This document shows, piece after piece, positions 1 through 64,000 of a DNA stretch of 64,000 nucleotides. The translations under genes were made by a program, and so were the position numbers. The stretch is from positions 48,921 through 112,920 of the forward strand of contig JAFWGN010000007.1 of assembly GCA_017515285.1 (NCBI GenBank). The letters run 5' to 3'. Origin of the DNA: Candidatus Saccharimonadota bacterium. GTDB taxonomy: Bacteria; Patescibacteriota; Saccharimonadia; Saccharimonadales; Saccharimonadaceae. Within the stretch, counting starts at the first letter, position 1, and the number at the start of each line of letters is the position of its first letter. The notes beneath the pieces are model-generated. The model saw only the letters and a list, made by a program, of their open reading frames with translations, searched no databases and was not told where the DNA came from.

Positions 1-329
1 AAAATGTTATTCAGAATATTGCGAATCATCGTGCAGGTCGTACCCTTACCCTTGGTTCCGGTGACGCCGATGATGGGACAGGGGCAATGGTGGAAGAAAA
101 ATTTGGTGACGCTCGTGACCTTTTTGGGGTCGGCCTCGATGAACTTAGGGGGGATGGACGGGGTGCGGAAAATTAAATCGTATTTGCTAAAATCTTTGAA
201 GAGGAGTTCTTCTTTTTTGAAATTGTCGAGGACTTCGATTGAGGTGTGTTCGAAAAGAACAGGGTCGGATTTGAAATAGTTTTCGACGCTCTTACCCTCG
301 ACGCCGTGGCCTAAAATCAAGATGTTCAT
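1..329 (-). CDS. murD: UDP-N-acetylmuramoylalanine--D-glutamate ligase MurD, N-terminal part (gene continues beyond window start)
   Basis: Reverse-complement translation from ATG (complement of 327-329) gives MNILILGHGVEGKSV...IIGVTGTKGKGTTCTMI. The GxTGTxGKxT motif is the Mur-ligase P-loop. The ORF is absent from the supplied track because it runs off the window edge. Confidence 0.8.
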   Translation of the reverse strand, partial: MNILILGHGVEGKSVENYFKSDPVLFEHTSIEVLDNFKKEELLFKDFSKYDLIFRTPSIPPKFIEADPKKVTSVTKFFFHHCPCPIIGVTGTKGKGTTCTMIRNILNNI

Positions 330-351
330 AATATAAGTATATCATAAATTG

Positions 352-451
352 CTTCCCTCGGCCCTAGGTCTTCTTATTTTGAACATAGAGGACTAAAGAA
401 CTAGATTTATATCTTGGCAATAGATTATTGAAGACCTAGAGCGGAAGGAAG
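352..451. repeat. Palindromic repeat family A, copy 1 (about 100 bp hairpin-forming element: cttccctcggccctaggtc ... gacctagagcggaaggaag)
   Basis: Near-identical copy at 29260-29359 (1 mismatch in about 100 nt) and a short 60 bp variant at 63749-63808. The termini are imperfect inverted repeats. Confidence 0.85.
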
Positions 452-696
452 GTTCGAGCTCGGCTTCTAGGGCTTGCGGTCGAGCTTTTTCGGGGCGGTT
501 CGCAGTTCTATTTTCGTCCTGGTCCTCGTCGCGCGGGATTTCGCGTTCGGATTTTGGGCATGTTCTCGCACATATACAGGGCTATCGCGCCTCATAGTGC
601 TCGAACTTGCAAAACCCTCGCGCAAAATCGCCGGCTCCTGCGGATTCGGACTAAAACAGAACAGCAAACCGCCACCGACGCCAAATTGTTAAATTA

Positions 697-3411
697 CTAG
701 TCGCGGGCGAGACAACGGATTGGCAGACCATTGATTTTGGCAGTGCCAGCCTGCGCGCTAAAGAAACCGCTAAAACTAAAATCGAAAATTCGAACCGATG
801 ACGAGTCGTGCCCAGTAGAAGACCAGAACATTCCGTTATTACCGCGACTTATTAATGCTCCATTGTTCCAATAATAGTATCCAAACATGGCGCTAGAAAT
901 CGGTAGCTGTATCGCTCCGGTAATAGAGGCACCACTGCCATATCCACTGCCAGTTAAAGAATAGGCATCTCGAAACAATTTAAGCCATGAGCCATTACTC
1001 GCGGAATCACCCGCTGGAAGTTTCCAGCCCTTCGGACAGATATCTTGCGATACGGTAGTGTCTGTGTCGTATTTGTATTGGCCAACTCCAGCCGTAGCTG
1101 CATACCAGTTATAGTAATCACCAAAGTACATCGAACCCCGCATGGTAAAGCTGTCGTTGTCGTCATCACCGCCACCGCCGTGGTCGGTAATTAACCCCGG
1201 TTGCCAAGCGCTATCGTGAGTCAAATTATTAGAACCAGAATAGGTTCCTTCCGGAAGCGAAACCATGCCTTTATAATTCATTCTACACTCGCTATGCCCG
1301 CTTCTTTCGTCGGCAGTATACGATATACAGGTTGCAACTGGACCTAGGAGGTTTTGTGTACCGTCCATGTAGGCAGGACCTTTGCCTGAACCGGTAGAGG
1401 TAGCCGTAGCAGAGTCGTTGTTGTAGGAACGGGCGTAAGAAGTATTAGCATTGATAGCGACAGATATAATGTTTGCTCCCGTGCACATCCCCGCGTTTAC
1501 GGCGGTATTAGCTCCGAACGGGCCAGTACCTTCTGCGCAGACCGAACCCCACTTAAGATCGTTGCCGAAGTTGGATTCGGATTGGAATTGATAATTCACA
1601 ACAGAAAGGCCTGCGGTAGCCCCGGTGGTTTCTAGAACGGTGTTTTTGGCTAGCATGACGGCGCTTGGGTCCCAATAATCGCTCGTGATATTTGTATTTT
1701 CCGAGGTTAGATTATGTGTTCCGGCAAAGTCGGCGAGGTTAAGGTCTAGGTTCTGAACCATCCAACAGTTACCATCGGCCAACCTACGGACGAGATAAGT
1801 CTTTTGGTCGCGGTTGTCTTCGAGGAGGAAGGTGCCAGTGCCGACCTTGGCGGATTGGGAGGCTATCGTATAGCCGGATTCGAGAGTAGAGTTAGAGTTT
1901 ACGAGAGCGGTGGAGTCGAAGCCGGAAGCGGTGGAAGTGTTGTTAACGCCGGTAGTGTCGGTCGGGGAGTAGATTCTCGCGTTGGCGCCGATAGTCTTGC
2001 CCCAAGTGTTGGTGTTCTTACAGATGCTTCCCGTCATCTCCTGCATCTCCCTCACCACAAAGTCTTCTCCTTCCGTGTCCGTTGTCGATTGTAGGCCGAC
2101 GTAGGTAAACGAAGCGACCAGGTTGTTACTGCCGTCCTTATAGCGGCTGATGTAGTTATAATTATAGTTGTTAACCTTAATCCAAAAGTCGTATTCTCCC
2201 TTGCCGTCACCTTTCCCGAGTATTCCGTCAATTGTTTCCGGTAGTTCACAGTCAAGACTAGCTCCATTCTCGCCAAAGACTACGTTAGAAATACTTGTGC
2301 ATTCAGCGTAATCATTATTACTAATCGTAAGGCTAGTATTACTGAGGCCTCCATCGATGAGTTTAGCCACACTATGCTTAACGATGGCCACGGTTAAGTT
2401 ATCGGCCGACAAGTCACTGGCGGAAGTTGCGAGGTCAAACTCAAGATGAACCGTGTCTCCTTCCCCACCAAAGGATTTATCACGCTTAACGTTAGTGGAG
2501 ATTCTATCAAGGCTTCTTGCGGAAGCGAGAGCCGTATAGACGATTTGGTTGGAGTATTCTCCGGCAATCGTATCGGTGTCGACCATGGTGGCAAAGTAGA
2601 TGTCGAAGTGGTTGTTTTCTGTATCTCCCGTGATGGTTTCTTCATTACTGCCCGTATATGTGCCGAACCCTTTAGTGTTATTAGTTTCTTGTTTCCAAAT
2701 CATTTGAGAAAGAGAGGTATTATTAACTACTGGGATAGCTGCCCATTTGGTCGTATTATAAACGTTACTATTACTAGCCGTTAGGTCGGAGGTGATATAG
2801 CCAGAAGAGGAACTAATCGGATAGGCAGAGTAAGCAGAGGCATTGTCAAAGCCATTCGTTACCGGGCTTCCCGGCACCGCATATCCCCAAGCCGAACCGG
2901 AGAAGACAGAAGGCGAGGTCCAGGTCCCGGAAGTTGAGCCGTCCCCTACGGACGGTATCGGGATGTTAGTGGTTCCGTCAAGTAGAAGGTCGTTAACGGC
3001 TGTACCGGAAGTTGGGTTTGCCATGGAGATATAGACGGCATAGTACTTTCCGGAAGTGTTAATCCCGATAGTCTTCTTCGCTACCCGCATAGTGCCTTTA
3101 TTACTATCGCTATTACTAGTAGGAGTAATCGTTCCAAAATTGATGTCGCCATGTCCAACATTACTCGTTGACCCGCCGGCTTGAGTTGCCGCATAGTCCG
3201 GGTCAAGCTCAAGGCTAATCCCGCTCCAAAGGACAGAAGCAGAAAGGTTGGTGGTGGCGGAAGCCTCGGAGATTAGAGTTGGAACTAGCGCGAAGAAAAC
3301 TAGAAAAAGCAAGAACGACGCGGTTGATCCAATAAGGTATTTGCGGTAGAGTGTGCGAAGTCTTATGTTCGTTTCTGCGTCGGTTAGGGTTGGTGTTTTG
3401 GTTGGGTGCAT
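697..3411 (-). CDS. Large secreted/surface protein, Ser/Thr/Asn-rich, N-terminal membrane anchor, C-terminal domain resembling the Fibrobacter succinogenes major paralogous domain (paralog of 29731-31707)
   Basis: 904 aa with a hydrophobic N-terminus followed by the conserved LVPTLISEASAT. The C-terminal region has MQEMTGSIC, DGNCWMVQNL, YYNWYAA and CPKGWKLP, ending RCLARD; its paralog ends RCVARD. A strong RBS (aaaggaggactATG) precedes the start. The domain assignment is from memory of TIGR02145-type motifs. Confidence 0.6.
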   Translation of the reverse strand: MHPTKTPTLTDAETNIRLRTLYRKYLIGSTASFLLFLVFFALVPTLISEASATTNLSASVLWSGISLELDPDYAATQAGGSTSNVGHGDINFGTITPTSNSDSNKGTMRVAKKTIGINTSGKYYAVYISMANPTSGTAVNDLLLDGTTNIPIPSVGDGSTSGTWTSPSVFSGSAWGYAVPGSPVTNGFDNASAYSAYPISSSSGYITSDLTASNSNVYNTTKWAAIPVVNNTSLSQMIWKQETNNTKGFGTYTGSNEETITGDTENNHFDIYFATMVDTDTIAGEYSNQIVYTALASARSLDRISTNVKRDKSFGGEGDTVHLEFDLATSASDLSADNLTVAIVKHSVAKLIDGGLSNTSLTISNNDYAECTSISNVVFGENGASLDCELPETIDGILGKGDGKGEYDFWIKVNNYNYNYISRYKDGSNNLVASFTYVGLQSTTDTEGEDFVVREMQEMTGSICKNTNTWGKTIGANARIYSPTDTTGVNNTSTASGFDSTALVNSNSTLESGYTIASQSAKVGTGTFLLEDNRDQKTYLVRRLADGNCWMVQNLDLNLADFAGTHNLTSENTNITSDYWDPSAVMLAKNTVLETTGATAGLSVVNYQFQSESNFGNDLKWGSVCAEGTGPFGANTAVNAGMCTGANIISVAINANTSYARSYNNDSATATSTGSGKGPAYMDGTQNLLGPVATCISYTADERSGHSECRMNYKGMVSLPEGTYSGSNNLTHDSAWQPGLITDHGGGGDDDNDSFTMRGSMYFGDYYNWYAATAGVGQYKYDTDTTVSQDICPKGWKLPAGDSASNGSWLKLFRDAYSLTGSGYGSGASITGAIQLPISSAMFGYYYWNNGALISRGNNGMFWSSTGHDSSSVRIFDFSFSGFFSAQAGTAKINGLPIRCLARD

Positions 3412-3662
3412 AGTCCTCCTTTTGGTTGTTAAACCCCGAGGGCTGATACAAAAATGGCACCACGAGGGTGCAACCCATCCAAATTATCCGCTTTCGCCAA
3501 ATAAATACAGAATGGTCCCTTATGGTGCCATTTTTTGTATTTATGTGGCGCTAACAGTTTCTCTGTTGGTCTTTTAAAAAGGTGCGGTTCTAGTTTATTC
3601 AACTAGTACTGGATGGGTTGCATTTATGGTTTTATTTTAGCACAAGAAAAGTCGCCTTGCAA
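3412..3662 (-). promoter_or_regulatory. Promoter plus long structured 5' leader of the surface-protein gene
   Basis: On the minus strand, TTGCAA (complement of 3657-3662), a 17 nt spacer and TAAAAT (complement of 3634-3639). The leader contains interleaved inverted repeats (caacccatcc/ggatgggttg; aaaaatggcacc/ggtgccattttt) and a motif shared with the paralog leader (aaatggcRccacgag). Confidence 0.4.
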
Positions 3663-3722
3663 CATTGAAATTTTAACTAAATTATGTTATGCGACCTCTG
3701 TTTAACGGTCCGAGATTCTGAT

Positions 3723-4997
3723 TTAGAGCTTGAGGCGGGAGGAGAGGGCGGTGACGAGGGATTTGTCGCAGGCGCCGACGATGACGAGGGAGGAGATTTC
3801 GGAGGAAATGAGTTCGCGGGCGAGTTCGATGATTTCGGTTTTATCGACGGTGCGGACGATGTCGGGAACGAGGGTGTAATCTTCGATTTCGTCGGCTTTG
3901 AAGTATTCTTCGGCGTAGAAATCGGCGAGTTGGCCGACGGTTTGGGCCGCCATTTGGAAACGGCCGAGGCAATAACTTTTTGCGGCTTCGAGTTCATTGT
4001 CGTCGATTTCGCCATTTAGGACGCGAGAGAGTTCGGCGCGGATTAAATCGAAAAGCGGGATTGCGTTTTCTTCGTCAACTTCGCCGTCGAAATCCCAGGA
4101 CGATTTTGACTCGTCGAGGTTTAGGCTCGACCCCATGCCATAAACGAGACCGCGGCGACGGGCTTCGCCGAAAATTCGGCTTGACATCGTTCCGGTTAAG
4201 ATGTGGTTTAGGCAGCTCATGGCGATGGTGCAGGCGGAGTCAAAACGTCGCGGGGTGACAAAGGAAAAGCCGAAGGTTAAGTTAGAGGCGTCCTTTCTGC
4301 GGATGAGGACCGGGTCGGAGCCGTGAAGGTCGTCTAGGGGGACGTCGAGGCGCTCGCCGGGTTTTAGATTCCAGGAGTTAAGGTGTTTTAGGAGTTTATG
4401 ACGACGGCGGAAACCGAGACTTCCGGAGATGACGAAGCGCATATTCTCGGCGGTGTGGGTACGACGGTAATGTTCGCGGATGTCTTTTAACTCGATATTC
4501 GGAAGGGTGCGGACGCGCTCCTTTAGGTTTTGGACGTTTTCGCCGATGGACTGTTGGAGTCGGGGCCAGAGAAGGCGATTGTAATCGTTCATGTAGCCGG
4601 TGAGTTCGGATTTGACGTTTCCCTTTTCACTTTGGAGCTCCGCTTCGTTGAAACGTGGTTCGGTGATGGCGAGGCGTTTTAAGTCGAGAATTCGGTCCCA
4701 CTCGAAATCGGCGCACTCGGTTTCGTAGCAAATTGAAAAGTCGGAAGTCCAGGCGTTATGGTAAGCGCCGTTTTTGGTGAATTCAGATTCGTAGGCGGCT
4801 TCGGACTTGAATTTGCTGTTGGCGCCGAAACTTAAATGTTCGACGACATGGGCGATTTCGTAGAGTTCGGGCTTTTTGGAGTAGCGTAAGCCCCCGCGGA
4901 AACTGACACGGGTGGCCATCACGCTGGCGCCAGGGACGTTAATGAAGAGCCCCTTGGCGCCGTTTTTAAGTTTTACTTCCTCCACATAATGTCGCAT
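3723..4997 (-). CDS. M16 family (pitrilysin/insulinase-like) zinc peptidase
   Basis: 424 aa with the inverted zinc-binding motif HxxEH (HVVEHLSF) near the N-terminus, typical of M16 peptidases. Confidence 0.8.
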   Translation of the reverse strand: MRHYVEEVKLKNGAKGLFINVPGASVMATRVSFRGGLRYSKKPELYEIAHVVEHLSFGANSKFKSEAAYESEFTKNGAYHNAWTSDFSICYETECADFEWDRILDLKRLAITEPRFNEAELQSEKGNVKSELTGYMNDYNRLLWPRLQQSIGENVQNLKERVRTLPNIELKDIREHYRRTHTAENMRFVISGSLGFRRRHKLLKHLNSWNLKPGERLDVPLDDLHGSDPVLIRRKDASNLTFGFSFVTPRRFDSACTIAMSCLNHILTGTMSSRIFGEARRRGLVYGMGSSLNLDESKSSWDFDGEVDEENAIPLFDLIRAELSRVLNGEIDDNELEAAKSYCLGRFQMAAQTVGQLADFYAEEYFKADEIEDYTLVPDIVRTVDKTEIIELARELISSEISSLVIVGACDKSLVTALSSRLKL

Positions 4998-5011
4998 CTA
5001 CGCTCCGCTAT

Positions 5012-5037
5012 GGGGCTTTCTTTGCAAAGAAAGCCCC
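5012..5037. other. Perfect 26-bp palindrome (GGGGCTTTCTTTGCAAAGAAAGCCCC) immediately downstream of secA; possible hairpin terminator/processing site
   Basis: Seen directly. No adjacent T-run on either strand, so an intrinsic terminator is uncertain. Confidence 0.3.
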
Positions 5038-5106
5038 AACGAAAGAAACTTAGTTTATTCGCAAAAACAGGCAGATGTCCTGATTTTTGCGAAGGATTAT
5101 CAATTT

Positions 5107-7824
5107 TCATCTTTTCCTTTTATTTTTGTGTTGCTGTTTCCTTTTTTTGCGATTTTTGTTTCGAATTGTGTTGGAATTGGTATTTGGACCAGTTTTTTTC
5201 TTATTTTCTTCTTTGAATTCGCTGTCGAGGTTTTTGTCGCCCTTGGAGATTTCGTTAACGCCTTTTTCGGTGACGGTTTCCGCCATCTTGGTTAGTTCAG
5301 AATCGTATTCTTCGTCGTTGTTTTCGGGAAGGTTAGCTTCTTGGCGCGACAAGGTTAGAAGGATTTTTAAGACTTCTTCGCGGAGGTTTCTTTCGAGATT
5401 ATCGAAGAGTTTTTGGGACTCGGAGCGGTATTCGACGAGCGGATCACGTTGGCCGACGGAGCGCCAGTGAATTCCCTCGCGGAGATGTTGCATATTTTCC
5501 AGATGTTGCATCCAGAGTGCGTCGAGCACCTTGAGGTAAACTTCGCGCTCGACTTTACGCATGACGTCGCTACCGATTTCGGCTTCTTTTAGCGCGTAGG
5601 CTTCTTCGATGACGATGCGAGCGAGGTGGGCGCGGTCTTTTTCTTTCCGTAATTTTCCGATTTCGTCCACCAAATCTTCGTCAATCATCGGGAAGAGGCC
5701 GTGGAACTCTTCGTTGAACTTTTTGTTGATGCGGGAAGAGTCGCGGGTCAGGAAGTCGGCTTCGTCTTTGACTAGGCGCATAATTTCCGGGCGAATGTCG
5801 GCGCCTTCCAAGATTTGGCGGCGCATGGAATAGACGACTTTGCGGTGGCGGTTGATGACGTTGTCGTATTGGACGACGTTTTTGCGCGAGTCGAAGTTGA
5901 AACCTTCGATTTTCTTTTGGGCGTTTTCGAGGGTTTTGGAAATCGACTTGGTTTGGATTGGGGTGTCTTCATCGACGCCGAAACGGGTCATCAGTTGGGC
6001 GACGCGGTCGCCTTGGAAAATGCGCATCAAATCGTCTTCGCAAGAGACGAAGAATTGGGTGGTTCCGGGGTCGCCTTGGCGACCGCCACGACCACGGAGC
6101 TGGTTGTCGACGCGACGGGAATCGTGGCGAGCAGAGCCGATGACGACAAGGCCGCCGAGTTCCTTTACGCCTTCACCTAGTTTAATGTCGGTGCCGCGGC
6201 CGGCCATGTTGGTTGCGAGAGTGATAGCGCCTTTTTCGCCGGCGCGTTCGACGATGGCGGCTTCGCGCTCGTTGTTCTTGGCGTTCAAAATTTCGTAGTT
6301 AATGCCGCGTTCGTCAAGATAACGGGCAATTTCTTCGTTGTTTGCGATAGAGTCGGAGCCGACGAGAACGGGTTGACCCTTCGCGTGGTATTTTTCGATT
6401 TCGTTCGCGATGGCGCGGAGTTTACCGGCCTTGGTGCGGAAGATTAAGTCGTCTTTATCTACGCGGATGATGGGCTTGTTGGGTGGGATTTGAATGACGT
6501 CTAGGGCGTAGATTTGTTGGAACTCTTCGGCTTCAGTGAAGGCGGTTCCGGTCATCCCGGATAACTTATTGTAGAGGCGGAAGAAGTTTTGGAAAGAGAT
6601 GGTCGCGAGGGTCATGGACTCTTGCTTGACGGCGACGCCTTCTTTGGCTTCGATGGCCTGGTGCAAGCCTTCATTGTAGCGGCGGCCTTGCATGAGGCGG
6701 CCGGTGTGCTCATCGACGATGATGACTTCGCCCGAATTGGTTACGACATAGTCGCGGTCGCGCTTAAAAAGAGTTTCGGCACGAAGGGCTTGCTCCATGT
6801 GGTAAACGAAGTTGGTGTGTTTGGTGGAATAGAGCTCGTCGATACCGAGGAGTTCCTCGACTTTTTCGACGCCTTTATCGGTCAAGGTGACGGAGCGGTG
6901 CTTTTCGTCCAAAACGTAGTCGTCTTTGTTGAGTTGGGCAGCAATGCGGGCGAAAGCGTAGTAGGCGTCAGGATTGTCGCCGGCGGGAGCGGAGATGATG
7001 AGCGGGGTGCGGGCTTCGTCGATTAAGATAGAGTCAACTTCATCGACGATGGCGAAGTTGAGTTCGCGTTGACGGAGGAATTTGACTTCGCTGGTCATGT
7101 TGTCGCGGAGATAGTCGAAGCCGAATTCGTTGTTGGTACCGTAAGTAATGTCAGCGTTGTAGGCGTCTTTACGGGTTGCGGGCTTTAAGTGACGGAAGCG
7201 CTCGTCGGCGTGTTCCTCGTTGATATAGTCTTTATCGTAAACGAAGGAAGCGTTGTTGATAATGACGCCGACTTTGAGGCCGAGAAAATCATAAACGGGA
7301 CCGTTCCAACCGGCGTCGCGCTGAGCGAGGTAGTCGTTTACCGTAACGACGTGGACTCCTTTTCCGGGGAGAGCGTTCAAGACGGCGGGAAGGAGGGCGA
7401 CGAGGGTTTTGCCTTCGCCGGTTTTCATTTCGGCGACGTTGCCTTCGTGGAGCGCCATGCCGCCGATAAGTTGGACGTCGTAGGGGCGCATTCCAAGGAT
7501 GCGTTTCGTTGCTTCGCGACAGAGAGCGAAGACACTCGGGAGGAGATCGTCTAGGGATTTCTTCTTGGACGCTTCTCTAAATTCGGCGGCTTTTTCTTTT
7601 AGCTCGTCGTCGGACATTTTCTCGAACTTTGGTTCGAGCTTACCGATTTCTTGCGCCTTTTTGTAGTAGCGCTTCAAAATCTTTTTCTGAGCGTCGCCAA
7701 AAATACCTTGCAGGAATTTGTCGAGCGCGGTTTTGTCGGCGAGCTTGTCGGTCGGTTTCTTTTCTTTGGTCTTTTTCGGTTTAACGGGTTTTGCGGTTTT
7801 GGCCGCCCCTTGGTCTTTAGTCAT
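5107..7824 (-). CDS. secA: Preprotein translocase ATPase SecA
   Basis: 905 aa; LGMRPYDVQLIGGMALHEGNVAEMKTGEGKTLVA... matches the SecA DEAD-like motor. It has a Lys-rich N-terminal extension and a K/R-rich C-terminus. Confidence 0.95.
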   Translation of the reverse strand: MTKDQGAAKTAKPVKPKKTKEKKPTDKLADKTALDKFLQGIFGDAQKKILKRYYKKAQEIGKLEPKFEKMSDDELKEKAAEFREASKKKSLDDLLPSVFALCREATKRILGMRPYDVQLIGGMALHEGNVAEMKTGEGKTLVALLPAVLNALPGKGVHVVTVNDYLAQRDAGWNGPVYDFLGLKVGVIINNASFVYDKDYINEEHADERFRHLKPATRKDAYNADITYGTNNEFGFDYLRDNMTSEVKFLRQRELNFAIVDEVDSILIDEARTPLIISAPAGDNPDAYYAFARIAAQLNKDDYVLDEKHRSVTLTDKGVEKVEELLGIDELYSTKHTNFVYHMEQALRAETLFKRDRDYVVTNSGEVIIVDEHTGRLMQGRRYNEGLHQAIEAKEGVAVKQESMTLATISFQNFFRLYNKLSGMTGTAFTEAEEFQQIYALDVIQIPPNKPIIRVDKDDLIFRTKAGKLRAIANEIEKYHAKGQPVLVGSDSIANNEEIARYLDERGINYEILNAKNNEREAAIVERAGEKGAITLATNMAGRGTDIKLGEGVKELGGLVVIGSARHDSRRVDNQLRGRGGRQGDPGTTQFFVSCEDDLMRIFQGDRVAQLMTRFGVDEDTPIQTKSISKTLENAQKKIEGFNFDSRKNVVQYDNVINRHRKVVYSMRRQILEGADIRPEIMRLVKDEADFLTRDSSRINKKFNEEFHGLFPMIDEDLVDEIGKLRKEKDRAHLARIVIEEAYALKEAEIGSDVMRKVEREVYLKVLDALWMQHLENMQHLREGIHWRSVGQRDPLVEYRSESQKLFDNLERNLREEVLKILLTLSRQEANLPENNDEEYDSELTKMAETVTEKGVNEISKGDKNLDSEFKEENKKKTGPNTNSNTIRNKNRKKRKQQHKNKRKR

Positions 7825-7867
7825 TACTTACTCCACGGGAAATTAATATCGGTATTATTTTATCACA

Positions 7868-8233
7868 CTATCCACGTTTGAACAAACCACGGAGCCCTCT
7901 TTTTTCTTTCTTCAAGTGAGGGTTTTGCTCGAGTTTGAAACGGCGGATTTGACCGGTTAGTTTTGCTTCCAAGATGTCGATGCCGGCGTAGAGGTTAGAA
8001 CATTCGTCCTTTGCGGAGATGACTTTGCCACCAGGAATTTCCATCGCGCAAGAAATTTCGAATTTATTGCCGTGGTCGCGGCTCGATTCGGTGATGACAA
8101 CTTTGGCGACGACGTCTTTTTTGTTGGCGCGCGGAAGATAGCGGTCGAGTTTACCGATTTTTTTAGTGATGTATTTTCTGAGATTATCTTCGACTTTATA
8201 GTTTGAGCCGGAAATATCGACTTTGCTAATCAT
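7868..8233 (-). CDS. hpf: Ribosome hibernation promoting factor (HPF/RaiA family)
   Basis: 121 aa; N-terminal ...ISGSNYKVEDNLRKYITKKIGKLDRY matches the HPF/YfiA fold signature. RBS aaggagg. The position upstream of secA is a common arrangement. Confidence 0.85.
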   Translation of the reverse strand: MISKVDISGSNYKVEDNLRKYITKKIGKLDRYLPRANKKDVVAKVVITESSRDHGNKFEISCAMEIPGGKVISAKDECSNLYAGIDILEAKLTGQIRRFKLEQNPHLKKEKRGLRGLFKRG

Positions 8234-9490
8234 TTATAATACCTCCTTATTGTTTAGATAGGGTTTCAAAACATCCGGAACGATTAAGGTCCCGTCACTG
8301 TTAGCGTAGTTTTCTAAAACGGCGACTATGGCGCGGGCGAGAGAGATGGCGGTGCCGTTTAAAGTGTGGACAAATTCGATAGAGCCGTTTTTTCTGCGGA
8401 CGCGACAGTTGACGGCGCGAGCTTGGAAGTCGGTGCAGTTGGAGCAGCTCGTTAGTTCTTGGTATTTTTGATTCACGGGGGACCAATATTCCAAATCGTA
8501 TTTTTTAGCGGCGGGGGCGCCTAGATCGCCAGCGGCGATGTTGATAATGTGGTAGGGGATTTTGAGGGATTGCCAGATGTCTTCTTCGATTTTCAGAATC
8601 TTCTCATGGATTTCTTTGCTTTGTTCGGAGAGACAGAAAGCGTACATTTCGAGTTTGTTGAATTGGTGGACGCGGAAGAGGCCACGGGTGTATTTTCCGT
8701 AGGCGCCGGCTTCTTTGCGGAAGCAGGCGGAGTAGCCGGCGTAGAAGAGGGGTAACTTTTCTTCGTCGAGGATTTCGTCCATGTGGTAGCCGGTGAGGGG
8801 CATCTCGGCGGTGGCGATGAGAGCCAGGTCTTCGCCTTCGATGTAGTATTCGTCGGATTGGTCGGAAGTGCGTGGGTTAAAGCCACAGCCTTCGAGAACT
8901 TTGCTCGAGACGAGGTCCGGGACGGTCATGAAGGTAAAGCCGTGCTCTAAAACTTTTTTCAGGCCAAATTGGAGAAGGGCGTTCTCAAGAAGGGCGAGGC
9001 CATCTTTCAAGTAATAGAACTTGGCTCCGGCGACTTTGGCGCCGCGTTCGAAGTCAACCCAGTCGCGGCTGATGGCGAAGTCGAGGTGGTCGACGGCATC
9101 TTCGCCTTTACGAGGTTCGCCCCATTTTTTAACTTCGACGGAACACTCTTCGCCGCCAAGGGGGACGTCGTCAAAGATGATGTTCGGGACGCGCTTTAAG
9201 AAGGTTTTTAGCTCTGACTCTTTTTCAGTGAGTTCTTTTTCGAGCGTTTGAAGTTCTTCTTTGATTTTTCGACCTTCGTCGATTAAACTTTGGTCGGGCT
9301 TACCCTTGACGCCCTTCAATTTGGCGGCGTTATCGTTCTTGGATTTTCTTAATTCTTCGACCTTTTTCAGGGTTTCTTTACGAGAGTCGTCGAGAGAGAG
9401 AAGATTGTCGAAGTCTAGTTTGTAGCCTTTTTCTTTGGCTGATTCTTCAACGAGGGAAAGGTTATTGCGGATGAAGTTGATGTCTAACAT
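8234..9490 (-). CDS. serS: Seryl-tRNA synthetase
   Basis: Class II aaRS SerS sequence begins MLDINFIRNN. The track ORF extends 35 codons upstream, but the internal ATG (complement of 9488-9490) is preceded by TATAAT 6 nt upstream, so the start was reassigned. Confidence 0.9.
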   Translation of the reverse strand: MLDINFIRNNLSLVEESAKEKGYKLDFDNLLSLDDSRKETLKKVEELRKSKNDNAAKLKGVKGKPDQSLIDEGRKIKEELQTLEKELTEKESELKTFLKRVPNIIFDDVPLGGEECSVEVKKWGEPRKGEDAVDHLDFAISRDWVDFERGAKVAGAKFYYLKDGLALLENALLQFGLKKVLEHGFTFMTVPDLVSSKVLEGCGFNPRTSDQSDEYYIEGEDLALIATAEMPLTGYHMDEILDEEKLPLFYAGYSACFRKEAGAYGKYTRGLFRVHQFNKLEMYAFCLSEQSKEIHEKILKIEEDIWQSLKIPYHIINIAAGDLGAPAAKKYDLEYWSPVNQKYQELTSCSNCTDFQARAVNCRVRRKNGSIEFVHTLNGTAISLARAIVAVLENYANSDGTLIVPDVLKPYLNNKEVL

Positions 9491-9536
9491 GATTAGATTA
9501 TAGCATATTGAGCAGAAAGTCGGTAGGGTTCTTTTT

Positions 9537-11417
9537 TTACCACCCCCCGCCTCCGCCACCTCCCCCGCCTCCGCCGGAGAAACCGCCACCACCACCGCCT
9601 GAGAATCCGGAGGAAGAGCCGGAAGAACTGGTCATCGTCGAGCTTGAGATGGTTGAGGAGACGTAGGAGTTGAAGACGCGGAAGTCCCTCGATGAGAGGA
9701 TGACGCCGTGGTTAATCCAGGTTGGGTCGGAGACGTCGGCCATTTGGTAGTATTTGTTGAGTTCGTTCATCCAAGAATCTTCAATGCCGAAGAGAACGGC
9801 GTAAGGGAGGAGGCGTTCATACAGCTTGACGATACCATTGCTGGTAGTGTCGGCGCCTTTGACGGATTGAAGAAACTTTAGACGGTCGGCTTCGGCGAGT
9901 TGCATATATTCCTTGAGGCCGTCGAGGTATTTACTCGCCTTGATACCCTCGAGGGTGCGCTGTTTGTATTTATAGGTGCTAGCGGCGATGGCGATGATGC
10001 TAATAAAGAAAACAATGGTGGCGACTACGGAATAGATGATGGCGGGGGCTTGACCAACATAGAGGGTGTTTGGGTGGCTCAAAACGGAGGTAAAGAAGCT
10101 GCTTGAGAAGAACTCGAGGATTAGTGACGGGAAAGCAAAACCGAAGATTAGAATAAAAATGACGATGGCGATAACGACGGTTGAGGATTTGCTGCTTGTG
10201 GATTTTTCGCGGAGACCTTTTTTCTCGAGACTATCCTCGATTTTTTCGGTGTAGGACTTTGCGAGAAGTTGGAGCGTGGCGGTGGCGGTATGTTTTTTGA
10301 CTTCGATGACGTCGCCGGCGGAGACGCTGGAACCGCCGTTCAGAATCTTTAGGACTATTTCTTGCTCGTCGGCAACGTCGGTTAAATCTTTAACGTGAAC
10401 TTTCCATTTGTAACCGCCGAACGTTTTTTTCTCGCCACGTTCGAGTTCGATTTTGTGGCTCGTGGCGAGTTCGATGAGAGAGGCGACATTGAGCGAGCCT
10501 TGGACGGATTTTAAGTAGTTCGTACCCATTTCGGCGACGGTGAAGCCGCGGAGGGGGATGTATTGGACGGGGACGGTTTTATCTTTTGCGAGTTTTATCT
10601 TGTCGCTTTGTTTGGAGCGGCGTTTCATGAGGAGGAAAATAATGACGGCGAAGATGGCGGTCAAAACGACGGCGATAATGATGTAGAGATAACTCTTTTT
10701 TTGGACGGCGGCAGCAAAAGTGCCGTGCTCGAAAGTTGCGTTCATGGTAAGGTTTTCACCGGGGGCGAGGTTTTTGGTTTGAAAAGTAATAAGCGTTTCA
10801 GTTGAGGTCTTTTCAATTGAAGTTGCGCAACGGCCATCTTCGGATTCACCATAGGAGCCGACGTAACAACTGATGGGGTCGGTGGTCATTCTTTCTGCGA
10901 CGGCGTTCGGGAGATGGAGACGGGAGGTTAGGGCTCCGAAGGGTTGGTCCCAGGAGGTTCCGTTTGTGTCCCAGTAGAGTTCTTGATAATCAACGTCGGC
11001 GTATTGCATAATGACGTCGGTGTAGGTGTAGGCGATGTCGTATTTGACGTCGCCATAGACATATTTATTGGCGTCGCCGATACGGAGACAGACGAAGCCG
11101 TCGGAAGTTGCGATTTTTGAAAAGTTTGCCGGAGAATCATTTTGCTTAACCGTGATTGAATCGAGGTCAATACCGCCACCGGTGCGGTAGTAGTGAGGGA
11201 TACAGCGTTCGATACCGTGATTCTGGTTTTGAACGGTAAAAGAGGCGATGAGAGATTCTTTGATGTCGAGACTGGCGTGTTTTTCTTCGTCGGTTCTTAA
11301 ATAATAGTCGCCTTCGAAGGACTTGAAAGAGAAGTTGTTGGCAGAGGCGAAAGCGGTCGGTGCACTAAAAAGTGTTAAAGTTATTACTGGGAGTAGGGTT
11401 AAAAATAACTTTTTCAT
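9537..11417 (-). CDS. DUF2207-family membrane protein with Gly-rich C-terminal tail
   Basis: Signal peptide MKKLFLTLLPVITLTLFSAPTAFA, an extracellular domain, a TM segment, a cytoplasmic middle domain, a further TM cluster, and a C-terminal SGGGGGGFSGGGGGGGGGGGW tail. The start was moved to the internal ATG preceded by TATAAT. Confidence 0.65.
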   Translation of the reverse strand: MKKLFLTLLPVITLTLFSAPTAFASANNFSFKSFEGDYYLRTDEEKHASLDIKESLIASFTVQNQNHGIERCIPHYYRTGGGIDLDSITVKQNDSPANFSKIATSDGFVCLRIGDANKYVYGDVKYDIAYTYTDVIMQYADVDYQELYWDTNGTSWDQPFGALTSRLHLPNAVAERMTTDPISCYVGSYGESEDGRCATSIEKTSTETLITFQTKNLAPGENLTMNATFEHGTFAAAVQKKSYLYIIIAVVLTAIFAVIIFLLMKRRSKQSDKIKLAKDKTVPVQYIPLRGFTVAEMGTNYLKSVQGSLNVASLIELATSHKIELERGEKKTFGGYKWKVHVKDLTDVADEQEIVLKILNGGSSVSAGDVIEVKKHTATATLQLLAKSYTEKIEDSLEKKGLREKSTSSKSSTVVIAIVIFILIFGFAFPSLILEFFSSSFFTSVLSHPNTLYVGQAPAIIYSVVATIVFFISIIAIAASTYKYKQRTLEGIKASKYLDGLKEYMQLAEADRLKFLQSVKGADTTSNGIVKLYERLLPYAVLFGIEDSWMNELNKYYQMADVSDPTWINHGVILSSRDFRVFNSYVSSTISSSTMTSSSGSSSGFSGGGGGGFSGGGGGGGGGGGW

Positions 11418-11505
11418 AATACTATTATAGCACATACTTGCTTGTGGTTGATGGCTCGTTTGCGGCTTCGAATAGTTCTTTAATATTTCGAAAACTATTT
11501 GAGTT

Positions 11506-12423
11506 TTAACTTCGAACTCGGAGTTCTTTAATGGCGGCTTTCAGAGTGTTGGCGGATTTTTGGTATTTAATTCCCTCTTCTTCAGACATTTTGACGTCGA
11601 GGCGTTTGATTACGCCGCGGCGACCAATGATGGTTGGGAAGCCGATGAAGAGACCTTGGTAGTCGTCGAAACTCGAGACGGGGAGGACGCGACGCTCGTC
11701 GTTTAAGATGCTTCCTAAAATGTGCGTCGCGCAGACGCCGATGCCGTAGTGAGTGGCGCCTTTTTTATTAATGATTTCGTAGGCTTCGTTGCGAGCGCGG
11801 TCTTCGAGCTCGTCAAGGGCGGGTTTTTTCAACATGGTGGCTATGGGTTGGCCGGAGATGTTGGCGGTTGACCAGAGGGCAAATTCGGTGTCGCCGTGTT
11901 CGCCGACTTGGTAGGCGGAGATTGATTTTGGGTTGATGTTTAGGCGCTCGGAAAGGTGGAGGCGAAGACGGGCGGAGTCGAGGACGGTACCACTTCCGAT
12001 AATGTGGTCGGAAGGTAAGCCGGAATATTTCCAGGTCAAAAAAGTCATGACGTCCATGGGGTTTGTAACGACGAGGAAGATGCCACGGAAGCCGTTTTGC
12101 ATGATTTCTTTAACCATTGGGTGGAAGATGCTGGCGTTTTTCTTGAGTAAGTCGAGGCGGGTTTCGCCGGGTTTTTGGTTGGCGCCGGCGGTGATGATGA
12201 TGACGTCGCAACTTCTGGCGTCTTTATAAGTTCCGGATTTTATTTTTAGGTAGCTTGGAGCAACGGCGAGCGCGTCGCGAAGATCCATGGCTTCGCCTTC
12301 GGCGTCGGCGGTGTTAATATCGACAAGAACGAGTTCGTTGACGGCGGTGCGTTGGTTAACTAAAGAGTAAGCAATCGAAGCGCCGACGTTACCGGTTCCG
12401 ATAATCATGACTTTGTTGGACAT
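11506..12423 (-). CDS. ldh: L-lactate dehydrogenase (LDH/MDH family)
   Basis: MSNKVMIIGTGNVGASIAYSL (Rossmann GxGxxG); DVIIITAGANQKPGETRLDLL is the LDH catalytic loop region. The start was reassigned to the internal ATG (complement of 12421-12423) preceded by TATAAT. Confidence 0.85.
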   Translation of the reverse strand: MSNKVMIIGTGNVGASIAYSLVNQRTAVNELVLVDINTADAEGEAMDLRDALAVAPSYLKIKSGTYKDARSCDVIIITAGANQKPGETRLDLLKKNASIFHPMVKEIMQNGFRGIFLVVTNPMDVMTFLTWKYSGLPSDHIIGSGTVLDSARLRLHLSERLNINPKSISAYQVGEHGDTEFALWSTANISGQPIATMLKKPALDELEDRARNEAYEIINKKGATHYGIGVCATHILGSILNDERRVLPVSSFDDYQGLFIGFPTIIGRRGVIKRLDVKMSEEEGIKYQKSANTLKAAIKELRVRS

Positions 12424-12454
12424 ATATATATTATAACATAAGCGTGATGAAAAT

Positions 12455-12482
12455 GGGGGATTTTGAAACAAAAAAATCTCCC
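12455..12482 (-). terminator. Hairpin with downstream U-run after the 12518-13966 gene
   Basis: Minus strand gggagatttttttgtttcaaaatccccc followed by attttc. Confidence 0.35.
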
Positions 12483-12517
12483 GCAACGAGGCGAGAGATT
12501 GAGCGTAGGAAGTGGGT

Positions 12518-13966
12518 TTAGTTTAGGGACGAACATTCGTCGGCGAGTGCCGCCTTGGCGCTGTCGAATTTCAGGTAGAATTTTACAAGATAGTCCATGG
12601 TTTTCTTGAGGTTTTCTACGAAATCGACATGGTTTTCGCCGCGAATGATGATACTATCGCCTCCGTGACATACCCGGAAACATTTGGCAATGCTCGGGCT
12701 GGGGAGGAGATAGTGTCTGCTGGTCTTGAGGCTAACCTCGACGACGATTTCATTTTTGCCGGTGCCGGTGTACATTCTGTAGGTTCGGGTCTGGGTATAA
12801 ATACCGTGTTCCACGAGGATTTCTCGCGCGTCGGTGTAATGGTTGGACGAGAGATAATCTTTTATGGCGCTCTCGACGCGGTTAAAAGCGGACGTAGTCT
12901 CAATGTCCTGGCGGAGTCGTTCGATTTTCTCCATGAAGGCATTGGTTTCTGAAAGTAAATCCAGATCGTAATTATAGGCGCGATACTGAAAAACGAACGT
13001 CGTGTCGGAGAATTTGAAATAATCTTTAATGTCGGGAAAACGTTCGTTAACAAGACGAATGAACTGTTCACGGTTTTTCGCATAAGACATTGCGAGATTG
13101 ACTTTTTCGTGTTTCTCGCGCTCTTCATCGCCTCTCTGCTCGAGGCAAGAATAAGTCTCGTAGAAGATAATCTTATCGTAGATGGCCTGGTAGATTCCGC
13201 GGTCCGTTTCGGGCTGTGGGACGAGGGAGACGCGATATTCGCGAGTCTTGGTGTAGTTTACGGCATCAAATACCGGTAAACTAGTGATAGGAAAAATCAT
13301 GAAGAACCCGTCGTGTCCCGCAAAGTCGGCACCCGTACCGTGTATCAAATTCGAATCGTTGAACTGGAGAGTGACGAGGCCGTCGTTGCGGAAGCCGTAC
13401 TCGCCGTCGCTACAATAATCGTATTCGACAAGGATTTCCGAGGCGTCTTCCGGTCGGAGTGTTTCTTCGAAAACGATGGCATCGTAGGATGCCTTTGCGC
13501 GGTGTTTGCCGAAATGGATGCCCTTGAGGCGAATCCCGTAACCGTCATGATATGAAAAGGCTTCTTTGGTGAAGTTTTCTTCAAAATAGTAGTTGCAGCT
13601 GCGAATCATTCTGATCCAAGCTGGCGACGAGAGAAGATAGCCTCCGAAATCGTAGCAATCAGAAGACAGCGATCCGCGTTCTTCTAATGGGTGTGAGCCA
13701 ATAGAGGCGTAGGGAGCGGGTTTTCTGAAAGCGACGATAAGTGAAGGGGTATCGACGTTCTGGTAGCCGGTTTTGAAGACGAAGTTTGCATTTTCGCCGT
13801 GGCAAGAGTGGGCTTTCGAGTCCGAAGCGGGTAAAGCGCTTCTTGTGAAGTGAAAGCCGCCACTTTTAACGGCGACAGAGGCCACGTCGGCGTATTCCAG
13901 GAGAAGGTCTTTCATGTCGGGAACGTAGGGATAATCAGCAATTTTAAGAGGGGTTCTGAAGTCCAT
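12518..13966 (-). CDS. Hypothetical cytoplasmic protein (482 aa), no recognisable domain
   Basis: Long ORF with a good RBS (gagaaaggaagtactactATG) at the second in-frame ATG. No TM segments and no motif I can assign. Confidence 0.5.
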   Translation of the reverse strand: MDFRTPLKIADYPYVPDMKDLLLEYADVASVAVKSGGFHFTRSALPASDSKAHSCHGENANFVFKTGYQNVDTPSLIVAFRKPAPYASIGSHPLEERGSLSSDCYDFGGYLLSSPAWIRMIRSCNYYFEENFTKEAFSYHDGYGIRLKGIHFGKHRAKASYDAIVFEETLRPEDASEILVEYDYCSDGEYGFRNDGLVTLQFNDSNLIHGTGADFAGHDGFFMIFPITSLPVFDAVNYTKTREYRVSLVPQPETDRGIYQAIYDKIIFYETYSCLEQRGDEEREKHEKVNLAMSYAKNREQFIRLVNERFPDIKDYFKFSDTTFVFQYRAYNYDLDLLSETNAFMEKIERLRQDIETTSAFNRVESAIKDYLSSNHYTDAREILVEHGIYTQTRTYRMYTGTGKNEIVVEVSLKTSRHYLLPSPSIAKCFRVCHGGDSIIIRGENHVDFVENLKKTMDYLVKFYLKFDSAKAALADECSSLN

Positions 13967-14108
13967 AGTAGTACTTCCTTTCTCGAAAAATAAATGTGCG
14001 TCCATCAGGTCAGTCGACAGACCGAACTATTATAACACATTTTTGGCGATTTGAAAAGCCTTTTTTGGAAGCCCGCTGGTTAAGCGGGCGGGCAGAGTGG
14101 CGGGGGGA

Positions 14109-15707
14109 CTAAGCGGATTTTGATTTGATGATTGGGAAAGGGACGGCTTCGCGGCCAGAGACACCCTCGAGAAGCCAGAAGTTTCGCTCACTGTTCCCCC
14201 AACCGCAGGCGGGAGGCATGCCGTATTCGAGCATCTCCACGAAGTCCATGTCGAGCATCTGCGCTTCGGAGTCGCCGGCGTCGCGGGCGGCTTGTTGTTC
14301 CTTGAAACGTTCGAGTTGGTCGAGTGGGTCGTTTAACTCGCTAAAACCGTTCCCCATTTCGGTTCCGGCGATGACGGGGTGGAAGCGTTCGGTGACGCGG
14401 GGGTTTTCGGGGTTTTTCTTGGCGAGAGGAGAGAGTTCAAGTGGTTCTTCGACGAGCCAGAACGGGCCGGCGGAGCGCTTTCTGATTAGTTTCCAGACGT
14501 GGTCGATGAGGTGAGGGGTGGTCGCGGTCTCTAAAGTGTGCTCGAGAGATTTTTTGGCGGCGCTATCGTTCTTGTCTTCGGATTTTTTGAATTCGTCGCG
14601 GAGGATTTGTTTTAGTTGTTCCCTTTCGGGGTTAAAAACATCGACTCCGTATTCTTGTTTTAAAAGGTCGGCGTATTTGACGCGAGGCCAAGGTTTCCCG
14701 CCGTTTTCGAGGTCGATGTCGAAATCTTGGACGTGGAACTTCAAAGTCCCCCAAGTTTCACTCGCGACGTATTTAATCATTTCTTCATAAAGGGTCATGC
14801 CGTCTTCGTAATCTTCGAAAGCGGCGTACGACTCAAAGGCGATGTGTTCCGGGAGGTGTTCGTCGTCGATGCCTTCGTTTCTAAAGCGCGGGCCGATGTC
14901 GAAGACTTTTTCGAAGCCGCCACCAAGGAGACGCTTTAAGGGGAGTTCGTGGGAAATTCGGAGGTAGAAGTCTTCATCCAAGGCGTCCATGTGGGTCGTG
15001 AAAGGGGTAGCGTCGGCGCCGCCGGTTGTGTGTTCTAAAACGGGGATGTTGATTTCGATAAAGCCGTGGTCGAGCATAAATTTGCGGGTGGCTTGCCAGA
15101 ATTTGCTTCTTCTAATGAGGCGTTCGCGAACTTCGGGGTTGACGTTCATGTCAACGTAGCGGCGGCGGTAGCGTTCTTCCTTGTTGGTGAAGCCATCGCG
15201 GCCGGGGAGCGGGCGGAGGGTCTTTCCGAGGAGCCGTAATTCATTTGAGAAAACGGAGATTTCGCCGGTTGAGCTCTTTCCAACTTTTCCGGTCGCCTCG
15301 ACGAAGTCGCCGGAGTCGAGAAGCTTCAAAGAACGAACGCCGAAACGCCCGTCCTTCAACCCTGTTCGCTCGCGCCCGTCGTTACGGGGCTCGCTCACTT
15401 CGAAATTCTCGTAAGAATTTCGGGACACGGTTTCAGTACGGACTTTTTCGGCGTCTTTTACCTGCATGAAAATCTGGATTTCGCCGGAATCGTCGCGGAT
15501 TTTAACGAAGGCGAGTTTACCGAAAGAGCGAATAGCGGTGATACGACCGGCGACGGTGACGGTTTTTTCGTTCTTCTCGTCGAAGTTACCAAGGATTTCG
15601 CCGATTTTGGTGTCGCGGAAGGATTTTGCCGGATACGGGTCGATATGTAGCGCTTTGATTTCTTCGAGCTTGCGGAGACGCTCGTTTCTGTAATCTTCTA
15701 TTGTCAT
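14109..15707 (-). CDS. lysS: Lysyl-tRNA synthetase (class II) carrying an in-frame inserted peptide in the anticodon-binding domain
   Basis: Class II core motifs (FYLRISHELPLKRLLGGGFEKVFDIGPRFRNEG; GGADATPF). There are about 30 extra residues (..VSEPRNDGRERTGLKDGRF..) in the N-terminal OB domain, encoded by the repeat at 15369-15393. Confidence 0.95.
   Translation of the reverse strand: MTIEDYRNERLRKLEEIKALHIDPYPAKSFRDTKIGEILGNFDEKNEKTVTVAGRITAIRSFGKLAFVKIRDDSGEIQIFMQVKDAEKVRTETVSRNSYENFEVSEPRNDGRERTGLKDGRFGVRSLKLLDSGDFVEATGKVGKSSTGEISVFSNELRLLGKTLRPLPGRDGFTNKEERYRRRYVDMNVNPEVRERLIRRSKFWQATRKFMLDHGFIEINIPVLEHTTGGADATPFTTHMDALDEDFYLRISHELPLKRLLGGGFEKVFDIGPRFRNEGIDDEHLPEHIAFESYAAFEDYEDGMTLYEEMIKYVASETWGTLKFHVQDFDIDLENGGKPWPRVKYADLLKQEYGVDVFNPEREQLKQILRDEFKKSEDKNDSAAKKSLEHTLETATTPHLIDHVWKLIRKRSAGPFWLVEEPLELSPLAKKNPENPRVTERFHPVIAGTEMGNGFSELNDPLDQLERFKEQQAARDAGDSEAQMLDMDFVEMLEYGMPPACGWGNSERNFWLLEGVSGREAVPFPIIKSKSA
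15360..15420. repeat. GC-rich hairpin repeat (RPE-like) copy inside lysS coding sequence
   Basis: A 25-nt core ctcgcgcccgtcgttacggggctcg (15369-15393) is identical to 49063-49087 in dnaX. It is followed by a perfect 9-bp-stem hairpin cgaaattct cgta agaatttcg. Confidence 0.6.
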
Positions 15708-15729
15708 AATTACGATAATTATATCATAA

Positions 15730-16449
15730 TTATATGAAACCGACCAGATAGACGAGGACGAAGGCGATGGTGTTTTTTAGCATGTGTAGCAAAATGCCGG
15801 AATAGGTAGTTCCGGTGATTTCGCGGAGGGTGCAGAGGACGAGACTCATCGCGAAGACATTGACACCAACATTCCATTGACCGTGCATTAAACCAAAGAG
15901 GATCGAGACCAGGAGTGAGCTTAAAACTATCGAGAGTTTTTTGCCGGGGATGAGTTTGCGGAGCTTATCGTAGAGCCAACCGCGGAAGGTGAGTTCTTCG
16001 GCGATGGGGGCGATGATACAGAGGGCGAAATAAGCAACGAGGCGGTCGAAGCCGGTGATGAGGTTGTAACCGAGTTCTTGGGTTTGGCTTGCGTCGAAGA
16101 AGGAGAAATTTGAAAAAAGGTTCATGAGAATCATAGCGAGAATTAAGTAGGCGATAAAACCGGCGACAACGAGTCCAAGGTCGGTCCAGGTTAAAAGACC
16201 TTCAAGCCCGAGGTCTTTTCGGGTCGGGGGGCGCATTTTTTTGAATTTGACGGGGAGAAAAACGGTTAGGAAAAAGGCGGTCGCGTAGATTAAGGCGTTT
16301 ACGACAGTGGTCCAGACGGGGGTTTGGAGCGTTTCGCGACCGAGGAGGAAATAGAAAAGGTAGGCGAGAATGATTTCGGTCAAGAGCATGACGCCACCGG
16401 TCCAGAGGAGAAGTCCGAAAATCTTAGCGATTGTTTTGAGGTGTTTCAT
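15730..16449 (-). CDS. CPBP family intramembrane metalloprotease (CAAX protease/Abi family)
   Basis: A polytopic membrane protein with EELTFRG (the EExxxR motif) and a downstream conserved His (GLMHGQWN). Confidence 0.75.
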   Translation of the reverse strand: MKHLKTIAKIFGLLLWTGGVMLLTEIILAYLFYFLLGRETLQTPVWTTVVNALIYATAFFLTVFLPVKFKKMRPPTRKDLGLEGLLTWTDLGLVVAGFIAYLILAMILMNLFSNFSFFDASQTQELGYNLITGFDRLVAYFALCIIAPIAEELTFRGWLYDKLRKLIPGKKLSIVLSSLLVSILFGLMHGQWNVGVNVFAMSLVLCTLREITGTTYSGILLHMLKNTIAFVLVYLVGFI

Positions 16450-16451
16450 CG

Positions 16452-17732
16452 TTAGAAGAGTTTAATGATGTCCATGATGGTAATGATTATCATTAGGATA
16501 ATGAGGAAAACGAAGGCTTTGGAGATGATTCGTTGTTCGGTTTCTTGGGAAAGTTTTTTGCGGCGCAGGCGGCAGAGGAAAATCATAAACCAACGGCCAC
16601 CGTCGAGGGCGGGAATGGGGAGGACATTCATGCAAGCGAGAGAAATGGAGATGATGGCGGTGAAGAGGAAGATGTAGGTTGGTCCGGAGGAGAGGAGACT
16701 CGGGAAGTAATTTCCGACGATGCCGACGACGCCAGAGACGCTGTTGCCGGCGCTTTCGAGTTGCGCTTTGCCTTCTTCGCGGACAGATTCTCTCGAGGAG
16801 ATTTGGCGGGCGGTGCCGGTGACGAGGTTGACGACGAGATTGCCGAGGCCTTCGAAAGTTTCGCCGGTGAGTTGGACGGTAAGTCCGGCGGCGACGAGGG
16901 GAGCGGACCAGGTGTAATTATAGGTTGCGTAGGGGCTCGACATGGTAACGCCGAGGAGATATTCTGCGCCGGATTCGTTGAGGGTAACGGTGAGGGTTTG
17001 TTTGTTGTGGTAAGTAATTGGTTCGCAGGGGGCTTTAATACAGTTGGGCTGCTCTTCTACTTGGCGCGAGACGGCGTATTCGACGGTTTCGCCGGCGTTT
17101 TTGTTGTTAAACTCGACGACGTCATTTGAGGTTTTGACTTCGGTGCGGACCCCAGAAGAATCAATTAGTGCGAGGATTTTATCACCAACTTCGAAGCCGG
17201 CTTTGGCGGCGGGGGAATTTTCGAGGACTTTTTCGACGACAACGGAGCCGTCGGCAGTAATGCGCTCATCGGATTTGACGGTGAATTGGTTGGTGGTGAT
17301 TTCGGGGAGGCCAGTCCAACAAAGGACGGTCAAGATTATGAAGGCGACGAGCCAGTTCATTGCGACGCCACCGAAGAGGATCTTGGTTTTCTTCCAGAAG
17401 GAGACGGAGCCGAAAGTGCCGGGACGGGTTTCGTCGTCGGACTCGCCGTCCATGGCGCAGAAGCCGCCGATGGGGAGCCAGTTGAGGCTGAAGATGAGGG
17501 AGTTTTGCTCCTTTTGCCAGTCTTCGCGTTTAATCCTGGTCCACTTTCCCTTTTTCTTCCCTTTTTCGGGCTTGCTCCTAACCCAAGCGATAGCGCGGGG
17601 TGGAAAACCGATTCCGAATTCCTTAACGCGGACGCCGGACCTTCTCGCCATGAGGAAATGGCCGAATTCGTGCGCTGTGATTAGAGCGGTTAAAACCAAT
17701 AACCCGAGGATAACACCTAAAAATATATTCAT
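16452..17732 (-). CDS. rseP: RIP metalloprotease RseP (M50 site-2 protease with PDZ domain)
   Basis: HEFGH zinc motif in the first TM region, a central PDZ-like segment, and a C-terminal LDGG motif (IPALDGGRW). Confidence 0.85.
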   Translation of the reverse strand: MNIFLGVILGLLVLTALITAHEFGHFLMARRSGVRVKEFGIGFPPRAIAWVRSKPEKGKKKGKWTRIKREDWQKEQNSLIFSLNWLPIGGFCAMDGESDDETRPGTFGSVSFWKKTKILFGGVAMNWLVAFIILTVLCWTGLPEITTNQFTVKSDERITADGSVVVEKVLENSPAAKAGFEVGDKILALIDSSGVRTEVKTSNDVVEFNNKNAGETVEYAVSRQVEEQPNCIKAPCEPITYHNKQTLTVTLNESGAEYLLGVTMSSPYATYNYTWSAPLVAAGLTVQLTGETFEGLGNLVVNLVTGTARQISSRESVREEGKAQLESAGNSVSGVVGIVGNYFPSLLSSGPTYIFLFTAIISISLACMNVLPIPALDGGRWFMIFLCRLRRKKLSQETEQRIISKAFVFLIILMIIITIMDIIKLF

Positions 17733-17754
17733 TCTTCTATTTTAGCACAAGCGG

Positions 17755-18297
17755 CTAGATTTGCATAATCTCTTTTTCTTTTTCCTTGAAGACGGTGTCG
17801 ATTTGGTCGTTGAAGTTTTTGGTTAAATCGTCGATTTCTTTCTCGGCGCGTTTCTTGGCGTCTTCAGGGAGTTCGAGGGTTTTTAGGTCTTTTCTGGCGT
17901 CTTCGCGAGTGTTTCGGATTTTGACTTTGGCTTCCTCGACGGATTTGGAGGCGGTTTTGACGATTTCTTTTCTTCGCTCTTCGGTCAAAGGAGGAATCGG
18001 GACGCGGACGACGCGGCCGTCATCGGAAGGATTGAGGCCGAGGGAGGAGTCGGAGCGAATGGCGTTTGAGATGCCAGGGATGGTCGAGGGGTCGTAAGGG
18101 GTGACGAGGAGCATAGTTCCGCCGGAGACGGTGACGTTCGCAACTTGGTTTAGAGGCATCCATTGGCCGTAGGCTTCGACTTTGACACCCATGAGCATGT
18201 CGGGGTGGGCGCGGCCGGTGCGGACCTTTCTCAAATCGTCTTTGAAACGGTCTAGGGACGCGGACATTTCTTTTTGGTATTTTGCGGTGTCGAACAT
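17755..18297 (-). CDS. frr: Ribosome recycling factor
   Basis: 180 aa; ...RTGRAHPDMLMGVKVEAYG...LNPSDDGRVVRVPIPPLTEERRKE matches Frr. An RBS is present. Confidence 0.9.
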   Translation of the reverse strand: MFDTAKYQKEMSASLDRFKDDLRKVRTGRAHPDMLMGVKVEAYGQWMPLNQVANVTVSGGTMLLVTPYDPSTIPGISNAIRSDSSLGLNPSDDGRVVRVPIPPLTEERRKEIVKTASKSVEEAKVKIRNTREDARKDLKTLELPEDAKKRAEKEIDDLTKNFNDQIDTVFKEKEKEIMQI

Positions 18298-18335
18298 AAA
18301 AACTCCTTGTTAATGATTATATTATAACGTATTTA

Positions 18336-18364
18336 TTGCTGAAATGCGAGTTTTTTGATATAAT
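18336..18364 (+). promoter_or_regulatory. Sigma70-type promoter for sortase gene (TTGCTG-17 nt-TATAAT), -10 ends 6 nt before the ATG (leaderless transcript predicted)
   Basis: ttgctg at 18336-18341 and tataat at 18359-18364, with the ATG at 18371. Confidence 0.45.
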
Positions 18365-18370
18365 CTTGTC

Positions 18371-19570
18371 ATGGATTCTAAAACTGGTGGGCTCTCTTCT
18401 GATGACAAAAGGCGACTGGCGGCAGAAAATTTGGCCCGGCAGAAAGTTTTGATGGCTTATGAACGAAAAGAGGTGGACGTGGCGGCGAATTTTATCAAGA
18501 AGCAGGAAGGCGCGGCCGACTCCGGGCGAGAGCAATCCGTCAAGGCGGCGGGGCTTGGGGCTTCGGCGACGCCGGTGCTGAAAAACGTTTCGAATGAGGA
18601 CTGGAAAAAATATCATACCGCGTGGCAGAATTATTACCAGAAATATTATAGTCAATATTATATGAATGCGGCGAAAGAATACGTCGCGAAACAACAGGTT
18701 TCTTCGCCCGTGCGGACGGCGATTTTGAGCGAAAATGACGAAAAAAAGTCGCAAATTTCACACGCGCTCGAATCAGACAAAAAACAGGGGTCAGTGAGTT
18801 TTAAGGACAAAATTCGGGCGAGGGCGGAAGAGCGAAAAAAGACCGCCTCGAGGCGACGGAAAATGATGCCGATTTTGGCCGGGTTGGTAGTCATGCTGAC
18901 AGTGCTGTTTTTGCAATATAACCGGTTGGTTTTTGCGCCGATTGCGGCGTATGTAAGCCCTGGTGAATCGCCGGCGGAGGAGATTTCTGCGATGGACCCG
19001 ACGGTGACGCTAACGAAAGTCTCCGCGGACCCGAAGTTGATTATCCCGAAACTTAATATCGACGTGCCGCTGAACTTTGGAGTGGCGATTGACGACGTTA
19101 TGGACGCGATGAACCGAGGGGTGGCGCACTATCGAATTAACGGTGCGAGTGCATATCCGGGGGAGGTGGGGAACTTCGTGGTCATGGGTCATTCGGCGGG
19201 GGATGTTTATTCCGCGAACCAGTATAAGTTTATTTTCTCCGGGCTTGAACGGCTTGAGGCCGGCGATTTGATTTATGTGCATTATAATTCTGTGCGCTAT
19301 ACTTATCGAATGACGGGGAGCGAGATCATTCTTCCGACGGAAGTGTCGAAACTCGTGATTGAGACTGATAAGCCGATTATGACGTTAGTGACTTGTTGGC
19401 CGCTTGGGACGAGTCAAAAGAGGCTTCTAATCTATGCCGAGCAGATTGCTCCGTCTAATAATGAGGCGAAACAGCAAGAGGAGATTGAGGAGAAAGTCGA
19501 GGAAGGTTCGCCGTTGCCGGAGAACGAGGAAACGCTGTTTGACAGAATTCGAAAGTGGCTAAATTTGTGA
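18371..19570 (+). CDS. Sortase-family transpeptidase with N-terminal cytoplasmic extension and TM anchor
   Basis: Catalytic His (VMGHSAGD), the TLVTC active-site Cys motif (IMTLVTCWPLG) and a conserved Arg (SQKRLLIYA). Confidence 0.8.
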   Translation: MDSKTGGLSSDDKRRLAAENLARQKVLMAYERKEVDVAANFIKKQEGAADSGREQSVKAAGLGASATPVLKNVSNEDWKKYHTAWQNYYQKYYSQYYMNAAKEYVAKQQVSSPVRTAILSENDEKKSQISHALESDKKQGSVSFKDKIRARAEERKKTASRRRKMMPILAGLVVMLTVLFLQYNRLVFAPIAAYVSPGESPAEEISAMDPTVTLTKVSADPKLIIPKLNIDVPLNFGVAIDDVMDAMNRGVAHYRINGASAYPGEVGNFVVMGHSAGDVYSANQYKFIFSGLERLEAGDLIYVHYNSVRYTYRMTGSEIILPTEVSKLVIETDKPIMTLVTCWPLGTSQKRLLIYAEQIAPSNNEAKQQEEIEEKVEEGSPLPENEETLFDRIRKWLNL

Positions 19571-19593
19571 TTTTATGATATACTAGAAGCGTT

Positions 19594-19680
19594 GGGCGAA
19601 TGGCGGAATTGGTAGACGCGCCAGACTCAAAATCTAGTTCTCGTAAGAGAGTGTGGGTTCGATTCCCACTTCGCCCACCA
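19594..19680 (+). tRNA. tRNA-Leu (anticodon CAA), class II with long variable arm, CCA encoded
   Basis: Acceptor GGGCGAA/UUCGCCC; D-arm GCGGAAUUGGUAGACGC; anticodon loop CUCAAAA; long variable arm; T-arm GGGUUCGAUUCCC; discriminator A plus CCA. Confidence 0.85.
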
Positions 19681-19695
19681 GTGATGGAATTAAAA

Positions 19696-19716
19696 GGCGC
19701 CAAGGTGGCGTTTTTT
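19696..19716. terminator. Bidirectional hairpin terminator between tRNA-Leu (+) and the 218-aa gene (-)
   Basis: aaaaGGCGCCaaggtGGCGtttttt: a GC stem flanked by an A-run on one side and a T-run on the other. Confidence 0.5.
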
Positions 19717-19728
19717 GTTGATACTATA

Positions 19729-20385
19729 TTATAGTTCGAGCTCGGCGGAGGGTTGAAGGAGTGCGTGGAGAGGGGTGTCGGTGCGGGAGTCGGGTTCAAG
19801 CTCGAAATCGAGGAAGGCGAGGTGAGATAGGCCGAGTTTTCCGGCGAGGAGCGATTCGGCGTCGGGGACGGTGAGGACTTTGTCGCCGAACTCGAGCTTG
19901 TGCCAGGCGAGGCGCTGGAGGCTTTCGATGGTGGTTTTTAGGGAGGCCGATTCGGAGCGGGTAAAGTTCTTCAAAATCACGGTCTGGGACGGGGTTAAGA
20001 CGAGCGCGGCGGAATCGGACGGTTCGAAATAATTAAGATAAGGGCGAAGTTCGCGGGCGAGTTTTAGGACCGATTCGGAAAAAGCCTCGTTATCGTCCTT
20101 TTCCCAAGCGACGAGAATCTCGGCGAGGAGGTGGAGAACGGTCGATTTTTGTTCGTGTTCGTAGTAATTGAGGCGAGAAAGGTCTTCGCTGGTTAGATTG
20201 AGATTGCCGAGAGAGCGCCCTGTGCTCTGCCAGGAGGCTTGCCAAGAAGTGAAAAAGGTGGTTAAAATATCAACTACTTCGCCTCGCTGAATCTCCCAAA
20301 AGGGCGGTTCGGACGCTTGTTCGTTTGCGATTTCTTCGAAGTTTACGGAGAAGGATTTTCGGTTCTTGTATAAAAAATGAGGCAT
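19729..20385 (-). CDS. Hypothetical protein (218 aa)
   Basis: ORF only; no motif recognised. Confidence 0.45.
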   Translation of the reverse strand: MPHFLYKNRKSFSVNFEEIANEQASEPPFWEIQRGEVVDILTTFFTSWQASWQSTGRSLGNLNLTSEDLSRLNYYEHEQKSTVLHLLAEILVAWEKDDNEAFSESVLKLARELRPYLNYFEPSDSAALVLTPSQTVILKNFTRSESASLKTTIESLQRLAWHKLEFGDKVLTVPDAESLLAGKLGLSHLAFLDFELEPDSRTDTPLHALLQPSAELEL

Positions 20386-20466
20386 ATCGCGCCTCCACAG
20401 TAAGTTATATATGATACTATTATAACAATTTCTGTAAGAAAATCAATATGTAGACAATAAAAAGTA

Positions 20467-20496
20467 CCCCTTTCAACCAGGTTTCGAGGGGTTCTT
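20467..20496 (-). terminator. Hairpin plus U-run downstream of rpsI
   Basis: Minus strand ccccucgaaacc ugg uugaaagggg, then uacuuuuua. Confidence 0.4.
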
Positions 20497-20514
20497 TTTG
20501 TTGTTCTCTTCTTC

Positions 20515-20913
20515 CTAACGCTTGCTGAACTGTTCTTTCTTGCGGGCGGAGCGAAGGCCGTATTTCTTGCGCTCTTTCTCGCGCGGATCGCGTTTGACGA
20601 ATCCGGCTTTCTTGAGAATCGGGCGAAGGTCCGGGGCTTCGGTTTGAAGTGCCTTGGAAATTGCGAGTTTGATTGCGTCAACTTGGCCGGCGAGTCCACC
20701 ACCAGTAACACGAATCGAGATGTCGTATTCCTTTTGCTTTTGAGCAAGGGCGAGCGGGTCGGTGATTTCGGCGAGCATACTCTTGTCGCCAGAGAAGTAC
20801 TCTAAAGCGGGCTTACCGTTAATCGTGATTTCTCCCTTGCCTTTGTAGAGGCGGGCGCGAGCGGAAGCGGCTTTTCTGCGGCCGAGGCCGTAAATGTATT
20901 TTTCTTCAGCCAT
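20515..20913 (-). CDS. rpsI: 30S ribosomal protein S9
   Basis: 132 aa with C-terminal ...GLRSARKKEQFSKR; the sequence is S9 throughout. Confidence 0.95.
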   Translation of the reverse strand: MAEEKYIYGLGRRKAASARARLYKGKGEITINGKPALEYFSGDKSMLAEITDPLALAQKQKEYDISIRVTGGGLAGQVDAIKLAISKALQTEAPDLRPILKKAGFVKRDPREKERKKYGLRSARKKEQFSKR

Positions 20914-21338
20914 TATTTAATCTCCTTTGGATTTTGAGCGGCATGAGCGTGTTCGGAGCCTTCGAAAACGCGAAGGCGAGCGAGACGGTCGGCGGCTAAT
21001 TTGTTCTTCGGGAGCATTCCCTTGACGGCTTCGCGAATCGCAAGCGAAGGGTCTTTTTCGAGGACTTCTTCGAGCTTGAGTTCGGTTAGACCACCGGGGA
21101 AGCCAGAGTGGCGGTAGTATTTTTTGTCGGTCATTTTAGTACCGGTGACTTTGAGGTCTTTGGAATTGATGACGACAACGTAATCGCCATTGTCAATGTG
21201 GGGGGTGAAAGTGACTTTGCTCTTCCCCATTAATTTGTCAGCAATTACGACGGCGAGTTTCCCGAGGGGCATGGTCGAGGCATCGACGAGCCACCATTCG
21301 CGGGAGATTTCCGAGGCTTTTTGAGAATAGGTTTTCAT
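20913..21338 (-). CDS. rplM: 50S ribosomal protein L13
   Basis: MKTYSQKASEISREWWLVDA... L13 signature. It overlaps the rpsI start by 1 nt. Confidence 0.95.
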   Translation of the reverse strand: MKTYSQKASEISREWWLVDASTMPLGKLAVVIADKLMGKSKVTFTPHIDNGDYVVVINSKDLKVTGTKMTDKKYYRHSGFPGGLTELKLEEVLEKDPSLAIREAVKGMLPKNKLAADRLARLRVFEGSEHAHAAQNPKEIK

Positions 21339-21340
21339 GG

Positions 21341-21736
21341 TTACTTATCCCCTTTCTTCTTGGCGCCAAGTTCTAGGTCGATGTCGTCGACGAAGGAGAT
21401 GGTGGCCATTTCCGAGTGGTCGCCCTTGCGGAAGCCGGCACGCTCAATTTTGAGATAGCCGGAGTTGCGAGTGATTTGCGGGGCGATAACGTCGATAAGA
21501 AGGTCGGCGATCTCGATGTCGTCTAAACGAGCGATGACGAGACGACGAGAAGCGAGGTCGCCTTTTTTGGCAAGGGTGATGAGCTTCTCGGTCGAGCGAC
21601 GCATTTCTTTAGCGCGGGCGAGAGTGGTGGTTATGGATTGATATTTAATCAGGGAGCACATCAGCCCACGAAGAAGTGCGGTAGCCTGATCGGTCTTGCG
21701 GCCGAACTTGCGGCCTTTGTATCCGTGGCGGTGCAT
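21341..21736 (-). CDS. rplQ: 50S ribosomal protein L17
   Basis: MHRHGYKGRKFGRKTDQATALLRGL... L17. Confidence 0.95.
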   Translation of the reverse strand: MHRHGYKGRKFGRKTDQATALLRGLMCSLIKYQSITTTLARAKEMRRSTEKLITLAKKGDLASRRLVIARLDDIEIADLLIDVIAPQITRNSGYLKIERAGFRKGDHSEMATISFVDDIDLELGAKKKGDK

Positions 21737-22686
21737 TATTTTCTAAACTCCGTAATTTTATCTTGAACTTCCTCGAGTGCTTTAGTTCCGAAACCTTTGA
21801 GGTCTTTCAACTGGGCATCGGTGAGGCCGACGAGTTGGGAAAGATTTTTAATTCCGTTGTTGACTAAAGCGTTGGCGGTGCGAGCGGAGAGACCGAGCTC
21901 CTCGATAGGAAGGAGGAGGCCGGAATTATCTTCTTCGGCGTCGACGCCAGGAACCGGGGCAGATTCGACAGTAGTGCCACCGGCGAGGGCTTGGTATTGG
22001 TTGACGAGAATTGCAGCGGCTTCTTCGAACGCTTCGCGCGGGGTAATCGTCCCGTCGGTGTCGATAGTAAGCGTGAGCTGTTGGAGGCTAGTATCGCGAC
22101 CAACGCGGGTGTTCTCGACTTTGTAACGGACGCGGAGAACCGGGGTAAAGACGGCGTCAAGAGCGATCATGTCGCTGTGGAGACGGTCTTTGGTCGATTC
22201 GTCAATGGTCAAGTAACCGCGGCCGGATTCGATGACGAAGCGCATCTTCAAGGTGAAGTTCGGGTCGTCAATGTGGCAGATGACTTGGTTCGGGTTTCCG
22301 AGTTCGACATCGGAAGGAAGTTTCATGTCGGCGGCGGTAACGCGTTTGTCGCCATCTTTTTCGGTTTGTTTGCTGCCTTTAATTTCCAAGGTGGCTTCGA
22401 CTGGCGTATCGACGTGGCTCTTGAAGCGAATGTTCTTCAAGTTTAGCATAATATCGACGACGTCTTCGCGAATTCCTTCGATGGCGGTAAACTCGTGCGT
22501 CGTGCCTTCAATGGAGAAGGAAGTGATCGCAGCGCCCTTAATGCTGGACAGGAGAACGCGGCGAAGGGAGTTGCCGAGCGTGTTACCGTAGCCGTAGTAT
22601 AACGGGCGGATGACGAATTCGGCACTGTTTTCACCAAGTTCGTGAACCTCAGCGAGTGTAGCGTCATTGATTGCTTTTGTTATCAT
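21736..22686 (-). CDS. rpoA: DNA-directed RNA polymerase alpha subunit
   Basis: RpoA N-terminal domain plus the alpha-CTD (DLSARTANALVNNGIKNLSQLV). The start was moved to the internal ATG (complement of 22684-22686) with RBS aaggag, removing a 20-nt overlap with rpsD. Confidence 0.9.
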   Translation of the reverse strand: MITKAINDATLAEVHELGENSAEFVIRPLYYGYGNTLGNSLRRVLLSSIKGAAITSFSIEGTTHEFTAIEGIREDVVDIMLNLKNIRFKSHVDTPVEATLEIKGSKQTEKDGDKRVTAADMKLPSDVELGNPNQVICHIDDPNFTLKMRFVIESGRGYLTIDESTKDRLHSDMIALDAVFTPVLRVRYKVENTRVGRDTSLQQLTLTIDTDGTITPREAFEEAAAILVNQYQALAGGTTVESAPVPGVDAEEDNSGLLLPIEELGLSARTANALVNNGIKNLSQLVGLTDAQLKDLKGFGTKALEEVQDKITEFRK

Positions 22687-22702
22687 TTTACTCTCCTTGT
22701 CC

Positions 22703-23305
22703 TTAGCGTGAGTAGAACTCAACGATTAATTGTTCATTAATGCCCACCTCGGCTTCTTCGCGCTTCGGTAAACCGGTGATTTCAATCTTCATCTTTTTGG
22801 AATCTGCCTTCATCCAGGAAAGCGGAGAAGTCATTCCTTCGACGGATTTGAAATAATCGGATTTTTGAGACTTGGGGCGAACCTCAAGTACATCGCCAGG
22901 ATTCAAGCGAATCGAAGGGATGTCAATTCGTTTGCCATTTAAGAGGAAGTGGCCGTGAGAGACGAGTTGGCGAGCTTGGCGACGAGTGGTCGCAAAACCG
23001 GCGCGATAAACGGCGTTATCGGCGCGGCGCTCCAAGAATTGAAGCAAGTTTTCGCCAGTAAGACCTTCGGCGCGGGTCGCTTCTTTCATGAGTTTGGCAA
23101 ACTGTTTTTCGAGAAGACCGTACATGCGACGGACCTTCTGTTTCTCGCGGAGCTGGACCAAGTATAGGCTTTGTGAGCGAGAACGCATTCCGGAATGTTC
23201 ACCGGGGATGCCGTTCTTTTTGGCCATAACTTTGGCGGCCTTGGGCGCGAGGGCATAACCTTCGCGGCGAGATTGTTTAACAATAGGGGATTTATCGCGG
23301 GCCAT
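22703..23305 (-). CDS. rpsD: 30S ribosomal protein S4
   Basis: MARDKSPIVKQSRREGYAL...S4 sequence. Confidence 0.95.
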   Translation of the reverse strand: MARDKSPIVKQSRREGYALAPKAAKVMAKKNGIPGEHSGMRSRSQSLYLVQLREKQKVRRMYGLLEKQFAKLMKEATRAEGLTGENLLQFLERRADNAVYRAGFATTRRQARQLVSHGHFLLNGKRIDIPSIRLNPGDVLEVRPKSQKSDYFKSVEGMTSPLSWMKADSKKMKIEITGLPKREEAEVGINEQLIVEFYSR

Positions 23306-23739
23306 TACGGTTTCCTTTCTCCCTTCGGCCGCACGCCACCGTGGGCGATCGGGGTTGTGTCAGTGATGCTGTTGATTTTAATGCCGAGGGAGGAGACGGC
23401 GCGAATGGCGCTGTCGCGGCCGAGGCCAATTCCCTTGACGAAAACGTCGACGGAGGAAAGCCCGTGATCGCGCTTGGCGATTTCGAGAGCTTTTTCGGCG
23501 GCGATTTGCGCGGCGTAGGCAGTTCCTTTTTTAGAACCACGGAAGCCGTTGGCGCCGGCGGAAGAACTGGTTAGGACTTCGCCCTTGCCATCGCTGACAC
23601 TGATAATGGTATTGTTGAAGGTCGCTTGGATGTGGACTTGTCCGGATTGAGCAACTCTTTTACCTTTTTTAGCGGACTTCTTGGTAGTGGCTTGAGCTTC
23701 TGCCACAGGAGCTTGATTTTGGTTAACTTCTTCAGACAT
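23305..23739 (-). CDS. rpsK: 30S ribosomal protein S11
   Basis: ...QVHIQATFNNTIISVSDGKGEVL...GFRGSKKGTAYAAQ... S11. Confidence 0.95.
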   Translation of the reverse strand: MSEEVNQNQAPVAEAQATTKKSAKKGKRVAQSGQVHIQATFNNTIISVSDGKGEVLTSSSAGANGFRGSKKGTAYAAQIAAEKALEIAKRDHGLSSVDVFVKGIGLGRDSAIRAVSSLGIKINSITDTTPIAHGGVRPKGERKP

Positions 23740-23751
23740 TTCAGTTTACTC

Positions 23752-24138
23752 CTAGGTTTTACTCGCTGCTTTAGGTTGAGCGCCGCCGACGGCAATAGCC
23801 TTACCCTTACGAGTACGCGCGTTCGTGCGGGTGCGCTGGCCGTTGACCGGAAGTTTGGCCTTGTGGCGTAAACCTTTGTAGGAGTTAATGTCTTTAAGAC
23901 GTTTGATATTGTTGGTCACGAGGCGTTTCAAATCACCTTCAACGGAATATTTCGAGGAAATAATGTCGTTGAGTTTTTGTTCTTCAGCCTCGGTGAGATC
24001 TTTCACCCGAGTGGTAGGCTCAATTTTGGCCTCCGCAAGGATGGCTTTGGAGGTCGTTTTTCCGATTCCGTAGATGTAAGTCAGAGCGGTTTCGACTTGT
24101 TTCTCGGAAGGGATGACGACGCTAGCAATTCGTGCCAT
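23752..24138 (-). CDS. rpsM: 30S ribosomal protein S13
   Basis: [26 protein letters not shown]... S13. Confidence 0.95.
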
Positions 24139-24140
24139 GC

Positions 24141-24257
24141 TTAACCCTGCCTTTGCTTGTTTTTAGGTTTTTTCTTGTTGATGACCCGGAGAACGCCTTT
24201 TCGGCGGACGAAGATGTCATCGGGGGAGATTTTTTTAACACTGGCGCGTACCTTCAT
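24141..24257 (-). CDS. rpmJ: 50S ribosomal protein L36 (38 aa; not in supplied ORF track)
   Basis: Reverse-complement translation gives [38 protein letters not shown], the canonical L36, lying between infA and rpsM. Confidence 0.85.
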
Positions 24258-24316
24258 AGTGTAAAAAATTCCTTGTTTAAGGTTTATATATGTAATTCCT
24301 AGCCTCGTAAGCTAAG

Positions 24317-24535
24317 TTAGCGGCGGAAGCTGATTCTACCCTTTGTAAGATCGTAAGGGGTTAACTCAACATCTACCGTATCACCGGGCACGAGACGGAT
24401 AAAGTTTTTGCGCATTTTTCCGCTCATGTGCGCAATGATAATATGGCCATTCTCGAGTTCAACCCGAAATTGGGCATTAGGCAGAGCCTCAACGACTTTG
24501 CCTGTGAGTTTGATCACTTCCTTTTGACTAGCCAT
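24317..24535 (-). CDS. infA: Translation initiation factor IF-1
   Basis: 72 aa with the S1-like OB fold: ...[42 protein letters not shown]... Confidence 0.95.
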
Positions 24536-24579
24536 AAATTACTGAAATATTATATCAAAAATATTTTCGTTTTACAATA

Positions 24580-25380
24580 CTATTTTTCTAAAATTGCTCG
24601 AACGAATTGGCGGCTTAAGTAGGTTTGTTGGACTTGGGACCATTCGCCGATGCAGGAGATTAGAGTTAGGGCTTCAGTGCCGAGGACTGGGGAGGTGAAA
24701 GCGGTTTTCATATATCCGTCGGCTTCGGAAAGTGGGACTTCGACGTTTTCGACGACTTTGTAGGTGAACTTTTCGCCGTCGCCACGTTCGATGGTGATGA
24801 GGTCGCCGGCGTAAAGTTGGTTGATGTGCTTAAAGACGCCTTCAACGTTCGGGCCGCCGTTATGTCCGTCCATAACGAGGACGCCGCCGGAGCCGGGTTT
24901 TGACGATTGGGAATACCAACCGACGTCGAAGATGTTATAAGGAGTGTCAAGTTCGCCGGAGGTGTTGATGCCCATTGAATAGACGCGGGCGTTTATGATT
25001 CCGAGTTTTTCAATGGAAAGATAACGCGGGGCGGTAGGTTCGACGTTATGCTCGCGACGCTGCTCGGTAGTTACTTCGGTTTCGTCAACTTCGGTGGCAG
25101 TGGCGTCTTCGACGGTTTCGGCGGTGGCGCGGGCGCGACCTTCTTGCTCGTTGTAGTATTTATATTCCCAGAAGGCGGTGCGCGCAAAGAAGAAGGTAAG
25201 ACAGAAGAGGACGATTCCAAGGAAGACTTTGCTGATTAGTGAACGGGAGCCGTCTAGGTTCATGCTACGAGCGTTTTTATTGAGGTCTTTAGGTTTAGTC
25301 TCGAAAGGATCGAGTGTTTTTTTATTTGGCGATTTCTTTGCCGCGGTTTTGGTTGTTTTTGATGTAGATTCGTTTTTCAT
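24580..25380 (-). CDS. Sortase-like transpeptidase (membrane-anchored), located inside the secY-infA operon
   Basis: A TM anchor, then a catalytic-domain pattern: His (VLVMDGHNGGP), Cys in LTLISCIGEW, and Arg (RQFVRA). Confidence 0.6.
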   Translation of the reverse strand: MKNESTSKTTKTAAKKSPNKKTLDPFETKPKDLNKNARSMNLDGSRSLISKVFLGIVLFCLTFFFARTAFWEYKYYNEQEGRARATAETVEDATATEVDETEVTTEQRREHNVEPTAPRYLSIEKLGIINARVYSMGINTSGELDTPYNIFDVGWYSQSSKPGSGGVLVMDGHNGGPNVEGVFKHINQLYAGDLITIERGDGEKFTYKVVENVEVPLSEADGYMKTAFTSPVLGTEALTLISCIGEWSQVQQTYLSRQFVRAILEK

Positions 25381-25395
25381 GCCACCCTTTCGAGA

Positions 25396-26856
25396 TTATT
25401 TTGTTGCTTTGGCTTTTGACTTTTTTGGTTTGGACTCTTTTCCATAGTCGTCATAAGTCACCATGAGAGCGCGAGAATCGATGGCGCGGAGGTTTTCGAT
25501 GGAGATTGTTACGATGAGGAGAAGCCCGGTGCCGGAGAGGGAGAGACCTTGAGGGGAGCCGGTCGTGATGATGAAAATGTAGTCGGTGATGAACGGAAGC
25601 ATGGCGATTAGGCCGAGGCTCAATGCGCCGAAGAGGTTAAGGCGATTGACGATTTTCTCGAGGTAATCGGCGGTTTTGTAGCCAGGGCGAACACCCTCGA
25701 TGAAGCCGCCTTGTTTTTGGAGATTGTCGGCGATTTCTTTAGTGTTGAAATTGATGCTGGTATAGAAGTAGGTGAACATGACGATAAGGACGAAAAGACA
25801 AGCAGGATAAACAAACCATTTCCAAGTGAGACCTAGGGGGTAGAGGCTTGCGTAGGTTTGGTAGTTGGGGGCGGTAAAGAGGCTGACGAGGTTTTGAGCG
25901 AGGACGGAGTCGGAGTTACTCGCGAGGATGATTTGGCCGATGAGAGCCGGGATACTCAGGAAGGCGGTGGCGAAAATGACAGGGATGACGCCGGCGGAGA
26001 TGACCTTGAGGGGGAGAATCGAGCGGATATCGCCATAGGCGGAGTTACCATGGACGCGCTTGGCGTAGTTGATGGTTAGGATGCGTTGGCCTTCGTTGAG
26101 TTTGGTGAGGAAATAGACGACGATAATGACGGAAGCTGCGAAGGCGAGGACGATCCAGAAGACGGTTGGGTTGACGGGGAGGTTGAGCCAACCGAAGAGG
26201 CTTAAAGTGCCGGCGCTAGTGTCGGTTAAATTGGCCCAGAGATTCGCGAAAGTAGCGGGGAAACTGGAGACGATTGAGGCGAAAATGAGCAAGGACATTC
26301 CGTTGCCGATTCCCTGTTCGGTCATGAGTTCGCCGAGCCACATGAGGAGGATGGAGCCGGCGACCATGGCGGTCAAGGCGATGGTCCATTCCATTGAAGT
26401 CAGTTCCGGGGTGACGGCGGTGGCGGAAGCGATGACGCTTTGGTTTAGCATGTAAATATAGGCGATGGATTGGACGATGGCGAGAGGGACAGCGAGAACA
26501 CGGGTCCACTGGCTAATTTTGCGGCGACCGACTTCGCCATCTTCGGAGATTTCTTCGAGGCGCGGGACGGCCTTGGTTAGGAGTTGCATGACGATAGAGG
26601 CGGTAATGTAAGGGGAGATGCCGACGAGAAGAATCGAGAAGTTGGTTAGCCCGCCGCCGGAGATCATATTGAGGAAGGAGCCGAAGTTGGAAGAGTTGAT
26701 TAGGCTATGAACCGCGTCGCGGAAGGTGGTCGTGTCGCCGAGGGGGACGGGGACGTGCGCAAGGAGGCGGTAAACGAACAAAAGACCGACGATAATCAAA
26801 ATCTTCTTTAACATGTCTTTGTTCTTTAGGGATTTGAAAATGGTTTTGAAATGCAT
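25396..26856 (-). CDS. secY: Protein translocase subunit SecY
   Basis: 486 aa, 10-TM SecY; ...GGGLTNFSILLVGISPYITASIVMQLL... is the SecY signature. Confidence 0.95.
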   Translation of the reverse strand: MHFKTIFKSLKNKDMLKKILIIVGLLFVYRLLAHVPVPLGDTTTFRDAVHSLINSSNFGSFLNMISGGGLTNFSILLVGISPYITASIVMQLLTKAVPRLEEISEDGEVGRRKISQWTRVLAVPLAIVQSIAYIYMLNQSVIASATAVTPELTSMEWTIALTAMVAGSILLMWLGELMTEQGIGNGMSLLIFASIVSSFPATFANLWANLTDTSAGTLSLFGWLNLPVNPTVFWIVLAFAASVIIVVYFLTKLNEGQRILTINYAKRVHGNSAYGDIRSILPLKVISAGVIPVIFATAFLSIPALIGQIILASNSDSVLAQNLVSLFTAPNYQTYASLYPLGLTWKWFVYPACLFVLIVMFTYFYTSINFNTKEIADNLQKQGGFIEGVRPGYKTADYLEKIVNRLNLFGALSLGLIAMLPFITDYIFIITTGSPQGLSLSGTGLLLIVTISIENLRAIDSRALMVTYDDYGKESKPKKSKAKATK

Positions 26857-26910
26857 GGGAACCTCAACTAGATTTACTTCCTCTATAATATCACAAAAAT
26901 AGACATAAAA

Positions 26911-27077
26911 AAAGTAGTTTACGTTTCTTTCTCAACGTGAGCCTCATCGCAATCGTAAAAATAACCTTAACAGGCTGTTTCTCCGTGCGGAGACAAGCTC
27001 GTGCTCGAAACAGTGTCAAGGTTATTTTTACTGTTGGTTTCGGCTCTTTGTTGTTTCGAAAGAAAGTAAACTACTTT
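26911..27077. repeat. Long imperfect palindromic repeat family B, copy c (between secY and rplO)
   Basis: A 70-nt core (about 26957-27029) is near-identical to 63882-63953. The outer arms (aaagtagtttac / gtaaactacttt) form a perfect inverted repeat. Confidence 0.7.
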
Positions 27078-27535
27078 TCTTCTTTCTTTGCCCTCATCGG
27101 GACGGGAACCTTTTTGAAGTCGCCACCGGCCTTTTTGACGGCTTCGATAGCGGACTTGCTGGCGAATTGGGTTTCGAGATTGATTTTCGATTTTAGTTCG
27201 CCGCGGGAGATAACTTTGACCTTGACGAAGGGGCTAGAAATGTAGCTTTTTTCGGCGAGGAGGAAGTTATCGACGTTGCCTTTAAGGTCGTTTAAGACGT
27301 CGGTATAGACGACTTCGGCCTTAGCGTGCAAGGTTTTGAAGCCTTTGAGCTTCGGGATGGCTTGCATGATGGCGCGTTGGCCACCCATGAAACCGGTTGG
27401 CATCTTTCTGTGGCCGGTGCGGGCTTTTTGACCCTTGGTGCCACGGCCGGCGGTTTTACCTTGGCCGGCGGAGATGCCGCGGCCCTTGCGGATCGGACGG
27501 GTGTTTTTATAAACTTCGAGTTCGTTGTACTTCAT
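27071..27535 (-). CDS. rplO: 50S ribosomal protein L15
   Basis: ...GRGISAGQGKTAGRGTKGQKARTGH... L15. Confidence 0.95.
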   Translation of the reverse strand: MKYNELEVYKNTRPIRKGRGISAGQGKTAGRGTKGQKARTGHRKMPTGFMGGQRAIMQAIPKLKGFKTLHAKAEVVYTDVLNDLKGNVDNFLLAEKSYISSPFVKVKVISRGELKSKINLETQFASKSAIEAVKKAGGDFKKVPVPMRAKKEEK

Positions 27536-27537
27536 GG

Positions 27538-28293
27538 TTATTTCTCCTTCTTTGCCGCGGATTTTTTCGTAGCGGTCTTTTTAGGAGCGGATTTAGCGGT
27601 AACCTTTTTTGTCGCAGGTTTCTTAACCTCGGCTTTTTTCTCGGTCTTTTCGACTTTGGCGGCCTTGGGTTCAGAGGCTTTGAGTGCGGTCGTGGTCCAT
27701 TCTTTTCGCGGAGTTTGTTGGCGTAAACCTTCGAGAACGGCATAGGCGATGTTGACTTTGTTTGTCGAGCCGAGGCTCTTGGAAATCAAGTTCTTGACGC
27801 CGGTAAGACCGATAATCGAGCGGACGACACCGCCGGCGATAATCCCGGTACCAGGGGCGGCCGGCTTCATGAGGACGTCAGCGCCGGTAATCTTGGTTTC
27901 GACTTCGTGGCAGAGAGTTTCTCCGTCCATTTGGAAGGTAATCATGTTTTTCTTGGCTTTGGTCGTGGCCTTTTGGACGGCGGAGGTAACGTCGTTACCT
28001 TTTGCGACGGCGACGCCAATTTTGTTTTTGTGGTTTCCGACGGCGACGAGGGCTTTGAAGCGCATGCGGCGACCACCGGCGACGGTTCTAGAAACGCGAT
28101 CGATTTGAATCGTGGTTTCGTCGAACTCTTTGGGGGCGTCGTTAATGCGGCCGTTGCGGTCGCGGCGACCACGGCGATCCATACGACGGCCGGAGATGTC
28201 GCGAGTTTCTTTTCTCGCGGCGGTGGCGTCGGACATCTTTAAGGTTCCGGATTTGTTGATAACTTTGGCTTTGTTGTCTTTAGATTCGGGCAT
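27538..28293 (-). CDS. rpsE: 30S ribosomal protein S5 with Lys/Ala-rich C-terminal extension; abuts rplO with no rpmD (L30) between
   Basis: S5 core (RVSRTVAGGRRMRFKALVAVGN...GTGIIAGGVVRSI) plus a roughly 70-aa KKxxxK repeat tail. Confidence 0.9.
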   Translation of the reverse strand: MPESKDNKAKVINKSGTLKMSDATAARKETRDISGRRMDRRGRRDRNGRINDAPKEFDETTIQIDRVSRTVAGGRRMRFKALVAVGNHKNKIGVAVAKGNDVTSAVQKATTKAKKNMITFQMDGETLCHEVETKITGADVLMKPAAPGTGIIAGGVVRSIIGLTGVKNLISKSLGSTNKVNIAYAVLEGLRQQTPRKEWTTTALKASEPKAAKVEKTEKKAEVKKPATKKVTAKSAPKKTATKKSAAKKEK

Positions 28294-28295
28294 AA

Positions 28296-28625
28296 TTAGA
28301 ACTCCAATCCTTCTTTTCTGGCGGCGTCGGCAAGGGCAGACATTCGACCGGCGTAAAGTTTAGAACCGCGGTCGAAGACGGCTTTCTTGATGCCGGCCTT
28401 CTTGGCCTTTTTACCGAGGTCTTCACCGATTTTGGCGGCGAGTTCGGTTTTGGTGCCTTTAAGTTTCGAGCCAACAGTCGTAGCGTAAACGAGGGTCGAA
28501 CCCTTGTCGTCGTCGATAAGTTGGGCGGAAACGTGTTTATTGGAAATGTTAACGCTGAGGCGCGGACGTTCACTGGTTCCGTGAAGGTTGGCGCGAGTGC
28601 GATTTGCGCGGAAGATAGCTTTCAT
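28296..28625 (-). CDS. rplR: 50S ribosomal protein L18
   Basis: MKAIFRANRTRANLHGTSERPRLSVNISNKHVSAQLIDD... L18. The start was reassigned to the internal ATG to avoid overlap with rplF. Confidence 0.9.
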   Translation of the reverse strand: MKAIFRANRTRANLHGTSERPRLSVNISNKHVSAQLIDDDKGSTLVYATTVGSKLKGTKTELAAKIGEDLGKKAKKAGIKKAVFDRGSKLYAGRMSALADAARKEGLEF

Positions 28626-28626
28626 A

Positions 28627-29163
28627 TTATTTCTTTCCTGCCTTTCCGGCCTTGCGGAGAATGACTTCGTCCACATATTTAATGCCTTTGCCCTTGTAAG
28701 GCTCAGGTTTCTTCAGTGCGCGGATTTCCGCGGCGACCTGTCCGACCTTTTGCTTGTCGATGCCGGTGACGATAATGTTCATTTTATCGACTTTGAGCTC
28801 GACGCCTTCGGGGGCGGTGTATTTAACGGGGTGAGAAAAGCCGAGGGCCATCTCAATTTGTTTCCCTCCGCCTTGGAGACGGAAGCCGACACCGTTGATT
28901 TCAAGTTCTTTCTTGAAACCTTGGGTGACGCCAATCACGGCGTTGTTTAAAAGAGCGCGCTGAAGACCGTGCCAAGCACGAGATTCGGGCTCGTCATCGC
29001 TTCTCGTGATGACGATTTTGCCGTCTTCAACCGCGGTTTTCGTATTTTGTTGAACCGGAACAAGGAGCTGACCTTTAGGGCCTGCGACAGTAATTTCTTT
29101 GTCGCCGACCGTGATTGTCACTCCCGCCGGAACTACGATGGGTTGTTTTCCGATACGACTCAT
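28627..29163 (-). CDS. rplF: 50S ribosomal protein L6
   Basis: MSRIGKQPIVVPAGVTITV... L6 duplicated-domain protein. Confidence 0.95.
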   Translation of the reverse strand: MSRIGKQPIVVPAGVTITVGDKEITVAGPKGQLLVPVQQNTKTAVEDGKIVITRSDDEPESRAWHGLQRALLNNAVIGVTQGFKKELEINGVGFRLQGGGKQIEMALGFSHPVKYTAPEGVELKVDKMNIIVTGIDKQKVGQVAAEIRALKKPEPYKGKGIKYVDEVILRKAGKAGKK

Positions 29164-29259
29164 TTGTTTCCTTTAGTTTAATAATATCCCCGGTATTTTA
29201 TCACAGAACGGGGAATTTTTCAAGGGCGAAATGGAAACCGCTTCAAGAATTATCTTCCG

Positions 29260-29359
29260 CTTCCCTCGGCCCTAGGTCTTCTTATTTTGAACATAGAGAA
29301 CTAAAGAACTAGATTTATATCTTGGCAATAGATTATTGAAGACCTAGAGCGGAAGGAAG
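29260..29359. repeat. Palindromic repeat family A, copy 2
   Basis: See the copy at 352-451. It is followed at 29401-29436 by a tail motif (gagctcggcttctagggcttgcggttgagc) that also follows copy 1. Confidence 0.85.
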
Positions 29360-29730
29360 CTTAAATGCGGGGCGAGCTTCAGTTCTGTTTTTGTCCAGGT
29401 GCCGAGCTCGGCTTCTAGGGCTTGCGGTTGAGCGCTCTGCGGTCGTGCGACTCCTAGTCCGGTTTTCGTCTGGTGCTCCGCGAACCCTATAATTTTGACA
29501 CATGTTCTCGGTCTTCGACCTCGACCCGCTCGTCGTTTCGGAAAGCACAGAGCGAGCTCTGGCTTTCTCTCAACTCCTCGGGGTTTCACTCAATCCTCGC
29601 AAATGCGCCTCGGGTAACACCGGCCGTCGATTTGCTCGGATGAGGAAAATGTCGTCAAAATTATCGGGTCTTGTGCGCAATCGACTAAAACCGAACTAGT
29701 CGTCGCCTCAAACAGTTAGTTGTTAAAATG

Positions 29731-31707
29731 CTAGTCGCGGGCGACGCACCGAACATATTGGGCACAAGCACGCTGCGGATAGCCGGCGTCTCTGCCTAAA
29801 ACTGATCCCACCCATTGGATGTTTTCCGAACCGCCAGGCGTGTACGCGGATTTTCTATTGGGCGTTGATGTTTTCCAATAGGCGTTTCCCTTAGCGTTCA
29901 GGCTCGTAGTAGAACCGCTTGGGTCATAAGAACCGCCGGCAACTGGCAGAAAAGCTAGCTGGAACGGATACATACTTTCCGCCTGGCTCGCGGAGGGCAA
30001 TTTCCAGTTTGCTGGACATAGGCTATGCTCGGCCTCGGTCCATGCGGTATCTATTGATACCGCTACAGTCATAGCTGTTGCGACGGCATAATTATACCAA
30101 ACTGTTGGATCGCCATTCGGGTCAAGGCCTTCGTGTAGCTTTGCCTCCGTAAAAGACCACGAAACAGCAGCGTCTTCGTAATTGATGTTCGTCGCGACCG
30201 CCACGTCGCTCGTCTCGGGGTCGAGAGTGGTGCCGACAAAGCGAAGGTTGTCAACCATCCAACAATCGTCTCCGAGTTTTCTGATTCTGTAGGAGATATC
30301 GTCACGAACATCCTTGAGGGAGAAGGTGGTGGCGGCGGAACTAGCCGAATCAAAGGCGGTGGTATTTTGGCAAATACTCCCCGTCATCTCCTGCATGGTC
30401 TTGACGTATGCTTCGGCGTTATCAGGGTCGCCGTCAGCGGTATGGATGGTTTGGAGGCCGATGCCGGTGGAATAGGTAATGGAAGCGATGTCGGAAGTGG
30501 TGCCGGTAGTGTCGTCCGTAGCGCGGCAATGGCTTAAGTAGCTAATCGTGCTTTGTCCATTCGGAGTGTTAATGATAACCCAAAAGTCGTATTCTCCGGC
30601 TTGGGCTATGGCATGGGAACTACTAGTGGTTCCCGTAGTGCCGATTGGTGGGAGCTTACAAGTAATGGTAGCACTGATGCTGTTTGAAGAAGCGCCGGTA
30701 GTGTCTATACTGTTAGTAGCGCACTTGGGATAATCGGTAGCGGTAAGGCTAGAAACATCATAATTATTGGTCGCGATAATGCTATGCGGAACTAGGTAGA
30801 TATTTATATCACTGATCGTTAGAGTCGAGTCTGTAGCGACAAGGTCAACCTCCAAAGTTTCTAGTTCGTTCATCATGCTTAACGCTGTGTCTTTATCGCG
30901 CATAATGTTCTCACTTAAGGTATCGAGGCTAGAAGTGGAAGCAATAGCAGTATAGAGGACTTGGTTCTCATAAGTCCCGGAAAGAACATCATTATCGACC
31001 ATAATGGAATAATAAATATAGAAGCTATCTCCCGAATCGAATCCAGAAACGACGTTTGTGGAGTTTCTTTGGATTTGGACAGCATTACCAAGGCTAGGAA
31101 CGCTAGACCATTTACCAGTATTATAGACCTGACTGCCGGTACCGGTTTTGGTCAGGTTATTGGCGGCAGTATCGATACCAGAAGCATTAGCAAGAAACGA
31201 GTCATAGGCCGAGAGAGTAGCGGAAGTCTCCGTGGTTGGAACAGCATAGCCCCAAGAGGATTGAGCGAAGCCGGAGACGATAGAGTCGGAAGTGGCGGGA
31301 ATGGAACGGGCGGAATCTTCGGACACGGTGAGTGAGTTATCGGCATCAGTCGTAGAAAGATAGACGGCATAATATTGGCCTTCGGTCGTAACGTCAATTT
31401 GCTTTTTAACGACCTTTTGAGTACCATAAGCACCGCTAGCGGTATCACGTCCAGAAGGAATGATGTCATAGAAGTTAATGTCGCCATGAGGGTCGAGAGT
31501 TAGCGAGATTGCTTGCCAGGTAACCGAGGCGGAGACTTCTTGGGTGGCGGAAGCCTCGGAAATTAAAGTTGGGACTAGACAGAAGCCGAGAATGAAAATA
31601 GCCAGTGCTCCGACGGAAGCGCCGAGTAGCTGGCGGATTAAGTTTCTTGATTTGATATTTCCGAGGGTTTCTTCGGGTGATTGTTCCCTTGGTTGGTTGG
31701 GTTGCAT
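29731..31707 (-). CDS. Large secreted/surface protein, paralog of 697-3411 (N-terminal anchor plus LVPTLISEASAT, C-terminal Fibrobacter-type domain)
   Basis: 658 aa. It shares the N-terminal motif, MQEMTGSIC, DDCWMVDNL, WYNYA, CPANWKLP and the ...RCVARD C-terminus with the 904-aa paralog, and has the same RBS/start context. Confidence 0.6.
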   Translation of the reverse strand: MQPNQPREQSPEETLGNIKSRNLIRQLLGASVGALAIFILGFCLVPTLISEASATQEVSASVTWQAISLTLDPHGDINFYDIIPSGRDTASGAYGTQKVVKKQIDVTTEGQYYAVYLSTTDADNSLTVSEDSARSIPATSDSIVSGFAQSSWGYAVPTTETSATLSAYDSFLANASGIDTAANNLTKTGTGSQVYNTGKWSSVPSLGNAVQIQRNSTNVVSGFDSGDSFYIYYSIMVDNDVLSGTYENQVLYTAIASTSSLDTLSENIMRDKDTALSMMNELETLEVDLVATDSTLTISDINIYLVPHSIIATNNYDVSSLTATDYPKCATNSIDTTGASSNSISATITCKLPPIGTTGTTSSSHAIAQAGEYDFWVIINTPNGQSTISYLSHCRATDDTTGTTSDIASITYSTGIGLQTIHTADGDPDNAEAYVKTMQEMTGSICQNTTAFDSASSAATTFSLKDVRDDISYRIRKLGDDCWMVDNLRFVGTTLDPETSDVAVATNINYEDAAVSWSFTEAKLHEGLDPNGDPTVWYNYAVATAMTVAVSIDTAWTEAEHSLCPANWKLPSASQAESMYPFQLAFLPVAGGSYDPSGSTTSLNAKGNAYWKTSTPNRKSAYTPGGSENIQWVGSVLGRDAGYPQRACAQYVRCVARD

Positions 31708-31980
31708 AGTCCTCCTTTTAGTTTTTTAACTGTGGGAGCCATGACTTTGGAACAGAAATGGCGCCACGAGACTTGCAAAGCCCAACACATTGATTGTATT
31801 TTTACAACAAACTCAATAATGGGGTTCTCATGACGCCATTAATATAAGGTTGTTGTAAAAATAATACTTTTAATAAACAATCTTTAATAATGTTGAGCTT
31901 TGCATATCTATGATAGCACGAATAAAAAACGATGGGTAGACTATTTTTTCGCGCGTAATATGTTCTAATATTTCTTAAAC
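31708..31980 (-). promoter_or_regulatory. Structured 5' leader of surface-protein paralog 2 (homologous motif to 3412-3662)
   Basis: Shares ctcgtggYgccattt and aaatggcgcc/aatggcgtca partners with leader 1. Confidence 0.4.
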
Positions 31981-32006
31981 AAAAATCCCCGCGAGATGAC
32001 GGGGAT
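31981..32006 (-). terminator. Rho-independent terminator downstream of tsf
   Basis: Minus strand aucccc gucaucucg cggggau, then uuuuu. Confidence 0.6.
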
Positions 32007-32027
32007 TTTCGGTATATATAATATATA

Positions 32028-32627
32028 TTATATATACTGTTCCGTGACGCCGAGTTCGATGCGCTTGAATTGGCGGACGGTGATGTTTTCGCCGGTCTTG
32101 GCAATGGCCTCCTTGATGAAGGCTTCGACGGTTTTCGAATCGTCGAGGATGTAAGGCTGCAAGAGGAGAACCTTGTCGGCGAAGGACTTCTTCATTTGGC
32201 CGCCGAGGATTTGCTCCTTCATCTTTTCCGGGCCTTTGAAATTTTCTTCGAGCTCTTTCATTTTCGTGGCCTTGACGTCTTCGGGGATGTCGTCTTCGGA
32301 GACGTAGAGCGGGCTCATTGAGGCGACTTGCATCGCGAGCTTATGGGCGAGATCCTTGAATTCGTCGGTCTTGGCGACGAAAGAGGTTTCACAGTTGACT
32401 TCGACGATGGCGGCGATGCGACCATCGTGGACGTAGGAGTCGACGAGGCCTTCGCGGGTTTCGCGGTCGCCACGTTTTTCGGCTTTGGTGAGGCCTTTTT
32501 TGCGCATAGCTTCTAGGGCCTTGTCGAAATCGCCGTTCGCTTCAACGAGGGCGTTTTTCGCGTCGGTTAAGCCGACACCGGAAAGTTCTTTGAGCTTTTT
32601 AATATCTTCAATGGAAATGTTTGCCAT
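32028..32627 (-). CDS. tsf: Elongation factor Ts (short form)
   Basis: MANISIEDIKKLKELSGVGLTDAKNAL (UBA-like N-terminus), then an EF-Ts core. Confidence 0.9.
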   Translation of the reverse strand: MANISIEDIKKLKELSGVGLTDAKNALVEANGDFDKALEAMRKKGLTKAEKRGDRETREGLVDSYVHDGRIAAIVEVNCETSFVAKTDEFKDLAHKLAMQVASMSPLYVSEDDIPEDVKATKMKELEENFKGPEKMKEQILGGQMKKSFADKVLLLQPYILDDSKTVEAFIKEAIAKTGENITVRQFKRIELGVTEQYI

Positions 32628-32636
32628 TTTTTCTCC

Positions 32637-33323
32637 TTATTTTTTAGCGGATTTGATAGCGGTCTCAAAATAACCGAGGACGAGCTCTTCGGCCTTGATA
32701 GCGTCGTCGTTCATCGGAATGACATAGTTGATTCCGGTCGGATCGACGTTGGTGTCGCAAATGGCGATGACGGGGATTTTGAGAGCCTTCGCTTCTTTGA
32801 CGGCGTTTTTGTCTTCCATCGCGTCGGTAACGAGGATGGCGGCGGGTTGTTCAGTCATTTCTTTAATTCCGCCGTAGCGTTCGTTTAACGTGTCGATTTC
32901 TTCTTGGAAGCGTTGAACTTCGAGTTTCGAGTAGCGAGATTCGAGTTCGCCGGAGGCCATCTTCTTTTCTAAATCCTTGAGTTTTCGGATTTGCCTATTG
33001 ACGGTTTCGACGTTGGTTAATGTGCCACCGACCCAACGGTTTGTAACGTAAGGCATTTCGGCATTCTCGGCGGAAGTTTTCACGAGGTCTTTGAGTTGTT
33101 TCTTGGTGCCGACGAAGAGGATTTTCTTCCCGTTTTTTACAAGGTCTTCCGCAAAGGCGAGCGCCTTCTCGAGACCTTCGACAGTTTTGTCGAGGTTGAT
33201 AATATGGGACTCACCGCGTTTGCTGTGAATATAGGGGGCCATTTTCGGGTGCCAGCGGCTAGTCTTGTGCCCAAAATGAGCGCCAGCTTCGAAAAGGGCT
33301 TGCATATCGACATTGATTGCCAT
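32637..33323 (-). CDS. rpsB: 30S ribosomal protein S2
   Basis: ...LFEAGAHFGHKTSRWHPKM...VTNRWVGGTLTN... S2. Confidence 0.95.
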   Translation of the reverse strand: MAINVDMQALFEAGAHFGHKTSRWHPKMAPYIHSKRGESHIINLDKTVEGLEKALAFAEDLVKNGKKILFVGTKKQLKDLVKTSAENAEMPYVTNRWVGGTLTNVETVNRQIRKLKDLEKKMASGELESRYSKLEVQRFQEEIDTLNERYGGIKEMTEQPAAILVTDAMEDKNAVKEAKALKIPVIAICDTNVDPTGINYVIPMNDDAIKAEELVLGYFETAIKSAKK

Positions 33324-33636
33324 GATATGATTTCCTTTCTCTTTCTTGGGAGGATTTTAATCAGGAAACCTTCTCCCAAGTGTTTCGTTAAAATTATTAC
33401 TTCGTTATTTTACCACGGAATGCGAGATTAGGCAAGGGCGGGGTTTTACTTTTTGCCCCAGGGCTTGCGGGGAAACTTGGTTTTATGGAATGTGTCGTTT
33501 CTTCATTGAGGAGGTTTCGGGAGTTTCGAGGTGGCCGAGGGCGGCGAAGGGGGAGAATTGTTTGGCGCGAAGGATTAAATCCATTTTTGAGTGTTTTGAA
33601 GTGGGGCGAGGGAGGTTAATAATGTCCGAATAATCC

Positions 33637-34998
33637 TTATTCATGATGGCCTCCGATTTGGTGGTTGCGGGTGCAGAGGTTGGCGCCGTCTTCAAGGCTA
33701 GTGGCGTTTAAGATTGCATTTTTACCAAAGCGGTTTCTGATTTTAAGAATAGCGTGCGAGAGATCTTCGTCGCGGGCTTCGGTGTTCTCCGGAACGGTGG
33801 GCGTGAATAAGTCGAGCTGGACAGGGCGGGAGTCGGCGACGGTTTTTGAAAGGACGTTGCCGAAGGAGATGTAGAGGCGCTTAACATTCTTGTCTGACTT
33901 GATGATTTTGTCAAAGAGTTCTAATGTGCGCTTGCGAAGAATTTTTGGCGAAGCGGTGTAGATGGGGGAGCCGGCGGAATCTTCGGGATGAATCGAGCCG
34001 TGAGAAGGGGCGGTGGAAGTGTCCTTGCTGTAGAAAAGGTCGAGAGTGATAAGGTTGGTTTTGAGGGATTTTTGGACGAGGTCGAGTGAGAGTTCATCGA
34101 CCATTTCGGCGAGGAGAAGGCGCGCGGTTTTGGCGTTGACGGCGGCACCGAGGACTTGGCCGTTTGAGAGCGAATTGACTTTGGGTCTGTAACGCTTGAC
34201 GTCTTGCATCGTGACGGGTTCGATACCCCAAAGATGGTCGATAAAAATTTCGGCGTCGATGCCAAATAATTTGTAAAAGAAATCTTCGTCCTTTAGGGCG
34301 ACGCGGGCGAGGTCGCCGAAAGTTCTTAAATTGTATTGTCCTAATTTCTTTGCGGTTTGGTGGCCGATGCTCCAAAAGTCGGTTAAGGGTTCGTGCCCCC
34401 AGAGTTTTTCTTTGAAACTCCTCTCGTCGAGAGAGGCGAGCCGAGCGCCGGTCGCGTCGGGCTCGGCGTGCTTAGCGAGGATATCCATGGCGATTTTGGC
34501 GAGGTAGAGATTGGTGCCGACGCCGGCGGTAGCGATCAGCCCGGTTGTCTCGAAAATTTTGCGAACGATGGCGCGAGTGAAATCTTCGGGAGACTTTTTG
34601 GAGAATTTTAGGTAGCTCGTGATGTCTAGGAAAACTTCGTCAATGGAGTAGCGAAAAATATCGTCTCCTGCGACGAAGTTCAAGAAGACGTCGCGATAGA
34701 GGCGATTGGAATAGTCGAGATATTTTTTCATTCGGGGCGGGGCGACGATATATTCGAGGTCGCGACCGGTTTCAGCCTTGAAAAGTTTTGCTCGTTCTTT
34801 GACTTGAAAAAGTCTGGCACGGCCGGAAAGTCCGAGTTTCTTGAGGCTCGGAGAGACGGCGAGGCAAATTGTCCCGTCGGTTCGGGATTGGTCGGCAACG
34901 ACGAGGTTGGTCGTCATCGGGTCGAGTCCGCGGTTAACACATTCGACGGAGGCGTAGAAGGATTTTAGGTCGATGGCGGCGTAGAAAGATTTTCGCAT
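33637..34998 (-). CDS. Y-family DNA polymerase (DinB/UmuC-like)
   Basis: MRKSFYAAIDLKSFYASVE (compare the DCNSFYASCE motif) with palm and little-finger regions. The start was set at the internal ATG (complement of 34996-34998). Confidence 0.8.
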   Translation of the reverse strand: MRKSFYAAIDLKSFYASVECVNRGLDPMTTNLVVADQSRTDGTICLAVSPSLKKLGLSGRARLFQVKERAKLFKAETGRDLEYIVAPPRMKKYLDYSNRLYRDVFLNFVAGDDIFRYSIDEVFLDITSYLKFSKKSPEDFTRAIVRKIFETTGLIATAGVGTNLYLAKIAMDILAKHAEPDATGARLASLDERSFKEKLWGHEPLTDFWSIGHQTAKKLGQYNLRTFGDLARVALKDEDFFYKLFGIDAEIFIDHLWGIEPVTMQDVKRYRPKVNSLSNGQVLGAAVNAKTARLLLAEMVDELSLDLVQKSLKTNLITLDLFYSKDTSTAPSHGSIHPEDSAGSPIYTASPKILRKRTLELFDKIIKSDKNVKRLYISFGNVLSKTVADSRPVQLDLFTPTVPENTEARDEDLSHAILKIRNRFGKNAILNATSLEDGANLCTRNHQIGGHHE

Positions 34999-35045
34999 AT
35001 TATTCCTTAAAATAAGCGCCAAAGAGACGCTTATTTTTCCTCCCG

Positions 35046-35297
35046 CTAGACCGTCTCCAGGTGCCAGCTCAGATCCGTTGAGTTGAACTCCAACATATAT
35101 CGAGTTGACCCGGCGACGATGTCGAAGATGTGGTGAGCCGTGATGCCGACGAACTTGATGTGGCTGCGGAGAAGCTCCGTCACTTCCACTTCGGGTTCGC
35201 CACGCCTCTTGAAGGAGAGAGGTTGGCACGGCGTCATTTCATAGCCGAAAAGGGCCATGACTTCGACGCGTTCGGATTTAGTTTGATTATTTTTCAT
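35046..35297 (-). CDS. Small hypothetical protein (83 aa) immediately upstream of the Y-family polymerase
   Basis: Good RBS (ttaaggagttacttATG). Function unknown. Its position is analogous to the small accessory genes that accompany Y-family polymerases. Confidence 0.45.
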   Translation of the reverse strand: MKNNQTKSERVEVMALFGYEMTPCQPLSFKRRGEPEVEVTELLRSHIKFVGITAHHIFDIVAGSTRYMLEFNSTDLSWHLETV

Positions 35298-35447
35298 AAG
35301 TAACTCCTTAATTTAGTTAAAGAGTCATTTATGCGAGCCCAAACTTAAAAGGCTCTTGGCAGCAGGTCAAAATGACTTAATAACCCACTGCTTTGCGGTT
35401 TTTGTCTAACCAGTGACCGAGGTATAGCTAGACAATACTATTATATA

Positions 35448-35687
35448 TTATGCGGCAAGTTTCTTCAAAGCCTTTTTCAGGGCGGGGCGGTCGAAGCCGA
35501 CGATGTTTGCGACTTCTTTACCGTCGGCGTCGATGATGATGGTGACGGGGACGGCGGAGATGCCGCGCTCGATTGCCTCGTCGCTTGACGAGGCGTCGAT
35601 TTCTTCATATTTAATATTTTGTCCGTCGAGCCAGTCCATTAGGGCGTGGCAATAGACACAAGTGGGGGTAGTGAAAACTTTAATCAT
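35448..35687 (-). CDS. Glutaredoxin-like (NrdH/thioredoxin-fold) protein
   Basis: 79 aa with the CVYC (CxxC) motif after a beta1 strand (MIKVFTTPTCVYCH). Confidence 0.7.
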   Translation of the reverse strand: MIKVFTTPTCVYCHALMDWLDGQNIKYEEIDASSSDEAIERGISAVPVTIIIDADGKEVANIVGFDRPALKKALKKLAA

Positions 35688-35688
35688 A

Positions 35689-36633
35689 TTAATATTTTAA
35701 CTCAAAGACAGTTTCTTTGCTAGTCGAGCCGGCGGTTAATTCCCAATGGTTGCGACTCGCAAGGGATTTGGCGATGGCGAGACCGAGGCCGGAGCCGGTG
35801 CTTGATTTATCGACTTGGTAGAATCTGTCAAAAACGTGTTCGATTTTATCTTTCGGGATGGTTTTGCCATCGTTTTTGATGGTTAATTTTTTGTTGGTGA
35901 GTTCGATGGCGATGTTTTTATCGCAATATTTGATGGCGTTGTCGAGGAGGATTTCGAAAATTTCTTTGAAGTCGGCGCGGTTTAACTTGACCTTTTTGTC
36001 TTGGACGGATTTTTCTAGGTTAATTCCCTTCTTTTTAATGCGGGAGGAGAAGGAGTTAACGACGGAGCCGGCGGTGCGCTTCAAATCGACATCTTCGATA
36101 GTGACGGCCTCCTTGATGGCGTCGGTTTTGGCGAGGTGAAGGAGTGCGAGGTTTAGGGTTTCGATTTTATCGGCTTCGAGTTCGATGTTTTTAATCCAAT
36201 GGTTTTCTTCGCTCAAATCGGCAGCTTCGAGATTGGCCTTGATGGCGGCGACGGGGGTCTTGATTTCGTGTGAAGCGTTGGCGATGAAGATTTTTTGGGT
36301 TTCGTAGGCGTCCTTGACGGGTTTGATGGCTTCGCTCGCGAAATAATAGGAAAAAACTGCGACGACGATTTCGACGGCAACGCCGGTGATGACGAGGGTG
36401 ATGAGGAGCGAGTTCAAAGCCGCTTCGCGGTCGGCAAAAATCCGTTCCTCGAGGACTTGGCGGAAGCCGGTTTCGTTTTCGGAAAAGGAGATATTAAATT
36501 CAGTTGGGACGGGGCGACGCGATTCGCTGGAGTTCTTGGCGACGATATAAATGCTCGTGAAGGCGGAGACGAGGATGAAGCTCGTCGTGAGAAGATTGAT
36601 TAAAATGAAATGGTTGCGCAGTTTCTTGAACAT
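35689..36633 (-). CDS. Sensor histidine kinase
   Basis: N-terminal TM helices, an H-box (IANASHEIKTPVAAI), and HATPase N/G boxes (LLDNAIKY; GSGLGLAI). Confidence 0.8.
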   Translation of the reverse strand: MFKKLRNHFILINLLTTSFILVSAFTSIYIVAKNSSESRRPVPTEFNISFSENETGFRQVLEERIFADREAALNSLLITLVITGVAVEIVVAVFSYYFASEAIKPVKDAYETQKIFIANASHEIKTPVAAIKANLEAADLSEENHWIKNIELEADKIETLNLALLHLAKTDAIKEAVTIEDVDLKRTAGSVVNSFSSRIKKKGINLEKSVQDKKVKLNRADFKEIFEILLDNAIKYCDKNIAIELTNKKLTIKNDGKTIPKDKIEHVFDRFYQVDKSSTGSGLGLAIAKSLASRNHWELTAGSTSKETVFELKY

Positions 36634-36637
36634 AAAT

Positions 36638-37297
36638 TTATTTTACCATAAGTTTGTAACCAAGTCCGCGAACGGTTTTGATTTCGACTTTGGATTTGAG
36701 AGATTTGAGTTTTTTGCGGAGGTAGGACATATAGACTTCGACGTAATTGTCCTCCGCCATCATGTCGGCGCCCCAGACGTGCGCTAAAATGTAGTCTTTT
36801 TGGACGGTTTTGTCGCCGGATTTGATGAGCATTTCGAGAATTTCGGCTTCTTTTTCGGTGAGGGCGACGCCGTTAATCGTCCGATTGTTAAGGTCGAGGA
36901 CTAAATCTTCGAATTTGAGGGTTTTGGTTTCGCGGAGAGCGGGGCGACGAGTGAGGGCGTTCAAGCGGGCGATGAGTTCCTTGGTTTTGAAAGGCTTGGC
37001 GAGATAGTCGTCGGCGCCGATTTCAAGACCCTTAACCTTGTCTTCGACTTCGGAGAGGGCGGAGAGCATAATGACGGGAGTTTTAATTCCCTGCTTGCGG
37101 ATAATCTCAAGGATTTCGAGGCCGGACATTTTGGGGAGCATGATGTCGAGGACGATGCAATCATAGACCGGCTTTTTCGCGAGTCGTAAACCGTCCTCGC
37201 CGTTGTCGGCCCAATCGACGTTGATGCCGGATTTTTCCAAAAGGTGCGTTACGGCGTCGGCTAGTAATTTTTCATCTTCTACATAAAGTATTCTCAT
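36638..37297 (-). CDS. OmpR-family response regulator
   Basis: REC domain (D in DCIVLDIMLP) plus a winged-helix C-terminal domain. Confidence 0.9.
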   Translation of the reverse strand: MRILYVEDEKLLADAVTHLLEKSGINVDWADNGEDGLRLAKKPVYDCIVLDIMLPKMSGLEILEIIRKQGIKTPVIMLSALSEVEDKVKGLEIGADDYLAKPFKTKELIARLNALTRRPALRETKTLKFEDLVLDLNNRTINGVALTEKEAEILEMLIKSGDKTVQKDYILAHVWGADMMAEDNYVEVYMSYLRKKLKSLKSKVEIKTVRGLGYKLMVK

Positions 37298-37334
37298 ATT
37301 TTATTTCCTTGTTTATAATATATATTATATATAG

Positions 37335-37379
37335 AAACCTTAAAATGAACCTTAAAATTTCGCGTAGATTTTAAGGTTT
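37335..37379. promoter_or_regulatory. Candidate operator: direct repeats AACCTTAAAAT x2 embedded in a 12-bp perfect inverted repeat (AAACCTTAAAAT / ATTTTAAGGTTT)
   Basis: Seen in the divergent intergenic region between the response-regulator operon and the 37397 gene. Confidence 0.4.
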
Positions 37380-37396
37380 GGAAGAATGGAGAAAAA

Positions 37397-37732
37397 ATGG
37401 AAAATTCGGAAATTGTCGATGCGTTGTCGGGGGTTTGGTATCTGGCGACGGTCGAAGACGACCAGCCGCACGTGCGACCGTTTGACAAAGCAACGGAAAT
37501 TAACGGTGAGATTTATGTCGGGACGAACCGCATAAAGAAAGTATTTGCGCAGATGGTAGAAAATCCGAAAGTGGAGGTTTATGCGCTTAATGAATTTGGC
37601 TCGTGTCGGTTTACGGCGGAGGCTTATGGGGAGACGGATGCGAAGATTACGAGAGAGGCGTTTTCCAAAATGGGAAAGCCGATGGACGAGAACTCGGTGG
37701 CGATAAAATTTGAGAAAATTCGTAAAGCCTAG
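37397..37732 (+). CDS. Pyridoxamine 5'-phosphate oxidase-like FMN-binding split-barrel protein
   Basis: 111 aa; the size and pattern (…LATVEDDQPHVRPF…EIYVGTN…) fit the PNPOx-like family. The assignment is from memory and moderate. Confidence 0.5.
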   Translation: MENSEIVDALSGVWYLATVEDDQPHVRPFDKATEINGEIYVGTNRIKKVFAQMVENPKVEVYALNEFGSCRFTAEAYGETDAKITREAFSKMGKPMDENSVAIKFEKIRKA

Positions 37733-38850
37733 CTGCGGATTCGGCGGAGGTTCGGGAGTTCTTCGACGAGGACTTTAATGCAGCCGGCGATGGGGATGGC
37801 GATGATGGCGCCGAAGAGACCGAACATATAAGTCCCGATAGTGATGGCGATAAGGATGATGATGGGGCGAAGTTTGAGAGCGTTGCCCTGGATTTTGGGG
37901 GCGAAAATGTTGACTTCGATGAAACCGTAAACGATGTAGAAAGCGAGCCAGGTGATAGCCATGAGCGGGCTAGTGAAGAGAAGGATTAGGGTTACGAGGG
38001 TGGCGCCGATGACTTGGCCGAACATGGGGATTAGGTAGAAGGTCATGGTGATTAGGCCGGCGGGGATGGCGAGGCGGGCTTCGACGCCGAAAATCATGGA
38101 GATAATGAAGACGGAGATAGCGGTGGCACAACCGTCGGCTAGGGCGATGACGACTTGGTGGGAGACGAAGGTGGAGACGACGTGCGACATTTTGGTTACG
38201 ATGACGCGACCTTCGGTGACGGCCTTGACTTCGGGATCCTTGACGTTTTCGGCGTCTTTAAGAGATTCTCTTGCGCCGATTTTGGTCCAGAGGGTATTGA
38301 CGATTCCGGGGCCGTCGAGGAGGAAGAAGAGGGTCATAATGAGGACGACGGCGGCCTTGCCGAGGAGGGTGCTGACGGTGGAAATTCCGGAGACGACACC
38401 GGTGCCGAGGGAGCTTAAGAGGTTTTTGGAGAGATCTTCGATTGAGCGGACGATTTCGGTAGAAAGGCTTTCGATGCCGAAGGTCTTTCCGAGGCCGTTT
38501 AAGCCGGAGAGGTCGGCGTTTTCGACCATGGCGGGGAAGTTGGTGACGAATTTGGAAAATTCGGAGATGATGACGGGGCCGACGACGGCGAGAACGGCGA
38601 CAATGGCGAGGAGAACGATGAGGTAGGCTAGGACGGAGGCGAGGTTGCTCTTTTTGGTTTTTTGGCCGATGAGGTTGTTGACGTTAAGGGCGAGCGGGCG
38701 AATGGCGATAGCGAGAAGGGCGGCGACGGCGATTAAAGCGAGCGCTTCGGCGGCGCTAATTAGCAAAAAGCCGACCAGGCCGAACCCGAGGATAACGAGC
38801 CAAAAACGGATGAATGTTTTAGTTTCTACTTCGACGATTTGCCTGGGCAT
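37729..38850 (-). CDS. AI-2E family (PerM/UPF0118) transporter
   Basis: Eight predicted TM segments; size and topology are typical. RBS aaggagg. Confidence 0.75.
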   Translation of the reverse strand: MPRQIVEVETKTFIRFWLVILGFGLVGFLLISAAEALALIAVAALLAIAIRPLALNVNNLIGQKTKKSNLASVLAYLIVLLAIVAVLAVVGPVIISEFSKFVTNFPAMVENADLSGLNGLGKTFGIESLSTEIVRSIEDLSKNLLSSLGTGVVSGISTVSTLLGKAAVVLIMTLFFLLDGPGIVNTLWTKIGARESLKDAENVKDPEVKAVTEGRVIVTKMSHVVSTFVSHQVVIALADGCATAISVFIISMIFGVEARLAIPAGLITMTFYLIPMFGQVIGATLVTLILLFTSPLMAITWLAFYIVYGFIEVNIFAPKIQGNALKLRPIIILIAITIGTYMFGLFGAIIAIPIAGCIKVLVEELPNLRRIRS

Positions 38851-38923
38851 AGACCTCCTTATTTATATATATTATAATAGCATATGTTTTCAATTTTTGG
38901 GGAAAAATGGTAAAATAATTTTA

Positions 38924-40018
38924 ATGTTAGTTTCGGATTTTAATTATGAACTTCCGGAAGAGCGGATTGCGAAGTTCCCGCCAGAGAGGCGCGGGACGAC
39001 TCGGCTCTGTGTTTTGAATCGGCGGACGGGGGAAATTGCCGATTCTTATTATGCGGAGCTAACGCAGTTTTTGAAGAGGGGCGATGTTTTAGTGCTTAAC
39101 GATACGAAAGTACAACGGTCGCGACTATTTACGGAGCTTCCGGACGGGCGAGCGAGAGAACTCGTTGTGCTTGAAAAACACGGAAACGAACCGCAACACG
39201 TCATGTACCGCGGGAAACTGCATGACGGGGACGTGCTTCGGGTACTTAAAGCGGATTTTTCGGGGCGGGAAAATTCGAGCGCAAAACGAAGCGAGGAAAT
39301 TTCGAAACTCGAGAAGACGGAAAATTATGTCCGAGTGCTTCAGATTTTAGATGGCGGGTTTGCAGAGGTGGAGGCATTTTCTTCTCTTGGCGGGTTTAAG
39401 CCGGTTGAACTGACTAAACTTGCGGAGGAATTTGGATCGGTGCCCTTGCCGCCATACCTTCACCGCGACGCGAGCGAGGCGGACAAGGAACGCTACCAGA
39501 CGGTTTGGGCGAAGAATATGGGGAGTGCGGCAGCGCCGACGGCGTCTCTAAATATGACTGGGGAGTTGATTGAGAGGCTTAAACTTAAAGGTGTAAGAAT
39601 TTGTTATTTGACGCTTCACGTTGGACTCGGGACGTTCTTGCCAATTCGGACGGATGAGGTCGAAAAACACAAAATGCATTCGGAATGGTTTGACATTCCG
39701 GAAGAGACTATTAAGGCGATTCTGGCTGCGAAGCGGGACGGGCGGAGAGTGGTCGCGGTGGGGACGACGGTCGCGAGGACGCTAGAGTATTATGCGAAAA
39801 CCGGCGAGACGGAGGGGGAGGACGATATTTTTATCTATCCGGGATTTAAGTTTGAGATGATTGACGCGCTTTTGACGAATTTCCACGCGCCGAAGTCAAC
39901 GGTCTTGATGCTTGCGTCGGCGTTTGCGGGATGGCCGTTTTTGAAGGCGGCCTATGAACATTGTATCGAAGAGAAATATAATTTCTTGAGTTACGGGGAT
40001 TCGATGTTGATATGTTGA
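38924..40018 (+). CDS. queA: S-adenosylmethionine:tRNA ribosyltransferase-isomerase
   Basis: MLVSDFNYELPEERIAKFPPERRGTTRL... QueA. The start was moved to an ATG with TAAAAT 7 nt upstream; the track ORF start lies inside the upstream gene. Confidence 0.9.
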   Translation: MLVSDFNYELPEERIAKFPPERRGTTRLCVLNRRTGEIADSYYAELTQFLKRGDVLVLNDTKVQRSRLFTELPDGRARELVVLEKHGNEPQHVMYRGKLHDGDVLRVLKADFSGRENSSAKRSEEISKLEKTENYVRVLQILDGGFAEVEAFSSLGGFKPVELTKLAEEFGSVPLPPYLHRDASEADKERYQTVWAKNMGSAAAPTASLNMTGELIERLKLKGVRICYLTLHVGLGTFLPIRTDEVEKHKMHSEWFDIPEETIKAILAAKRDGRRVVAVGTTVARTLEYYAKTGETEGEDDIFIYPGFKFEMIDALLTNFHAPKSTVLMLASAFAGWPFLKAAYEHCIEEKYNFLSYGDSMLIC

Positions 40019-41136
40019 AATTCGACATAACAAAACGCGAAGGGCTGGCGCGAGTTGGGGTGATTCATACTCCGCACGGCGAGATTAAAACGCCGGCATT
40101 CGTCGGGGCGGCGACGCGGGCGACAGTGAAGGCACTGACGTTTTCGCAGATGAGGGAACTCGGAAGCCAAGCGGTGCTCGCGAATACATATCACTTATTT
40201 TTGAGACCGGGGGCGGCTTTAATTCGGGAAGGGGGAGGGCTTGCGGAGTTTATGAGTTGGAACGGTCCGACGTTTACGGATTCGGGTGGATTCCAGATTT
40301 TTTCGTTGCCCGAGGTTAAACTTTCCGAGGAGGGGGCGACTTTTCGGAGCCATATTGACGGGTCGAAGTTTTTGATGACGCCGGAACTTTCGATGCAGAC
40401 GCAATGGGAAATTGGGGCGGACATTCACATGGCGTTCGACCAGCTCGCGAAGTCGGAGTCTTTTTCCGACATGAAACGGGCGATGGAGCGGACGCACCGG
40501 TGGCTTGAGCGGTGCGTGGCTGAAAACTCGAAGTTACGCGAAGAGCATTTGGCAAAAGGTCTCCCGGAGCAATACCTTTACGCGGTGGTGCAGGGCGGTG
40601 ATTTTTTGGACCTTCGGAAAGAGTCGGCGGAGTTTGTCGCTGGGCAGGAGGTTGACGGATTCGGGATTGGCGGGGTGTTTACGGCGGAAGGAATGGACAA
40701 GATGCTCTCCACGGTTTGTTCAATTTTGCCGGAAGAGAAACCGCGACACTTGCTCGGGATGGGGCAGGAGCCGAGGGATTTATTTATCGGGGCGGAGTTT
40801 GGGGTGGATACGTTCGATTGCGTTGGTCCGACGCGGATGGCGAGGAACGGGTCGCTTTATACGCTTGATGGGCGCATGAATATCAAAAATGCTCGGTTTA
40901 AACATGATTTTTCGCCCGTGATGGAAGGGTGCGATTGCGAATGTTGCAAAAATTACAACAAGGCGTATTTGCACCATCTGTTTAAGGTGGACGAGATTAC
41001 AGCGAAAGTACTAGCGTCGATTCATAATGAACACTTCGTCGTCTCGGTGGTGGACAAAATTCGCAATTCCCTGCTTTCTGGGGGTTTTACGGATTACAAA
41101 AACACGTTTCTTCGGCGGTATTATTCTAGTCGGTAA
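40012..41136 (+). CDS. tgt: Queuine tRNA-ribosyltransferase
   Basis: ...TPAFVGAATRATVKAL...DSGGFQIFSL... plus the zinc site CxCxxC (CDCECC). Confidence 0.95.
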   Translation: MLKFDITKREGLARVGVIHTPHGEIKTPAFVGAATRATVKALTFSQMRELGSQAVLANTYHLFLRPGAALIREGGGLAEFMSWNGPTFTDSGGFQIFSLPEVKLSEEGATFRSHIDGSKFLMTPELSMQTQWEIGADIHMAFDQLAKSESFSDMKRAMERTHRWLERCVAENSKLREEHLAKGLPEQYLYAVVQGGDFLDLRKESAEFVAGQEVDGFGIGGVFTAEGMDKMLSTVCSILPEEKPRHLLGMGQEPRDLFIGAEFGVDTFDCVGPTRMARNGSLYTLDGRMNIKNARFKHDFSPVMEGCDCECCKNYNKAYLHHLFKVDEITAKVLASIHNEHFVVSVVDKIRNSLLSGGFTDYKNTFLRRYYSSR

Positions 41137-42538
41137 ATTGCCAAAGCGTACCTTCTTCGGTGTCGAGAAGGGTGAGATTTTGCGCTTTTAGTTCGTCGCG
41201 GATTTTATCGGCGGTCTCGTAGTCCTTATTTTCGCGGGCTTCGTTTCGCTTCTTAATGAGCGGTTGGAGCCGGTTGTCGAGCTTTTCGTATTCGGCGTCC
41301 TTATCGATGTTCGAGATGTTGAGAGCGAAGAGGGCTTCAACAACGCTCCAGTCGAGAAGCTGTAGGTTGTTCAAGTTTTCGTCGATGAGGGCGAAGGCGG
41401 CGGCGGAGTTTAAATCGTCGTTTACGGCGCTTATGATTTGTTGTTTGAAAGTGGCAAACTTTTCACCGTCGCTGGAAAGCATTTGGCCCCGTAAAGAGCG
41501 ATTTTCTTTACTCGTTTGTTGGAAACGGGCGACATAGGCGTTTTGCCATTTGAGTCTTCTATTTTTGGCGGCGGCTAAATCTTCCCAAGTGAAGTTGCGC
41601 TCGCTGCGGTAGTGGCCCTGGTAGAGCCAGAGCTTAAAGTCGGAGGCGGAGAAGCCTTTTTGTTCTAAATCTTCAAGTGTGACGATGTTACCGAGGGATT
41701 TGCTGATTTTTTCGCCGTTTATGGTTAGAAAATTACAGTGAAGCCAGAAGTTCGCGAGTTTTTCGTGGAAGGCGCCGAACGATTGAGCGATTTCGTTGGT
41801 GTGGTGGACGGGGATGTGGTCGATGCCGCCGGCGTGAAGGTCGATAGGCTCACCGAGCTCTTCATGGATGATGGTGGAACATTCGAGGTGCCAACCAGGG
41901 TAGCCGGGGCGTCCGAGGAAATCCCAACGCATGGCGTGGAGCTCGCCGGGTTTGATGAACTTCCAGACGGCGAAGTCGGAGGCGTTTCGCTTTTCGCTGC
42001 TAAAAGCGACGCGGGCGCCGGCTTTTTGATGGTCGAGGTCGAGGCGGGCAAAATCTTTGTATTCGGGGAATTTAGAAGTGTCGAAGTAGACGCCGTCAGA
42101 AGTTTCATATGTGAAGTCGTTTTTGATGAGCTTTTCGACGAGAGCTTCGGATTCTTTAATATAGTCGGTCGCGCGCGCCCATTTGACGGGTTCTAGGAGG
42201 TTTAATTTTTCGAAGCCGGTTTTGAAGACGTCGATGTAGTGGTCCGCGATTTCCCAGACGGTTTTGCCTTCCCTTTTCGCGCCTTTTTCGAGCTTATCTT
42301 CGCCGTCGTCGCCGTCACTGGTGAGGTGACCGACGTCGGTGAGGTTAATGATGCGGTAGGGCTTTAGGCCGTTTGCCATCATGGTGCGCTCGAGGAGGTC
42401 CCAATAGACGTAGGCGGCATAGTTGCCGATATGGGGCGTGGAATAGACGGTTGGGCCGCAGGAATAGAAGGTGACCTTGTTCGGGTTCTGGGGTTTGAAG
42501 GTTTCAAGTTTTTTGGTGGCGGTGTTAAAAAGTTTCAT
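41126..42538 (-). CDS. cysS: Cysteinyl-tRNA synthetase
   Basis: HIGN (HIGH-class motif) and KISKSLGN (KMSKS). Confidence 0.95.
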   Translation of the reverse strand: MKLFNTATKKLETFKPQNPNKVTFYSCGPTVYSTPHIGNYAAYVYWDLLERTMMANGLKPYRIINLTDVGHLTSDGDDGEDKLEKGAKREGKTVWEIADHYIDVFKTGFEKLNLLEPVKWARATDYIKESEALVEKLIKNDFTYETSDGVYFDTSKFPEYKDFARLDLDHQKAGARVAFSSEKRNASDFAVWKFIKPGELHAMRWDFLGRPGYPGWHLECSTIIHEELGEPIDLHAGGIDHIPVHHTNEIAQSFGAFHEKLANFWLHCNFLTINGEKISKSLGNIVTLEDLEQKGFSASDFKLWLYQGHYRSERNFTWEDLAAAKNRRLKWQNAYVARFQQTSKENRSLRGQMLSSDGEKFATFKQQIISAVNDDLNSAAAFALIDENLNNLQLLDWSVVEALFALNISNIDKDAEYEKLDNRLQPLIKKRNEARENKDYETADKIRDELKAQNLTLLDTEEGTLWQFTD

Positions 42539-43529
42539 TTTCGGCCTCCTTTAATAAACCCGGGACGATGGAGACGAGGTCTTTCAAACAGTCTTCGTAA
42601 GAGAGGTCGTAGGTGCGGAAGCCGGCGGCGTAAGGGTGACCACCGCCACCGTAGTAGCCGGCGATTTGTTCGGCGACGGGGACGCTGGTGCGGATTTTGC
42701 CGGTTATTTTACCGTCTGGATAGGTTTTTACGGCGACGGCGACCTTGACGCCCTCAACGAGGCGAAGTTCTTCGAGAATGAGGACGTTGGGGTTGTATTC
42801 GTCGGAGTATGCTTCGATGTCTTCCCAGGGGATGTGGACAGTGGCGAGTGTGCCGTCCAAAGAATAATCGACGCGTTTGATGAGGTCGGCCTTGTAGTCG
42901 AGGATGCGGGGGGATTTTTTCATAAACTCGCGGCGAGCTTCTTCGAGGTCGGCGATGTTGAGGCTTCCGGCTTCGAGAAGGGTAGCGATGTGGCGGAAAG
43001 TGTCGGGGGAGGTGGAGGTGGAGGTGAGGCCGAGAGTGTCAGAAAGAATACCGTAGATGAGATTTTTGGCGATGTCTTTTGTGATTTTTAGGTTTTGGTC
43101 TTCTATGATTTTGTAGATTAAATCGCAGCAAGCCGGGAGAGGTTCGATAATTGACTTGTGCGGGAAGACGAGGTCGTCTTCGGTTTCGTGGTGGTCGAGG
43201 ACAAGGACGGGTTTTTCGAAGAGTTTGTTTTTGATGGCGGGGTCGTCGAGGAGTTTGGAAAGGAGGACGGTGGAGGCGGTGTCGACGATAATGTAGCCGT
43301 CAGCGCGCCAGTCAAATTCGTCCGTAACTCGAGACCAGTCGGGAAAGTAGCGGAGGTATTTCGGGATGTCAATGGGGCAGTAAAGAGAGACGTCTTTTCC
43401 TTCGAAGTTTTCGGAAATGAGGTAGTCGAGAGCAATGCTAGAGCCTAAAGAGTCGCCATCGGGATTTTCGGCTTGGATAATGCAAAGTTTGGATTTGTCA
43501 GAGAGGAAGTCGATGAAAGATTTGTACAT
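42525..43529 (-). CDS. DHH/DHHA1 phosphoesterase (NrnA-like nanoRNase/pAp phosphatase)
   Basis: DHH motifs (NPDGDSLGSS; VLDHHETE) and DHHA1 GGGHPYAAG. Confidence 0.8.
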   Translation of the reverse strand: MYKSFIDFLSDKSKLCIIQAENPDGDSLGSSIALDYLISENFEGKDVSLYCPIDIPKYLRYFPDWSRVTDEFDWRADGYIIVDTASTVLLSKLLDDPAIKNKLFEKPVLVLDHHETEDDLVFPHKSIIEPLPACCDLIYKIIEDQNLKITKDIAKNLIYGILSDTLGLTSTSTSPDTFRHIATLLEAGSLNIADLEEARREFMKKSPRILDYKADLIKRVDYSLDGTLATVHIPWEDIEAYSDEYNPNVLILEELRLVEGVKVAVAVKTYPDGKITGKIRTSVPVAEQIAGYYGGGGHPYAAGFRTYDLSYEDCLKDLVSIVPGLLKEAENETF

Positions 43530-43568
43530 ATAATATATTATAACATGAGGTATGATATAATGGGAGAT

Positions 43569-44774
43569 ATGGAAATATTGTTGGTAATACTTATAGTGAT
43601 AAATGTGATTTTAACAGGGGTGGTGCTGTTGATTGGAGCGCGGAGTAAAAATGCGACAAAAAATGATGATGAGACCGCGAAAAACGTTGAAAAATTGGTT
43701 GAGGAGAATGTGAAACTTGCAGAAAAGTTGGTAAAGGCAGACACGAAGATTGAGGTTTTGAGTAAGAAGGTGGATGAGCTGACGCCGAAGATTTCGAGCG
43801 AGTTTAGAGAAAACCGGAAGGAGATTTCGGAGAATTTGAGTGGGATTTCCAAGGCGGTTGATACACGGGTGAAGGAGCTTCAGGCGTCGAATGAGAAGAA
43901 GTTGGAGCAGATGAGAGAGACGGTGGATGAGAAGTTGCAGGCGAGCGTCGAGAAGCGATTTAATGAGAGCTTTAAGCAGATTTCGGGGCAGCTCAGTCAG
44001 GTTTATCAAGGGCTTGGGGAGATGAAAAATCTTGCGACGGGAGTGGGTGATTTGAAAAAGGTGATGGAGGGAGTGAAGACGCGAGGGATTTATGGCGAGG
44101 TACAATTGGGAGCGATTATTGAAGATATTTTGACGCCGGCGCAGTATCTTACGAATACTTTAATTAAAAAAGGCAGTTCTGACCGCGTGGAGTTTGCGGT
44201 GCGGATGCCGGGGAAAGAGGCGGAAGTGTTGCTTCCGATTGACTCGAAGTTCCCGGTCGAGAATTATCAGCGGCTTCTAAAAGCGTATGATGAGGGGTCG
44301 AAGGCGGAGATTGAGACGTACCGGAAAGCTTTACGCAAAGATGTTGTAGAGCAGGCGAAGAAGATTCATGATAAATATATCGAAGTGCCAAAGACGACGG
44401 AGTTCGCGATGATGTTTGTGCCGACGGAATCGCTTTATGCTGAGATTTTACGGATTCCGGGGGTGGACGAGGAGATTCGGCAGAAGTATAGTATTTCCCT
44501 GTCAAGCCCGGCGACGCTGCCCGTGATGCTTAATGGGCTTCTTATGGGGTATCGGAGTGTCGCGATTGAGAAACGAAGCGCAGAAGTTTGGAAGATTCTC
44601 GGGGGAGTTAAGGCGCAGTTTGGGAAGTTTGGCGACCTTCTCGAAGGGGTTGAGAAGAAACTTTCGGAGAGTGCGAAGAAGATTGAAGACGCCAGAAAGC
44701 AGAGCCGAAGAATCGAGAAGACGATGAATGATGTCGAATCGTTGCCGGATGATAAGACAGAATTGCTCAGTTAG
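43569..44774 (+). CDS. rmuC: DNA recombination protein RmuC
   Basis: N-terminal TM, coiled-coil, and an RmuC nuclease-like C-terminal domain (VEFAVRMPG...LPIDSKFPVE). The start was chosen at the ATG with TATAAT 7 nt upstream; the alternative is 43560. Confidence 0.75.
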   Translation: MEILLVILIVINVILTGVVLLIGARSKNATKNDDETAKNVEKLVEENVKLAEKLVKADTKIEVLSKKVDELTPKISSEFRENRKEISENLSGISKAVDTRVKELQASNEKKLEQMRETVDEKLQASVEKRFNESFKQISGQLSQVYQGLGEMKNLATGVGDLKKVMEGVKTRGIYGEVQLGAIIEDILTPAQYLTNTLIKKGSSDRVEFAVRMPGKEAEVLLPIDSKFPVENYQRLLKAYDEGSKAEIETYRKALRKDVVEQAKKIHDKYIEVPKTTEFAMMFVPTESLYAEILRIPGVDEEIRQKYSISLSSPATLPVMLNGLLMGYRSVAIEKRSAEVWKILGGVKAQFGKFGDLLEGVEKKLSESAKKIEDARKQSRRIEKTMNDVESLPDDKTELLS

Positions 44775-44778
44775 AAAT

Positions 44779-44956
44779 TATAAAAGTCCATTTTCTCGAC
44801 GGGGTCGCCACCGTCGCTAGCGCGACTTCGCCGCAGTCGTCAAAAAATACCTTAATAGTCGGATTCTCGACATCGGACTTTCGAGTCTCGAATCCGTATC
44901 AAGGTATTTTTGACTGCTGGGCGTGGCTCTTTAATGTCGAAAAAAAGACTTTTATA
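44779..44956. repeat. Long imperfect palindromic repeat family B, copy a (between convergent rmuC and recR)
   Basis: The arms share about 40 nt on each side with 63848-63998 (ttttctcgacggggtcgccaccgtYgctagcgcgac...; ...tatttttgactgctgggcgtggctc...). The whole element is about a 180-bp imperfect palindrome. Confidence 0.75.
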
Positions 44957-44960
44957 ATTT

Positions 44961-45566
44961 CTATAATTTCGTCCTGTTGTTCAGGGCGGCGGAGAGGGTG
45001 ATTTGGTCGGCGTAGGCGAGGTCCACGCCGAGGGGAAGGCCGCGGGCGAGGCGAGTGATTTTTAGGTCTTTGAATTGCTCTTGAAGGAGTTTTTGGAGGA
45101 GGAGGGCGGTGGACTCACCTTCGACGGAGGGGTTGGTTGCGATGATGACTTCCTTGACGGCGTCTTCCTCGACGCGGGCGAGGAGTTCTTTGATGTGAAG
45201 TTTATCGGCGGTTATTCCGTCGATTGGGGAGAGCCGGCCGCCGAGGACGTGGTATGTGCCACGGTATTGCTTTGTGGATTCGATGGGAAAAATGTCGAGA
45301 GGTTCTTCAACGACGAGGATGCTGGACTTGTCGCGGGAGGGGTCGGCGTAGAACGGAGAGACAGATTCGGTGCTGTCGATGAGGGCGAAGGTCTTGGGGC
45401 AGGACTTGACGCCAGAGTGAAGGTGGCTTAAAGTTCCGGCGATGGAGTCGGAGATTTGGGGGTTTGAGCGAAACAAAAAGTAAGCATAACGTTCCGCCGT
45501 GCGCGGGCCGACGCCAGGGAGGTGTCCTAGCGCCTCAATTACATCCTCGAGAGCTTTGGGGAGCAT
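44961..45566 (-). CDS. recR: Recombination protein RecR
   Basis: HhH (LPGVGPRTAERYAYF), a C4 zinc finger region, and a Toprim domain. Confidence 0.95.
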   Translation of the reverse strand: MLPKALEDVIEALGHLPGVGPRTAERYAYFLFRSNPQISDSIAGTLSHLHSGVKSCPKTFALIDSTESVSPFYADPSRDKSSILVVEEPLDIFPIESTKQYRGTYHVLGGRLSPIDGITADKLHIKELLARVEEDAVKEVIIATNPSVEGESTALLLQKLLQEQFKDLKITRLARGLPLGVDLAYADQITLSAALNNRTKL

Positions 45567-45880
45567 TAGAGACCGAGGCTACCCAAGTGTCCCATGAGGG
45601 GCTTCATTTTTTCGGAAGCGATTTCTTGCGCTTTGGCGTAACCGTCGCGGAGGCAGTTTTCGAGCCATCGCTCGAGTTCGTGAATATTGTCGAGATCGAC
45701 GCGCTCGGGGTCGATGGTGATTTTTTTAATCTTTAGTTCCCCGTTGATTTGGACGACAACGGCCCCATCGCCGGCTTCGACTTCGACGAGCTCGTTCTTT
45801 AAGTCTTTCTGCGCTTTTCTGAGTTGGTTAATCATCTTCATTTGGTCTAATGCTTGACCCATATAAAACTCCTTTTTCAA
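45566..45880 (-). CDS. ybaB: Nucleoid-associated protein YbaB/EbfC
   Basis: 104 aa, YbaB fold signature (...VEVEAGDGAVVVQINGELKIKKITIDPE...). Confidence 0.9.
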   Translation of the reverse strand: MKKEFYMGQALDQMKMINQLRKAQKDLKNELVEVEAGDGAVVVQINGELKIKKITIDPERVDLDNIHELERWLENCLRDGYAKAQEIASEKMKPLMGHLGSLGL

Positions 45881-45882
45881 AA

Positions 45883-47352
45883 CTATTTATAGCTGTATAT
45901 GTATATTCTATCAGAATTGTCGCGATTTGGCGAGGTTACGATGCGGGAAAGGGCGTAGTTTTTTGGGAGAACGAACTCGTCTAGCTTCCCGAGGGTGGCG
46001 ATGTCTTCGCGGAGGTTGGCGGAGGCGAAGAGTTCGTCTTTTGGAGAGTAGATTTGGACGGCGTGGTGGCGGTCTTCAAAGACTTTGTAGAACTTCATGT
46101 CGAGGGAGTCTTCCGGAAGAACGAGAATGGAGTTTTCTTTGAGTTCTGATTTAACGAGAGAGAGGTCGGAGTTGAAATTGTTGGCGACGGCGGGGGTGTA
46201 TTTGTAGCCGTAAATGTAATGAGTGAGGCTCGGGACTATCATGAGGGCGAGAAGAATCGAAAGTGGGAAAATGGCGAAAATGCGAGCGTAAGGGTTCGCG
46301 GGGAAAAGGCCGTACCATTTTTCCAAAACGTAGCGGAGGCCGTGCGCGGTTAGGATCGAGAACGGGAGAATGAGAAGAAGTGCGGAGTCAGGGACAAGAC
46401 CGGAAAGGACGAGGGAGAAGACGATAAAGCAGCTCGCGATGGCGTTTCGGGAGGCGAAGAAGCCGCGGCGGGTGCTAATGAGGCCGACGAGAGCGAGGGC
46501 GAGGTGCGCGAGGCCGATTAGAGGAGAGAGGTGGACGCCTTCTAAAGGATGGTTCCAAGAGAAGAAGGGAGCGAAGCCGGTTTTGATGTTCTCGAAGAAT
46601 TTGGAAACGGATAAATTGTCGCCGAAGAAGATTGCGGAGGCGACGGCGGGGTTTGAGAAGATGTTAGTGAACCACATGACGAGTCCGCCGAGGATAATAA
46701 CGCCGACACAGATAAGGGGGAGTTTCGGGAGGGACTTTATCGTGAAGCGAAGATGAGGGTTCAGAAGCGCGAAGAAGATAATAAAAGCGACGAGGTAGAT
46801 TAGGTGCGGGGTGTAAATGGCGAGGAGAAGTGCAATAGCAAAAGCGAAGCACCAGAGAGGCTTGGGGGCTTTTTCACCTTGAATCTTGCTTCCGAGCCAA
46901 AGGAGAAGGGTTGGCCAGAAAACGAGCATGATTAGAGGAGTGCCGGAGCCGGTGAGGTAGAGGAAGGGGGTGCTTAAAACGGTGATAATTGAGGCAAGAA
47001 GAGCGACGTTGCTCTTAAACCAGCGGTTCAAAAGTAGAATTAAAAGGAGGCCGAGAGCGAGACCGACGAGGATGGAGGGGAGTTTAATGGCGTAGGGGGT
47101 TAGCCCGAAGATAAGGATGCTTATTTTTTGGAGGATATGGTAAGGTAAGTCGACGAGGTCGCCGGAAGTGATGCTTGAGAAATGGAGATTGTAGCTCGTG
47201 ACGACCGATTCACGCTCGAGTTCGGAAAGGCCGGCAGGGCTGATTAAAGGTAAAAGGAAAATTAGCGAGACGAAAGCGAGGCCGAGGGTGATATAGCCGA
47301 TAATGAAGCGGTAGCGGTAGAGAAAAAGTTTTGATATAACAATTCTACTCAT
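45883..47352 (-). CDS. Polytopic membrane protein, GT-C-like glycosyltransferase fold (PMT/ArnT-like) candidate
   Basis: About 12 hydrophobic segments and a C-terminal soluble domain. The start was set at the MSRIV ATG, which has TATAAT 7 nt upstream. The family assignment is tentative. Confidence 0.45.
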   Translation of the reverse strand: MSRIVISKLFLYRYRFIIGYITLGLAFVSLIFLLPLISPAGLSELERESVVTSYNLHFSSITSGDLVDLPYHILQKISILIFGLTPYAIKLPSILVGLALGLLLILLLNRWFKSNVALLASIITVLSTPFLYLTGSGTPLIMLVFWPTLLLWLGSKIQGEKAPKPLWCFAFAIALLLAIYTPHLIYLVAFIIFFALLNPHLRFTIKSLPKLPLICVGVIILGGLVMWFTNIFSNPAVASAIFFGDNLSVSKFFENIKTGFAPFFSWNHPLEGVHLSPLIGLAHLALALVGLISTRRGFFASRNAIASCFIVFSLVLSGLVPDSALLLILPFSILTAHGLRYVLEKWYGLFPANPYARIFAIFPLSILLALMIVPSLTHYIYGYKYTPAVANNFNSDLSLVKSELKENSILVLPEDSLDMKFYKVFEDRHHAVQIYSPKDELFASANLREDIATLGKLDEFVLPKNYALSRIVTSPNRDNSDRIYIYSYK

Positions 47353-47384
47353 TATAAGCATTATACCACAAAATTCGCAGCATT

Positions 47385-48773
47385 TTATTCTTCCGTGCGT
47401 TCTTTGTCGAGGGACATGAAGCGGAGGAGTTCGGGGTGGAAGTAGAGTTCGATTTTTCCGACGGCGCCGTGGCGGTGTTTGGCGATGATGAGTTCGGTGA
47501 TGTTAGTTGGGACGAAATCGTCGTTGTTTTGTTTGTAGTAGTCGGGGCGGTGAAGGAACATGACGAGGTCGGCGTCTTGCTCGATGGAGCCGGACTCGCG
47601 AAGGTCGGAGAGAACGGGGCGCGGGTCGTCGCGACCGGTGACGGAACGGGAGAGCTGGGCGAGGGCGATGACGGGGATTTCGAGTTCGCGGGCGAGTTGT
47701 TTAAGACCGCGGGAGATTTCCGTGACTTCTTGGACACGGTTGCCAGCGTAGCGGTCGGTACCTTGGAGAAGCTGGAGGTAATCGACGATAATCATACCGA
47801 GATCGTGTTCATGGGCGGCGCGACGAGCCTTATTTCGAAGCTCCAAAATAGTCATCGAACTCGAATCGTCGAGATAGAGTGGGACGTTGTCCATTTCTTC
47901 CAAAGCATCGCCGATTTTACCATAATCTTCGTCGGTAACGTTGCCGGTGCGGATTTTCCAGTTATCGACGCCGGAGACGTCGGAAATCATACGATCCACG
48001 ATTTCGTTGTTTGCCATTTCCATAGAGAAGAAGAGGACACCGCGATTGTTGATGGTCGCGGCATTGTAGGCGAGGTTTTCCGCGAAGGTGGTTTTACCCA
48101 TCGCCGGGCGGGCGCCGATGATGATTAAATCGCCTTTTTGGAAGCCGGCGGTTTTTTTGTCGAGGTCGCGGAAGCCGGTTTTGAGCCCACGCAGAGCGCC
48201 CTTGTTTTTATGGAGTTCTTCCATGCGGTCGAACGCGTCGGCGAGGAGGCTATCGAGGGCGACGTAGTCGGTTTTGGTAACTTGGTCGGTGACGGTGTAG
48301 AGTTCTTTCTCGGCGCTGCCTAAAAGTTCGGTTGTATCCCGCGACTCGTCGTAACCTGATTCGGAGATGGCGGTGCCGGCGGCGATAAGGCGGCGGCGAA
48401 TGGCGGTTTGGGAAACGAGATTGGCGTAGGCTTCGGAGTGGGTGGCGGTCGGGACGAAGTTGGTGAGTTCGGTCAGATAGGCGGCGCCACCGACGGCTTT
48501 TAGGTCCTTGTTCTTGCGAAGCTCGGCGGTTAAGGTTAAGAGGTCAATCGGGGAGTGGTGTTGGTAAAGGGTTGTCATCGCGTGAAAAATTTTCGCGTGG
48601 CGTTGGTCGTAGAAATCTTTGAATTTTACGACTTCGAGTAAATCGGGGAAATTAGTGTCGGACAAAAGAATGGCGCCGATTAGGGATTTTTCGGCGTTCA
48701 AATCTTGCGGGGGGATGCGGCCGCCGCTTTTTTCGGTTGGGTTGAAGTCGGAATTAGAAAGGGATTCCTCCAT
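47385..48773 (-). CDS. dnaB: Replicative DNA helicase DnaB
   Basis: Walker A GARPAMGKTTFA, the DnaB N-terminal domain, and H4 motifs. Confidence 0.95.
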   Translation of the reverse strand: MEESLSNSDFNPTEKSGGRIPPQDLNAEKSLIGAILLSDTNFPDLLEVVKFKDFYDQRHAKIFHAMTTLYQHHSPIDLLTLTAELRKNKDLKAVGGAAYLTELTNFVPTATHSEAYANLVSQTAIRRRLIAAGTAISESGYDESRDTTELLGSAEKELYTVTDQVTKTDYVALDSLLADAFDRMEELHKNKGALRGLKTGFRDLDKKTAGFQKGDLIIIGARPAMGKTTFAENLAYNAATINNRGVLFFSMEMANNEIVDRMISDVSGVDNWKIRTGNVTDEDYGKIGDALEEMDNVPLYLDDSSSMTILELRNKARRAAHEHDLGMIIVDYLQLLQGTDRYAGNRVQEVTEISRGLKQLARELEIPVIALAQLSRSVTGRDDPRPVLSDLRESGSIEQDADLVMFLHRPDYYKQNNDDFVPTNITELIIAKHRHGAVGKIELYFHPELLRFMSLDKERTEE

Positions 48774-50178
48774 TGTCGTTATTTACCTCCTGTGCTCCTC
48801 CCATTATATCAGAAATTTGTCGAAGTTCGGGAGATTTTTCGAGCTCGTCGGGGTTGTGAATCACGAAATCCTTGTTAAAATTACTTTTTAATATCTCGCT
48901 GTTGCTGGGGCGTTCGAGGATTGCTTTTGTTATTTTCTTTGGAGGGTAAATATCAATTTGGGTATCTGATTCGATGATTTTGCATTTTGAGAGCTGTTGC
49001 TTCAAAGCCGGGGTGAGAGTTTCTGCCGCCTTGCGCAAACCTTCGCTTGCGTCGCCGGCGTCCTCGCGCCCGTCGTTACGGGGCTCGGCGCCTAATACTC
49101 GGTCGTGACCTCCGTGTTGCGCCGCAATCGAAGGATTTGCTCCGGCGGCTTCGTCGCCTTTTAGGTCGTCTCGGAAGACTTGTGGATTTTCTTTAATGTG
49201 AGAAAAAGGAGTTTTCGATTCACTTTCAACATTCGTCCCGCTCGTTTTTAATCCGTCCAAAAAGGCTAACAATAACTTTGCTTCGGGGTAGGGGGCGGAG
49301 ACGGTGGGGAGGGAGGCGAGGAGGGGGAGAAGTTCCGGAGTGGGGGAGGAGACGATGCGGGAGAGGGCGGAGGAGGCGATGGACTCAGGTTTGAGGCCGG
49401 AGTTTAAGAGGTCTTTTAGGATTTTTGTGATTTCGGGGGAGTTGGCGGAAGTGTAGGCGGAGAGGAGGCTAGAGATGGCGGAGTCGAGCGGGAGGCCGAG
49501 GCAGTTTGCGACGTCTTGCTCGGAGATTTGGGCTTTGTCGTTGTCGAGCGTTGAGATCTGGTCGAGGAGAGAGAGGGAGTCGCGGAAAGAACCGCCGCCT
49601 TTTTCGATAATTAGATTAAGCGCAGAATCTTCGATTTTGATGTGTTCTTTTTCGCAGATTTGCTTTAAGTGAGGGAGCATGACGTCGGGCGGGGCGAGGC
49701 GAAAAGTAAAAACCTGGCTTCGGGACGTTATGGTTATCGGGACTTTTTCGAGGTCGGTGGTCGCGAGAATGAAAACAACGTGCGCCGGTGGTTCTTCGAG
49801 GGTTTTTAAGAGCGCATTAAAGGCGGATTTCGAAAGCATATGCACTTCGTCGATGATATAGACCTTAAACCTCCCCTCCGAGGGCGCAACCATGGCTTTT
49901 TCGCGGAGGTCGCGGATGTTATCGACGCCGGTGTTCGAGGCGGCGTCGATTTCGATGATGTCGAGATAACTGTCTTCAAGTTCATATTTGAAGCCGTTGA
50001 TTTCGTGCGCTAAGATGCGGGCGACGGAAGTTTTCCCGCAACCGCGAGGGCCGGTAAAAAGATAACTATGGGAGACTTTGCCGGATTTTAAGGCGCCGTC
50101 TAGGGGCCTTGTTACTTGGTCTTGCCCGACGACTTCGGCGAGGGTTTTCGGGCGGTATTTGCGATAGAGAGCAAGCAT
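48754..50178 (-). CDS. dnaX: DNA polymerase III subunit gamma/tau
   Basis: GPRGCGKTS Walker A, DEVHML, and an SRC clamp-loader motif region. The C-terminal region carries the inserted peptide ..EPRNDGRE.. Confidence 0.9.
   Translation of the reverse strand: MLALYRKYRPKTLAEVVGQDQVTRPLDGALKSGKVSHSYLFTGPRGCGKTSVARILAHEINGFKYELEDSYLDIIEIDAASNTGVDNIRDLREKAMVAPSEGRFKVYIIDEVHMLSKSAFNALLKTLEEPPAHVVFILATTDLEKVPITITSRSQVFTFRLAPPDVMLPHLKQICEKEHIKIEDSALNLIIEKGGGSFRDSLSLLDQISTLDNDKAQISEQDVANCLGLPLDSAISSLLSAYTSANSPEITKILKDLLNSGLKPESIASSALSRIVSSPTPELLPLLASLPTVSAPYPEAKLLLAFLDGLKTSGTNVESESKTPFSHIKENPQVFRDDLKGDEAAGANPSIAAQHGGHDRVLGAEPRNDGREDAGDASEGLRKAAETLTPALKQQLSKCKIIESDTQIDIYPPKKITKAILERPSNSEILKSNFNKDFVIHNPDELEKSPELRQISDIMGGAQEVNNDNGGIPF
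49040..49125. repeat. GC-rich hairpin repeat (RPE-like) copy inside dnaX coding sequence
   Basis: 49063-49087 is identical to 15369-15393 in lysS. 49046-49120 aligns with the intergenic copy at 58800-58890 (tcgcttgcg...gcgcc(c)taatactcggYcgtRRcctccgtgttg). Confidence 0.6.
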
Positions 50179-50699
50179 TATAGCGCGGCTTCGACGGCGG
50201 CCCAGGCGGCGTCTTCGTTGTTTGCCGGGATGACGACGGAGACTTGGGAACCTTCGCGGAGATGGAAGTAGGTGACGGAAGCGTAGAGGATTTCGTATTC
50301 GCGGCCGGCGACTTCGACGTAGTATTTGTCGTCGTGGTGCGTGAGCGTTCCGATGACGCTCTTTCTTTCGACGGGGCCAATTTGCTTGTAGAGGAAACGG
50401 CCGTCGGGAGTGATAGTGAGTTTCATGAGGTCGCCCTCGACGAGCTTGGACTTTGAAGCGTAGTTAGCGGGGACAGGGTAGTTCTTTCCGTCGGGACCGA
50501 TCATGATTTGGCCGTCGAAGACGCCTTCGATAACCTTGCCGTCCGGGTCGGAGACTACGGTCTCGCGAGGGGCGGTAATTATATCGCCATCGCCTAAAAC
50601 GGAGTTCAGAAGCTCCTTAGCGGCGGCTAGATTAGTTTCGGCATCCTGCAAGAGGCTGCGCAATCGTTTTATTTGTTTTTCTGGTAGTTCAGACATCAC
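50178..50699 (-). CDS. Hypothetical protein (173 aa), translationally coupled upstream of dnaX
   Basis: Its stop codon overlaps the dnaX start by 1 nt. No domain recognised. Confidence 0.45.
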   Translation of the reverse strand: MMSELPEKQIKRLRSLLQDAETNLAAAKELLNSVLGDGDIITAPRETVVSDPDGKVIEGVFDGQIMIGPDGKNYPVPANYASKSKLVEGDLMKLTITPDGRFLYKQIGPVERKSVIGTLTHHDDKYYVEVAGREYEILYASVTYFHLREGSQVSVVIPANNEDAAWAAVEAAL

Positions 50700-50826
50700 C
50701 TCGCGTCCTGTCTATTTTGATATAGTACTATTATTATATTATATGACTTTGGGGGCGATGTCAAGACGGAAGTTTTCCACTAAATTTTAAGATAAAGTCG
50801 TCAAAATGTTGTAAAAAATAAGTTGG

Positions 50827-51258
50827 CTATTCGTGGTGGTAATGAGAGCCGCGAGAGATTTCGTAGGCACGGTAGAGTTGCTCGGAGACGATGAGGCGGG
50901 CGAGCATATGTGGGAAGACGAGTTTGCCGAAGCTCCAGACAAAATGGGCGCGTTCTCTGGCTTCTTCGGTGACGCCGAAAGGGCCGCCGATGACGATATA
51001 GACTTCGCGAGAGTAAGTAAACTCTTCTTGGAGAAGTTGGGAGAGTTCGGGGGAAGTGATTTCTTTGCCGCGCTCGTCGGCAATAATAACGAACGCATCC
51101 TCCGGGAACTTCCATTTTGAGAGAAGAACGTCGAGCTCTTCCGCCTCGTAAAAAGTAAAGTCGAAGTCGAAGGGCTTTCGGACCTTTTTCATGTAGTCGT
51201 CGATAAGCCAGAAATATTCTCCTTTGTGTTTCTTGCCACCTGCTATAATATGAACCAT
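50827..51258 (-). CDS. rlmH: 23S rRNA (pseudouridine1915-N3)-methyltransferase RlmH (SPOUT)
   Basis: 143 aa, SPOUT knot motifs (...VYIVIGGPFG...). Confidence 0.8.
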   Translation of the reverse strand: MVHIIAGGKKHKGEYFWLIDDYMKKVRKPFDFDFTFYEAEELDVLLSKWKFPEDAFVIIADERGKEITSPELSQLLQEEFTYSREVYIVIGGPFGVTEEARERAHFVWSFGKLVFPHMLARLIVSEQLYRAYEISRGSHYHHE

Positions 51259-51261
51259 ATA

Positions 51262-51290
51262 TTTACAATTTTAACACTTTTTGGTATAAT
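51262..51290 (+). promoter_or_regulatory. Sigma70-type promoter of rplJL (TTTACA-17 nt-TATAAT) followed by an L10-leader-like 5' UTR of about 110 nt
   Basis: tttaca at 51262-51267, a 17-nt spacer, and tataat at 51285-51290. Confidence 0.5.
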
Positions 51291-51406
51291 ATGACAAGTT
51301 ACCAAAGACAGCGACGGGAGAAATCCTTAATAATGTCGCCGAGGCTATTCTTCATAAAGTTGGTAACGGAATTTAACAATCCGTGAACTTAAACAAGGAA
51401 AACTAA

Positions 51407-51928
51407 ATGGCTATCTCTAAAGATAAAAAATCCACTTTAGTTGCTGATTTGACTAATCTACTTTCGGATGCGAAGGCGACCGTCTTTGCGCGTTATCAAG
51501 GCCTTACCGTGGCGGAGCTCCAAGAGCTACGTGCGCAGGCCCGCGAGAACGGCGTTAAGATTAAGGTCGTTAAAAACCGCTTAGTGAGAGTGGCGATGAA
51601 CGAAATCGCGGTTTATAAGGATACTGATACGACCGGGCTTACCGGACAGCTCCTTTATGCGATTTCCGATTCTGACGAAATCATGCCGGCGAAAGTCCTC
51701 GCGAATTTTGCGAAGACCCACGAGGCGCTTGAACTCCAAGGCGGATTCTCTGATCTTGGCGCGGCGCTTTCTGCCGACGAAGTGAAGACCTTGGCCCAGA
51801 TGCCGACGAAGAACGAGATGATCGCGCAAGTGGTCGCTACGCTTCTTTCGCCGATGGGCGATACCATTTCCGCCACCGCTGGTGGACTTTCTGGTATTAT
51901 TTCCGGTCTTGAAAACCACGCGAAATAG
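51407..51928 (+). CDS. rplJ: 50S ribosomal protein L10
   Basis: MAISKDKKSTLVADLTNLLSDAKATVFARYQGLTVAEL... L10. Confidence 0.95.
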   Translation: MAISKDKKSTLVADLTNLLSDAKATVFARYQGLTVAELQELRAQARENGVKIKVVKNRLVRVAMNEIAVYKDTDTTGLTGQLLYAISDSDEIMPAKVLANFAKTHEALELQGGFSDLGAALSADEVKTLAQMPTKNEMIAQVVATLLSPMGDTISATAGGLSGIISGLENHAK

Positions 51929-51976
51929 TCAAACCACGACTGTTATAAACTATTAATTATTGAAAGGAGTCATTAA

Positions 51977-52354
51977 ATGGCTGCTGATATTAAAAAATTG
52001 GCTGAAGAACTCGTCAATTTGACCGTTCTTGAAGTCAACGAACTCAAAAACACCCTTAAAGATGAATATGGCATCGAGCCGGCCGCGGCCGCCGTTGCTG
52101 TTGCTGCTGCTCCTGCCGAAGGCGGTGCTGCGGCTGAAGAAAAATCTGAATTCGACGTCGTCCTTAAAGACGCCGGCGCTCAGAAGATTGCTGTCATCAA
52201 GGCCGTCAAAGAGGCGACTGGCCTCGGTCTTGGCGAAGCCAAGGCAATCGTTGATGGTGCTCCTGCTACCGTCAAAGAGAAAGTCAAGAAAGACGAAGCT
52301 GAAGCCCTCAAGAAATCTCTTGAGGAAGCTGGCGCGACCGTCGAGCTTGCTTAG
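51977..52354 (+). CDS. rplL: 50S ribosomal protein L7/L12
   Basis: N-terminal dimerisation helix, an Ala/Pro hinge, and a C-terminal domain (...[27 protein letters not shown]...). Confidence 0.95.
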
Positions 52355-52391
52355 TCAAATCGCTATTAAAAATTCACGGATTGTTACGAAA

Positions 52392-52425
52392 AATCCTCTC
52401 GGGCGCTCGCTTGAGGGGATTTTTG
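52392..52425 (+). terminator. Rho-independent terminator after rplL
   Basis: aAUCCUCucgggcgcucgcuuGAGGgGAUuuuug. A second perfect 10-bp hairpin (tccgggtttc...gaaacccgga) lies at 52440-52480. Confidence 0.45.
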
Positions 52426-52685
52426 ATAGCCTTCCTGACTCCGGGTTTCAGCTAGAGGACTTATTTGAAACCCGGAGCTAGAAAAACTATCCGTATTTCC
52501 GTAAGTATATATGTATATAGTATATAATATATACTATATACCCAAAATAGTCCATCCCGGGGAGTGTAAGGGGCTCTTCTTTTTCTCTGTTTTATGGTAT
52601 AATTAAAAAGTATTCTTGGGAATTTATTTATGAGTCATCGATCAAGAATAGGACATTCACATTTTTGGAAAGGAGAGTGATTCTC

Positions 52686-52874
52686 ATGGAGAAGAAGCGC
52701 AAAATCATCACGCTATACGAGGAGGATATTAAAAAAGTCCTCGCCAAGGAATACGGTGTCCACTGCGAGGATGTTCGTATCCAGCATGAAAATTATGAAT
52801 TTTCCGGCCTTAGCGGTCACGCTATTCCCGCTACTCGTTACATGGCTAAGATTTTGGTAAATAAGGAGGAGTAA
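52686..52874 (+). CDS. Small hypothetical protein (62 aa), first gene of a three-gene operon
   Basis: RBS ggaaaggagag 8 nt before the ATG. The track start at 52665 is a TTG in the RBS region. Confidence 0.45.
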   Translation: MEKKRKIITLYEEDIKKVLAKEYGVHCEDVRIQHENYEFSGLSGHAIPATRYMAKILVNKEE

Positions 52875-52878
52875 ACGT

Positions 52879-53649
52879 ATGAAACGTATGATACGTATTG
52901 GCATCATTGGGGGGATGAGCTATGAATCGACCCTCCACTACTACAAGCAAATTAACCAAGAGGTTTACAAGCGAACTCATGGGCTTGCTTTTCCTGATTT
53001 GGCGATTCGAAGCGTAAACTTTCAGGAATATCGCAAGCTGATGAGGAAGGGAGACTGGAAACGCATTGGCGAGTTATTAGGTGGCGAAGCCTGGGAACTT
53101 GCGTATGGTTTTTATTGCGACTATATTGCGATAGCAACAAATACCATGCATAAGGTTGCAGGAGATATTGTGCGGACGGTCGAAGGAACACCAGATTTTC
53201 CTTTTCGTCGCTTTGACGGGTTTTATCCTGAACTCGTCCACATCGGCGATTGTATTGCTGAAAAGTGCAACGAAATTAATGCGAAAAAAGTTCTGCTTCT
53301 CGGCACTGAATTCACGATGACCGAAGATTTCATGAAGGCCCGTTTGAAAACTCATGAAATTGAGGCTATGGACACGAGCAGCTACCCCAAAGAAATTTAT
53401 AAGATTGATCGCATCATCTTCGAGGAGCTGTGTCACGGCATTGTAACTCCCAAGTCAAAGAAGTTTATGATGAATTTCGTGCGCCAATTCCTGTCGGATT
53501 CCGAATTCAAGCCCGACGCAATCGTTCTCGGTTGCACCGAGCTGAACATGATTTTAGAACCAGGCGACGTGGATATTTCGCTTATTGACTCGACCAAAGC
53601 GCATATCGACAAGCTCGTCAATTTGTACTTAGAAAACTCGGAGGTGTAA
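52879..53649 (+). CDS. Asp/Glu/hydantoin racemase superfamily protein with Thr replacing the first catalytic Cys (Thr/Cys type)
   Basis: IGIIGGMS N-terminal motif. The first active-site motif reads IAIATNTMH where the canonical form is a CNTAH-type motif; the second is LGCTELN. RBS aaggagg. Confidence 0.7.
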   Translation: MKRMIRIGIIGGMSYESTLHYYKQINQEVYKRTHGLAFPDLAIRSVNFQEYRKLMRKGDWKRIGELLGGEAWELAYGFYCDYIAIATNTMHKVAGDIVRTVEGTPDFPFRRFDGFYPELVHIGDCIAEKCNEINAKKVLLLGTEFTMTEDFMKARLKTHEIEAMDTSSYPKEIYKIDRIIFEELCHGIVTPKSKKFMMNFVRQFLSDSEFKPDAIVLGCTELNMILEPGDVDISLIDSTKAHIDKLVNLYLENSEV

Positions 53650-53654
53650 ATAAT

Positions 53655-54110
53655 ATGGAAGAACGTATTTACGGACTGGATACCGGAGGGTACGATCCTC
53701 AGAAAGTCGCCGCAATGGCCGACTGGGAGCTGTTTTTAGAGTATTATTCTATTACGCTCGTCGCATGGCGTATGAACCACGATACTGTCAGGGACTATTC
53801 CAGGGGTTATGTTTCAGAAGACGAGTATAAATCGGTAGCAAAAGAACTTGAGAGGTTGCAATACCCCATTGAGTACCTGCTCTATACCATTTCAAAGCGC
53901 AATGATATCGAGGTGAACGAGCCGACTGCCGGTAAGCATATTTCTCCCAATCGCGAGGTATTTATGAGGTGGTATGGCTTTTATGATGACTACTTCATGC
54001 ATAAGATATCCGATGAAGTGTGGCACGATTTTGAACAGAAACGCAAGGACGGCGCTGATATTTCGGAATACTTGCCCGAAGGCGATTGGCGGAATTACGG
54101 CCAGACATAG
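53655..54110 (+). CDS. Hypothetical aromatic-rich protein (151 aa)
   Basis: RBS ggaggtg. It lies 5 nt after the racemase-family gene. No domain recognised. Confidence 0.5.
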   Translation: MEERIYGLDTGGYDPQKVAAMADWELFLEYYSITLVAWRMNHDTVRDYSRGYVSEDEYKSVAKELERLQYPIEYLLYTISKRNDIEVNEPTAGKHISPNREVFMRWYGFYDDYFMHKISDEVWHDFEQKRKDGADISEYLPEGDWRNYGQT

Positions 54111-54340
54111 ACAACTACCTTTCCGAAAACTCAAAAAGCTCGACTCCGGTCGGGCTTTTCTTTTCTTAATTTTATGTTATAACTGATGGGTAGTCGCGTC
54201 TTAAGTGACTAAGTAGTCTTCGATTCTTGACTCAAGGAGGAATTGTCATAACACAATGAATCAGATTTTCGTTATTGACGTAGCTGAAGCCGTTACGAAG
54301 TATTCTGACGAGTATAAGGACAAGATTTATTAATTACTTC

Positions 54341-54366
54341 AAGGGCGCTCTTCGGAGCGTCCTTTT
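54341..54366 (+). terminator. Hairpin terminator (GGGCGCTC ttcg GAGCGTCC + UUUUU) following a 25-codon mini-ORF
   Basis: Seen directly. A TATAAT box follows at 54371-54376. Confidence 0.45.
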
Positions 54367-54385
54367 TCATGGTATAATGTATGGT

Positions 54386-54988
54386 ATGAAGAACGAAATT
54401 GAGGCACAGTTTTTAGATATTGATAAAGAGGATATTCGGGCAAAATTAAAGAAGTTCGGCGCAAAACTAGTAAAGCCGGAAGTTCTAATGAAGCGTGTTG
54501 TTTTTTCTCTTGACGACCATCGTTATGCTCGCGTCCGTGACGAGGGCGACAAAATCGTCATGACCTATAAAAACGTTCTCGACGGAAATTCCATTCTCGG
54601 CACCAAAGAAGTGAACGTCGTCGTCGACGACTATGATAACGCAATTTTGCTTCTCAAGAGTTGTGGCTTAAAGCCAAAATCTCGTGAAGAATCTTATCGT
54701 GAAAAATGGATGCTCGGTAGTGTTGAACTTTGCATCGACACTTGGCCTTGGATTCCGACCTTTTTAGAAATTGAGGGACCAAGCGAAGAGGAAGTCTGGG
54801 AAGTTGCGAAGAAACTAGGGCTAGATAAGTCTAAGGCTAAGTTTGGCTCAGTTGATTCAACCTATCGTCATTATTACGGAATTGACGAGTCAGTTTTTAA
54901 TAATGAAACCCCTCGGGTCGACTTTGAAATGAATCCGCCGAAATGGGCGAAGAAAGCAGAGCTAGGCAGACGACAGGAATCGTCGTGA
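54386..54988 (+). CDS. CYTH-domain protein (CyaB/thiamine-triphosphatase-like triphosphate tunnel metalloenzyme)
   Basis: The N-terminal EIEAQFLDID (EIExKFL signature) and the about 200-aa size fit CYTH. The start is at the ATG with TATAAT 7 nt upstream. Confidence 0.6.
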   Translation: MKNEIEAQFLDIDKEDIRAKLKKFGAKLVKPEVLMKRVVFSLDDHRYARVRDEGDKIVMTYKNVLDGNSILGTKEVNVVVDDYDNAILLLKSCGLKPKSREESYREKWMLGSVELCIDTWPWIPTFLEIEGPSEEEVWEVAKKLGLDKSKAKFGSVDSTYRHYYGIDESVFNNETPRVDFEMNPPKWAKKAELGRRQESS

Positions 54989-55227
54989 GCGGCAGATCTG
55001 AAATTATTTACGATGACCGCCTCATGGAGCGAAACCCAAAAACATCCCTCGACATCTGGTGGGAGTATGTTATAATTATATGGATTTGGCGACTAGTCAA
55101 ATAGATTGCTTAAAATGTGCTTAGAAAAGGAGGGGTATCTATGTTTGTAGTAGAAAATTGAGCGTGACCTCAGTGGACCGTGATCATCTTGTCGCTTATA
55201 ACTTTGCATGAAAAGAGGCGATATTCT

Positions 55228-55416
55228 ATGGTGGAGAAGACATGGTGGCAATGGGTTATTCAGGTTATCGTTCCAGTGATACTGTTCCTATCGTATGGAA
55301 AAGTAAACGAGGAAGAGTTCAAGTCAAAACATCTTATCGCTAACTCAATCCTACGGATAGGAGTATACTACGTCTTTCATATGTACATAGACCTAGTGAG
55401 AAATGGCATTCTGTAA
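55228..55416 (+). CDS. Small membrane protein (62 aa, two predicted TM helices)
   Basis: MVEKTWWQWVIQVIVPVILFLSYG...; RBS aaaagagg. Length and hydropathy only. Confidence 0.4.
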   Translation: MVEKTWWQWVIQVIVPVILFLSYGKVNEEEFKSKHLIANSILRIGVYYVFHMYIDLVRNGIL

Positions 55417-55475
55417 GCACAACAAATTGTACCTTCGAGTAAGCGGATCGTTTTGTTCTGAAGGAGGTAGATATC

Positions 55476-55859
55476 ATGAATATTGTCAGAGTCAACGGTA
55501 AGCGTATCAACATCCCAAATGGTCATTCCGTGAGTATTATCAACGGCGACGTGTTCGTCGATGGTCGGCGCTATACCGACCGAAACGAAAGTCTCAAGCA
55601 GGTCAATATCGTCATCGAAGGCAGTTGCGATTCGCTCCAGGTAGATTCCTGTGATCAGGTTGAAGTCAAAGGCGATGTCCGCGGTGTTCTGAAAGCTGGC
55701 GGCAACGTTATTGTCCACGGCAACGCCCATAATAAGGTAGATGCCGGTGGCAATATCCTCTGCGGAGACGTCGGAGGCGACGTTGATGCGGGCGGAAGTG
55801 TAACCTGCGGAAATGTCTCCGGCTCTGTTGACGCCGGCGGATCTGTTATTCGTAGGTAA
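55476..55859 (+). CDS. Beta-helical repeat protein (bactofilin/DUF4097 LiaG-like repeats)
   Basis: Strong RBS gaaggagg. Tandem short repeats GDVxGxVDAGGSVxCGNVSGSVDAGGSV are typical of right-handed beta-helix stress proteins. Confidence 0.5.
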   Translation: MNIVRVNGKRINIPNGHSVSIINGDVFVDGRRYTDRNESLKQVNIVIEGSCDSLQVDSCDQVEVKGDVRGVLKAGGNVIVHGNAHNKVDAGGNILCGDVGGDVDAGGSVTCGNVSGSVDAGGSVIRR

Positions 55860-55866
55860 TCCTAAA

Positions 55867-55897
55867 CCCCAGTTTCCTTGGAGACTGGGGCGTTTTA
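55867..55897 (+). terminator. Rho-independent terminator after the beta-helical repeat gene
   Basis: CCCCAGU uuccuuggag ACUGGGG c GUUUUAU. Confidence 0.6.
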
Positions 55898-56042
55898 TAG
55901 TATTGACTTTTTAGTAAAGTTATGGCAAAATAATTTAGTTGGGTGGCGTTCTTTAGCATTTTTGTGAGTTTTAATGCATAGATACCACCTTTTCTTGTTT
56001 CCCCGAAACCATTTACTGTCTAGAATTAGGAGGTACGAAACT

Positions 56043-57731
56043 ATGACAATGGCAACTTTTCTCCCTCTTCTCCCTATCATTATTGGTGTAGTAATCATCG
56101 CGGCCGTCATTATCGCTCTCTTTGCGATGATCAAGACCGCCAACGGTAACGAAGCACTGGTCGTTTCCGGTGTTGGCGCTACCGACAAGGATGGCAATCC
56201 CACAATCAAGCGTGCTGGCGGGCGAGTCGTGGTTCCTTTCATCCAGAAAGCGAAGTATTTCGATCTCTGCGTCAGAACTGCAAAGGTTGAGGGTGACGTC
56301 ACGAAGACCCAAACTGGTGTACCGATTCAGATCGACTGGGCGGTGGCCTACAGCCCTGATACTACGTCGAACGAAAGTCTCCAACGTGCAGTCTGTAATT
56401 TCCTTGACAAGAACGATGAAGAATTGAAGCGCGTTATCCTCGATGTCGTTTCCGGCGGCGTGCGTGCCGTTATTGCGAAAATGACTCCCGAGGAAGTTAT
56501 GAATGGAAAGGATAAGCTCGACGATCAGGTCAAAGAGTCTATCGCGGCTCAGATGAAGGATCTCGGTTTCAATACAATCCTTTCTATCCATGAAGTCGAA
56601 GATGCTGACGGCAGTACATATTATCGGGATCTCGCCGCCAAGGATCGCGAAACCAAGCGTCGCGAAGCTGCGAATATTACGGCCGAGAACGACCAGCAGA
56701 TTCGCGAAACCCGCGCGGAAACCGACCGTATTGCTCAGGAAAAGGAGCTGGCGGCGCAGGTTATTGTTGCTGAAAAGCAGCGCGATACCGACGTTCGCAA
56801 GGCTCAGTTCCAGGCAGAAACTGCTCGTGAACAGGCCAAGTCTCAGATGGCTGGCGAACTTGAGAAGCAGGCGATTAACCAGCAGCTCGAGGAGAAGAAG
56901 GGTGCTGTCGCCGTAATGCAGGCTGAACAGGCAAATCTCGCCGCTCAGAAGCAGCAGGAAGTCGAAGTGACGAAGGCGGAGACCGCCAAGCGCACGACGA
57001 TTATCTCTGCGCAGGCTGAGGCCGAACGCAAGAAGGCGGAAGCCGCAGGTGACGCTGAGGCGCAGAAAGTCAGCGCCGCTGGTCAGGCGGAAGCCAAAAA
57101 GCTGACCGCTGCCGGCGAAGCCGAGGCGGCCGCCGTCAAGAAGACCCGCGAGGCTACGGCATCCGCCGAAGCCCGCAAGACCGAAGCTGAAGGTACTGCT
57201 ACCGCTCGTAAGACGGAAGCCGCCGCTGAAGCTGAGGCTGTAAAGGTTCAGGCCGAAGCCGAAGCCACCGCCGTTAAGGCGAAAGGTGAAGCAGAAGCCG
57301 CGGCCATCGCTGCAAAGGGTAAGGCCGAAGCTGAGGCTATCGAGGCCAAAGGTAAGGCGGAAGCCGAAGCGGCGCGTGCGCTCTCTGACGCTCAGGCAGC
57401 CAACGATAAGGTCAACTTCGAGCTGAAGAAGATCGAGATTGAGCAGAATACCCGCGTCCAGGTTGCGACGAACATCGCAACCGTCATGGCTGAAGTTGGT
57501 AAGAACGCCAGGTTCTACGATTTCGGCGGTGGCGCCAAGCAGGAAGGTGGCGGCGATTTGCTGACCAGCATCCTCGGACGCATTCCTCAGATTTTTGCCC
57601 AGGCGGATCTCCAAAATCAGGCGCTCAACGGCGAAGAAGTCACTGAGACTGTCAAGAAACTGGTTGCCGCCGTCGCAGACCCGATTAAGGGGCAGGGTTC
57701 GACTCCTGAAGCTGAAGCTCCGAAGGAATAA
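56043..57731 (+). CDS. Flotillin (SPFH/band-7 domain plus Glu/Ala-rich coiled-coil flotillin domain)
   Basis: N-terminal TM, an SPFH domain, and long EA-repeat coiled coil (AEAEAIEAKGKAEAEA...). RBS aggagg. The start was reassigned within the track ORF. Confidence 0.85.
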   Translation: MTMATFLPLLPIIIGVVIIAAVIIALFAMIKTANGNEALVVSGVGATDKDGNPTIKRAGGRVVVPFIQKAKYFDLCVRTAKVEGDVTKTQTGVPIQIDWAVAYSPDTTSNESLQRAVCNFLDKNDEELKRVILDVVSGGVRAVIAKMTPEEVMNGKDKLDDQVKESIAAQMKDLGFNTILSIHEVEDADGSTYYRDLAAKDRETKRREAANITAENDQQIRETRAETDRIAQEKELAAQVIVAEKQRDTDVRKAQFQAETAREQAKSQMAGELEKQAINQQLEEKKGAVAVMQAEQANLAAQKQQEVEVTKAETAKRTTIISAQAEAERKKAEAAGDAEAQKVSAAGQAEAKKLTAAGEAEAAAVKKTREATASAEARKTEAEGTATARKTEAAAEAEAVKVQAEAEATAVKAKGEAEAAAIAAKGKAEAEAIEAKGKAEAEAARALSDAQAANDKVNFELKKIEIEQNTRVQVATNIATVMAEVGKNARFYDFGGGAKQEGGGDLLTSILGRIPQIFAQADLQNQALNGEEVTETVKKLVAAVADPIKGQGSTPEAEAPKE

Positions 57732-57756
57732 TACGAAGCCCCTTAAAACTCACACC

Positions 57757-57790
57757 GCCCCCTCTTCGGAGGGGGCATTTTCTATTTTTA
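57757..57790 (+). terminator. Rho-independent terminator after flotillin
   Basis: GCCCCCUC uucg GAGGGGGC, then auuuucuauuuuu. Confidence 0.65.
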
Positions 57791-57825
57791 CCCATAGCAA
57801 CTAAAGTGCTTTTGTCAATATATTG

Positions 57826-58770
57826 TTATTGGGTTTTAATGGATTGGAGGACTTGGCGGGCTTCGGAGGTGGAATGACAGTCCATCAGTTTCGCGCGGAG
57901 GTCGGAGGCGCCGTCGTAGCCTTTAACGTAAATTTTGAAGTAGTGTTTTAGCGGTTCGAATGATTTATGTTGGTTCTTTTTATCGAATAAGTCAAGGTGG
58001 AGTTTCAAGAGGTTAAGGAGTTCTTCGTGAGTTGGTTCGTGGTTAGTGAAGCAATAGGGGTTTTCGAAGACGCCGCGGCCGATCATGAAGCCATTGACAC
58101 CGTAGGTGCGACAGAGTTCGGTGCCTTCCGCTGCGGTTTTGATGTCGCCGTTTACTAGGAGTTTGGTTTCGGGGGAGTATAGGTCTCTTAACGCGACGAT
58201 TTCGGGGATGAGTTCGAAGTGGGCGGGGACTTTGGACATTTCTTTTCGAGTTCGCAAATGGACGGTGAGGGCGGCGGGGTGTTCACTCAAGAGAGTCGGG
58301 AGCCAGGTTTTGTATTCTTCGACGAAAGAAAAACCGAGACGGGTTTTAATTGAAACCGGAAGACCGTTTGAGTTTCTGACGGCGTTTCTAAAACACTCGA
58401 CGGCGAGGTCGGGGGTGCGAATCATTTGAGCGCCGCCGCCGGCCTTGTTGACGTGTTTGTCGGGACAACCGAAGTTCAAATCGACGCCGGAAAAACCGAG
58501 GTCTTTTAAGGCCGCGACGGTTTTTCCGAAATGGTCCGGGTTTTTGCCCCAGATTTGGGCGATGATGGGGGAGTCGGTGGGGGCGATTTTTAGGCGCTCC
58601 AAAGCGTTCGCTCTTCCCTTTTCGCTGGCGTAGCTTGAGACGTTGGTGAACTCGGTAAAGAAGAGGTCGGGGCGGCCGGCGGTCGCGATGACTTGGCGAA
58701 AAACAACGTCCGTCACGCCTTCCATTGGTGCTAGAACAGAAATCGGCTTTTTTAACTCGGTCCAAATCAT
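57826..58770 (-). CDS. dus: tRNA-dihydrouridine synthase
   Basis: TIM-barrel Dus motifs (LAPMEGVTD; catalytic Cys in NFGCP). The start was set at the MIWTEL ATG preceded by TATAAT. Confidence 0.85.
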   Translation of the reverse strand: MIWTELKKPISVLAPMEGVTDVVFRQVIATAGRPDLFFTEFTNVSSYASEKGRANALERLKIAPTDSPIIAQIWGKNPDHFGKTVAALKDLGFSGVDLNFGCPDKHVNKAGGGAQMIRTPDLAVECFRNAVRNSNGLPVSIKTRLGFSFVEEYKTWLPTLLSEHPAALTVHLRTRKEMSKVPAHFELIPEIVALRDLYSPETKLLVNGDIKTAAEGTELCRTYGVNGFMIGRGVFENPYCFTNHEPTHEELLNLLKLHLDLFDKKNQHKSFEPLKHYFKIYVKGYDGASDLRAKLMDCHSTSEARQVLQSIKTQ

Positions 58771-58799
58771 TTTTGATATTATAACATAATACTCGCTTG

Positions 58800-58892
58800 C
58801 GGTCGATAGCTCGTTCGCCGACACGGGTCGCGCCCGCCCGCCGTCGCGGGGGTCGCGCCCTAATACTCGGCCGTAGCCTCCGTGTTGTCGGC
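58800..58892. repeat. GC-rich hairpin repeat (RPE-like), intergenic copy
   Basis: Aligns along its length to 49046-49120 (dnaX copy). It contains cccgccgtcgcggggg and shares taatactcggccgtagcctccgtgttg. Confidence 0.55.
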
Positions 58893-58894
58893 GA

Positions 58895-59052
58895 GACGAG
58901 ACTATCGAACCGCTCGCAACTTCCGTCGAGTCCTCTGAAGCCGTGAAAACAAATCAAACCAGACCCTCGATAAGACGAGACTATCGAACCGCTCGCAACT
59001 TCCGTCGAGTCCTCTGAAGCTGTGGAAACAAATCGAGCCCAGAATAAGCCAG
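58895..59052. repeat. Tandem direct repeat, 2 x 79 bp
   Basis: gacgagactatcgaaccgctcgcaacttccgtcgagtcctctgaagcYgtgRaaacaaatc... repeated with 3-4 mismatches. Confidence 0.8.
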
Positions 59053-59058
59053 AGCAGT

Positions 59059-59081
59059 AAAAACCCCGCTGGAGGGCGGGG
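59059..59081 (-). terminator. Rho-independent terminator (minus strand) downstream of the small ORF at 59109-59306
   Basis: Minus strand CCCCGC cctcca GCGGGG, then uuuuu. Confidence 0.5.
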
Positions 59082-59108
59082 TGGAGGTTAGTGGAGGTCA
59101 GTGGGGGG

Positions 59109-59306
59109 TTAGCCGGGAAGAAAACAACCAAGGAGGGATTCGAAGACGCCTTTTTTGGGCTCGTTTTCGATTTTGTTTTTTGCAAAATCGAAGAGGTCGG
59201 AGCTACTGCTTACATATTTTTCTTCGCCGGTGCGGTTGTCTTTGATGGTAAAACCATCGCTTGGAGTGTTTACACCGCAAATACGTTCAATCGCGTCGAT
59301 AAACAA
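59109..59306 (-). CDS. Small hypothetical protein (65 aa) with TTG start
   Basis: RBS AAGGTG 9 nt upstream of the TTG. A terminator lies about 25 nt after the stop. No homology recognised. Confidence 0.35.
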   Translation of the reverse strand: MFIDAIERICGVNTPSDGFTIKDNRTGEEKYVSSSSDLFDFAKNKIENEPKKGVFESLLGCFLPG

Positions 59307-59387
59307 TCATCTCATCACCTTTCTAACCAAAATTGAATGTGCGTTTGTCTCTAGGTTTTCCCCTTAAACCTGAAGAACAACGCTATT

Positions 59388-62300
59388 TTAGCGCTTTTCT
59401 GCAGTTTTTGCAAGCAAAAGCTCGATGAAGGCGCGGATTTGTTTGAGAGTGGCGTCTTTGTTTGGTTCGAGTTTGAGTTCGTCGTCTTCGAGGAAGGCGA
59501 GGGTGGTAGCCTCGAAGTAAACGGCGCGGGCGAGGGCTTTTAGTTCCGCTTCGTCGAAGTCTTTTTCGTAGTCGAAAACTTTGTCGTAAACTTTGCCGTC
59601 TTCGTCGGGGGTGACGAAGAGGATGTGACCCTTTGTTACCTTGTATTTCTTGAAACTTGGGCAGGATTCGAGCATTAACTTATAAAAGCCGAGCTGGAGG
59701 GAGTATTTATAGAGAGAGGAGACGGCGCCCCACTTTTTGGTTTGATATTTGCCGGTTTTGAAATCATAAATCTCGATTTCCTTTTTCTCTTCGTCAATCG
59801 CGATATGGTCGAGGACGCCCGTAACGGGGACGCCGGCGATTTCCGGATTTTCCGGGCGGAGAGAGACTTCGGCGCGGGCGGATTTATCACGGAGAATGTC
59901 CTTAAACGTGCCTAGCGAAATCTTGAGGGAGGCTTCGCCTTTTTCGAGAAGATATTTGATTGCTTTCGGCTCGAGGTTGGCTTTTTCCGCTTCTTCGCGG
60001 TAAAACTTTATCGCATCTTCATCGGAGAGGGGGGTGTCGGAGATAGTGGCGTTGGTGATTTTTTCGAAGACGGAGTGAATTAGAGTTCCGAAGACCATGT
60101 TTTCGGTTTCGGGTTCCCTGGGGGCGCGGAGAACCTTATCGTGGTAGAACGCGAGCGGACCGCCGTAGGAGAGGTCGATAAAGGTGGTCAAGTCGGAGGC
60201 GGTCAGACGGTAGTCTTTCATGCGCTCAAGGAGAAGCGGCTTCAAGGTCGGCGTTAGTTTCGTGTAGGCAGAGCGCCAGGATTTGCGGAGGTCGGTGGTT
60301 TCTTTTAGTTGTTCTAAATCTTCGTAGTGGGTCTTTACGGTGCCGATGAAGGGGGAGAGGATGGTGCCGTTTTCTTCGCGTTCCTCGAGGTAGTCGAGGC
60401 GAGCGGGGGTTTTGCCGGAGAAATCCTTGATGGAGTTGGTGAGAGTTAGATGGGTTTCGGCGCGGGTTAAGGCGACGAAGAAGAGGCGGAGGCGCTCGTC
60501 GTCGGTGGCGCCGGTGTGGCGGATTTGGAGGAGGTTTTTCGGGAGAACGAGCATATTATTGTTGCCCTTGGCGCGACCCCAACTTAAATTGTCGGTCGCG
60601 ACGAGGAAGACGTAACTGTATTCGAGGCCTTTGCTTTTGTGTGCGGTGACGATTTGGACGGCATCGTCGGAGTCGCGGTAGGGGGAGGTGTTGGTTAGCT
60701 CTGCTTTGGCGGCTTCGTAGTCGTCGAGGAGAGTGATTAAATCTTTCAGGCGCGGGTTTTCTTCTTTGGTGTGGCGGGTGATGGCGGATTTTAAGACGGA
60801 GAGGTTTTCGTAGAGTTCGAAGGTTTCGTATTCGCCGAGTTCGGCGTCGTAGTAACTGATATAGGGGGAGCGGAAATCTTGGCTGCTACGGAGGAGAGCG
60901 CCTTCCTTGGAGGTCGTTTCGGGGGTTTTGAGGTCGGCGGGGATTTCGACGGGGGCGGTGCCGACGAGGTAGTCGAGCATTAACTCGAGCGGAGTGTCGA
61001 AACTCAAGACGGCGAGTTGGGCCAAGAAGCGACCGATTTCGCGAAGTTCGCGGGAGTCGGACTTTACCAGAAAATCGATTGGGGCCTTTTTTTCGCGCTT
61101 GGCGGAATAGACGCAAGAGATGGCGGTCGAGGGGTCGAGTTTCCAGAACGGGAAGGAGAGGATTTCGAGGAGGCGGTTCGAGACGTTGCGGCCGCGTGAC
61201 AAGCCATCAACGAAGCGGGCAAGAGTGAGAAGTTGGGACAGGCGCGGGTCACTCAAGAGATTGTCCTTTTTTTCGTAGGCGATGTCGATTTTTTGTTCCT
61301 TCAAAAACGGGAGAATTGGGGCGATGTATTTGTGTTTCGGGGCGATGATGGCGATTTTGTGCGCCGGGATGCCTTTTTCGAGGAGGTGTTTGATTTCGGC
61401 GGCGACAAATTCGTATTCGGAGTCGGAAGTAAGAAATTCGTGACGCTCAATTGTGCCGCCGGGGCCTTTATGGGCCTTGAGATTCTTTTTTACGGATTGT
61501 TTTTTGGCGAAACTGTCTTCGATTTGGTCGGCGATTTTGCGGGAGAGGTCAAGGATTTCTTGGTTTGAGCGGTAGTTTTCTTCGAGGTTGATGACCTTGG
61601 CATTGTAGTAGTTCTTGAAAGTGAGGAGGTTTGAGGCGTCGGCGCCTTGGAACTCGAAAATGGCTTGGTCGTCGTCGCCCACGGCCATGACGTTTGGCGA
61701 TTCGTAATCCGTGAGGAGTTTGACGAGTTCGAATTGGGAGGGGTTGGTGTCTTGAAATTCGTCGAGGAGGATGTATTGGTATTTTTCGGTGAGAGTGAGG
61801 CGGAAGCCCTTGTCGGTTTTGAGGGTTTTGATGGCTTCTTCAATCATGTCGGAGAAGTCGAAAAGACCGTCCTTTTTTAAGCGGGTGTCGTATTCGGCTA
61901 AAATACTGGCGAGGGATTTTAGTTTTAAGTTTTGGATGCGGGTTTTGAGGCGGTAGTGGTTCTCGTCGTCTAGCTCGAAAGTGGCGTCTTTCCAAGAGGT
62001 GAGCGGGCGGATGCTCGGTTTTTCTTTCGCTAATTCGATTTCGAGGAGGCGGTTTAAGTCGCGGGCGAGGGAGTTCGCGAGGGGCTCGATGTCGCCGACG
62101 ATAGGGGTGTCGGAGGTGTGACTAATAAGTGTTTCGAGAAGGGGGCGGTAAACTCCGGCTACGGCGAGCTCGAATTTCATGCGGGGGACTAGGGCTTCGA
62201 GAATTGGGGAGAGTTCGCGGCGCAACTCTTCGGCGTCGCGGATGTTTCTTTCGGCGATTTTTTTAAGGTCGGCGCTCGTGAGGCGGGCGGATTTCGCGCT

Positions 62301-62732
62301 TCCGATTGTGCTGACGATGTCTTTGGTGGCGGCGGAGCGGAGAATATCGAGGGCGGGGAGCGATTCTTGAATTTCTTTGATGATTTTGAATTGAGTTACG
62401 CCGTCGATGGGGGAGTCGAGGTTGCGGTCGAAGGTCGTTGCGTAGTTTTTATAGGCGTTTAAGAGGTCGGAGCCGAAGGAATGGTAAGTGTGGATTTCGA
62501 GCTTTCGGGCAGCTTTGCCGACGGTCGAGAGCAATCTTTCACGCATATTTGAGGCGCCGTTTTCGGTGAAAGTGAGACAGAGGATGTTTTCCGGATTTGT
62601 GTCGGTGTTTTTTAAGATGTATTCGACGCGAGAAGACAAAAGGTGGGTTTTTCCGGTTCCGGGGCCGGCAAGAACGAGGAGCGGACCCTCGATAGTTTCT
62701 ACGGCTTCTTGTTGGCGCTGGTTTAGTGGCAT
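59388..62732 (-). CDS. UvrD/Rep-family helicase fused to C-terminal PD-(D/E)xK (RecB-type) nuclease, AddA-like
   Basis: Walker A LAGPGTGKT, helicase motifs (DEFQDTN; a VGDDDQAIF-type motif), and C-terminal GVLDHIAIDEEKKEIEIYDFKTGK (nuclease motifs). Confidence 0.85.
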   Translation of the reverse strand: MPLNQRQQEAVETIEGPLLVLAGPGTGKTHLLSSRVEYILKNTDTNPENILCLTFTENGASNMRERLLSTVGKAARKLEIHTYHSFGSDLLNAYKNYATTFDRNLDSPIDGVTQFKIIKEIQESLPALDILRSAATKDIVSTIGSAKSARLTSADLKKIAERNIRDAEELRRELSPILEALVPRMKFELAVAGVYRPLLETLISHTSDTPIVGDIEPLANSLARDLNRLLEIELAKEKPSIRPLTSWKDATFELDDENHYRLKTRIQNLKLKSLASILAEYDTRLKKDGLFDFSDMIEEAIKTLKTDKGFRLTLTEKYQYILLDEFQDTNPSQFELVKLLTDYESPNVMAVGDDDQAIFEFQGADASNLLTFKNYYNAKVINLEENYRSNQEILDLSRKIADQIEDSFAKKQSVKKNLKAHKGPGGTIERHEFLTSDSEYEFVAAEIKHLLEKGIPAHKIAIIAPKHKYIAPILPFLKEQKIDIAYEKKDNLLSDPRLSQLLTLARFVDGLSRGRNVSNRLLEILSFPFWKLDPSTAISCVYSAKREKKAPIDFLVKSDSRELREIGRFLAQLAVLSFDTPLELMLDYLVGTAPVEIPADLKTPETTSKEGALLRSSQDFRSPYISYYDAELGEYETFELYENLSVLKSAITRHTKEENPRLKDLITLLDDYEAAKAELTNTSPYRDSDDAVQIVTAHKSKGLEYSYVFLVATDNLSWGRAKGNNNMLVLPKNLLQIRHTGATDDERLRLFFVALTRAETHLTLTNSIKDFSGKTPARLDYLEEREENGTILSPFIGTVKTHYEDLEQLKETTDLRKSWRSAYTKLTPTLKPLLLERMKDYRLTASDLTTFIDLSYGGPLAFYHDKVLRAPREPETENMVFGTLIHSVFEKITNATISDTPLSDEDAIKFYREEAEKANLEPKAIKYLLEKGEASLKISLGTFKDILRDKSARAEVSLRPENPEIAGVPVTGVLDHIAIDEEKKEIEIYDFKTGKYQTKKWGAVSSLYKYSLQLGFYKLMLESCPSFKKYKVTKGHILFVTPDEDGKVYDKVFDYEKDFDEAELKALARAVYFEATTLAFLEDDELKLEPNKDATLKQIRAFIELLLAKTAEKR

Positions 62733-62751
62733 AGATTACCTCCTCTTTTAG

Positions 62752-63603
62752 TTAGTGTTTAGTGACGGATTTGATACGTTTGATGGCGTCTTTTAGGATT
62801 TCGTTCTCGCGGGGAATGAAAAGGTCGCGGCGCTCGAGTTCTTTAACGGCGGCGACACCTTCGACGGTGGTTTCTTTGAGGAAGTTTTTGACGAGGCGTT
62901 TTCTTTCGAGGTTGCCGCGGCGACCGCCGAGAAGAGTGCCGAAGCAGAAGTTGCGGGATTTTTCGCCACCGCAGGTCAAGACAAGGTCGCCAAGACCGGC
63001 GTTTTTACGGACGGTTTCGACAAAGCCGCCGTTTAAGAGTAAAAACCTTTCCGATTCCTTGGCGGCGCGGGCGACGAAATCCTTAAAATCGCGCGACCCG
63101 AAGGCGAGGTTTTGGCGGCCGGATTCGATGGCGTAGATGTTTTTAAGGCCGGAAAGGAGGGCGACGCCGAGCAAATCTTCGGTTTTGTCGAACTTTAGGT
63201 AACTTGTCTCTAATAAATCTTCGGAGAGGGTGGTTCCTTTTTCGGCGCCCCTGGCGGCGACGGTGAGGCGCGTGCGCTTGCGTTTTCTAATGTCGTCGGC
63301 GAAGCCGGGGCCGGAGATGAGCTCGAAATAGTCGAACTTTTCCCAGTATTTTAGGGTCATGATGCCTTTTGTCGCGATGAGCAAGGGTTTTTGGAACGCG
63401 GATTTCGGCATGAGTTTTATCAGAGCGGGGACGGAGGTCGAGGGGACGGCGAGGACGAGGATTTTGGCCCAGCGAGAAGTTTCTTCGAGGCTGATTGCGG
63501 GGTATTTATAGGGGTCAAAAAATTTGACGGTATGGCCGTTGTCGCGAAGAACACCAGCGATAGCGGCGCCGAACGACCCAGCGCCGAGGACTCCGATTTT
63601 CAT
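62752..63603 (-). CDS. gpsA: NAD(P)H-dependent glycerol-3-phosphate dehydrogenase
   Basis: MKIGVLGAGSFGAAIA (Rossmann) and ...ISGPGFA... . The start is at the internal ATG with TATACT 6 nt upstream. Confidence 0.9.
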   Translation of the reverse strand: MKIGVLGAGSFGAAIAGVLRDNGHTVKFFDPYKYPAISLEETSRWAKILVLAVPSTSVPALIKLMPKSAFQKPLLIATKGIMTLKYWEKFDYFELISGPGFADDIRKRKRTRLTVAARGAEKGTTLSEDLLETSYLKFDKTEDLLGVALLSGLKNIYAIESGRQNLAFGSRDFKDFVARAAKESERFLLLNGGFVETVRKNAGLGDLVLTCGGEKSRNFCFGTLLGGRRGNLERKRLVKNFLKETTVEGVAAVKELERRDLFIPRENEILKDAIKRIKSVTKH

Positions 63604-63748
63604 GTCTTTAGTATAGCACATTTCGCGGGAAAAGAAAGCGGAGGCGGGTTGAAGGTAATGACGCTATGGGCTACTTGTTTAAGTTTTTACTTTTATAACG
63701 TAAAAAGTTAGGTTTTGTGCGGAGTTTTTACGGTTATGGAGGTAAAAA

Positions 63749-63808
63749 CTTCCCTCGGCCCTAGGTCTCGCATAGAGGACTTGCATGGAGACCTAGGGCG
63801 GAAGGAAG
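63749..63808. repeat. Palindromic repeat family A, copy 3 (short 60-bp form)
   Basis: Same termini (cttccctcggccctaggtc ... gacctagggcggaaggaag) with an internal deletion relative to copies 1 and 2. Confidence 0.75.
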
Positions 63809-63826
63809 CGTGCGAAAAAAAATCTT

Positions 63827-63998
63827 GATAAGCCTTTTCTCGACGGGGTCGCCACCGTTGCTAGCGCGACATCGCCGCAGTCGTCAAAATAACCTTAACA
63901 GGCTGTTTCTCCGCGCGGAGACAAGCTCGTGCTCGAAACAGTGTCAAGGTTATTTTGACTGCTGGGCGTGGCTCCTTATTGTCTCGAAAAGGCTTATT
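63827..63998. repeat. Long imperfect palindromic repeat family B, copy b (reaches window end)
   Basis: Arms homologous to 44779-44956 and core identical to 26957-27029. Outer arms gataagcctt / aaggcttat pair with each other. Confidence 0.75.
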
Positions 63999-64000
63999 CA

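Follow-up and report, generated by a model that had tools for sequence, protein, structure and literature searches.

Among the described systems closest to the two proteins analysed here are those with a Fib_succ_major/FISUMP domain (PF09603 and TIGR02145; related to DUF1566/Lcl_C, PF07603), with which they share profile matches, conserved cysteines, the CP.GW.LP and RC motifs and an extracytoplasmic location. In Fibrobacter and Bacteroidetes, FISUMP proteins typically carry a lipoprotein signal, whereas the present proteins have a Sec/SPI-type N-terminus; moreover, their scores lie under the curated cutoffs, the domain is fused to Saccharibacteria-specific domains (D1-D2) and, in one of the two, it is enlarged by insertions of about 200 aa. 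The closest systems also include surface glycan-binding proteins of Bacteroides whose N-terminal domains are of the IPT/Ig type (for example BACOVA_02650, SGBP-B and BT_3476), as well as the variable proteins of diversity-generating retroelements (DGRs) with a CLec2-type VR, category 'd' (Wu et al. 2018), for example Legionella LdtA. In contrast to the latter, our proteins have no VR/TR relationship, IMH or linked RT. On the structural side, the nearest example of these variable proteins would be Treponema denticola TvpA (PDB 2y3c). Both TvpA and LdtA are lipoproteins from diderm bacteria. Fib_succ_major/DUF1566 is a recognised class of DGR target domain (PMC5758913, PMC11661182), DGRs are known to occur in CPR bacteria (PMC8144416), and they are able to act on remote targets (PMC5758913).

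The window, that is, the whole 64-kb stretch of DNA analysed, belongs to a Candidatus Saccharibacteria MAG of ruminant-gut type, which is incomplete and only part of which is covered here. A first-pass annotation had described two paralogous surface proteins of 904 and 658 aa. Both ORFs were confirmed at exactly the positions given, on the minus strand, and so was their paralogy (31% identity across 710 columns, E=1e-71), while the label 'giant' is overstated for proteins of this size. The features of the two genes are as follows.

697..3411, minus strand: gene A (IKE71_01685, P0028), ORF of 904 aa, NCBI protein identical; predicted signal peptide, D1, D2 and long-form FISUMP module, with boundaries from alignment
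3256..3411, minus strand: gene A, aa 1-52, predicted signal peptide with basic n-region, h-region of ~18-23 aa and c-region PTLISEASA, from hydropathy and family pattern
2506..3255, minus strand: gene A D1, aa 53-302, predicted beta-sandwich with no Pfam family
2077..2505, minus strand: gene A D2, aa 303-445, predicted Ig/IPT-like beta-sandwich in which C371 and C388 form an invariant Cys pair
700..2076, minus strand: gene A, aa 446-904, putative long-form FISUMP / C-type-lectin-fold module; its insertions (~200 aa) contain Cys and are of low confidence
700..897, minus strand: gene A, last 66 codons, counterpart of the DGR VR of IKE71_02215, not a VR of the TR of that element
29731..31707, minus strand: gene B (IKE71_01835, P0001), ORF of 658 aa, P0001 matched at 100%; predicted signal peptide, D1, D2 and short-form FISUMP module
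31546..31707, minus strand: gene B, aa 1-54, N-terminus that resembles a signal peptide and closes with PTLISEASA|T
30433..31545, minus strand: gene B, aa 55-425, D1 (55-262) and D2 (263-425), two predicted beta-sandwich domains
29734..30432, minus strand: gene B, aa 426-658, putative short-form FISUMP module

The neighbours of both genes encode SecA, peptidase M16, a Mur ligase and ribosomal proteins. Because of these neighbours, a prophage tail-fibre setting was rejected.

Each protein has one strong hydrophobic segment, at aa 25-45 (KD19 maximum of 2.2 in A and 2.5 in B; never above 1.2 in the rest), preceded by a basic region (4-5 K/R among residues 1-30), in agreement with the single hydrophobic helix described earlier. 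The 12-mer LVPTLISEASAT is the same in A and B, as had also been noticed. Its description as a post-anchor motif is not supported: across 29 family sequences, the pattern is A, V or T at -3, a variable residue (S/H/N/Y) at -2 and an invariant A at -1, just as the classic (-3,-1) rule for signal peptidase I demands. The N-termini of A and B combine all the elements expected of Sec/SPase I substrates, namely a basic n-region, an h-region and small neutral residues at -3/-1. It is most likely that signal peptidase I cuts at this conserved c-region, PTLISE-A-x-A, of what would be a Gram-positive-style Sec signal peptide, and in gene A the cut is predicted after A52 (ASA|T). Signal peptidase was indeed one of the two kinds of processing site proposed for LVPTLISEASAT. 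LPXTG, the mark of sortase-anchored proteins, is absent. Neither protein has a hydrophobic tail, and both end in ...RC[LV]ARD. The family has no conserved Cys that could form a lipobox: B has FC at 42-43, and the Cys is missing in A and in most relatives. Since Cys43 is not conserved, there is no lipobox, and lipoprotein identity was discarded. A type IV pilin (class III) signal was likewise discarded, given that G|F-T-L-x-E is absent and the hydrophobic stretch precedes the motif rather than following it. The window, scanned for the sequence boxes of signal peptidase I, has none, which is uninformative because the gene may sit elsewhere in the genome.

An uncleaved signal anchor is possible because the h-region is long (18-23 aa). 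A and B could then be, as in the model of the first-pass annotation, N-terminally anchored adhesins with an uncleaved type II signal anchor, in which LVPTLISEASAT lies next to the membrane and the beta-sandwiches space a lectin-fold head off it. The single hydrophobic segment of ~20 residues and the lack of other retention signals (LPXTG, lipobox) speak for this reading, and an epibiont adhesin would have to remain on the cell. It is nevertheless somewhat unlikely, given that the end of the motif fits the SPase I -3/-1 rule exactly, with no Pro at +1, and that a helix-breaking Pro lies upstream. Moreover, h-regions of ~19 residues are typical of Gram-positive Sec signal peptides. If the proteins are cleaved, the sequence offers no explanation for their retention, as LPXTG, a lipobox and known domains for binding the wall are all missing.

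The middle region had been described as low-complexity and of different length in the two proteins. Although ~40% of its residues are S/T/N/G, it is nearly equal in length (393 aa in A and 371 aa in B), alignable at 31-43% identity, with many residues invariant among the 29 relatives, and its predicted fold consists of two beta-sandwich domains (mean pLDDT of 80). TRF detected no tandem repeats in this region of A or B, so the 'variable-length repeats' from which a rapidly evolving surface had been deduced are not there. The class of low-complexity or tandem-repeat surface proteins was rejected on the absence of TRF repeats, the family-wide alignment and the predicted fold. D1, which belongs to no known family, and D2, which is Ig/IPT-like with a predicted disulfide, probably serve as a stalk or for attachment.

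The difference in length between A and B resides in the C-terminal module, which has 459 aa in A and 233 aa in B and is the least conserved of all parts (27% identity). Of the conserved C-terminal module described at first, the motifs (MQEMTGSIC, CWMV, YNW/YNY, CPxxWKLP and RC[LV]ARD, present in both) and the homology were confirmed. The likeness is real rather than compositional, since hhalign matched the short-form and long-form sub-alignments with 99.9% probability (E=4.5e-34). Against the profiles, gene A scores 36.0 bits (E 1e-8) with TIGR02145 and 19.5 bits with PF09603, and gene B 29.6 bits (E 1e-6) and 26.1 bits, respectively, all below the curated cutoffs of 41.65 bits for TIGR02145 and 33.9 bits for PF09603, with E-values that range from 1e-3 to 1e-8. 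PF09603 is matched by 24 of the 29 relatives, and P0041, P0051 and P0082, which have the same D1-D2 module, score above the Pfam cutoff (40.1, 35.9 and 35.8 bits). The assignment to Fib_succ_major/FISUMP made in the first-pass annotation is upheld at the family level by the HMM search, through more distant members above the Pfam cutoff and with A and B below both cutoffs. Seven residues are invariant across the 29 sequences (C482, W483, M484, C564, W568, R653 and C654 in B numbering), and the conserved cysteines, the CP.GW.LP ... RC signature and an extracytoplasmic domain are all found. The putative fold of the module resembles those of TvpA and PvdO. The family profile gave no match among PDB sequences. 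At the level of sequence and profile, these data support the identification of the C-terminal module as a FISUMP domain, for which a C-type-lectin/FGE-like fold is probable.

The genome encodes at least eight paralogs (IKE71_01075, 01250, 01685, 01835, 02215, 02875, 03005 and 03335). A scan of species-representative genomes, with a 13-sequence subset of the 29-sequence family alignment as query, retrieved 242 relatives, nearly all of them from Saccharibacteria/Nanosyncoccus MAGs and often many per genome, so the earlier idea that the domain is unexpected in a CPR-like genome is not supported. The family comprises 84 clusters within 1.84 billion protein representatives. A literature search for Saccharibacteria with Fib_succ_major or DUF1566 found no papers. 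Domain identities are discordant between paralogs. Gene B is 86% identical to P0002 in D1 and 85% in D2 but 32% in the C-terminal module, and with IKE71_01075, of the same genome, the values are 40%, 28% and 70%. Gene A and P0030 share 80% in D1, 85% in D2 and 37% in the C-terminal module. Such discordance in the alignments shows that C-terminal modules have been shuffled relative to N-terminal modules.

The connection with DGRs had been overlooked in the first-pass annotation. The paralog IKE71_02215 adjoins an RVT_1 gene and an accessory ORF, and has a VR/TR pair of 225 nt in which 19 of the 20 mismatches fall at TR adenines; 100% of its residues are reachable from the TR by A-to-N changes. 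At this locus (L001), VR and TR both carry GTGTTCCGCCCCGCG past the stop, followed in the VR copy by a CCCCGGAAATGGGG hairpin. Homologous RTs and adenine-specific VR/TR pairs lie beside related genes at six other loci (L009, L029, L038, L040, L062 and L071). DGR mutagenic retrohoming was thus shown, for IKE71_02215 and these six loci, to diversify the last ~60 codons of one paralog per genome.

As far as can be read from their sequences, A and B are ordinary non-diversified copies, with no RT, TR or IMH nearby and incompatible with the known TR. Past their stops there is no IMH or GC-rich hairpin but unrelated AT-rich sequence. Within the 64-kb window, neither 3' end was found to have a TR-like repeat, and the RT and the accessory protein of L001 gave no tblastn hits. 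Downstream of A, the 10 kb past the edge of the window carry genes for a Mur ligase, RF, FtsE/X and CHAP, with nothing DGR-like and no RT. Compatibility with the known TR of the genome was also assessed at the protein level: 44 of 65 residues of A (68%) and 60% of those of B are reachable by A-to-N changes. At adenine-free TR codons, 17 of 30 residues of A are conserved and 13 differ from the TR-encoded residue; at the DNA level, its 3' end differs from both TR and VR at many non-adenine positions, and there are many synonymous differences.

Gene A shares the long-form module with the DGR target IKE71_02215, to which it is 48% identical across 400 aligned positions. The final 66 residues of A retain the VR scaffold G.Y.W.NGAL..RG..G..WSS...RC.A. 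In the long-form paralogs, positions with adenine-containing TR codons are the least conserved. A rather unlikely proposal is that A-like paralogs are 'archived' DGR products, that is, heads explored by retrohoming in the DGR-linked copy and then duplicated, uncoupled and shuffled onto other D1-D2 stalks; the uncoupling may have occurred through loss of the IMH and of TR identity. The conservation pattern is only suggestive here, because adenine-free codons tend to encode residues that are conserved anyway. That A and/or B are remote DGR targets at present, diversified in trans by the IKE71_02215 element or by a second DGR elsewhere in the genome, is very improbable. Remote action is known (PMC5758913), the shared module and scaffold agree with it, and the incomplete, partly seen MAG could hold a second TR/RT matching A or B. 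However, the deviations at adenine-free codons, the synonymous differences, the absence of both an IMH and a GC hairpin behind the stop codon of A and the lack of a TR or RT in the window and the next 10 kb argue against it, as does the RGIG6393 MAG, in which the L009 TR has no match at the other paralog loci (L011 and L027).

Our results indicate that A and B are probably Sec-exported, non-diversified paralogs, with a D1-D2 stalk and a lectin-fold head, of a narrow family of exported binding proteins that is specific to this lineage. In this explanation the C-terminal FISUMP domain, for which homology was found and from which we infer binding, would be the ligand-binding head. The family diversifies these heads by gene duplication, by shuffling of C-terminal against N-terminal modules, and by DGR mutagenic retrohoming in one paralog per genome. 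A and B would likely serve this epibiont to recognise surface ligands (glycans or the envelope of a host bacterium). The hint of adhesion given earlier is plausible in view of the TvpA-like fold and the DGR-diversified sister paralog, while adhesion as such is conjecture. That they are structural envelope proteins, forming an S-layer or pilus-like fibre through their N-terminal beta-sandwiches with a merely structural C-terminal domain, is hardly credible, since the matches score at a generic Ig-like level and at least eight divergent paralogs with shuffled heads, one of them DGR-diversified, favour recognition over a lattice.

How Saccharibacteria, as obligate epibionts, recognise their hosts is poorly understood. 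As regards the window, the analysis mainly clarifies what the two genes are, in that A and B would be folded multi-domain proteins of a known binding-domain type rather than giants of low complexity. Their domain occurs commonly in the phylum, and the hypermutation machinery targets a sister gene and not A or B. Because the family is narrow, highly paralogous and tied to DGRs in the same genomes, it offers concrete candidates for proteins that recognise hosts or ligands in ruminant-gut Saccharibacteria. If A-like paralogs were indeed archived DGR products, a tiny epibiont genome would keep a stable host-recognition repertoire together with one continuously hypervariable sensor.

A and B are putative exported binding proteins with a FISUMP head of probable CLec fold, of a class targeted by diversity-generating retroelements (DGRs), carried on a Saccharibacteria-specific two-domain stalk. 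The genes concerned are the following.

697-3411, minus strand: gene A (IKE71_01685), ORF of 904 aa
29731-31707, minus strand: gene B (IKE71_01835), ORF of 658 aa
L001 10394-13179, another contig of the same genome: complete DGR cassette adjoining the paralog IKE71_02215

The paralogy of the two ORFs proposed in the first-pass annotation was borne out by BLASTP (E=1e-71, 31% identity, 710 columns), and no third copy was found in the window by tblastn. B is NCBI protein IKE71_01835 at 100% identity and A is IKE71_01685, both from a 'Candidatus Saccharibacteria bacterium' MAG with six further same-prefix paralogs (IKE71_01075, 01250, 02215, 02875, 03005 and 03335). Residues S/T/N/G make up ~40% of both proteins, whose middles had been described as low-complexity with variable-length repeats. 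That description does not hold. Tandem Repeats Finder, with gene A as the sole stretch scanned, returned no repeats even at a minimum score of 30; across 29 relatives residues ~55-425 can be aligned and dozens of sites are invariant, and AlphaFold2 predicts two beta-sandwich domains (D1 and D2) in this region of B (mean pLDDT 80). The middle region is also near-equal in length (393 aa in A, 371 aa in B), and the length difference is accounted for by the C-terminal module (459 aa vs 233 aa), the least conserved part between A and B (27% identity, vs 43% in D1 and 31% in D2).

Taken singly, the Fib_succ_major matches of this module are significant, yet under the curated cutoffs: 19.5 bits in A and 26.1 in B for PF09603 (cutoff 33.9), and 36.0 bits (E 1e-8) in A and 29.6 bits (E 1e-6) in B for TIGR02145 (cutoff 41.65). 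Among the relatives, 24/29 match PF09603 (best E 9.6e-10) and 4/29 the related Lcl_C/DUF1566, and remoter D1-D2-bearing proteins clear the Pfam cutoff (40.1, 35.9 and 35.8 bits). At the family level the FISUMP assignment is firm. Profile-profile comparison relates the short-form (B-like) to the long-form (A-like) modules with 99.9% probability (E=4.5e-34); homology, not composition, is the source of the C-terminal likeness. With these matches and this homology, the Fibrobacter-type assignment made earlier stands. Some of the remoter D1-D2 proteins have a Listeria-Bacteroides repeat inserted.

The presence of such a domain in a CPR genome had been thought unexpected, a view that does not hold: a survey covering each GTDB species by one genome gave 242 relatives, and the C-terminal module alone has matches in many Saccharibacteria and Nanosyncoccus MAGs. 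The full-length architecture is found in Saccharibacteria MAGs; where a source is recorded, nearly all of these come from the gut of sheep, goat or roe deer, and a single MAG can have as many as ten or more loci. Two full-length members lie outside Saccharibacteria, in a Thermoguttaceae bin (L019, 2.8-kb contig) and a Fibrobacter bin (L024, 13-kb contig), probably by mis-binning rather than horizontal transfer. When D1-D2 of B was used as query in an exhaustive phmmer search of 1.84 billion proteins, only 84 representative clusters were recovered, the match always starting 45-95 residues from the N-terminus. The N-terminal module is thus both rare and specific to the lineage, and the C-terminal domain common in the phylum.

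The first 30 residues of A and B contain 4-5 K/R each. As had been claimed, each protein has one strongly hydrophobic segment (residues ~25-45; Kyte-Doolittle 19-residue maximum 2.2 in A and 2.5 in B, all other segments <=1.2), followed by the 12-mer LVPTLISEASAT, identical between the two. The conservation of this 12-mer stands; its reading as a post-anchor motif is weakened by the family consensus just past the hydrophobic stretch, P-T-L-I-S-E-A-x-A. Position -3 is A (V in one sequence, T in one), -2 is freely variable (S, H, N, Y), -1 is invariantly Ala and +1 is never Pro. This pattern conforms to the signal peptidase I (-3,-1) rule, with a helix-breaking Pro upstream, and we therefore read the N-terminus as a putative Sec signal peptide cut by signal peptidase I, rather than as an anchor plus motif. 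In Gram-positive bacteria the h-region of a Sec signal peptide typically spans ~19 residues and the c-region is longer, lengths that the N-termini of A and B fit. A lipobox was ruled out, given that Cys43 of B is not conserved in the family, and a C-terminal LPXTG is absent from A and B. An uncleaved signal anchor is a serious though less likely alternative, argued for mainly by the lack of any other visible retention signal in either protein.

The literature mentioning Fib_succ_major deals mostly with DGRs. Directly after IKE71_02215, long-form like A, come an ORF of 280 aa and an RVT_1 reverse transcriptase (RT) of 391 aa, and the last 225 nt of IKE71_02215 recur in inverted orientation immediately 3' of the RT. 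The copies differ at 20 positions, 19 of which are A in the RT-proximal copy, mostly in AAC codons, and the stop-codon surroundings are identical in both; this is a textbook pair of variable and template repeats (VR/TR). The TR is annotated within a spurious 130-aa ORF. Homologous RTs adjoin related genes at five further loci (L009, L029, L038, L040 and L071), and in an all-against-all search these loci and L062 showed VR/TR pairs in which TR adenines account for 82-100% of the mismatches. At L001, L009 and L029 the target proteins show the complete D1-D2-FISUMP architecture. At all six RT-bearing loci the TR lies 3' of the RT, on the opposite strand and convergent. Components on different strands have been described for some DGRs (Wu et al.).

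A and B themselves appear to be static, and the evidence speaks against their being DGR targets. When all amino acids that a TR codon can yield through changes at its adenines alone were enumerated, TR-compatible residues numbered 66/66 in IKE71_02215, 59/65 in IKE71_03335, 44/65 in A and 37/62 in B; about half of the adenine-free TR codons are altered in A and B. The tail of A retains the VR scaffold (GYYYWNNGALISRGNNGMFWSS... vs TR-encoded GNYEWTNGALNNRGNNGNYWSS...), but its DNA departs from that of the TR at many sites that are synonymous or not adenines, and the IMH and hairpin are absent past its stop. The window has no RT homolog and no repeat of the 3' end of A or B, and the 10 kb past its edge downstream of A contain no DGR, only a Mur ligase, a release factor, FtsE/X, CHAP and other housekeeping genes. 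That a second, unseen TR in this partly covered MAG pairs with A or B seems very improbable.

Long, imperfect inverted repeats lie directly 3' of both genes (494-556/610-673 for A, 29447-29499/29654-29706 for B; arms of 53-64 nt, 70-74% complementary), whereas the L001 VR is followed by a short GC hairpin. A 104-nt direct repeat (351-454 and 29259-29362, 98% identity), together with a neighbouring stretch of 31 nt (455-485/29403-29433, 97%), lies between each stop and the next minus-strand gene start (Mur ligase, ~329; rplF, 29163). Its conservation far exceeds that of the genes, it was not found beside family genes in other MAGs, and it could represent either a promoter/5'-UTR module that was duplicated or a small mobile element. 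Upstream of both starts, ~50 nt are conserved (3420-3475, 31716-31775), with a small hairpin GCACC...GGTGC, a T-run and the identical ribosome-binding/start region AAAAGGAGGACTATGCA. B sits between rpsB-tsf (32028-33323) and rplF-rplR-rpsE-rplO (27071-29163), in the region 28627-33323; rplF thus lacks its usual preceding rpsH, and the spc ribosomal operon seems to be broken at this site. An intergenic repeat of ~115-155 nt that looks like a REP/MITE-like element has three copies in the window (26948-27061, 44791-44945, 63835-63990) and others in L018 (8477-8595), L010 (6105-6222) and L005 (12761-12878). The copies in another Saccharibacteria MAG have ~91% identity, and two of them directly follow family genes; upstream of the L001 target gene a 33-nt core is present twice (7530-7562, 7777-7809).

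Domain-wise identities are discordant. B and the related protein P0002 share 86% in D1, 85% in D2 and 32% in the C-terminal module, B and IKE71_01075 of the same genome 40%, 28% and 70%, and A and P0030 80%, 85% and 37%; C-terminal heads have thus been swapped between stalks. Head exchange, paralog number and the DGR point to selection for varied binding specificities. The adhesion role suggested earlier, or one in recognition, would fit these features in an epibiotic bacterium; function and ligand are inferred. Fib_succ_major/DUF1566-type DGR targets (PMC5758913, PMC11661182) and DGRs in CPR bacteria (PMC8144416) have already been published. The present multi-paralog family with its head shuffling is nonetheless a usable lead on host recognition in gut Saccharibacteria.

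Follow-up and report, generated by a model that had tools for sequence, protein, structure and literature searches.

A family of structured 5′ leader RNAs with interleaved helices upstream of secreted and membrane protein genes in Saccharibacteria-like genomes

Two leaders with the same complementary blocks

Two paralogous genes on the minus strand of the window (the whole stretch of DNA analysed, 64,000 nucleotides) are each preceded by a long leader containing the same complementary blocks. Is the shared sequence an RNA structure or duplicated DNA, how are the blocks arranged, and what might they do for expression of the genes that follow? A sequence-only reading of the locus had taken the leaders for conserved, structured cis-regulatory RNAs; structure, conservation and covariation hold on the 20 copies described below, and the folding models suggest that the element is regulatory. 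Our main reading, to which we give a probability of roughly 0.55, is that the leaders form an undescribed cis-acting 5′ RNA family ahead of secreted and membrane protein genes, in which a helix between two segments, alpha and beta, would act as a split terminator and a downstream pairing of beta would open the ribosome-binding site.

Leader 1 and its gene, all on the minus strand, have the following features.

3634..3662, minus strand: promoter TTGCAA-17 nt-TAAAAT with TG before the -10 box (promoter scanner, 9/12 consensus matches)
3609..3622, minus strand: P1 5′ arm UGCAACCCAUCCAG, outer helix of the rod, pairing with UUGGAUGGGUUGCA
3579..3606, minus strand: inner rod elements, the P2 hairpin (3606..3590) and the CCGCACCUU segment (3587..3579)
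3511..3537, minus strand: alpha, made up of an A tract (3537..3532), AUGG plus loop CACCAUAAGGGA (3531..3516) and the closing strand CCAUU (3515..3511)
3469..3482, minus strand: P1 3′ arm UUGGAUGGGUUGCA, pairing with UGCAACCCAUCCAG
3448..3467, minus strand: beta CCUCGUGGUGCCAU (3467..3454) and the U run UUUUGU (3453..3448), assigned from complementarity and covariation
3409..3442, minus strand: putative expression platform, with gamma CCCUCGGGGUU (3442..3432), AACC (3427..3424), the ribosome-binding site AAGGAGGAC (3421..3413) and AUG (3411..3409)
697..3411, minus strand: gene A, encoding a secreted protein of 904 aa with the hydrophobic segment LVPTLISEASA near its N terminus and a weak match to the FISUMP domain at its C terminus

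Leader 2 and its gene are laid out in the same order.

31910..31919, minus strand: extended -10 box gTGcTATCAT, read from the sequence
31890..31904, minus strand: P1 5′ arm UGCAAAGCUCAACAU, pairing with AUGUGUUGGGCUUUGCA
31818..31846, minus strand: alpha, with flank plus AUGG, loop CGUCAUGAGAACC and local closing strand CCAUU
31774..31790, minus strand: P1 3′ arm AUGUGUUGGGCUUUGCA, pairing with UGCAAAGCUCAACAU
31751..31771, minus strand: beta UCUCGUGGCGCCAU and a weaker U-rich run, UUCUGUU
31705..31742, minus strand: putative expression platform, with AUGGCUCCC (31742..31734), the ribosome-binding site AAGGAGGAC (31717..31709) and AUG (31707..31705)
29731..31707, minus strand: gene B, a 658-aa paralog of gene A (31% identity)

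The transcribed leaders (approximately 3633-3409 and 31909-31705, minus strand) are members of the same RNA family. The scanner places the promoter of leader 1, TTGCAA-17-TAAAAT, at 3662..3634, as the sequence-only reading had it. That reading had given leader 2 the span 31708-31980; the leader is indeed there, but its transcribed part begins near 31909 and positions 31910-31980 hold the promoter. Leader 2 has no good -35 hexamer and the scanner found no full promoter there; its promoter stretch resembles the promoter regions of three other family members (L005, L008 and L010).

The paired blocks of leader 1 were correctly described, and their order in the RNA (P1 5′ arm, alpha, P1 3′ arm, beta) makes the two helices interleave. 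Alpha of leader 1 is complementary to beta, 5′-AAAAAAUGGCACCAUAAGG (3537..3518) matching CCUCGUGGUGCCAUUUUUGU (3467..3448), and its foot AUGG also pairs locally; in leader 2, AAUGGCGUCAUGAGA (31840..31826) pairs with UCUCGUGGCGCCAUU (31771..31757). Leader 2 keeps the same block with the double change from A-U to G-C on which the sequence-only reading had rested its case for covariation. The pattern extends beyond this position, to a neighbouring C-G that becomes U.G, to a terminal G-C that becomes A-U, and to the outer helix, where UGCAAAGCUCAACAU/AUGUGUUGGGCUUUGCA of leader 2 differs in sequence from its counterpart in leader 1 and still pairs. Both leaders share the same terminal AAAAGGAGGACUAUG, as had been noted. 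Within the rod of leader 1, CCGC of the CCGCACCUU segment pairs with GCGG at 3491..3488, a pair replaced by CGAC:GUCG in the family member L128. The U run of leader 2 is weak (UUUCUGUU). Each leader folds more stably than its shuffled versions (z = -6.25 for leader 1 and -6.29 for leader 2, 0/200 shuffles as good in either case).

A family of 20 distinct copies

The family comprises 20 distinct copies: the two in the window, 12 that precede paralogs of the same secreted protein elsewhere (8-10 of them in Saccharibacteria genome bins), and six in low-GC metagenome contigs, upstream of unrelated membrane genes or of no gene. The Saccharibacteria source is three genome bins, one of which holds six paralog copies. 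Every other long leader of the paralog family (12/12) carries the paired blocks. A search of 5.8 billion proteins for further paralogs returned only four matches, and two of these, L002 and L003, are distant homologs with short leaders in which the motif is absent; L001 and L004 are further family members outside the window. Scanning metagenomes with the pattern GCACCTCGYGGTGCCNNTTTT gave 120 matches, mostly ordinary terminators from high-GC soil contigs, because the GCACC-UCGY-GGUGC core of the pattern folds as a hairpin by itself. The real loci among these matches numbered 11 and contributed seven more distinct copies, including a second one in L014. The 20 copies are an under-sample of the true spread of the family.

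A covariance model running from alpha through beta separates family members (47-76 bits) from ordinary terminators (21-32 bits). The main matches to the metagenome pattern, plain terminators of the form GGGCACC-UCGC-GGUGCCC-UUUUU, fit this model with its interior deleted. Over the whole window the model gave exactly two matches, the two leaders (3446..3539, 61.2 bits, and 31750..31847, 60.7 bits, both minus strand), and no further copy. Rfam, a search of which the sequence-only reading had suggested, matches neither leader to any family: with Rfam 15 (4227 models) only a tRNA reaches its gathering threshold in the whole window, permissive searching of the two leaders (E up to 10) gives only noise, with no score above 31.6 bits where the thresholds are 36-171, and at the 18 other member-bearing loci only tRNAs and an unrelated DUF3800-XI RNA pass. 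A full-text literature search found no description of such a leader element. The leader is a previously undescribed RNA family of Saccharibacteria-like genomes.

In 18 of the 20 copies the element lies directly upstream of a gene, with the ribosome-binding site 35-120 nt downstream. The genes encode FISUMP-like secreted proteins, two TM2 membrane proteins, a DUF2569 membrane protein and two signal-peptide proteins, and this spread across different genes is regulon-like. L039 and L044 have no gene downstream; convergent genes come next. These two orphan copies suggest a different role, in which the product from the transcription start to the U run (~110-300 nt) would act in trans as a small RNA, for example through its alpha loop, with readthrough secondary. 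An invariant U run would suit such a product, and alpha and beta are nearly identical across the paralogous loci of one genome, so that cross-talk between copies is possible. The predominant position of the element directly before a gene, the conserved partners of beta in the stretch between beta and the ribosome-binding site, and the location of the orphans among gene fragments, of which they may be remnants, speak against a small RNA as the primary product, and we consider it unlikely.

Interleaved helices and their covariation

Every complete copy starts just after the -10 box with P1, which closes a rod tipped by the hairpin alpha. In each of the 19 copies that extend far enough upstream, 5-14 nt separate the -10 box from P1, a helix of at least 8 bp that in some copies reaches ~22 bp. 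The rod is ~100-283 nt long, and its form varies between a plain hairpin with internal loops, as in L101 and L058, and a multi-branched structure, as in W1 and L011. At its tip the alpha loop has the consensus CAYCRUGAGG. Beta (consensus CCUCGYGGUGCCNN) follows P1 after 0-2 nt and leads into the U run. The alpha:beta helix (14-20 bp) ends flush with the U run in 20/20 copies and encloses a loop of 41-87 nt whose intervening strand is paired with upstream sequence; alpha:beta and P1 cross, with the topology of a pseudoknot.

Family-wide conservation is found only in alpha, beta and the base of P1. Inner rod elements of the P2 and CCGCACCUU type are kept only within the subgroup that includes the window leaders, and the CCGCAC junction motif is likewise limited to one subgroup. 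These observations bear on a small-molecule riboswitch, in which the rod would be the aptamer and beta, gamma and the ribosome-binding site the expression platform. A stable covarying fold with alternative helices, placed before several unrelated genes like a regulon signal, would be in keeping with a riboswitch, which is nevertheless very improbable because the rod interior lacks conservation: nothing is conserved across the family between P1 and alpha, the length and architecture of the rod vary as described, the junction motif is confined to its subgroup, and no Rfam riboswitch matches. PyrR-type and ANTAR-type elements and a cyclic-dinucleotide riboswitch were also considered and rejected, having no Rfam match and lacking their defining features in the leaders.

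In a block alignment of the copies (A3), 93.1% of cells are paired compared with 74.5% after shuffling (0/500 shuffles as high), and the covariation score is 0.52 compared with 0.19 for shuffled and 0.08-0.11 for slid alignments, shuffle statistics that overstate independence because the 20 copies are phylogenetically related and six come from one genome. Changes on both sides of a pair occur in 8/8 counted pairs of P1 and in 8/20 pairs of alpha:beta; P1 reaches 100% pairing partly by construction, since its register follows the individual fold of each copy, but its sequence variation does not arise in this way. An unedited MAFFT alignment (A4) gave the same direction for alpha:beta, with 87.3% of cells paired compared with 79.6% shuffled (0/500) and a score of 0.341 compared with 0.198.

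The foot of alpha, N1N2GG, pairs locally in 18/20 minimum-energy rods and with CCNN of beta in 20/20 copies. N1N2 takes nine different values, and the local and the distal partners both track them. Covariation of one segment with two partners is, at the level of sequence, the signature of a switch. A concerted change of all three segments is seen in L010, with CCUCAAU in beta, AUUGGGG in alpha and UUGAGG in gamma. The U run has three invariant columns and a fourth with U in at least 90% of copies; opposite them stand A, G or mismatched bases, so that the U's are conserved beyond the needs of pairing, as in a terminator. A more compact terminator was rejected: in leader 1, beta and the preceding GCAC can form a 5-bp terminator-like hairpin (3471..3457, found by the scanner), but this local GCACC/GGUGC pairing shows no covariation, and W2, L006 and L010 lack it although every copy keeps alpha:beta.

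A function at the level of DNA would read the same repeats differently, as a recombinase or transcription-factor site (for example at an invertible promoter) or as inert sequence copied along with the gene. There are inverted repeats near the promoter of surface-protein genes, and the covariance model gives the antisense strand a score too. The alpha:beta helix keeps G.U pairs in 16/20 copies at one position and in 8/20 at two others; on the other strand these would be A.C mismatches, and in duplex DNA they would be meaningless. The repeats score unequally on the two strands (61 and 61 bits sense, 38 and 19 antisense, for the two window leaders), and the promoter lies outside and upstream of both repeats, not between them. 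The retained G.U pairs and the higher sense scores indicate that the element acts as RNA on the sense strand. Inert duplication would leave unexplained the compensatory changes at many positions and the near identity of the leader blocks ahead of proteins that are only 31% identical, and co-duplication cannot explain the similarity of the leaders because the element also precedes non-homologous genes. We give a DNA-level or inert origin next to no weight.

Predicted access to the ribosome-binding site and a possible mechanism

Folding models link the state of beta to the ribosome-binding site. The predicted unpaired fraction of the site is 0.44 in leader 1 with beta free, 0.23 with beta blocked and 0.25 with beta shuffled; the values for leader 2 are 0.38, 0.13 and 0.20, and the means over 18 leaders are 0.51, 0.27 and 0.23 (Wilcoxon p = 2e-5, real compared with shuffled beta). 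Closure of the site when beta is withheld is marginal (0.27 compared with 0.40 in shuffles, p = 0.06), and 4/18 leaders go the opposite way. In leader 2, AUGGCUCCC pairs with GCCAU of beta and carries a CUCC complementary to the ribosome-binding site. The alpha:beta duplex has a mean energy of -27 kcal/mol and opening alpha costs +9, for a net of -18, and downstream pairing of beta gains -7.4 kcal/mol; by these estimates both alternative states of beta are energetically substantial. In a pseudoknot-free comparison the rod is far more stable than alpha:beta (mean -63 kcal/mol).

The sequence-only reading had left open an attenuator, a thermosensor or a riboswitch-like element. The attenuator-like switch appears to fit best, in view of the two covarying partners of the foot of alpha, the invariant U run after beta and the dependence of predicted ribosome-site access on beta. 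A thermosensor may still be among the options: pairing of the ribosome-binding site without beta is partial and is not seen in every copy, and the FourU model reaches 13.4 bits on the wrong strand.

In the mechanism that we infer, including termination at the U run, the direction of regulation and its trigger, transcription appears to start a few bases before P1, and beta would have two mutually exclusive partners, alpha upstream or gamma downstream. Alpha:beta would in effect be an intrinsic terminator whose loop is replaced by the 3′ strands of the rod. Its formation would stop transcription or, in a full-length mRNA, free the downstream segment to cover the ribosome-binding site (OFF). Gamma, which carries an AYGAGGU motif or a second copy of AAUGGC, would instead pair with beta and keep the site open (ON). 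The element would thus probably turn expression of cell-envelope proteins on and off. Since conservation is confined to alpha, beta and the base of P1, a small molecule bound in the rod is improbable as the trigger; most likely a protein, an RNA, temperature or timed refolding after transcription would act by covering or uncovering the alpha loop.

The geometry constrains this mechanism. Only 0-2 nt join P1 to beta, and alpha is at the opposite end of the rod; were the rod rigid, its tip could not reach the base, so that formation of alpha:beta would need hinges, partial melting or a kinetic route. We judged a static pseudoknot with the rod intact to be sterically strained for the same reason, and set it aside. 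A more specific version of our main reading is tentative and less likely than not: a split terminator gated by topology, which would be a new class of gene-control element. The rod would separate the halves of the terminator, with its 5′-end helix crossing the terminator helix, a single factor at the alpha loop or timed refolding would set both termination and ribosome access, and the element would mark an envelope regulon in Saccharibacteria and related ultrasmall bacteria.

A constitutive stabiliser would require no sensing. The rod would protect the 5′ end of long-lived, high-yield envelope mRNAs, possibly acting together with ribosome-binding-like sequences, and alpha:beta would only compact the RNA. 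The short distance from the -10 box to P1 means that the 5′ end is probably buried in a helix, the envelope-protein genes downstream have very strong ribosome-binding sites, in several copies (L004, L014b) a perfect ribosome-binding-like GAGGUGAU is not followed by a start codon, and the rod interior is free to vary, all as a stabiliser would have it. A simple stabiliser, however, would need P1 alone. The covariation of the alpha foot with two partners, the standing of beta, the alpha loop and the U run as the most conserved parts, and the beta-specific opening of the predicted ribosome-binding site would go unexplained, which leaves the stabiliser rather doubtful. Known 5′ stabilisers include S-layer gene leaders, the ompA and aprE 5′ stem-loops and STAB-SD elements. 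The present leaders resemble them in being long and structured, with a predicted 5′ end in a helix, ahead of presumably highly expressed surface-protein genes, and in the extra ribosome-binding-like sequences of some copies; the S-layer and outer-membrane leaders and STAB-SD are simple 5′ hairpins without a conserved second pairing, a U run or dual covariation.

The switch as proposed shares with trp-operon attenuators (with their 1:2, 2:3, 3:4 logic) and with riboswitch platforms an exclusive chain of pairings, alpha:beta against beta:gamma and gamma against the ribosome-binding site, a U run that follows one helix, and shared bases that covary with two partners. Unlike trp-type attenuators, the family has no conserved leader peptide: a search for leader reading frames (at least six codons, preceded by a ribosome-binding-like sequence) found none in 12/20 leaders and frames at differing places in the others. 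Unlike riboswitches, it has no conserved aptamer, and unlike classical attenuators, its terminator-like helix crosses P1 and encloses a loop of 41-87 nt, not 3-8. Long-range pairings also time or gate translation by refolding in hok/sok-type mRNAs and in the leader of the MS2 maturation gene. The parallels are helices that covary over a long distance, complementary boxes that in relay set ribosome-site access and an early, kinetically favoured fold that differs from the final stable one, the last two being proposals in our case. Unlike in hok/sok, no toxin gene, antisense RNA or 3′ processing signal was identified, and the gene classes and organisms are unrelated.

A T-box was considered and rejected. 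GUGGUGCC in beta resembles the T-box core GUGGUACC, and the UGGU:ACCA pairing recalls the contact with the tRNA acceptor end. The CCA-like bases of the leaders vary (GCCGA, GCCUG, GCCCU), however, no Rfam T-box matches at E up to 10, Stem I and a specifier are missing, and envelope-protein genes, not amino-acid genes, lie downstream.

Life attached to a bacterial host makes the control of surface proteins a central matter in the biology of Saccharibacteria and other ultrasmall Patescibacteria. Full-text literature searching found no regulatory RNAs described in these organisms; the little that came up concerned introns. A leader common to unrelated envelope genes, with unusually clear evidence of two competing folds, is a concrete and testable element, and its covariance model is a search tool for the rest of the putative regulon. 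If the gated split terminator is correct, it could be a first handle on surface regulation in these epibionts, for example on host contact, and if the element only stabilises mRNA, it would still be a useful marker of highly expressed surface genes in these genomes. It may also represent a new terminator/antiterminator arrangement, in which exclusion is achieved by topology and not by shared bases.

Beta with the U run and alpha with the A tract read as the two halves of an A-tract, GC-stem, U-tract intrinsic terminator, and the stem ends flush with the U run, within the 0-2 nt that such terminators have. Unlike in intrinsic terminators, the halves lie 41-87 nt apart with the intervening strand paired upstream, and the element is located between a promoter and a ribosome-binding site, not at the end of a transcription unit. 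Ordinary terminators with an A-tract, stem and U-tract are used in this genome, for example after tsf. The tsf terminator (~31977..32010) lies just upstream of the leader 2 promoter.

Genes A and B and their leaders

Genes A and B are paralogs with only 31% identity in a protein comparison. Both proteins have a hydrophobic N-terminal segment ending in LVPTLISEASA and a weak match to a C-terminal FISUMP (Fib_succ_major) domain. The upstream neighbours are an M16 peptidase gene and secA for gene A and rpsB and tsf for gene B, and a non-coding stretch of ~300 nt precedes each gene. The sequence-only reading had proposed a conserved, structured cis-regulatory leader in both stretches; all of its pairings were found in place. 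We regard the observation as confirmed and its interpretation, broadly stated, as supported. The outer helix is called P1, the hairpin at the tip of the rod that P1 closes is alpha, and the conserved tail following P1 is beta.

697..3411, minus strand: gene A (904 aa)
3662..3634, minus strand: leader 1 promoter with TG-extended -10 (promoter scanner)
3622..3609 with 3482..3469, minus strand: leader 1 outer helix, UGCAACCCAUCCAG with UUGGAUGGGUUGCA
3537..3518 with 3467..3448, minus strand: leader 1 alpha:beta helix, AAAAAAUGGCACCAUAAGG with CCUCGUGGUGCCAUUUUUGU
29731..31707, minus strand: gene B (658 aa)
Leader 2, minus strand: outer helix, UGCAAAGCUCAACAU with AUGUGUUGGGCUUUGCA, in sequence unlike that of leader 1
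Leader 2, minus strand: counterpart of the alpha:beta helix, AAUGGCGUCAUGAGA with UCUCGUGGCGCCAUU
~31977..32010, minus strand: tsf intrinsic terminator, AAAAUCCCCG-UCAUCUCG-CGGGGAUUUUUGUUU, directly after tsf and followed by the leader 2 promoter

The leader 2 helix differs from that of leader 1 by the A-U to G-C double change noticed earlier as compensatory, and also by C-G to U.G and G-C to A-U changes. Both leaders fold far more stably than shuffled versions (z = -6.25 for leader 1 and -6.29 for leader 2). The promoter proposed before leader 1 was recovered by the scanner. Directly downstream of the standard tsf terminator, leader 2 carries an extended -10 box (TGcTATCAT). That terminator is absent from the scanner's list; it shows the genome's normal terminator style, imitated by the alpha:beta helix.

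A second promoter type (AAAAUMUAGUCUWCC, ~14 nt, CGUGMUAWMAU), with an extended -10 box and no recognisable -35 hexamer, lies at 31910..31950 (minus strand) and upstream of the leaders at three loci outside the window (L005, L008, L010). Judged from sequence, its conserved upstream block could be a transcription factor binding site. Leader 1 and the leaders at L001 and L006 use a TTGCAA-17-TAAAAT promoter instead.

Between the gene B stop and the rplF start is a gap of ~570 nt (29164..29730) with no ORF of at least 100 aa and no Rfam match. The predicted folding energy of the minus strand of 29330..29730 is -150.7 kcal/mol (z = -6.4, 100 shuffles), and the S8 gene expected upstream of L6 is not evident. 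The gap may contain a structured RNA missing from the annotation, or else the ribosomal-protein operon may have a long, structured leader here.

Distribution of the leader family

A search of 5.8 billion proteins gave only four relatives of the N-terminal domain of the gene A protein. Scanning one genome per species added eight paralogs; every one lies in a Candidatus Saccharibacteria genome bin, and a single bin holds six. The leader precedes two of the four relatives (L001, L004) and 8/8 of the bin paralogs; the more distant relatives L002 and L003 have short leaders without the element. A metagenome search was a poor discriminator: because its pattern contained GCACC-UCGY-GGUGC, itself a hairpin, most of the 120 matches were ordinary terminators. 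It gave seven further distinct copies, in low-GC contigs, for a total of 20 distinct copies.

Genes downstream of the leaders in these low-GC contigs are non-homologous to genes A and B. They encode two tandem TM2-domain membrane proteins (one leader for each gene), a DUF2569 membrane protein and two signal-peptide proteins. Two copies have no ORF of their own and are followed by convergent genes; in view of these orphans the leader may, with low probability, function as an independent small RNA.

With a covariance model of the alpha-to-beta module, family members scored 47-76 bits, compared with 21-32 bits for plain terminators. Within the window the model had exactly two matches, 3446..3539 (61.2 bits) and 31750..31847 (60.7 bits); the antisense strands of the two leaders scored 38 and 19 bits. 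The Rfam search suggested by the sequence-only reading recovered no family for any leader member, and a literature search found nothing comparable described. The leaders make up a hitherto undescribed RNA family; its general kind is known, its topology is unusual, and regulation in the bacterial group that carries it is almost unexplored.

Several observations concern individual loci. At L014 (101..1473) each of two tandem TM2-domain genes has its own promoter and leader copy, the second with GUAC/GUAC rather than UGCA/UGCA at the P1 base. A DUF3800-XI small RNA (Rfam, 51.4 bits) lies at L011 1237..1285 (plus strand; Saccharibacteria bin CAYODV01), ~1 kb upstream of a leader-bearing paralog. 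Short ORFs at L039 (4857..5090, plus; 5682..5909, minus), where they flank an orphan leader copy, and at L044 (2358..2711, minus) end in GFPLRCLSTVL or GFSIRCLSTVL, resembling the C-terminal end of the gene A and B proteins (LPIRCLARD); this suggests that the surroundings of these loci were rearranged and hold fragments of genes. Several metagenome contigs end within the leader, L015 and L037 in the P1 3' arm or just before beta and L004 in the P1 5' arm, as expected if the leader is an assembly-breaking multi-copy repeat.

Architecture and covariation

P1 begins 5-14 nt downstream of a TATAAT-like -10 box, which often carries TG; it has at least 8 bp (up to ~22 bp in some copies) and usually UGCA at its start and end. 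The rod closed by P1 is 100-283 nt long and varies inside: at one extreme its interior is a plain hairpin interrupted by internal loops, at the other a multi-branched fold. At its tip, the alpha foot N1N2GG pairs with CCN2'N1' around a loop of CAYCRUGAGG plus 2-4 spacer bases. Beta (CCUCGYGGUGCCNN) begins 0-2 nt after the P1 3' arm and is followed by four to six U. The alpha-to-beta spacing is 60-71 nt in 16 of the 20 copies, and the length of the rod's 5' side ranges between 40 and 176 nt. Family-wide conservation is limited to alpha, beta, the U run and the P1 base; a small-molecule riboswitch is unlikely because the rod interior is not conserved. At L128, L065 and L100, an AUG lies 4 nt beyond the GAGG of the alpha loop and opens an ORF of 9-12 codons, not conserved in the family outside this subgroup, which could be due to chance or subgroup-specific.

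We made a gap-free block alignment (8 nt per P1 arm, alpha plus 6 nt of flank, beta plus 6 nt of tail) in which artificial linkers join the blocks and the bulged alpha base was removed from eight sequences (L010: one extra base pair). In it 93.1% of cells are paired, compared with 74.5% when shuffled (0/500 as high; the copies are mutually related, and shuffle counts are therefore not probabilities). The covariation score is 0.52, against 0.19 for shuffled alignments and 0.08-0.11 with partners slid. Both sides change at 8/8 P1 pairs, with the P1 register taken from each sequence's own fold, and at 8/20 alpha:beta pairs (for example, A-U in 11 copies and G-C in 8 at one position; A-U in 8, C-G in 4 and U-A in 4 at another). 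An unedited MAFFT alignment of the natural sequences gave 87.3% pairing for alpha:beta versus 79.6% (0/500) and a score of 0.341 versus 0.198. The structure belongs to the sense-strand RNA, as shown by its conserved G.U pairs and by the unequal model scores of the two strands.

The main rival explanation is that the leader constitutively stabilises the 5' end of abundant mRNAs for envelope proteins; this accounts for P1 but leaves the conserved system of alpha, beta and U run without explanation.

Competing helices and the ribosome-binding site

On the evidence, the leader is best read as acting in cis through a relay of mutually exclusive helices. In 18/20 minimum-energy rods the four alpha-foot bases pair with their local strand; with the beta CCNN they pair in 20/20 copies, and N1N2 takes nine different values, tracked by both partners. 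These bases cannot occupy both helices simultaneously, which means that each fold must matter. Downstream, beta has another partner, in most copies the AYGAGGU segment gamma and in the others a second AAUGGC-like segment pairing with GCCAUUUU; L010 has matching substitutions in beta (CCUCAAU), alpha (AUUGGGG) and gamma (UUGAGG). Mean energies are -27 kcal/mol for the alpha:beta duplex, +9 for opening alpha and -7.4 for the downstream pairing of beta. The main difficulty is geometric: P1 and alpha:beta cross, with beta almost linker-less after P1 and alpha at the far end of the rod, and only a sharp bend or partial melting of the rod would let both helices exist together.

The alpha:beta helix resembles intrinsic terminators of this genome in its A tract, GC-rich stem and U tract but differs by 41-87 nt inserted in the loop; in agreement, plain terminators match the covariance model once its interior is deleted. 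The U-run columns are invariant or nearly so while the opposite bases vary (A, G, mismatches), which argues that the U-run bases are conserved for more than pairing. A small local hairpin with a U run (GCACC-CUCGU-GGUGC), called by the scanner in leader 1, lacks covariation support and is missing in leader 2, L006 and L010.

The analysis shows the helices, their covariation, the double pairing of the alpha foot and the distribution of the family. From these we infer termination and the direction of control, with an OFF state in which alpha:beta would form a split terminator and, in full-length mRNA, would leave gamma free to cover the ribosome-binding site; in the ON state beta would pair with gamma and the site would be open. 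Candidate triggers are a factor on the exposed alpha loop, temperature, or timed refolding after transcription.

Ribosome-binding-site access was predicted for the 18 gene-bearing copies, using the sequence that runs from beta up to the start codon. Closure of the site without beta is the less firmly indicated part (predicted 0.27 versus 0.40 in shuffles, p = 0.06; four copies opposite). The mean predicted unpaired probability for the core of the site is 0.51 when beta can pair freely and 0.27 with beta constrained to be unavailable. Shuffling beta lowers it from 0.51 to 0.23 (Wilcoxon p = 2e-5), the value with free beta being the higher one in 14/18 leaders.

Follow-up and report, generated by a model that had tools for sequence, protein, structure and literature searches.

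A family of palindromic DNA repeats lying in frame within housekeeping genes of Saccharibacteria

The lysS gene shown here carries, in frame, one of three palindromic elements found in the window (the whole stretch of 64,000 nucleotides that was analyzed); a second copy lies in dnaX and a third between genes. The element is probably one of a family of selfish palindromic DNAs, short and non-autonomous, that has spread among Saccharibacteria from animal guts (Ca. Nanosyncoccus and relatives). The data show that the repeats form a family and how they are built, that their presence or absence is lineage-specific, and that they avoid the stop-containing reading frame; they also show an inner unit that is nearly identical across genes and species while the arms around it are unrelated. 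The selfish reading and the manner of insertion are inferred, and are weighed below against four other explanations.

The 25-mer CTCGCGCCCGTCGTTACGGGGCTCG occurs exactly twice in the window, with identical letters in lysS and dnaX, and no such pair is expected by chance (100 shuffles). Both cores fall in minus-strand ORFs and are read alike as E-P-R-N-D-G-R-E. A preliminary description had reported this shared 25-mer and its common frame, a perfect 9-bp hairpin beside the lysS core, and a LysS about 30 residues longer than usual at that point; all of this held when checked by exact matching, ORF inspection, and comparison with empty orthologs. Its outline of the element required correction. 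What was described as 25 nt followed by a hairpin is a palindrome of ~120 nt with site-specific arms, of which the hairpin is an internal part (P2), and the proposed span of 15338-15420 covers only a portion of the whole. Two copies had been listed, to which the intergenic one is added (Table 1).

Table 1. Positions of the host genes, element copies, and their parts in the window
Feature	Position	Strand	Length	Description and basis
lysS	14109..15707	-	532 aa	Lysine--tRNA ligase, class II; ORF; homologs so named carry PF01336 and PF00152
Copy 1	15337..15454	-	118 nt	Whole palindromic element within lysS; arms by inverted-repeat alignment
Core of copy 1	15369..15393	-	25 nt	Reverse complement CGAGCCCCGTAACGACGGGCGCGAG; exact 25-mer match
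P2 of copy 1	15401..15422	-		5′ inner hairpin; perfect 9-bp stem, 4-nt loop
dnaX	48754..50178	-	474 aa	DNA polymerase III tau/gamma-like; ORF; orthologs in L080 and L007 (tblastn)
Copy 2	49025..49149	-	125 nt	Whole palindromic element within dnaX; arms by inverted-repeat alignment
Core of copy 2	49063..49087	-	25 nt	Same 25 nt as the core of copy 1
Copy 3	58799..58913	-	115 nt	Intergenic palindromic element; direct-repeat families D4 and D19, alignment with the dnaX copy, inverted-repeat arms

Copy 1 is translated roughly as ...DAEKVRTETVSRNSYENFEVSEPRNDGRERTGLKDGRFGV... and represents a net gain of 90 nt over an empty ortholog (L127/P0006). With RNA and DNA parameters alike it folds into an outer stem, P2 (CGAAATTCT-CGTA-AGAATTTCG), and a hairpin P3 formed by the core (GCCCCGT-AACG-ACGGG(C)GC). 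This fold supports the palindrome, with a DNA-fold z-score of -5.56 and 0 of 200 shuffles folding equally well. Copy 2 (fold z-score -5.99) is located in the variable linker that precedes the DnaX C-terminal domain. It is translated roughly as ...EAAGANPSIAAQHGGHDRVLGAEPRNDGREDAGDASEGLRKAA... and has ~75 nt in common with the copy found in the LysS loop of L001/P0041. Copy 3 (fold z-score -5.97) lies upstream of a dihydrouridine-synthase-like gene and is diverged, with the core variant GACCCCCGCGACGGCGGGCG at 58831-58855; it was recovered by the inner-unit profile with an nhmmer E of 5.5e-8.

Each window copy is a palindrome of 115-125 nt in which a long outer stem leads to a 5′ hairpin and to the conserved core hairpin; the median total length of the element is 119 nt. 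The copies share an inner unit of ~80 nt, whose short closing stem (TYYGAGG ... CCGARAA) surrounds two hairpins, a 5′ one that is subfamily-specific and the GC-rich, almost invariant core hairpin GAGCCCCGTAACGACGGGCGCGA (core given also as GCCCCGTAACGACGGGCGC). At every site, this unit is flanked by outer arms, an inverted repeat of 20-27 nt that is specific to the site. The whole element is predicted to form a ~119-nt hairpin or cruciform with a three-way junction architecture. By inverted-repeat alignment the arms exceed the 99th percentile of random controls in 74 of 81 copies, and 240-nt windows at the copies have a median fold of -86 kcal/mol versus -52 kcal/mol in controls. Core columns are invariant in 84 aligned copies. 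The base of the core hairpin shows compensatory changes (GC 46 vs CG 26), and double compensatory variants of the form CCCTG..CAGG are present in L098 and L044. RNAalifold, applied to a sequence alignment of 84 copies, recovers the core hairpin alone, since arms that differ from site to site do not align in register.

The 25-mer is not confined to two sites without flanking homology, an outcome that would have refuted the preliminary description; the shared unit of ~80 nt accompanies it. A DNA pattern scan for the core, run on species-representative genomes that were available as stretches rather than whole genomes, found 88 copies in low-GC stretches, distributed over 78 such stretches and the window. 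Nearly all of these are labeled as Saccharibacteria or Ca. Nanosyncoccus MAGs, and all data on the element come from metagenome-assembled genomes. The inner-unit profile gave 102 matches in 785 kb. High-GC genomes contain scattered chance matches to the core, without the element architecture. A phage origin was also considered and rejected: the seven viral-contig matches are all to high-GC phages lacking the architecture, and several of them are a prim-pol-like DPRNGGRE coding motif.

At least 69 of the 88 copies reside in long ORFs (>=150 codons), and the genic share is ~78-85%. The hosts of genic copies are housekeeping proteins from 75 Pfam families, among them aminoacyl-tRNA synthetases, LepA, GatA, PolA, and DnaX. 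Intergenic copies retain the same core, and decayed copies of the element also exist. Across genomes of 36-54% GC the core is near-invariant, a possible hint of constraint beyond mere selfish persistence.

The lysS insert sits in the N-terminal OB-fold anticodon-binding domain and is lineage-specific. Among 120 LysS homologs from Saccharibacteria, 94 are empty, with a loop of only 11-16 residues at the insert position, and the window LysS is ~30 residues longer than these precisely at that loop. The segment is not conserved protein sequence in the orthologs: long inserts occur in 22 of the 120 homologs, and they differ in sequence and frame and even include unrelated palindromes. Such unrelated palindromic inserts occupy the same loop in the relatives L002 and L126. 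In an AlphaFold2 model, insert residues 86-118 have a pLDDT of ~31, compared with ~90 for the flanking OB strands. The insert is thus predicted to be an unstructured excursion from the OB fold, consistent with a surface loop. We note that the model is mediocre overall (mean pLDDT 66.8) and that low pLDDT is not proof of a surface loop. The DnaX of L007 lacks the element segment; with DnaX, the proteins for which clean empty sites were found are IleRS, LeuRS, MnmA, and ValRS. In different species the same loop of orthologous proteins is filled in different orientations, frames, and subfamilies. Repeated insertion at the same loops is the probable cause, and recombination between species could partly explain the recurrent occupation.

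Genic copies occur in both orientations and use five open frames, with counts of 29, 20, 9, 7, and 3. The peptides encoded by these frames (EPRNDGRE, SPVTTGA, SRPSLRGS, LAPVVTGL, and RARRYGA) are mutually unrelated. Every genic copy is open in the frame of its host, and no split genes were found among the copies outside long ORFs. The stop-containing frame is used only once, by a copy with a stop-free core variant; the probability of never hitting this frame by chance is (5/6)^69, or ~3e-6. Since the frame is entered only with a variant that removes the stop, the element is very probably translated as part of the host protein, a conclusion inferred from sequence constraints alone, with no proteomic data. 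Moreover, five different peptides and both orientations, in hosts across 75 Pfam families, indicate that selection probably acts on the DNA and not on the peptide.

Two explanations bear directly on these frames. The first is selection at the protein level, with the element serving as a peptide module (EPRNDGRE, for example) that confers an interaction or localization property. In its favor, both genic copies in the window use the same frame, which is also the commonest (29 of 69), and the commonest peptides are hydrophilic and suited to surface loops. Against it, the same DNA yields unrelated peptides in five frames and two orientations, is conserved beyond the need of any single peptide, and has an unchanged core in intergenic copies; AlphaFold shows no structure for the insert. 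We regard this reading as very unlikely. The second is removal before or during protein synthesis, by intron-like RNA excision or ribosome bypassing. Some yeast mitochondrial genes contain "byp" elements, GC-rich and palindromic, that behave in this manner. The Saccharibacteria element is likewise GC-rich and palindromic, and its long stem would juxtapose the two flanks of the host gene. Removal would, however, tolerate internal stops and frameshifts, yet all genic copies can be read through in frame, they avoid the frame that holds the stop, and split genes were not found. This explanation is disfavored and also appears very unlikely.

A third alternative holds that the element is a functional structured RNA of mRNAs or UTRs (a regulatory hairpin, RNase III site, or terminator) that is kept for the benefit of the host and is not selfish. 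It draws support from the nearly invariant core hairpin, whose stem carries compensatory changes, from the three-way junction architecture, and from terminator-like T runs after some intergenic copies (L007). Genic copies are also oriented preferentially along the sense strand of their hosts (50 forward vs 19 reverse, p = 2e-4), a bias for which the selfish-element reading has no explanation. On the other side, both orientations are found inside genes, and G.U-type wobbles in the arms are not biased to the mRNA sense strand (80 vs 73, p = 0.63); relative to the core-forward strand they show a marginal trend (104 vs 77, p = 0.053). Rfam 15 offers no family for the element: a tRNA is the sole match in the window at the gathering threshold, and the lysS copy has 0 matches even when the cutoff is relaxed to E <= 5. 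Inspection by eye found no consistent hammerhead-type core. Most orthologs of every host gene examined lack the element, and no host gene therefore depends on it. Finally, a 27-bp stem in 75 unrelated gene families follows no common regulatory logic. Structured RNA is judged very unlikely, though slightly less so than the two preceding alternatives.

The relation between inner unit and arms is informative about origin. Inner units are >=97% identical in 12 pairs, and in these same pairs the identity of the arms is at background. One of these pairs has inner units that are 100% identical despite residing in different species and different genes, with unrelated arms. A fourth explanation invokes local replication errors that create the hairpins in situ, with no mobile element and with the shared core attributed to convergence or gene conversion. 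Template switching that corrects palindromes is known to cause mutations. The site-specific arms and the unrelated palindromes in one LysS loop (L002 and L126) are in keeping with such an origin. A ~80-nt unit that is 97-100% identical across genes and species cannot arise independently, however, and inner-unit subfamilies occur across several genomes. As the sole origin, in-place error is disfavored and very unlikely, although it remains possible that such errors account for the arms.

Under the preferred reading, a selfish element, copies would insert in genes and in intergenic space with about equal frequency. A genic copy would persist only if its net insertion length is divisible by three, if the frame through the element lacks a stop, and if the extra ~30-40 residues land in a permissive surface loop. 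Where these conditions are met, as presumably in LysRS and DnaX of the window, the element would simply be translated within the protein. Movement is inferred to occur in trans through an unidentified enzyme; a single-strand, hairpin-recognizing activity of the HUH/Y1 type is possible, and is no more than a guess. No transposase or other mobilizing gene was identified in the genome stretches, which are not whole genomes. The longest direct repeat at the junctions is distributed as at random positions, providing no sign of a direct target duplication; the element boundaries are fuzzy, and a duplication of 2-3 bp cannot be excluded. Insertion sites share no conserved target or flanking motif.

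As to the arms, one would be flanking host sequence already in place and the other its inverted copy. In seven of eight filled/empty comparisons, palindrome length exceeds net gain by 14-37 nt, typically about one arm; the exception is the ValRS N-terminus, where the difference is just 4 nt. The arm 3′ of the core retains the host residue pattern in all five inspectable cases, which is a small count. Fold-back or template-switch synthesis, accompanying or following insertion, would produce the inverted copy, and we give this account of the arms slightly less than even odds. This origin is unproven, and no fresh insertion beside a near-identical empty allele was found. Among LysS filled/empty pairs the closest available (P0053 vs P0050/P0062) reaches 94% identity at the protein level, with the loop excluded, and 81% at the DNA level, and is informative without being decisive. 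A bolder version, which we consider clearly less likely than not, is that a ~80-nt unit inserts and always copies 20-27 nt of the flank 3′ of the core in inverted orientation, an unknown enzyme recognizing the invariant core hairpin. If true, each insertion would build its own site-specific palindrome of ~119 nt, and the target duplication would be inverted instead of direct, a signature of transposition undescribed for bacterial repeat elements.

The closest known systems are the Rickettsia palindromic elements (RPE-1 to RPE-10) and the protein-coding palindromic repeats of Wolbachia. RPEs are palindromic repeats of ~100-150 bp with a long predicted stem-loop, present in dozens of copies in small, host-dependent genomes; many lie in frame in conserved housekeeping genes without destroying function, no transposase is known, and orthologous sites sometimes hold different subfamilies (PMC2229807, PMC10969869, PMC3767692). 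The Saccharibacteria element is similar in being a ~119-nt palindrome with a predicted long stem-loop, in lying in frame and without disruption in conserved genes (69 of 88 copies in long ORFs), in its dozens of copies in small, host-dependent genomes, in having no known transposase, and in filling the same sites with different subfamilies. It differs in host phylum (Saccharimonadota, candidate phyla radiation) and in being read in five frames and both orientations, whereas an RPE, according to reviews, codes for one conserved peptide. It also has a conserved center and site-specific arms where RPEs, again according to reviews, have terminal inverted repeats of ~12 bp, and it is ~78-85% genic, compared with ~40-45% (19/44) in R. 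conorii. The earlier proposal of a mobile, RPE-like palindrome inserted in frame in essential genes is therefore supported as an analogy: the behavior is alike and the anatomy differs, homology is not shown and no observation points to it, and shared ancestry is unlikely.

Like classical MITEs (Correia/NEMIS, ERIC, RUP, BOX, Coxiella QMITE1, and cyanobacterial MITEs), for which occasional in-frame fusions with host ORFs have been reported (PMC10969869, PMC2229807), the element is small, non-autonomous, and highly structured. MITEs have conserved terminal inverted repeats and usually direct duplications such as TA, whereas the termini here differ at every site, with no duplication beyond chance and no target motif. 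REP/REPIN-RAYT (HUH Y1) and IS200/IS605-derived elements are likewise hairpin-based and without terminal inverted repeats or target duplications. They are thought to move as single-stranded DNA, for which a strand or orientation bias is expected. REPs are 20-40 nt long, essentially extragenic, and marked by a GTAG or CGTC tag, and REPINs have conserved arms and a variable loop (in part after PMC3733652); the present element, by contrast, is mostly genic with a conserved center and variable arms.

Our literature searches returned no paper combining Saccharibacteria with MITEs and none on palindromic or repetitive elements in Patescibacteria genes, and an in-frame palindromic element has probably not been described before in this phylum. 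Until now, palindromic repeats translated within essential genes have been seen as peculiar to Rickettsia and Wolbachia, and Saccharibacteria hold an unrelated-looking family. They too are host-dependent and genome-reduced, and most of their copies are genic, which suggests that such elements recur in small genomes with weak selection and little intergenic space. Aminoacyl-tRNA synthetases, polymerase subunits, and GTPases acquire lineage-specific inserts of 30-40 residues from the element. In candidate phyla radiation genomes these inserts have an effect on alignments and structure prediction as well as on phylogenomic markers and annotation, and they could be used as strain-level markers. 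The combination of conserved center and site-specific arms is a mechanistic puzzle that population metagenomics can test directly.

The 5′ hairpin is claimed for some subfamilies only, the lysS type among them. Taken alone and family-wide, a fixed 38-nt region covering P2 is not more stable than shuffles (-8.7 vs -8.1 kcal/mol). P2 of the lysS type is also present in L099 and in L124/L125. The loops of both inner hairpins have a common YTACGA/TAACGA-like motif, which might suit a hairpin-binding enzyme.

The window, with a GC content of 50%, comes from a Saccharibacteria (TM7) chromosome; homologs of its LysS carry the annotation lysine--tRNA ligase of Candidatus Saccharibacteria. The preliminary description held that lysS and dnaX share an identical 25-mer, CTCGCGCCCGTCGTTACGGGGCTCG, that both copies are read as EPRNDGRE, that a 9-bp hairpin lies by the lysS copy, and that the whole is an in-frame palindromic element analogous to the Rickettsia palindromic elements (RPEs). 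The first three claims held: the 25-mer matches exactly at only two positions, with 0 expected by chance, both copies give EPRNDGRE in minus-strand ORFs, and the hairpin is present. The fourth is supported, and the finding is real. A repeat search located a third, diverged copy, which has about 57 nt in common with the dnaX copy at 81% identity; according to a profile search, these three are the only copies in the window. We note that a 67-nt tandem direct repeat (94% identical, period 79) adjoins the third copy in the same intergenic region.

Coordinates of the element copies and of other features discussed (window positions, unless preceded by the L-number of a DNA stretch from another genome)
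Feature	Position	Strand	Context
lysS ORF	14109-15707	minus	host of element copy
25-mer in lysS	15369-15393		
Hairpin by lysS copy	15401-15422		
dnaX ORF	48754-50178	minus	host of element copy
25-mer in dnaX	49063-49087		
Third, diverged copy	near 58831-58887		upstream of dihydrouridine-synthase-like gene
67-nt tandem repeat	58894-58960, 58973-59039		intergenic
495-aa ORF	12518-14005	minus	downstream of lysS
CTTCCCTCGGCCCTAGGTCT ... AGACCTAGRGCGGAAGGAAG hairpin repeats	351-454, 29259-29362, 63749-63809		intergenic
~190-nt palindromes	~26900-27090, 44770-44965, 63830-63990		intergenic
TTCCGAGACGACCTAAAAGGCGA module	~49157-49180	plus	dnaX
TTCCGAGACGACCTAAAAGGCGA module	L002:10298-10317		same site in L003, L004
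Copy with nested hairpin	L012:6743-6882		intergenic
Copy followed by T run	L007:5593-5732		intergenic

In every copy the core lies centrally within a long palindrome (median 119 nt, mostly 110-126), with an arm alignment of about 27 nt; for 74 of 81 copies the outer arms score higher than 99% of controls taken at random positions. The median folding energy of 240-nt segments centred on the copies is -86 kcal/mol; that of controls is -52. Whether RNA or DNA parameters are used, the three window copies fold into one shape (z-scores -5.6, -6.0, and -6.0), and none of 200 shuffles reaches their stability. This shape is a three-way junction of a long outer stem (P1), a 5' hairpin whose sequence defines the subfamilies (P2), and the core hairpin GCCCCGT-AACG-ACGGG(C)GC (P3). 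P3 is invariant in 84 aligned copies, with compensatory exchanges at its base (GC 46 vs CG 26; CG 53, GC 10, UA 8) and double compensatory changes, CCCTG..CAGG, in diverged copies. Certain subfamilies have a strong P2 (9 bp in the lysS type); taken across the family, the stability of P2 is no greater than that of shuffled sequence. Rfam contains no match to the element. One intergenic copy, in L012, carries an extra hairpin of ~30 nt (GCTCGCCGAAGGCGGGGCGTAGCC...) nested within P2, and the element itself can therefore accept insertions. Other intergenic copies, including one in L007, are directly followed by a T run (…CCAGTTTTTT), hence a possible double role as intrinsic terminators.

A slightly degenerate core pattern, GASCCCCGYRACGRCGGGCG, was scanned against one genome per bacterial and archaeal species and matched at least 119 stretches. 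Forty of these, from high-GC genomes (Streptomyces, Burkholderia etc.), are chance matches without any surrounding similarity. The other 78 usable stretches have a GC content of 36-54%, and the GC-rich inner unit (the shared closing stem, P2, and P3) is kept in these genomes. Almost all of the titles name MAGs of Candidatus Saccharibacteria or Ca. Nanosyncoccus, with ruminants, other animals, and humans as sample sources. Together with the window and one further stretch, L001, they contain 88 core matches, and an inner-unit profile finds 102 copies in 785 kb. These represent a large family of in-frame palindromic elements in gut Saccharibacteria that is apparently undescribed; no paper in the literature searched links Saccharibacteria or Patescibacteria to such elements.

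Two stretches are labelled Clostridia MAGs. L057 (CAMOUZ010000017.1, GC 0.56) aligns to positions 7-63 of the inner-unit profile (E = 5e-7), which could mean a wrongly binned Saccharibacteria contig or a transfer; in L042 (JAFZOL010000061.1, GC 0.60) only the region around the core matches. A phage origin was rejected, as core matches in phage contigs are due to chance only. In the IMG/VR contigs L130, L132, and L133 the pattern matches a conserved coding motif, ..LDIDPRNGGRETLAQLE.., of high-GC primase-polymerase-like genes, which converges with the EPRNDGRE reading by chance.

Of the 88 copies, 69 lie within stop-to-stop frames of ≥150 codons with ≥40 codons on each side. Several more, ≤30 codons from a gene end, are likewise open in frame, and none of the remaining copies splits a gene. 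The core is read as EPRNDGRE in 29 copies (forward frame 0), SPVTTGA in 20 (forward 1), SRPSLRGS in nine (reverse 0), LAPVVTGL in seven (reverse 2), and RARRYGA in three (reverse 1). Forward frame 2, normally CCG-TAA or CCG-TGA, is used once, by a core variant without the stop (L014). The chance of 69 insertions never using the stop frame is ~3e-6. From these sequence constraints we infer with considerable confidence that the element is translated as part of the host protein. If the element were excised from the RNA or bypassed by ribosomes, avoidance of the stop frame would not be imposed; both are very unlikely. Genic depletion is slight (78% of copies by the strict criterion vs 88% of bases in such frames, p = 0.007), and an orientation bias within genes, 50 forward vs 19 reverse (p = 2e-4), is unexplained.

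The 66 host ORFs yield 75 Pfam families, nearly all housekeeping. They include class I aminoacyl-tRNA synthetases (12 ORFs), the GTPase domain MMR_HSR1 (8), P-type ATPases (5), ArgRS, LepA, and GatA-type amidase (4 each), DNA polymerase I and FemAB (3 each), and LysRS and MnmA (2 each). Some genes contain two copies (L036, L028).

The LysS insert proved lineage-specific among 120 Saccharibacteria homologs (69-89% identical; P-numbers), 94 of which have a loop of 11-16 residues there, for example ..FMQQEDPQDGLFNTKRLKLLD... Inserts of 30-67 residues, differing in sequence, occupy the loop in 22 homologs. Five (P0001, P0041, P0067, P0073, P0100) carry the core in the same frame and P0053 in another, as ASPVTTGRS; those of L002/P0004 and L126/P0002 are palindromes unrelated to the element. 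The window insert represents a net gain of 90 nt; in the empty ortholog L127 the site forms no hairpin (MFE -8.5 kcal/mol). DnaX of L007 similarly lacks the segment bearing the dnaX copy. In an AlphaFold2 model of the window LysRS, insert residues 86-118 have pLDDT ~31 and no secondary structure, between OB-fold strands with pLDDT ~90. This would fit a tolerated surface loop, in a model that is mediocre overall (mean pLDDT 66.8). The insert of L126, another close relative, is a third, unrelated palindrome (MFE -54 kcal/mol) that encodes ...GEKCPFEGSKTWPSGPERPENGPSTASEP...; the loop appears to be a hot spot where several kinds of palindrome insert. Downstream of lysS the window has a 495-aa ORF of unknown function, replaced in L002 by an EcoRI-type methylase plus a GmrSD/HNH protein and in L124 by only a 172-aa ORF. 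This spot looks variable and may be defence-island-like.

Several observations speak for mobility of the element. Inner units can be 97-100% identical between copies from different genes and species (100% for L016 vs L044). The outer arms of these near-identical copies are 0.5-0.65 alike versus a background of 0.52, i.e. at random level, the one exception being a true orthologous pair. The same loop in orthologs of different species is filled by copies differing in orientation, frame, or subfamily: forward 1, forward 1, reverse 1, and reverse 2 in LepA, and forward 0, reverse 0, reverse 0, and forward 0 in the GatA-like amidase. Alongside decayed copies there are clean empty sites.

The arms are site-specific. 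The window LysS and its closest relative, L124 (89% protein identity), share the inner unit; their arms are wholly different, each pair being self-complementary. Palindrome length minus net gain equals about one arm length in most filled/empty comparisons: 14 nt for IleRS site 1 (L036 vs L099), 21 for MnmA site 2 (L014 vs L058), 24 and 27 for LeuRS (L110 vs L026 and L015), 27 for ValRS (L074 vs L063), 28 for the window LysS, ~37 for P0053 vs P0050/P0062 (LysS), and 4 for the ValRS N-terminus. In all five readable cases (window LysS, P0053 LysS, MnmA site 2, IleRS site 1, LeuRS) the arm lying 3' of the core when read in core orientation keeps the host residue pattern of empty orthologs, and the other arm has no counterpart there. 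At the element junctions, neither direct target duplications nor flanking motifs exceed chance level. Most simply, one arm would be flanking host sequence, and fold-back or template-switch synthesis, during insertion or later, would have produced the other as its inverted copy; this is an inference that, in our judgement, stops just short of being probable. Alternatively, the arms may belong to the element and undergo fast compensatory turnover, which is not excluded. Arm pairing is 83% Watson-Crick, and wobble-type mismatches do not favour the mRNA strand (p = 0.63) and favour the core-forward strand only marginally (p = 0.053). Among the features of the element, the arm pattern is the most novel; the origin of the arms and the mobilising enzyme are still open.

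RPEs are palindromes of 105-150 bp, each described with a conserved peptide and ~12-bp terminal inverted repeats; conserved genes contain 19 of the 44 R. conorii copies as in-frame fusions, different RPE groups sometimes occupy one locus in orthologs, and translation and activity were shown for one RPE-bearing enzyme (PMC2229807, PMC10969869, PMC3767692). The Saccharibacteria element works alike, but differs in host phylum, in its use of five frames and both orientations, in its conserved centre with variable arms, and in its higher genic fraction. Unlike classical MITEs, it lacks conserved terminal repeats and direct target duplications, and it fails the extragenic, conserved-arm pattern of REP/REPIN.

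Two intergenic families in the window are unrelated to the element. Two CTTCCCTCGGCCCTAGGTCT ... AGACCTAGRGCGGAAGGAAG copies are 98% identical over 104 nt, and no open frame crosses the copies of this family. For the ~190-nt palindromes the MFE lies between -70 and -118 kcal/mol, and AT-rich inverted repeats of 23-25 nt delimit each of them. A 20-23-nt module, TTCCGAGACGACCTAAAAGGCGA, adjoins the dnaX copy and is otherwise common only to the LysS-loop insert of L002-L004 (P0004), a ~170-nt palindrome with a different centre; it may be a second family of coding palindromes, left as a half-remnant in dnaX. The window genome is rich in long palindromic repeats generally.
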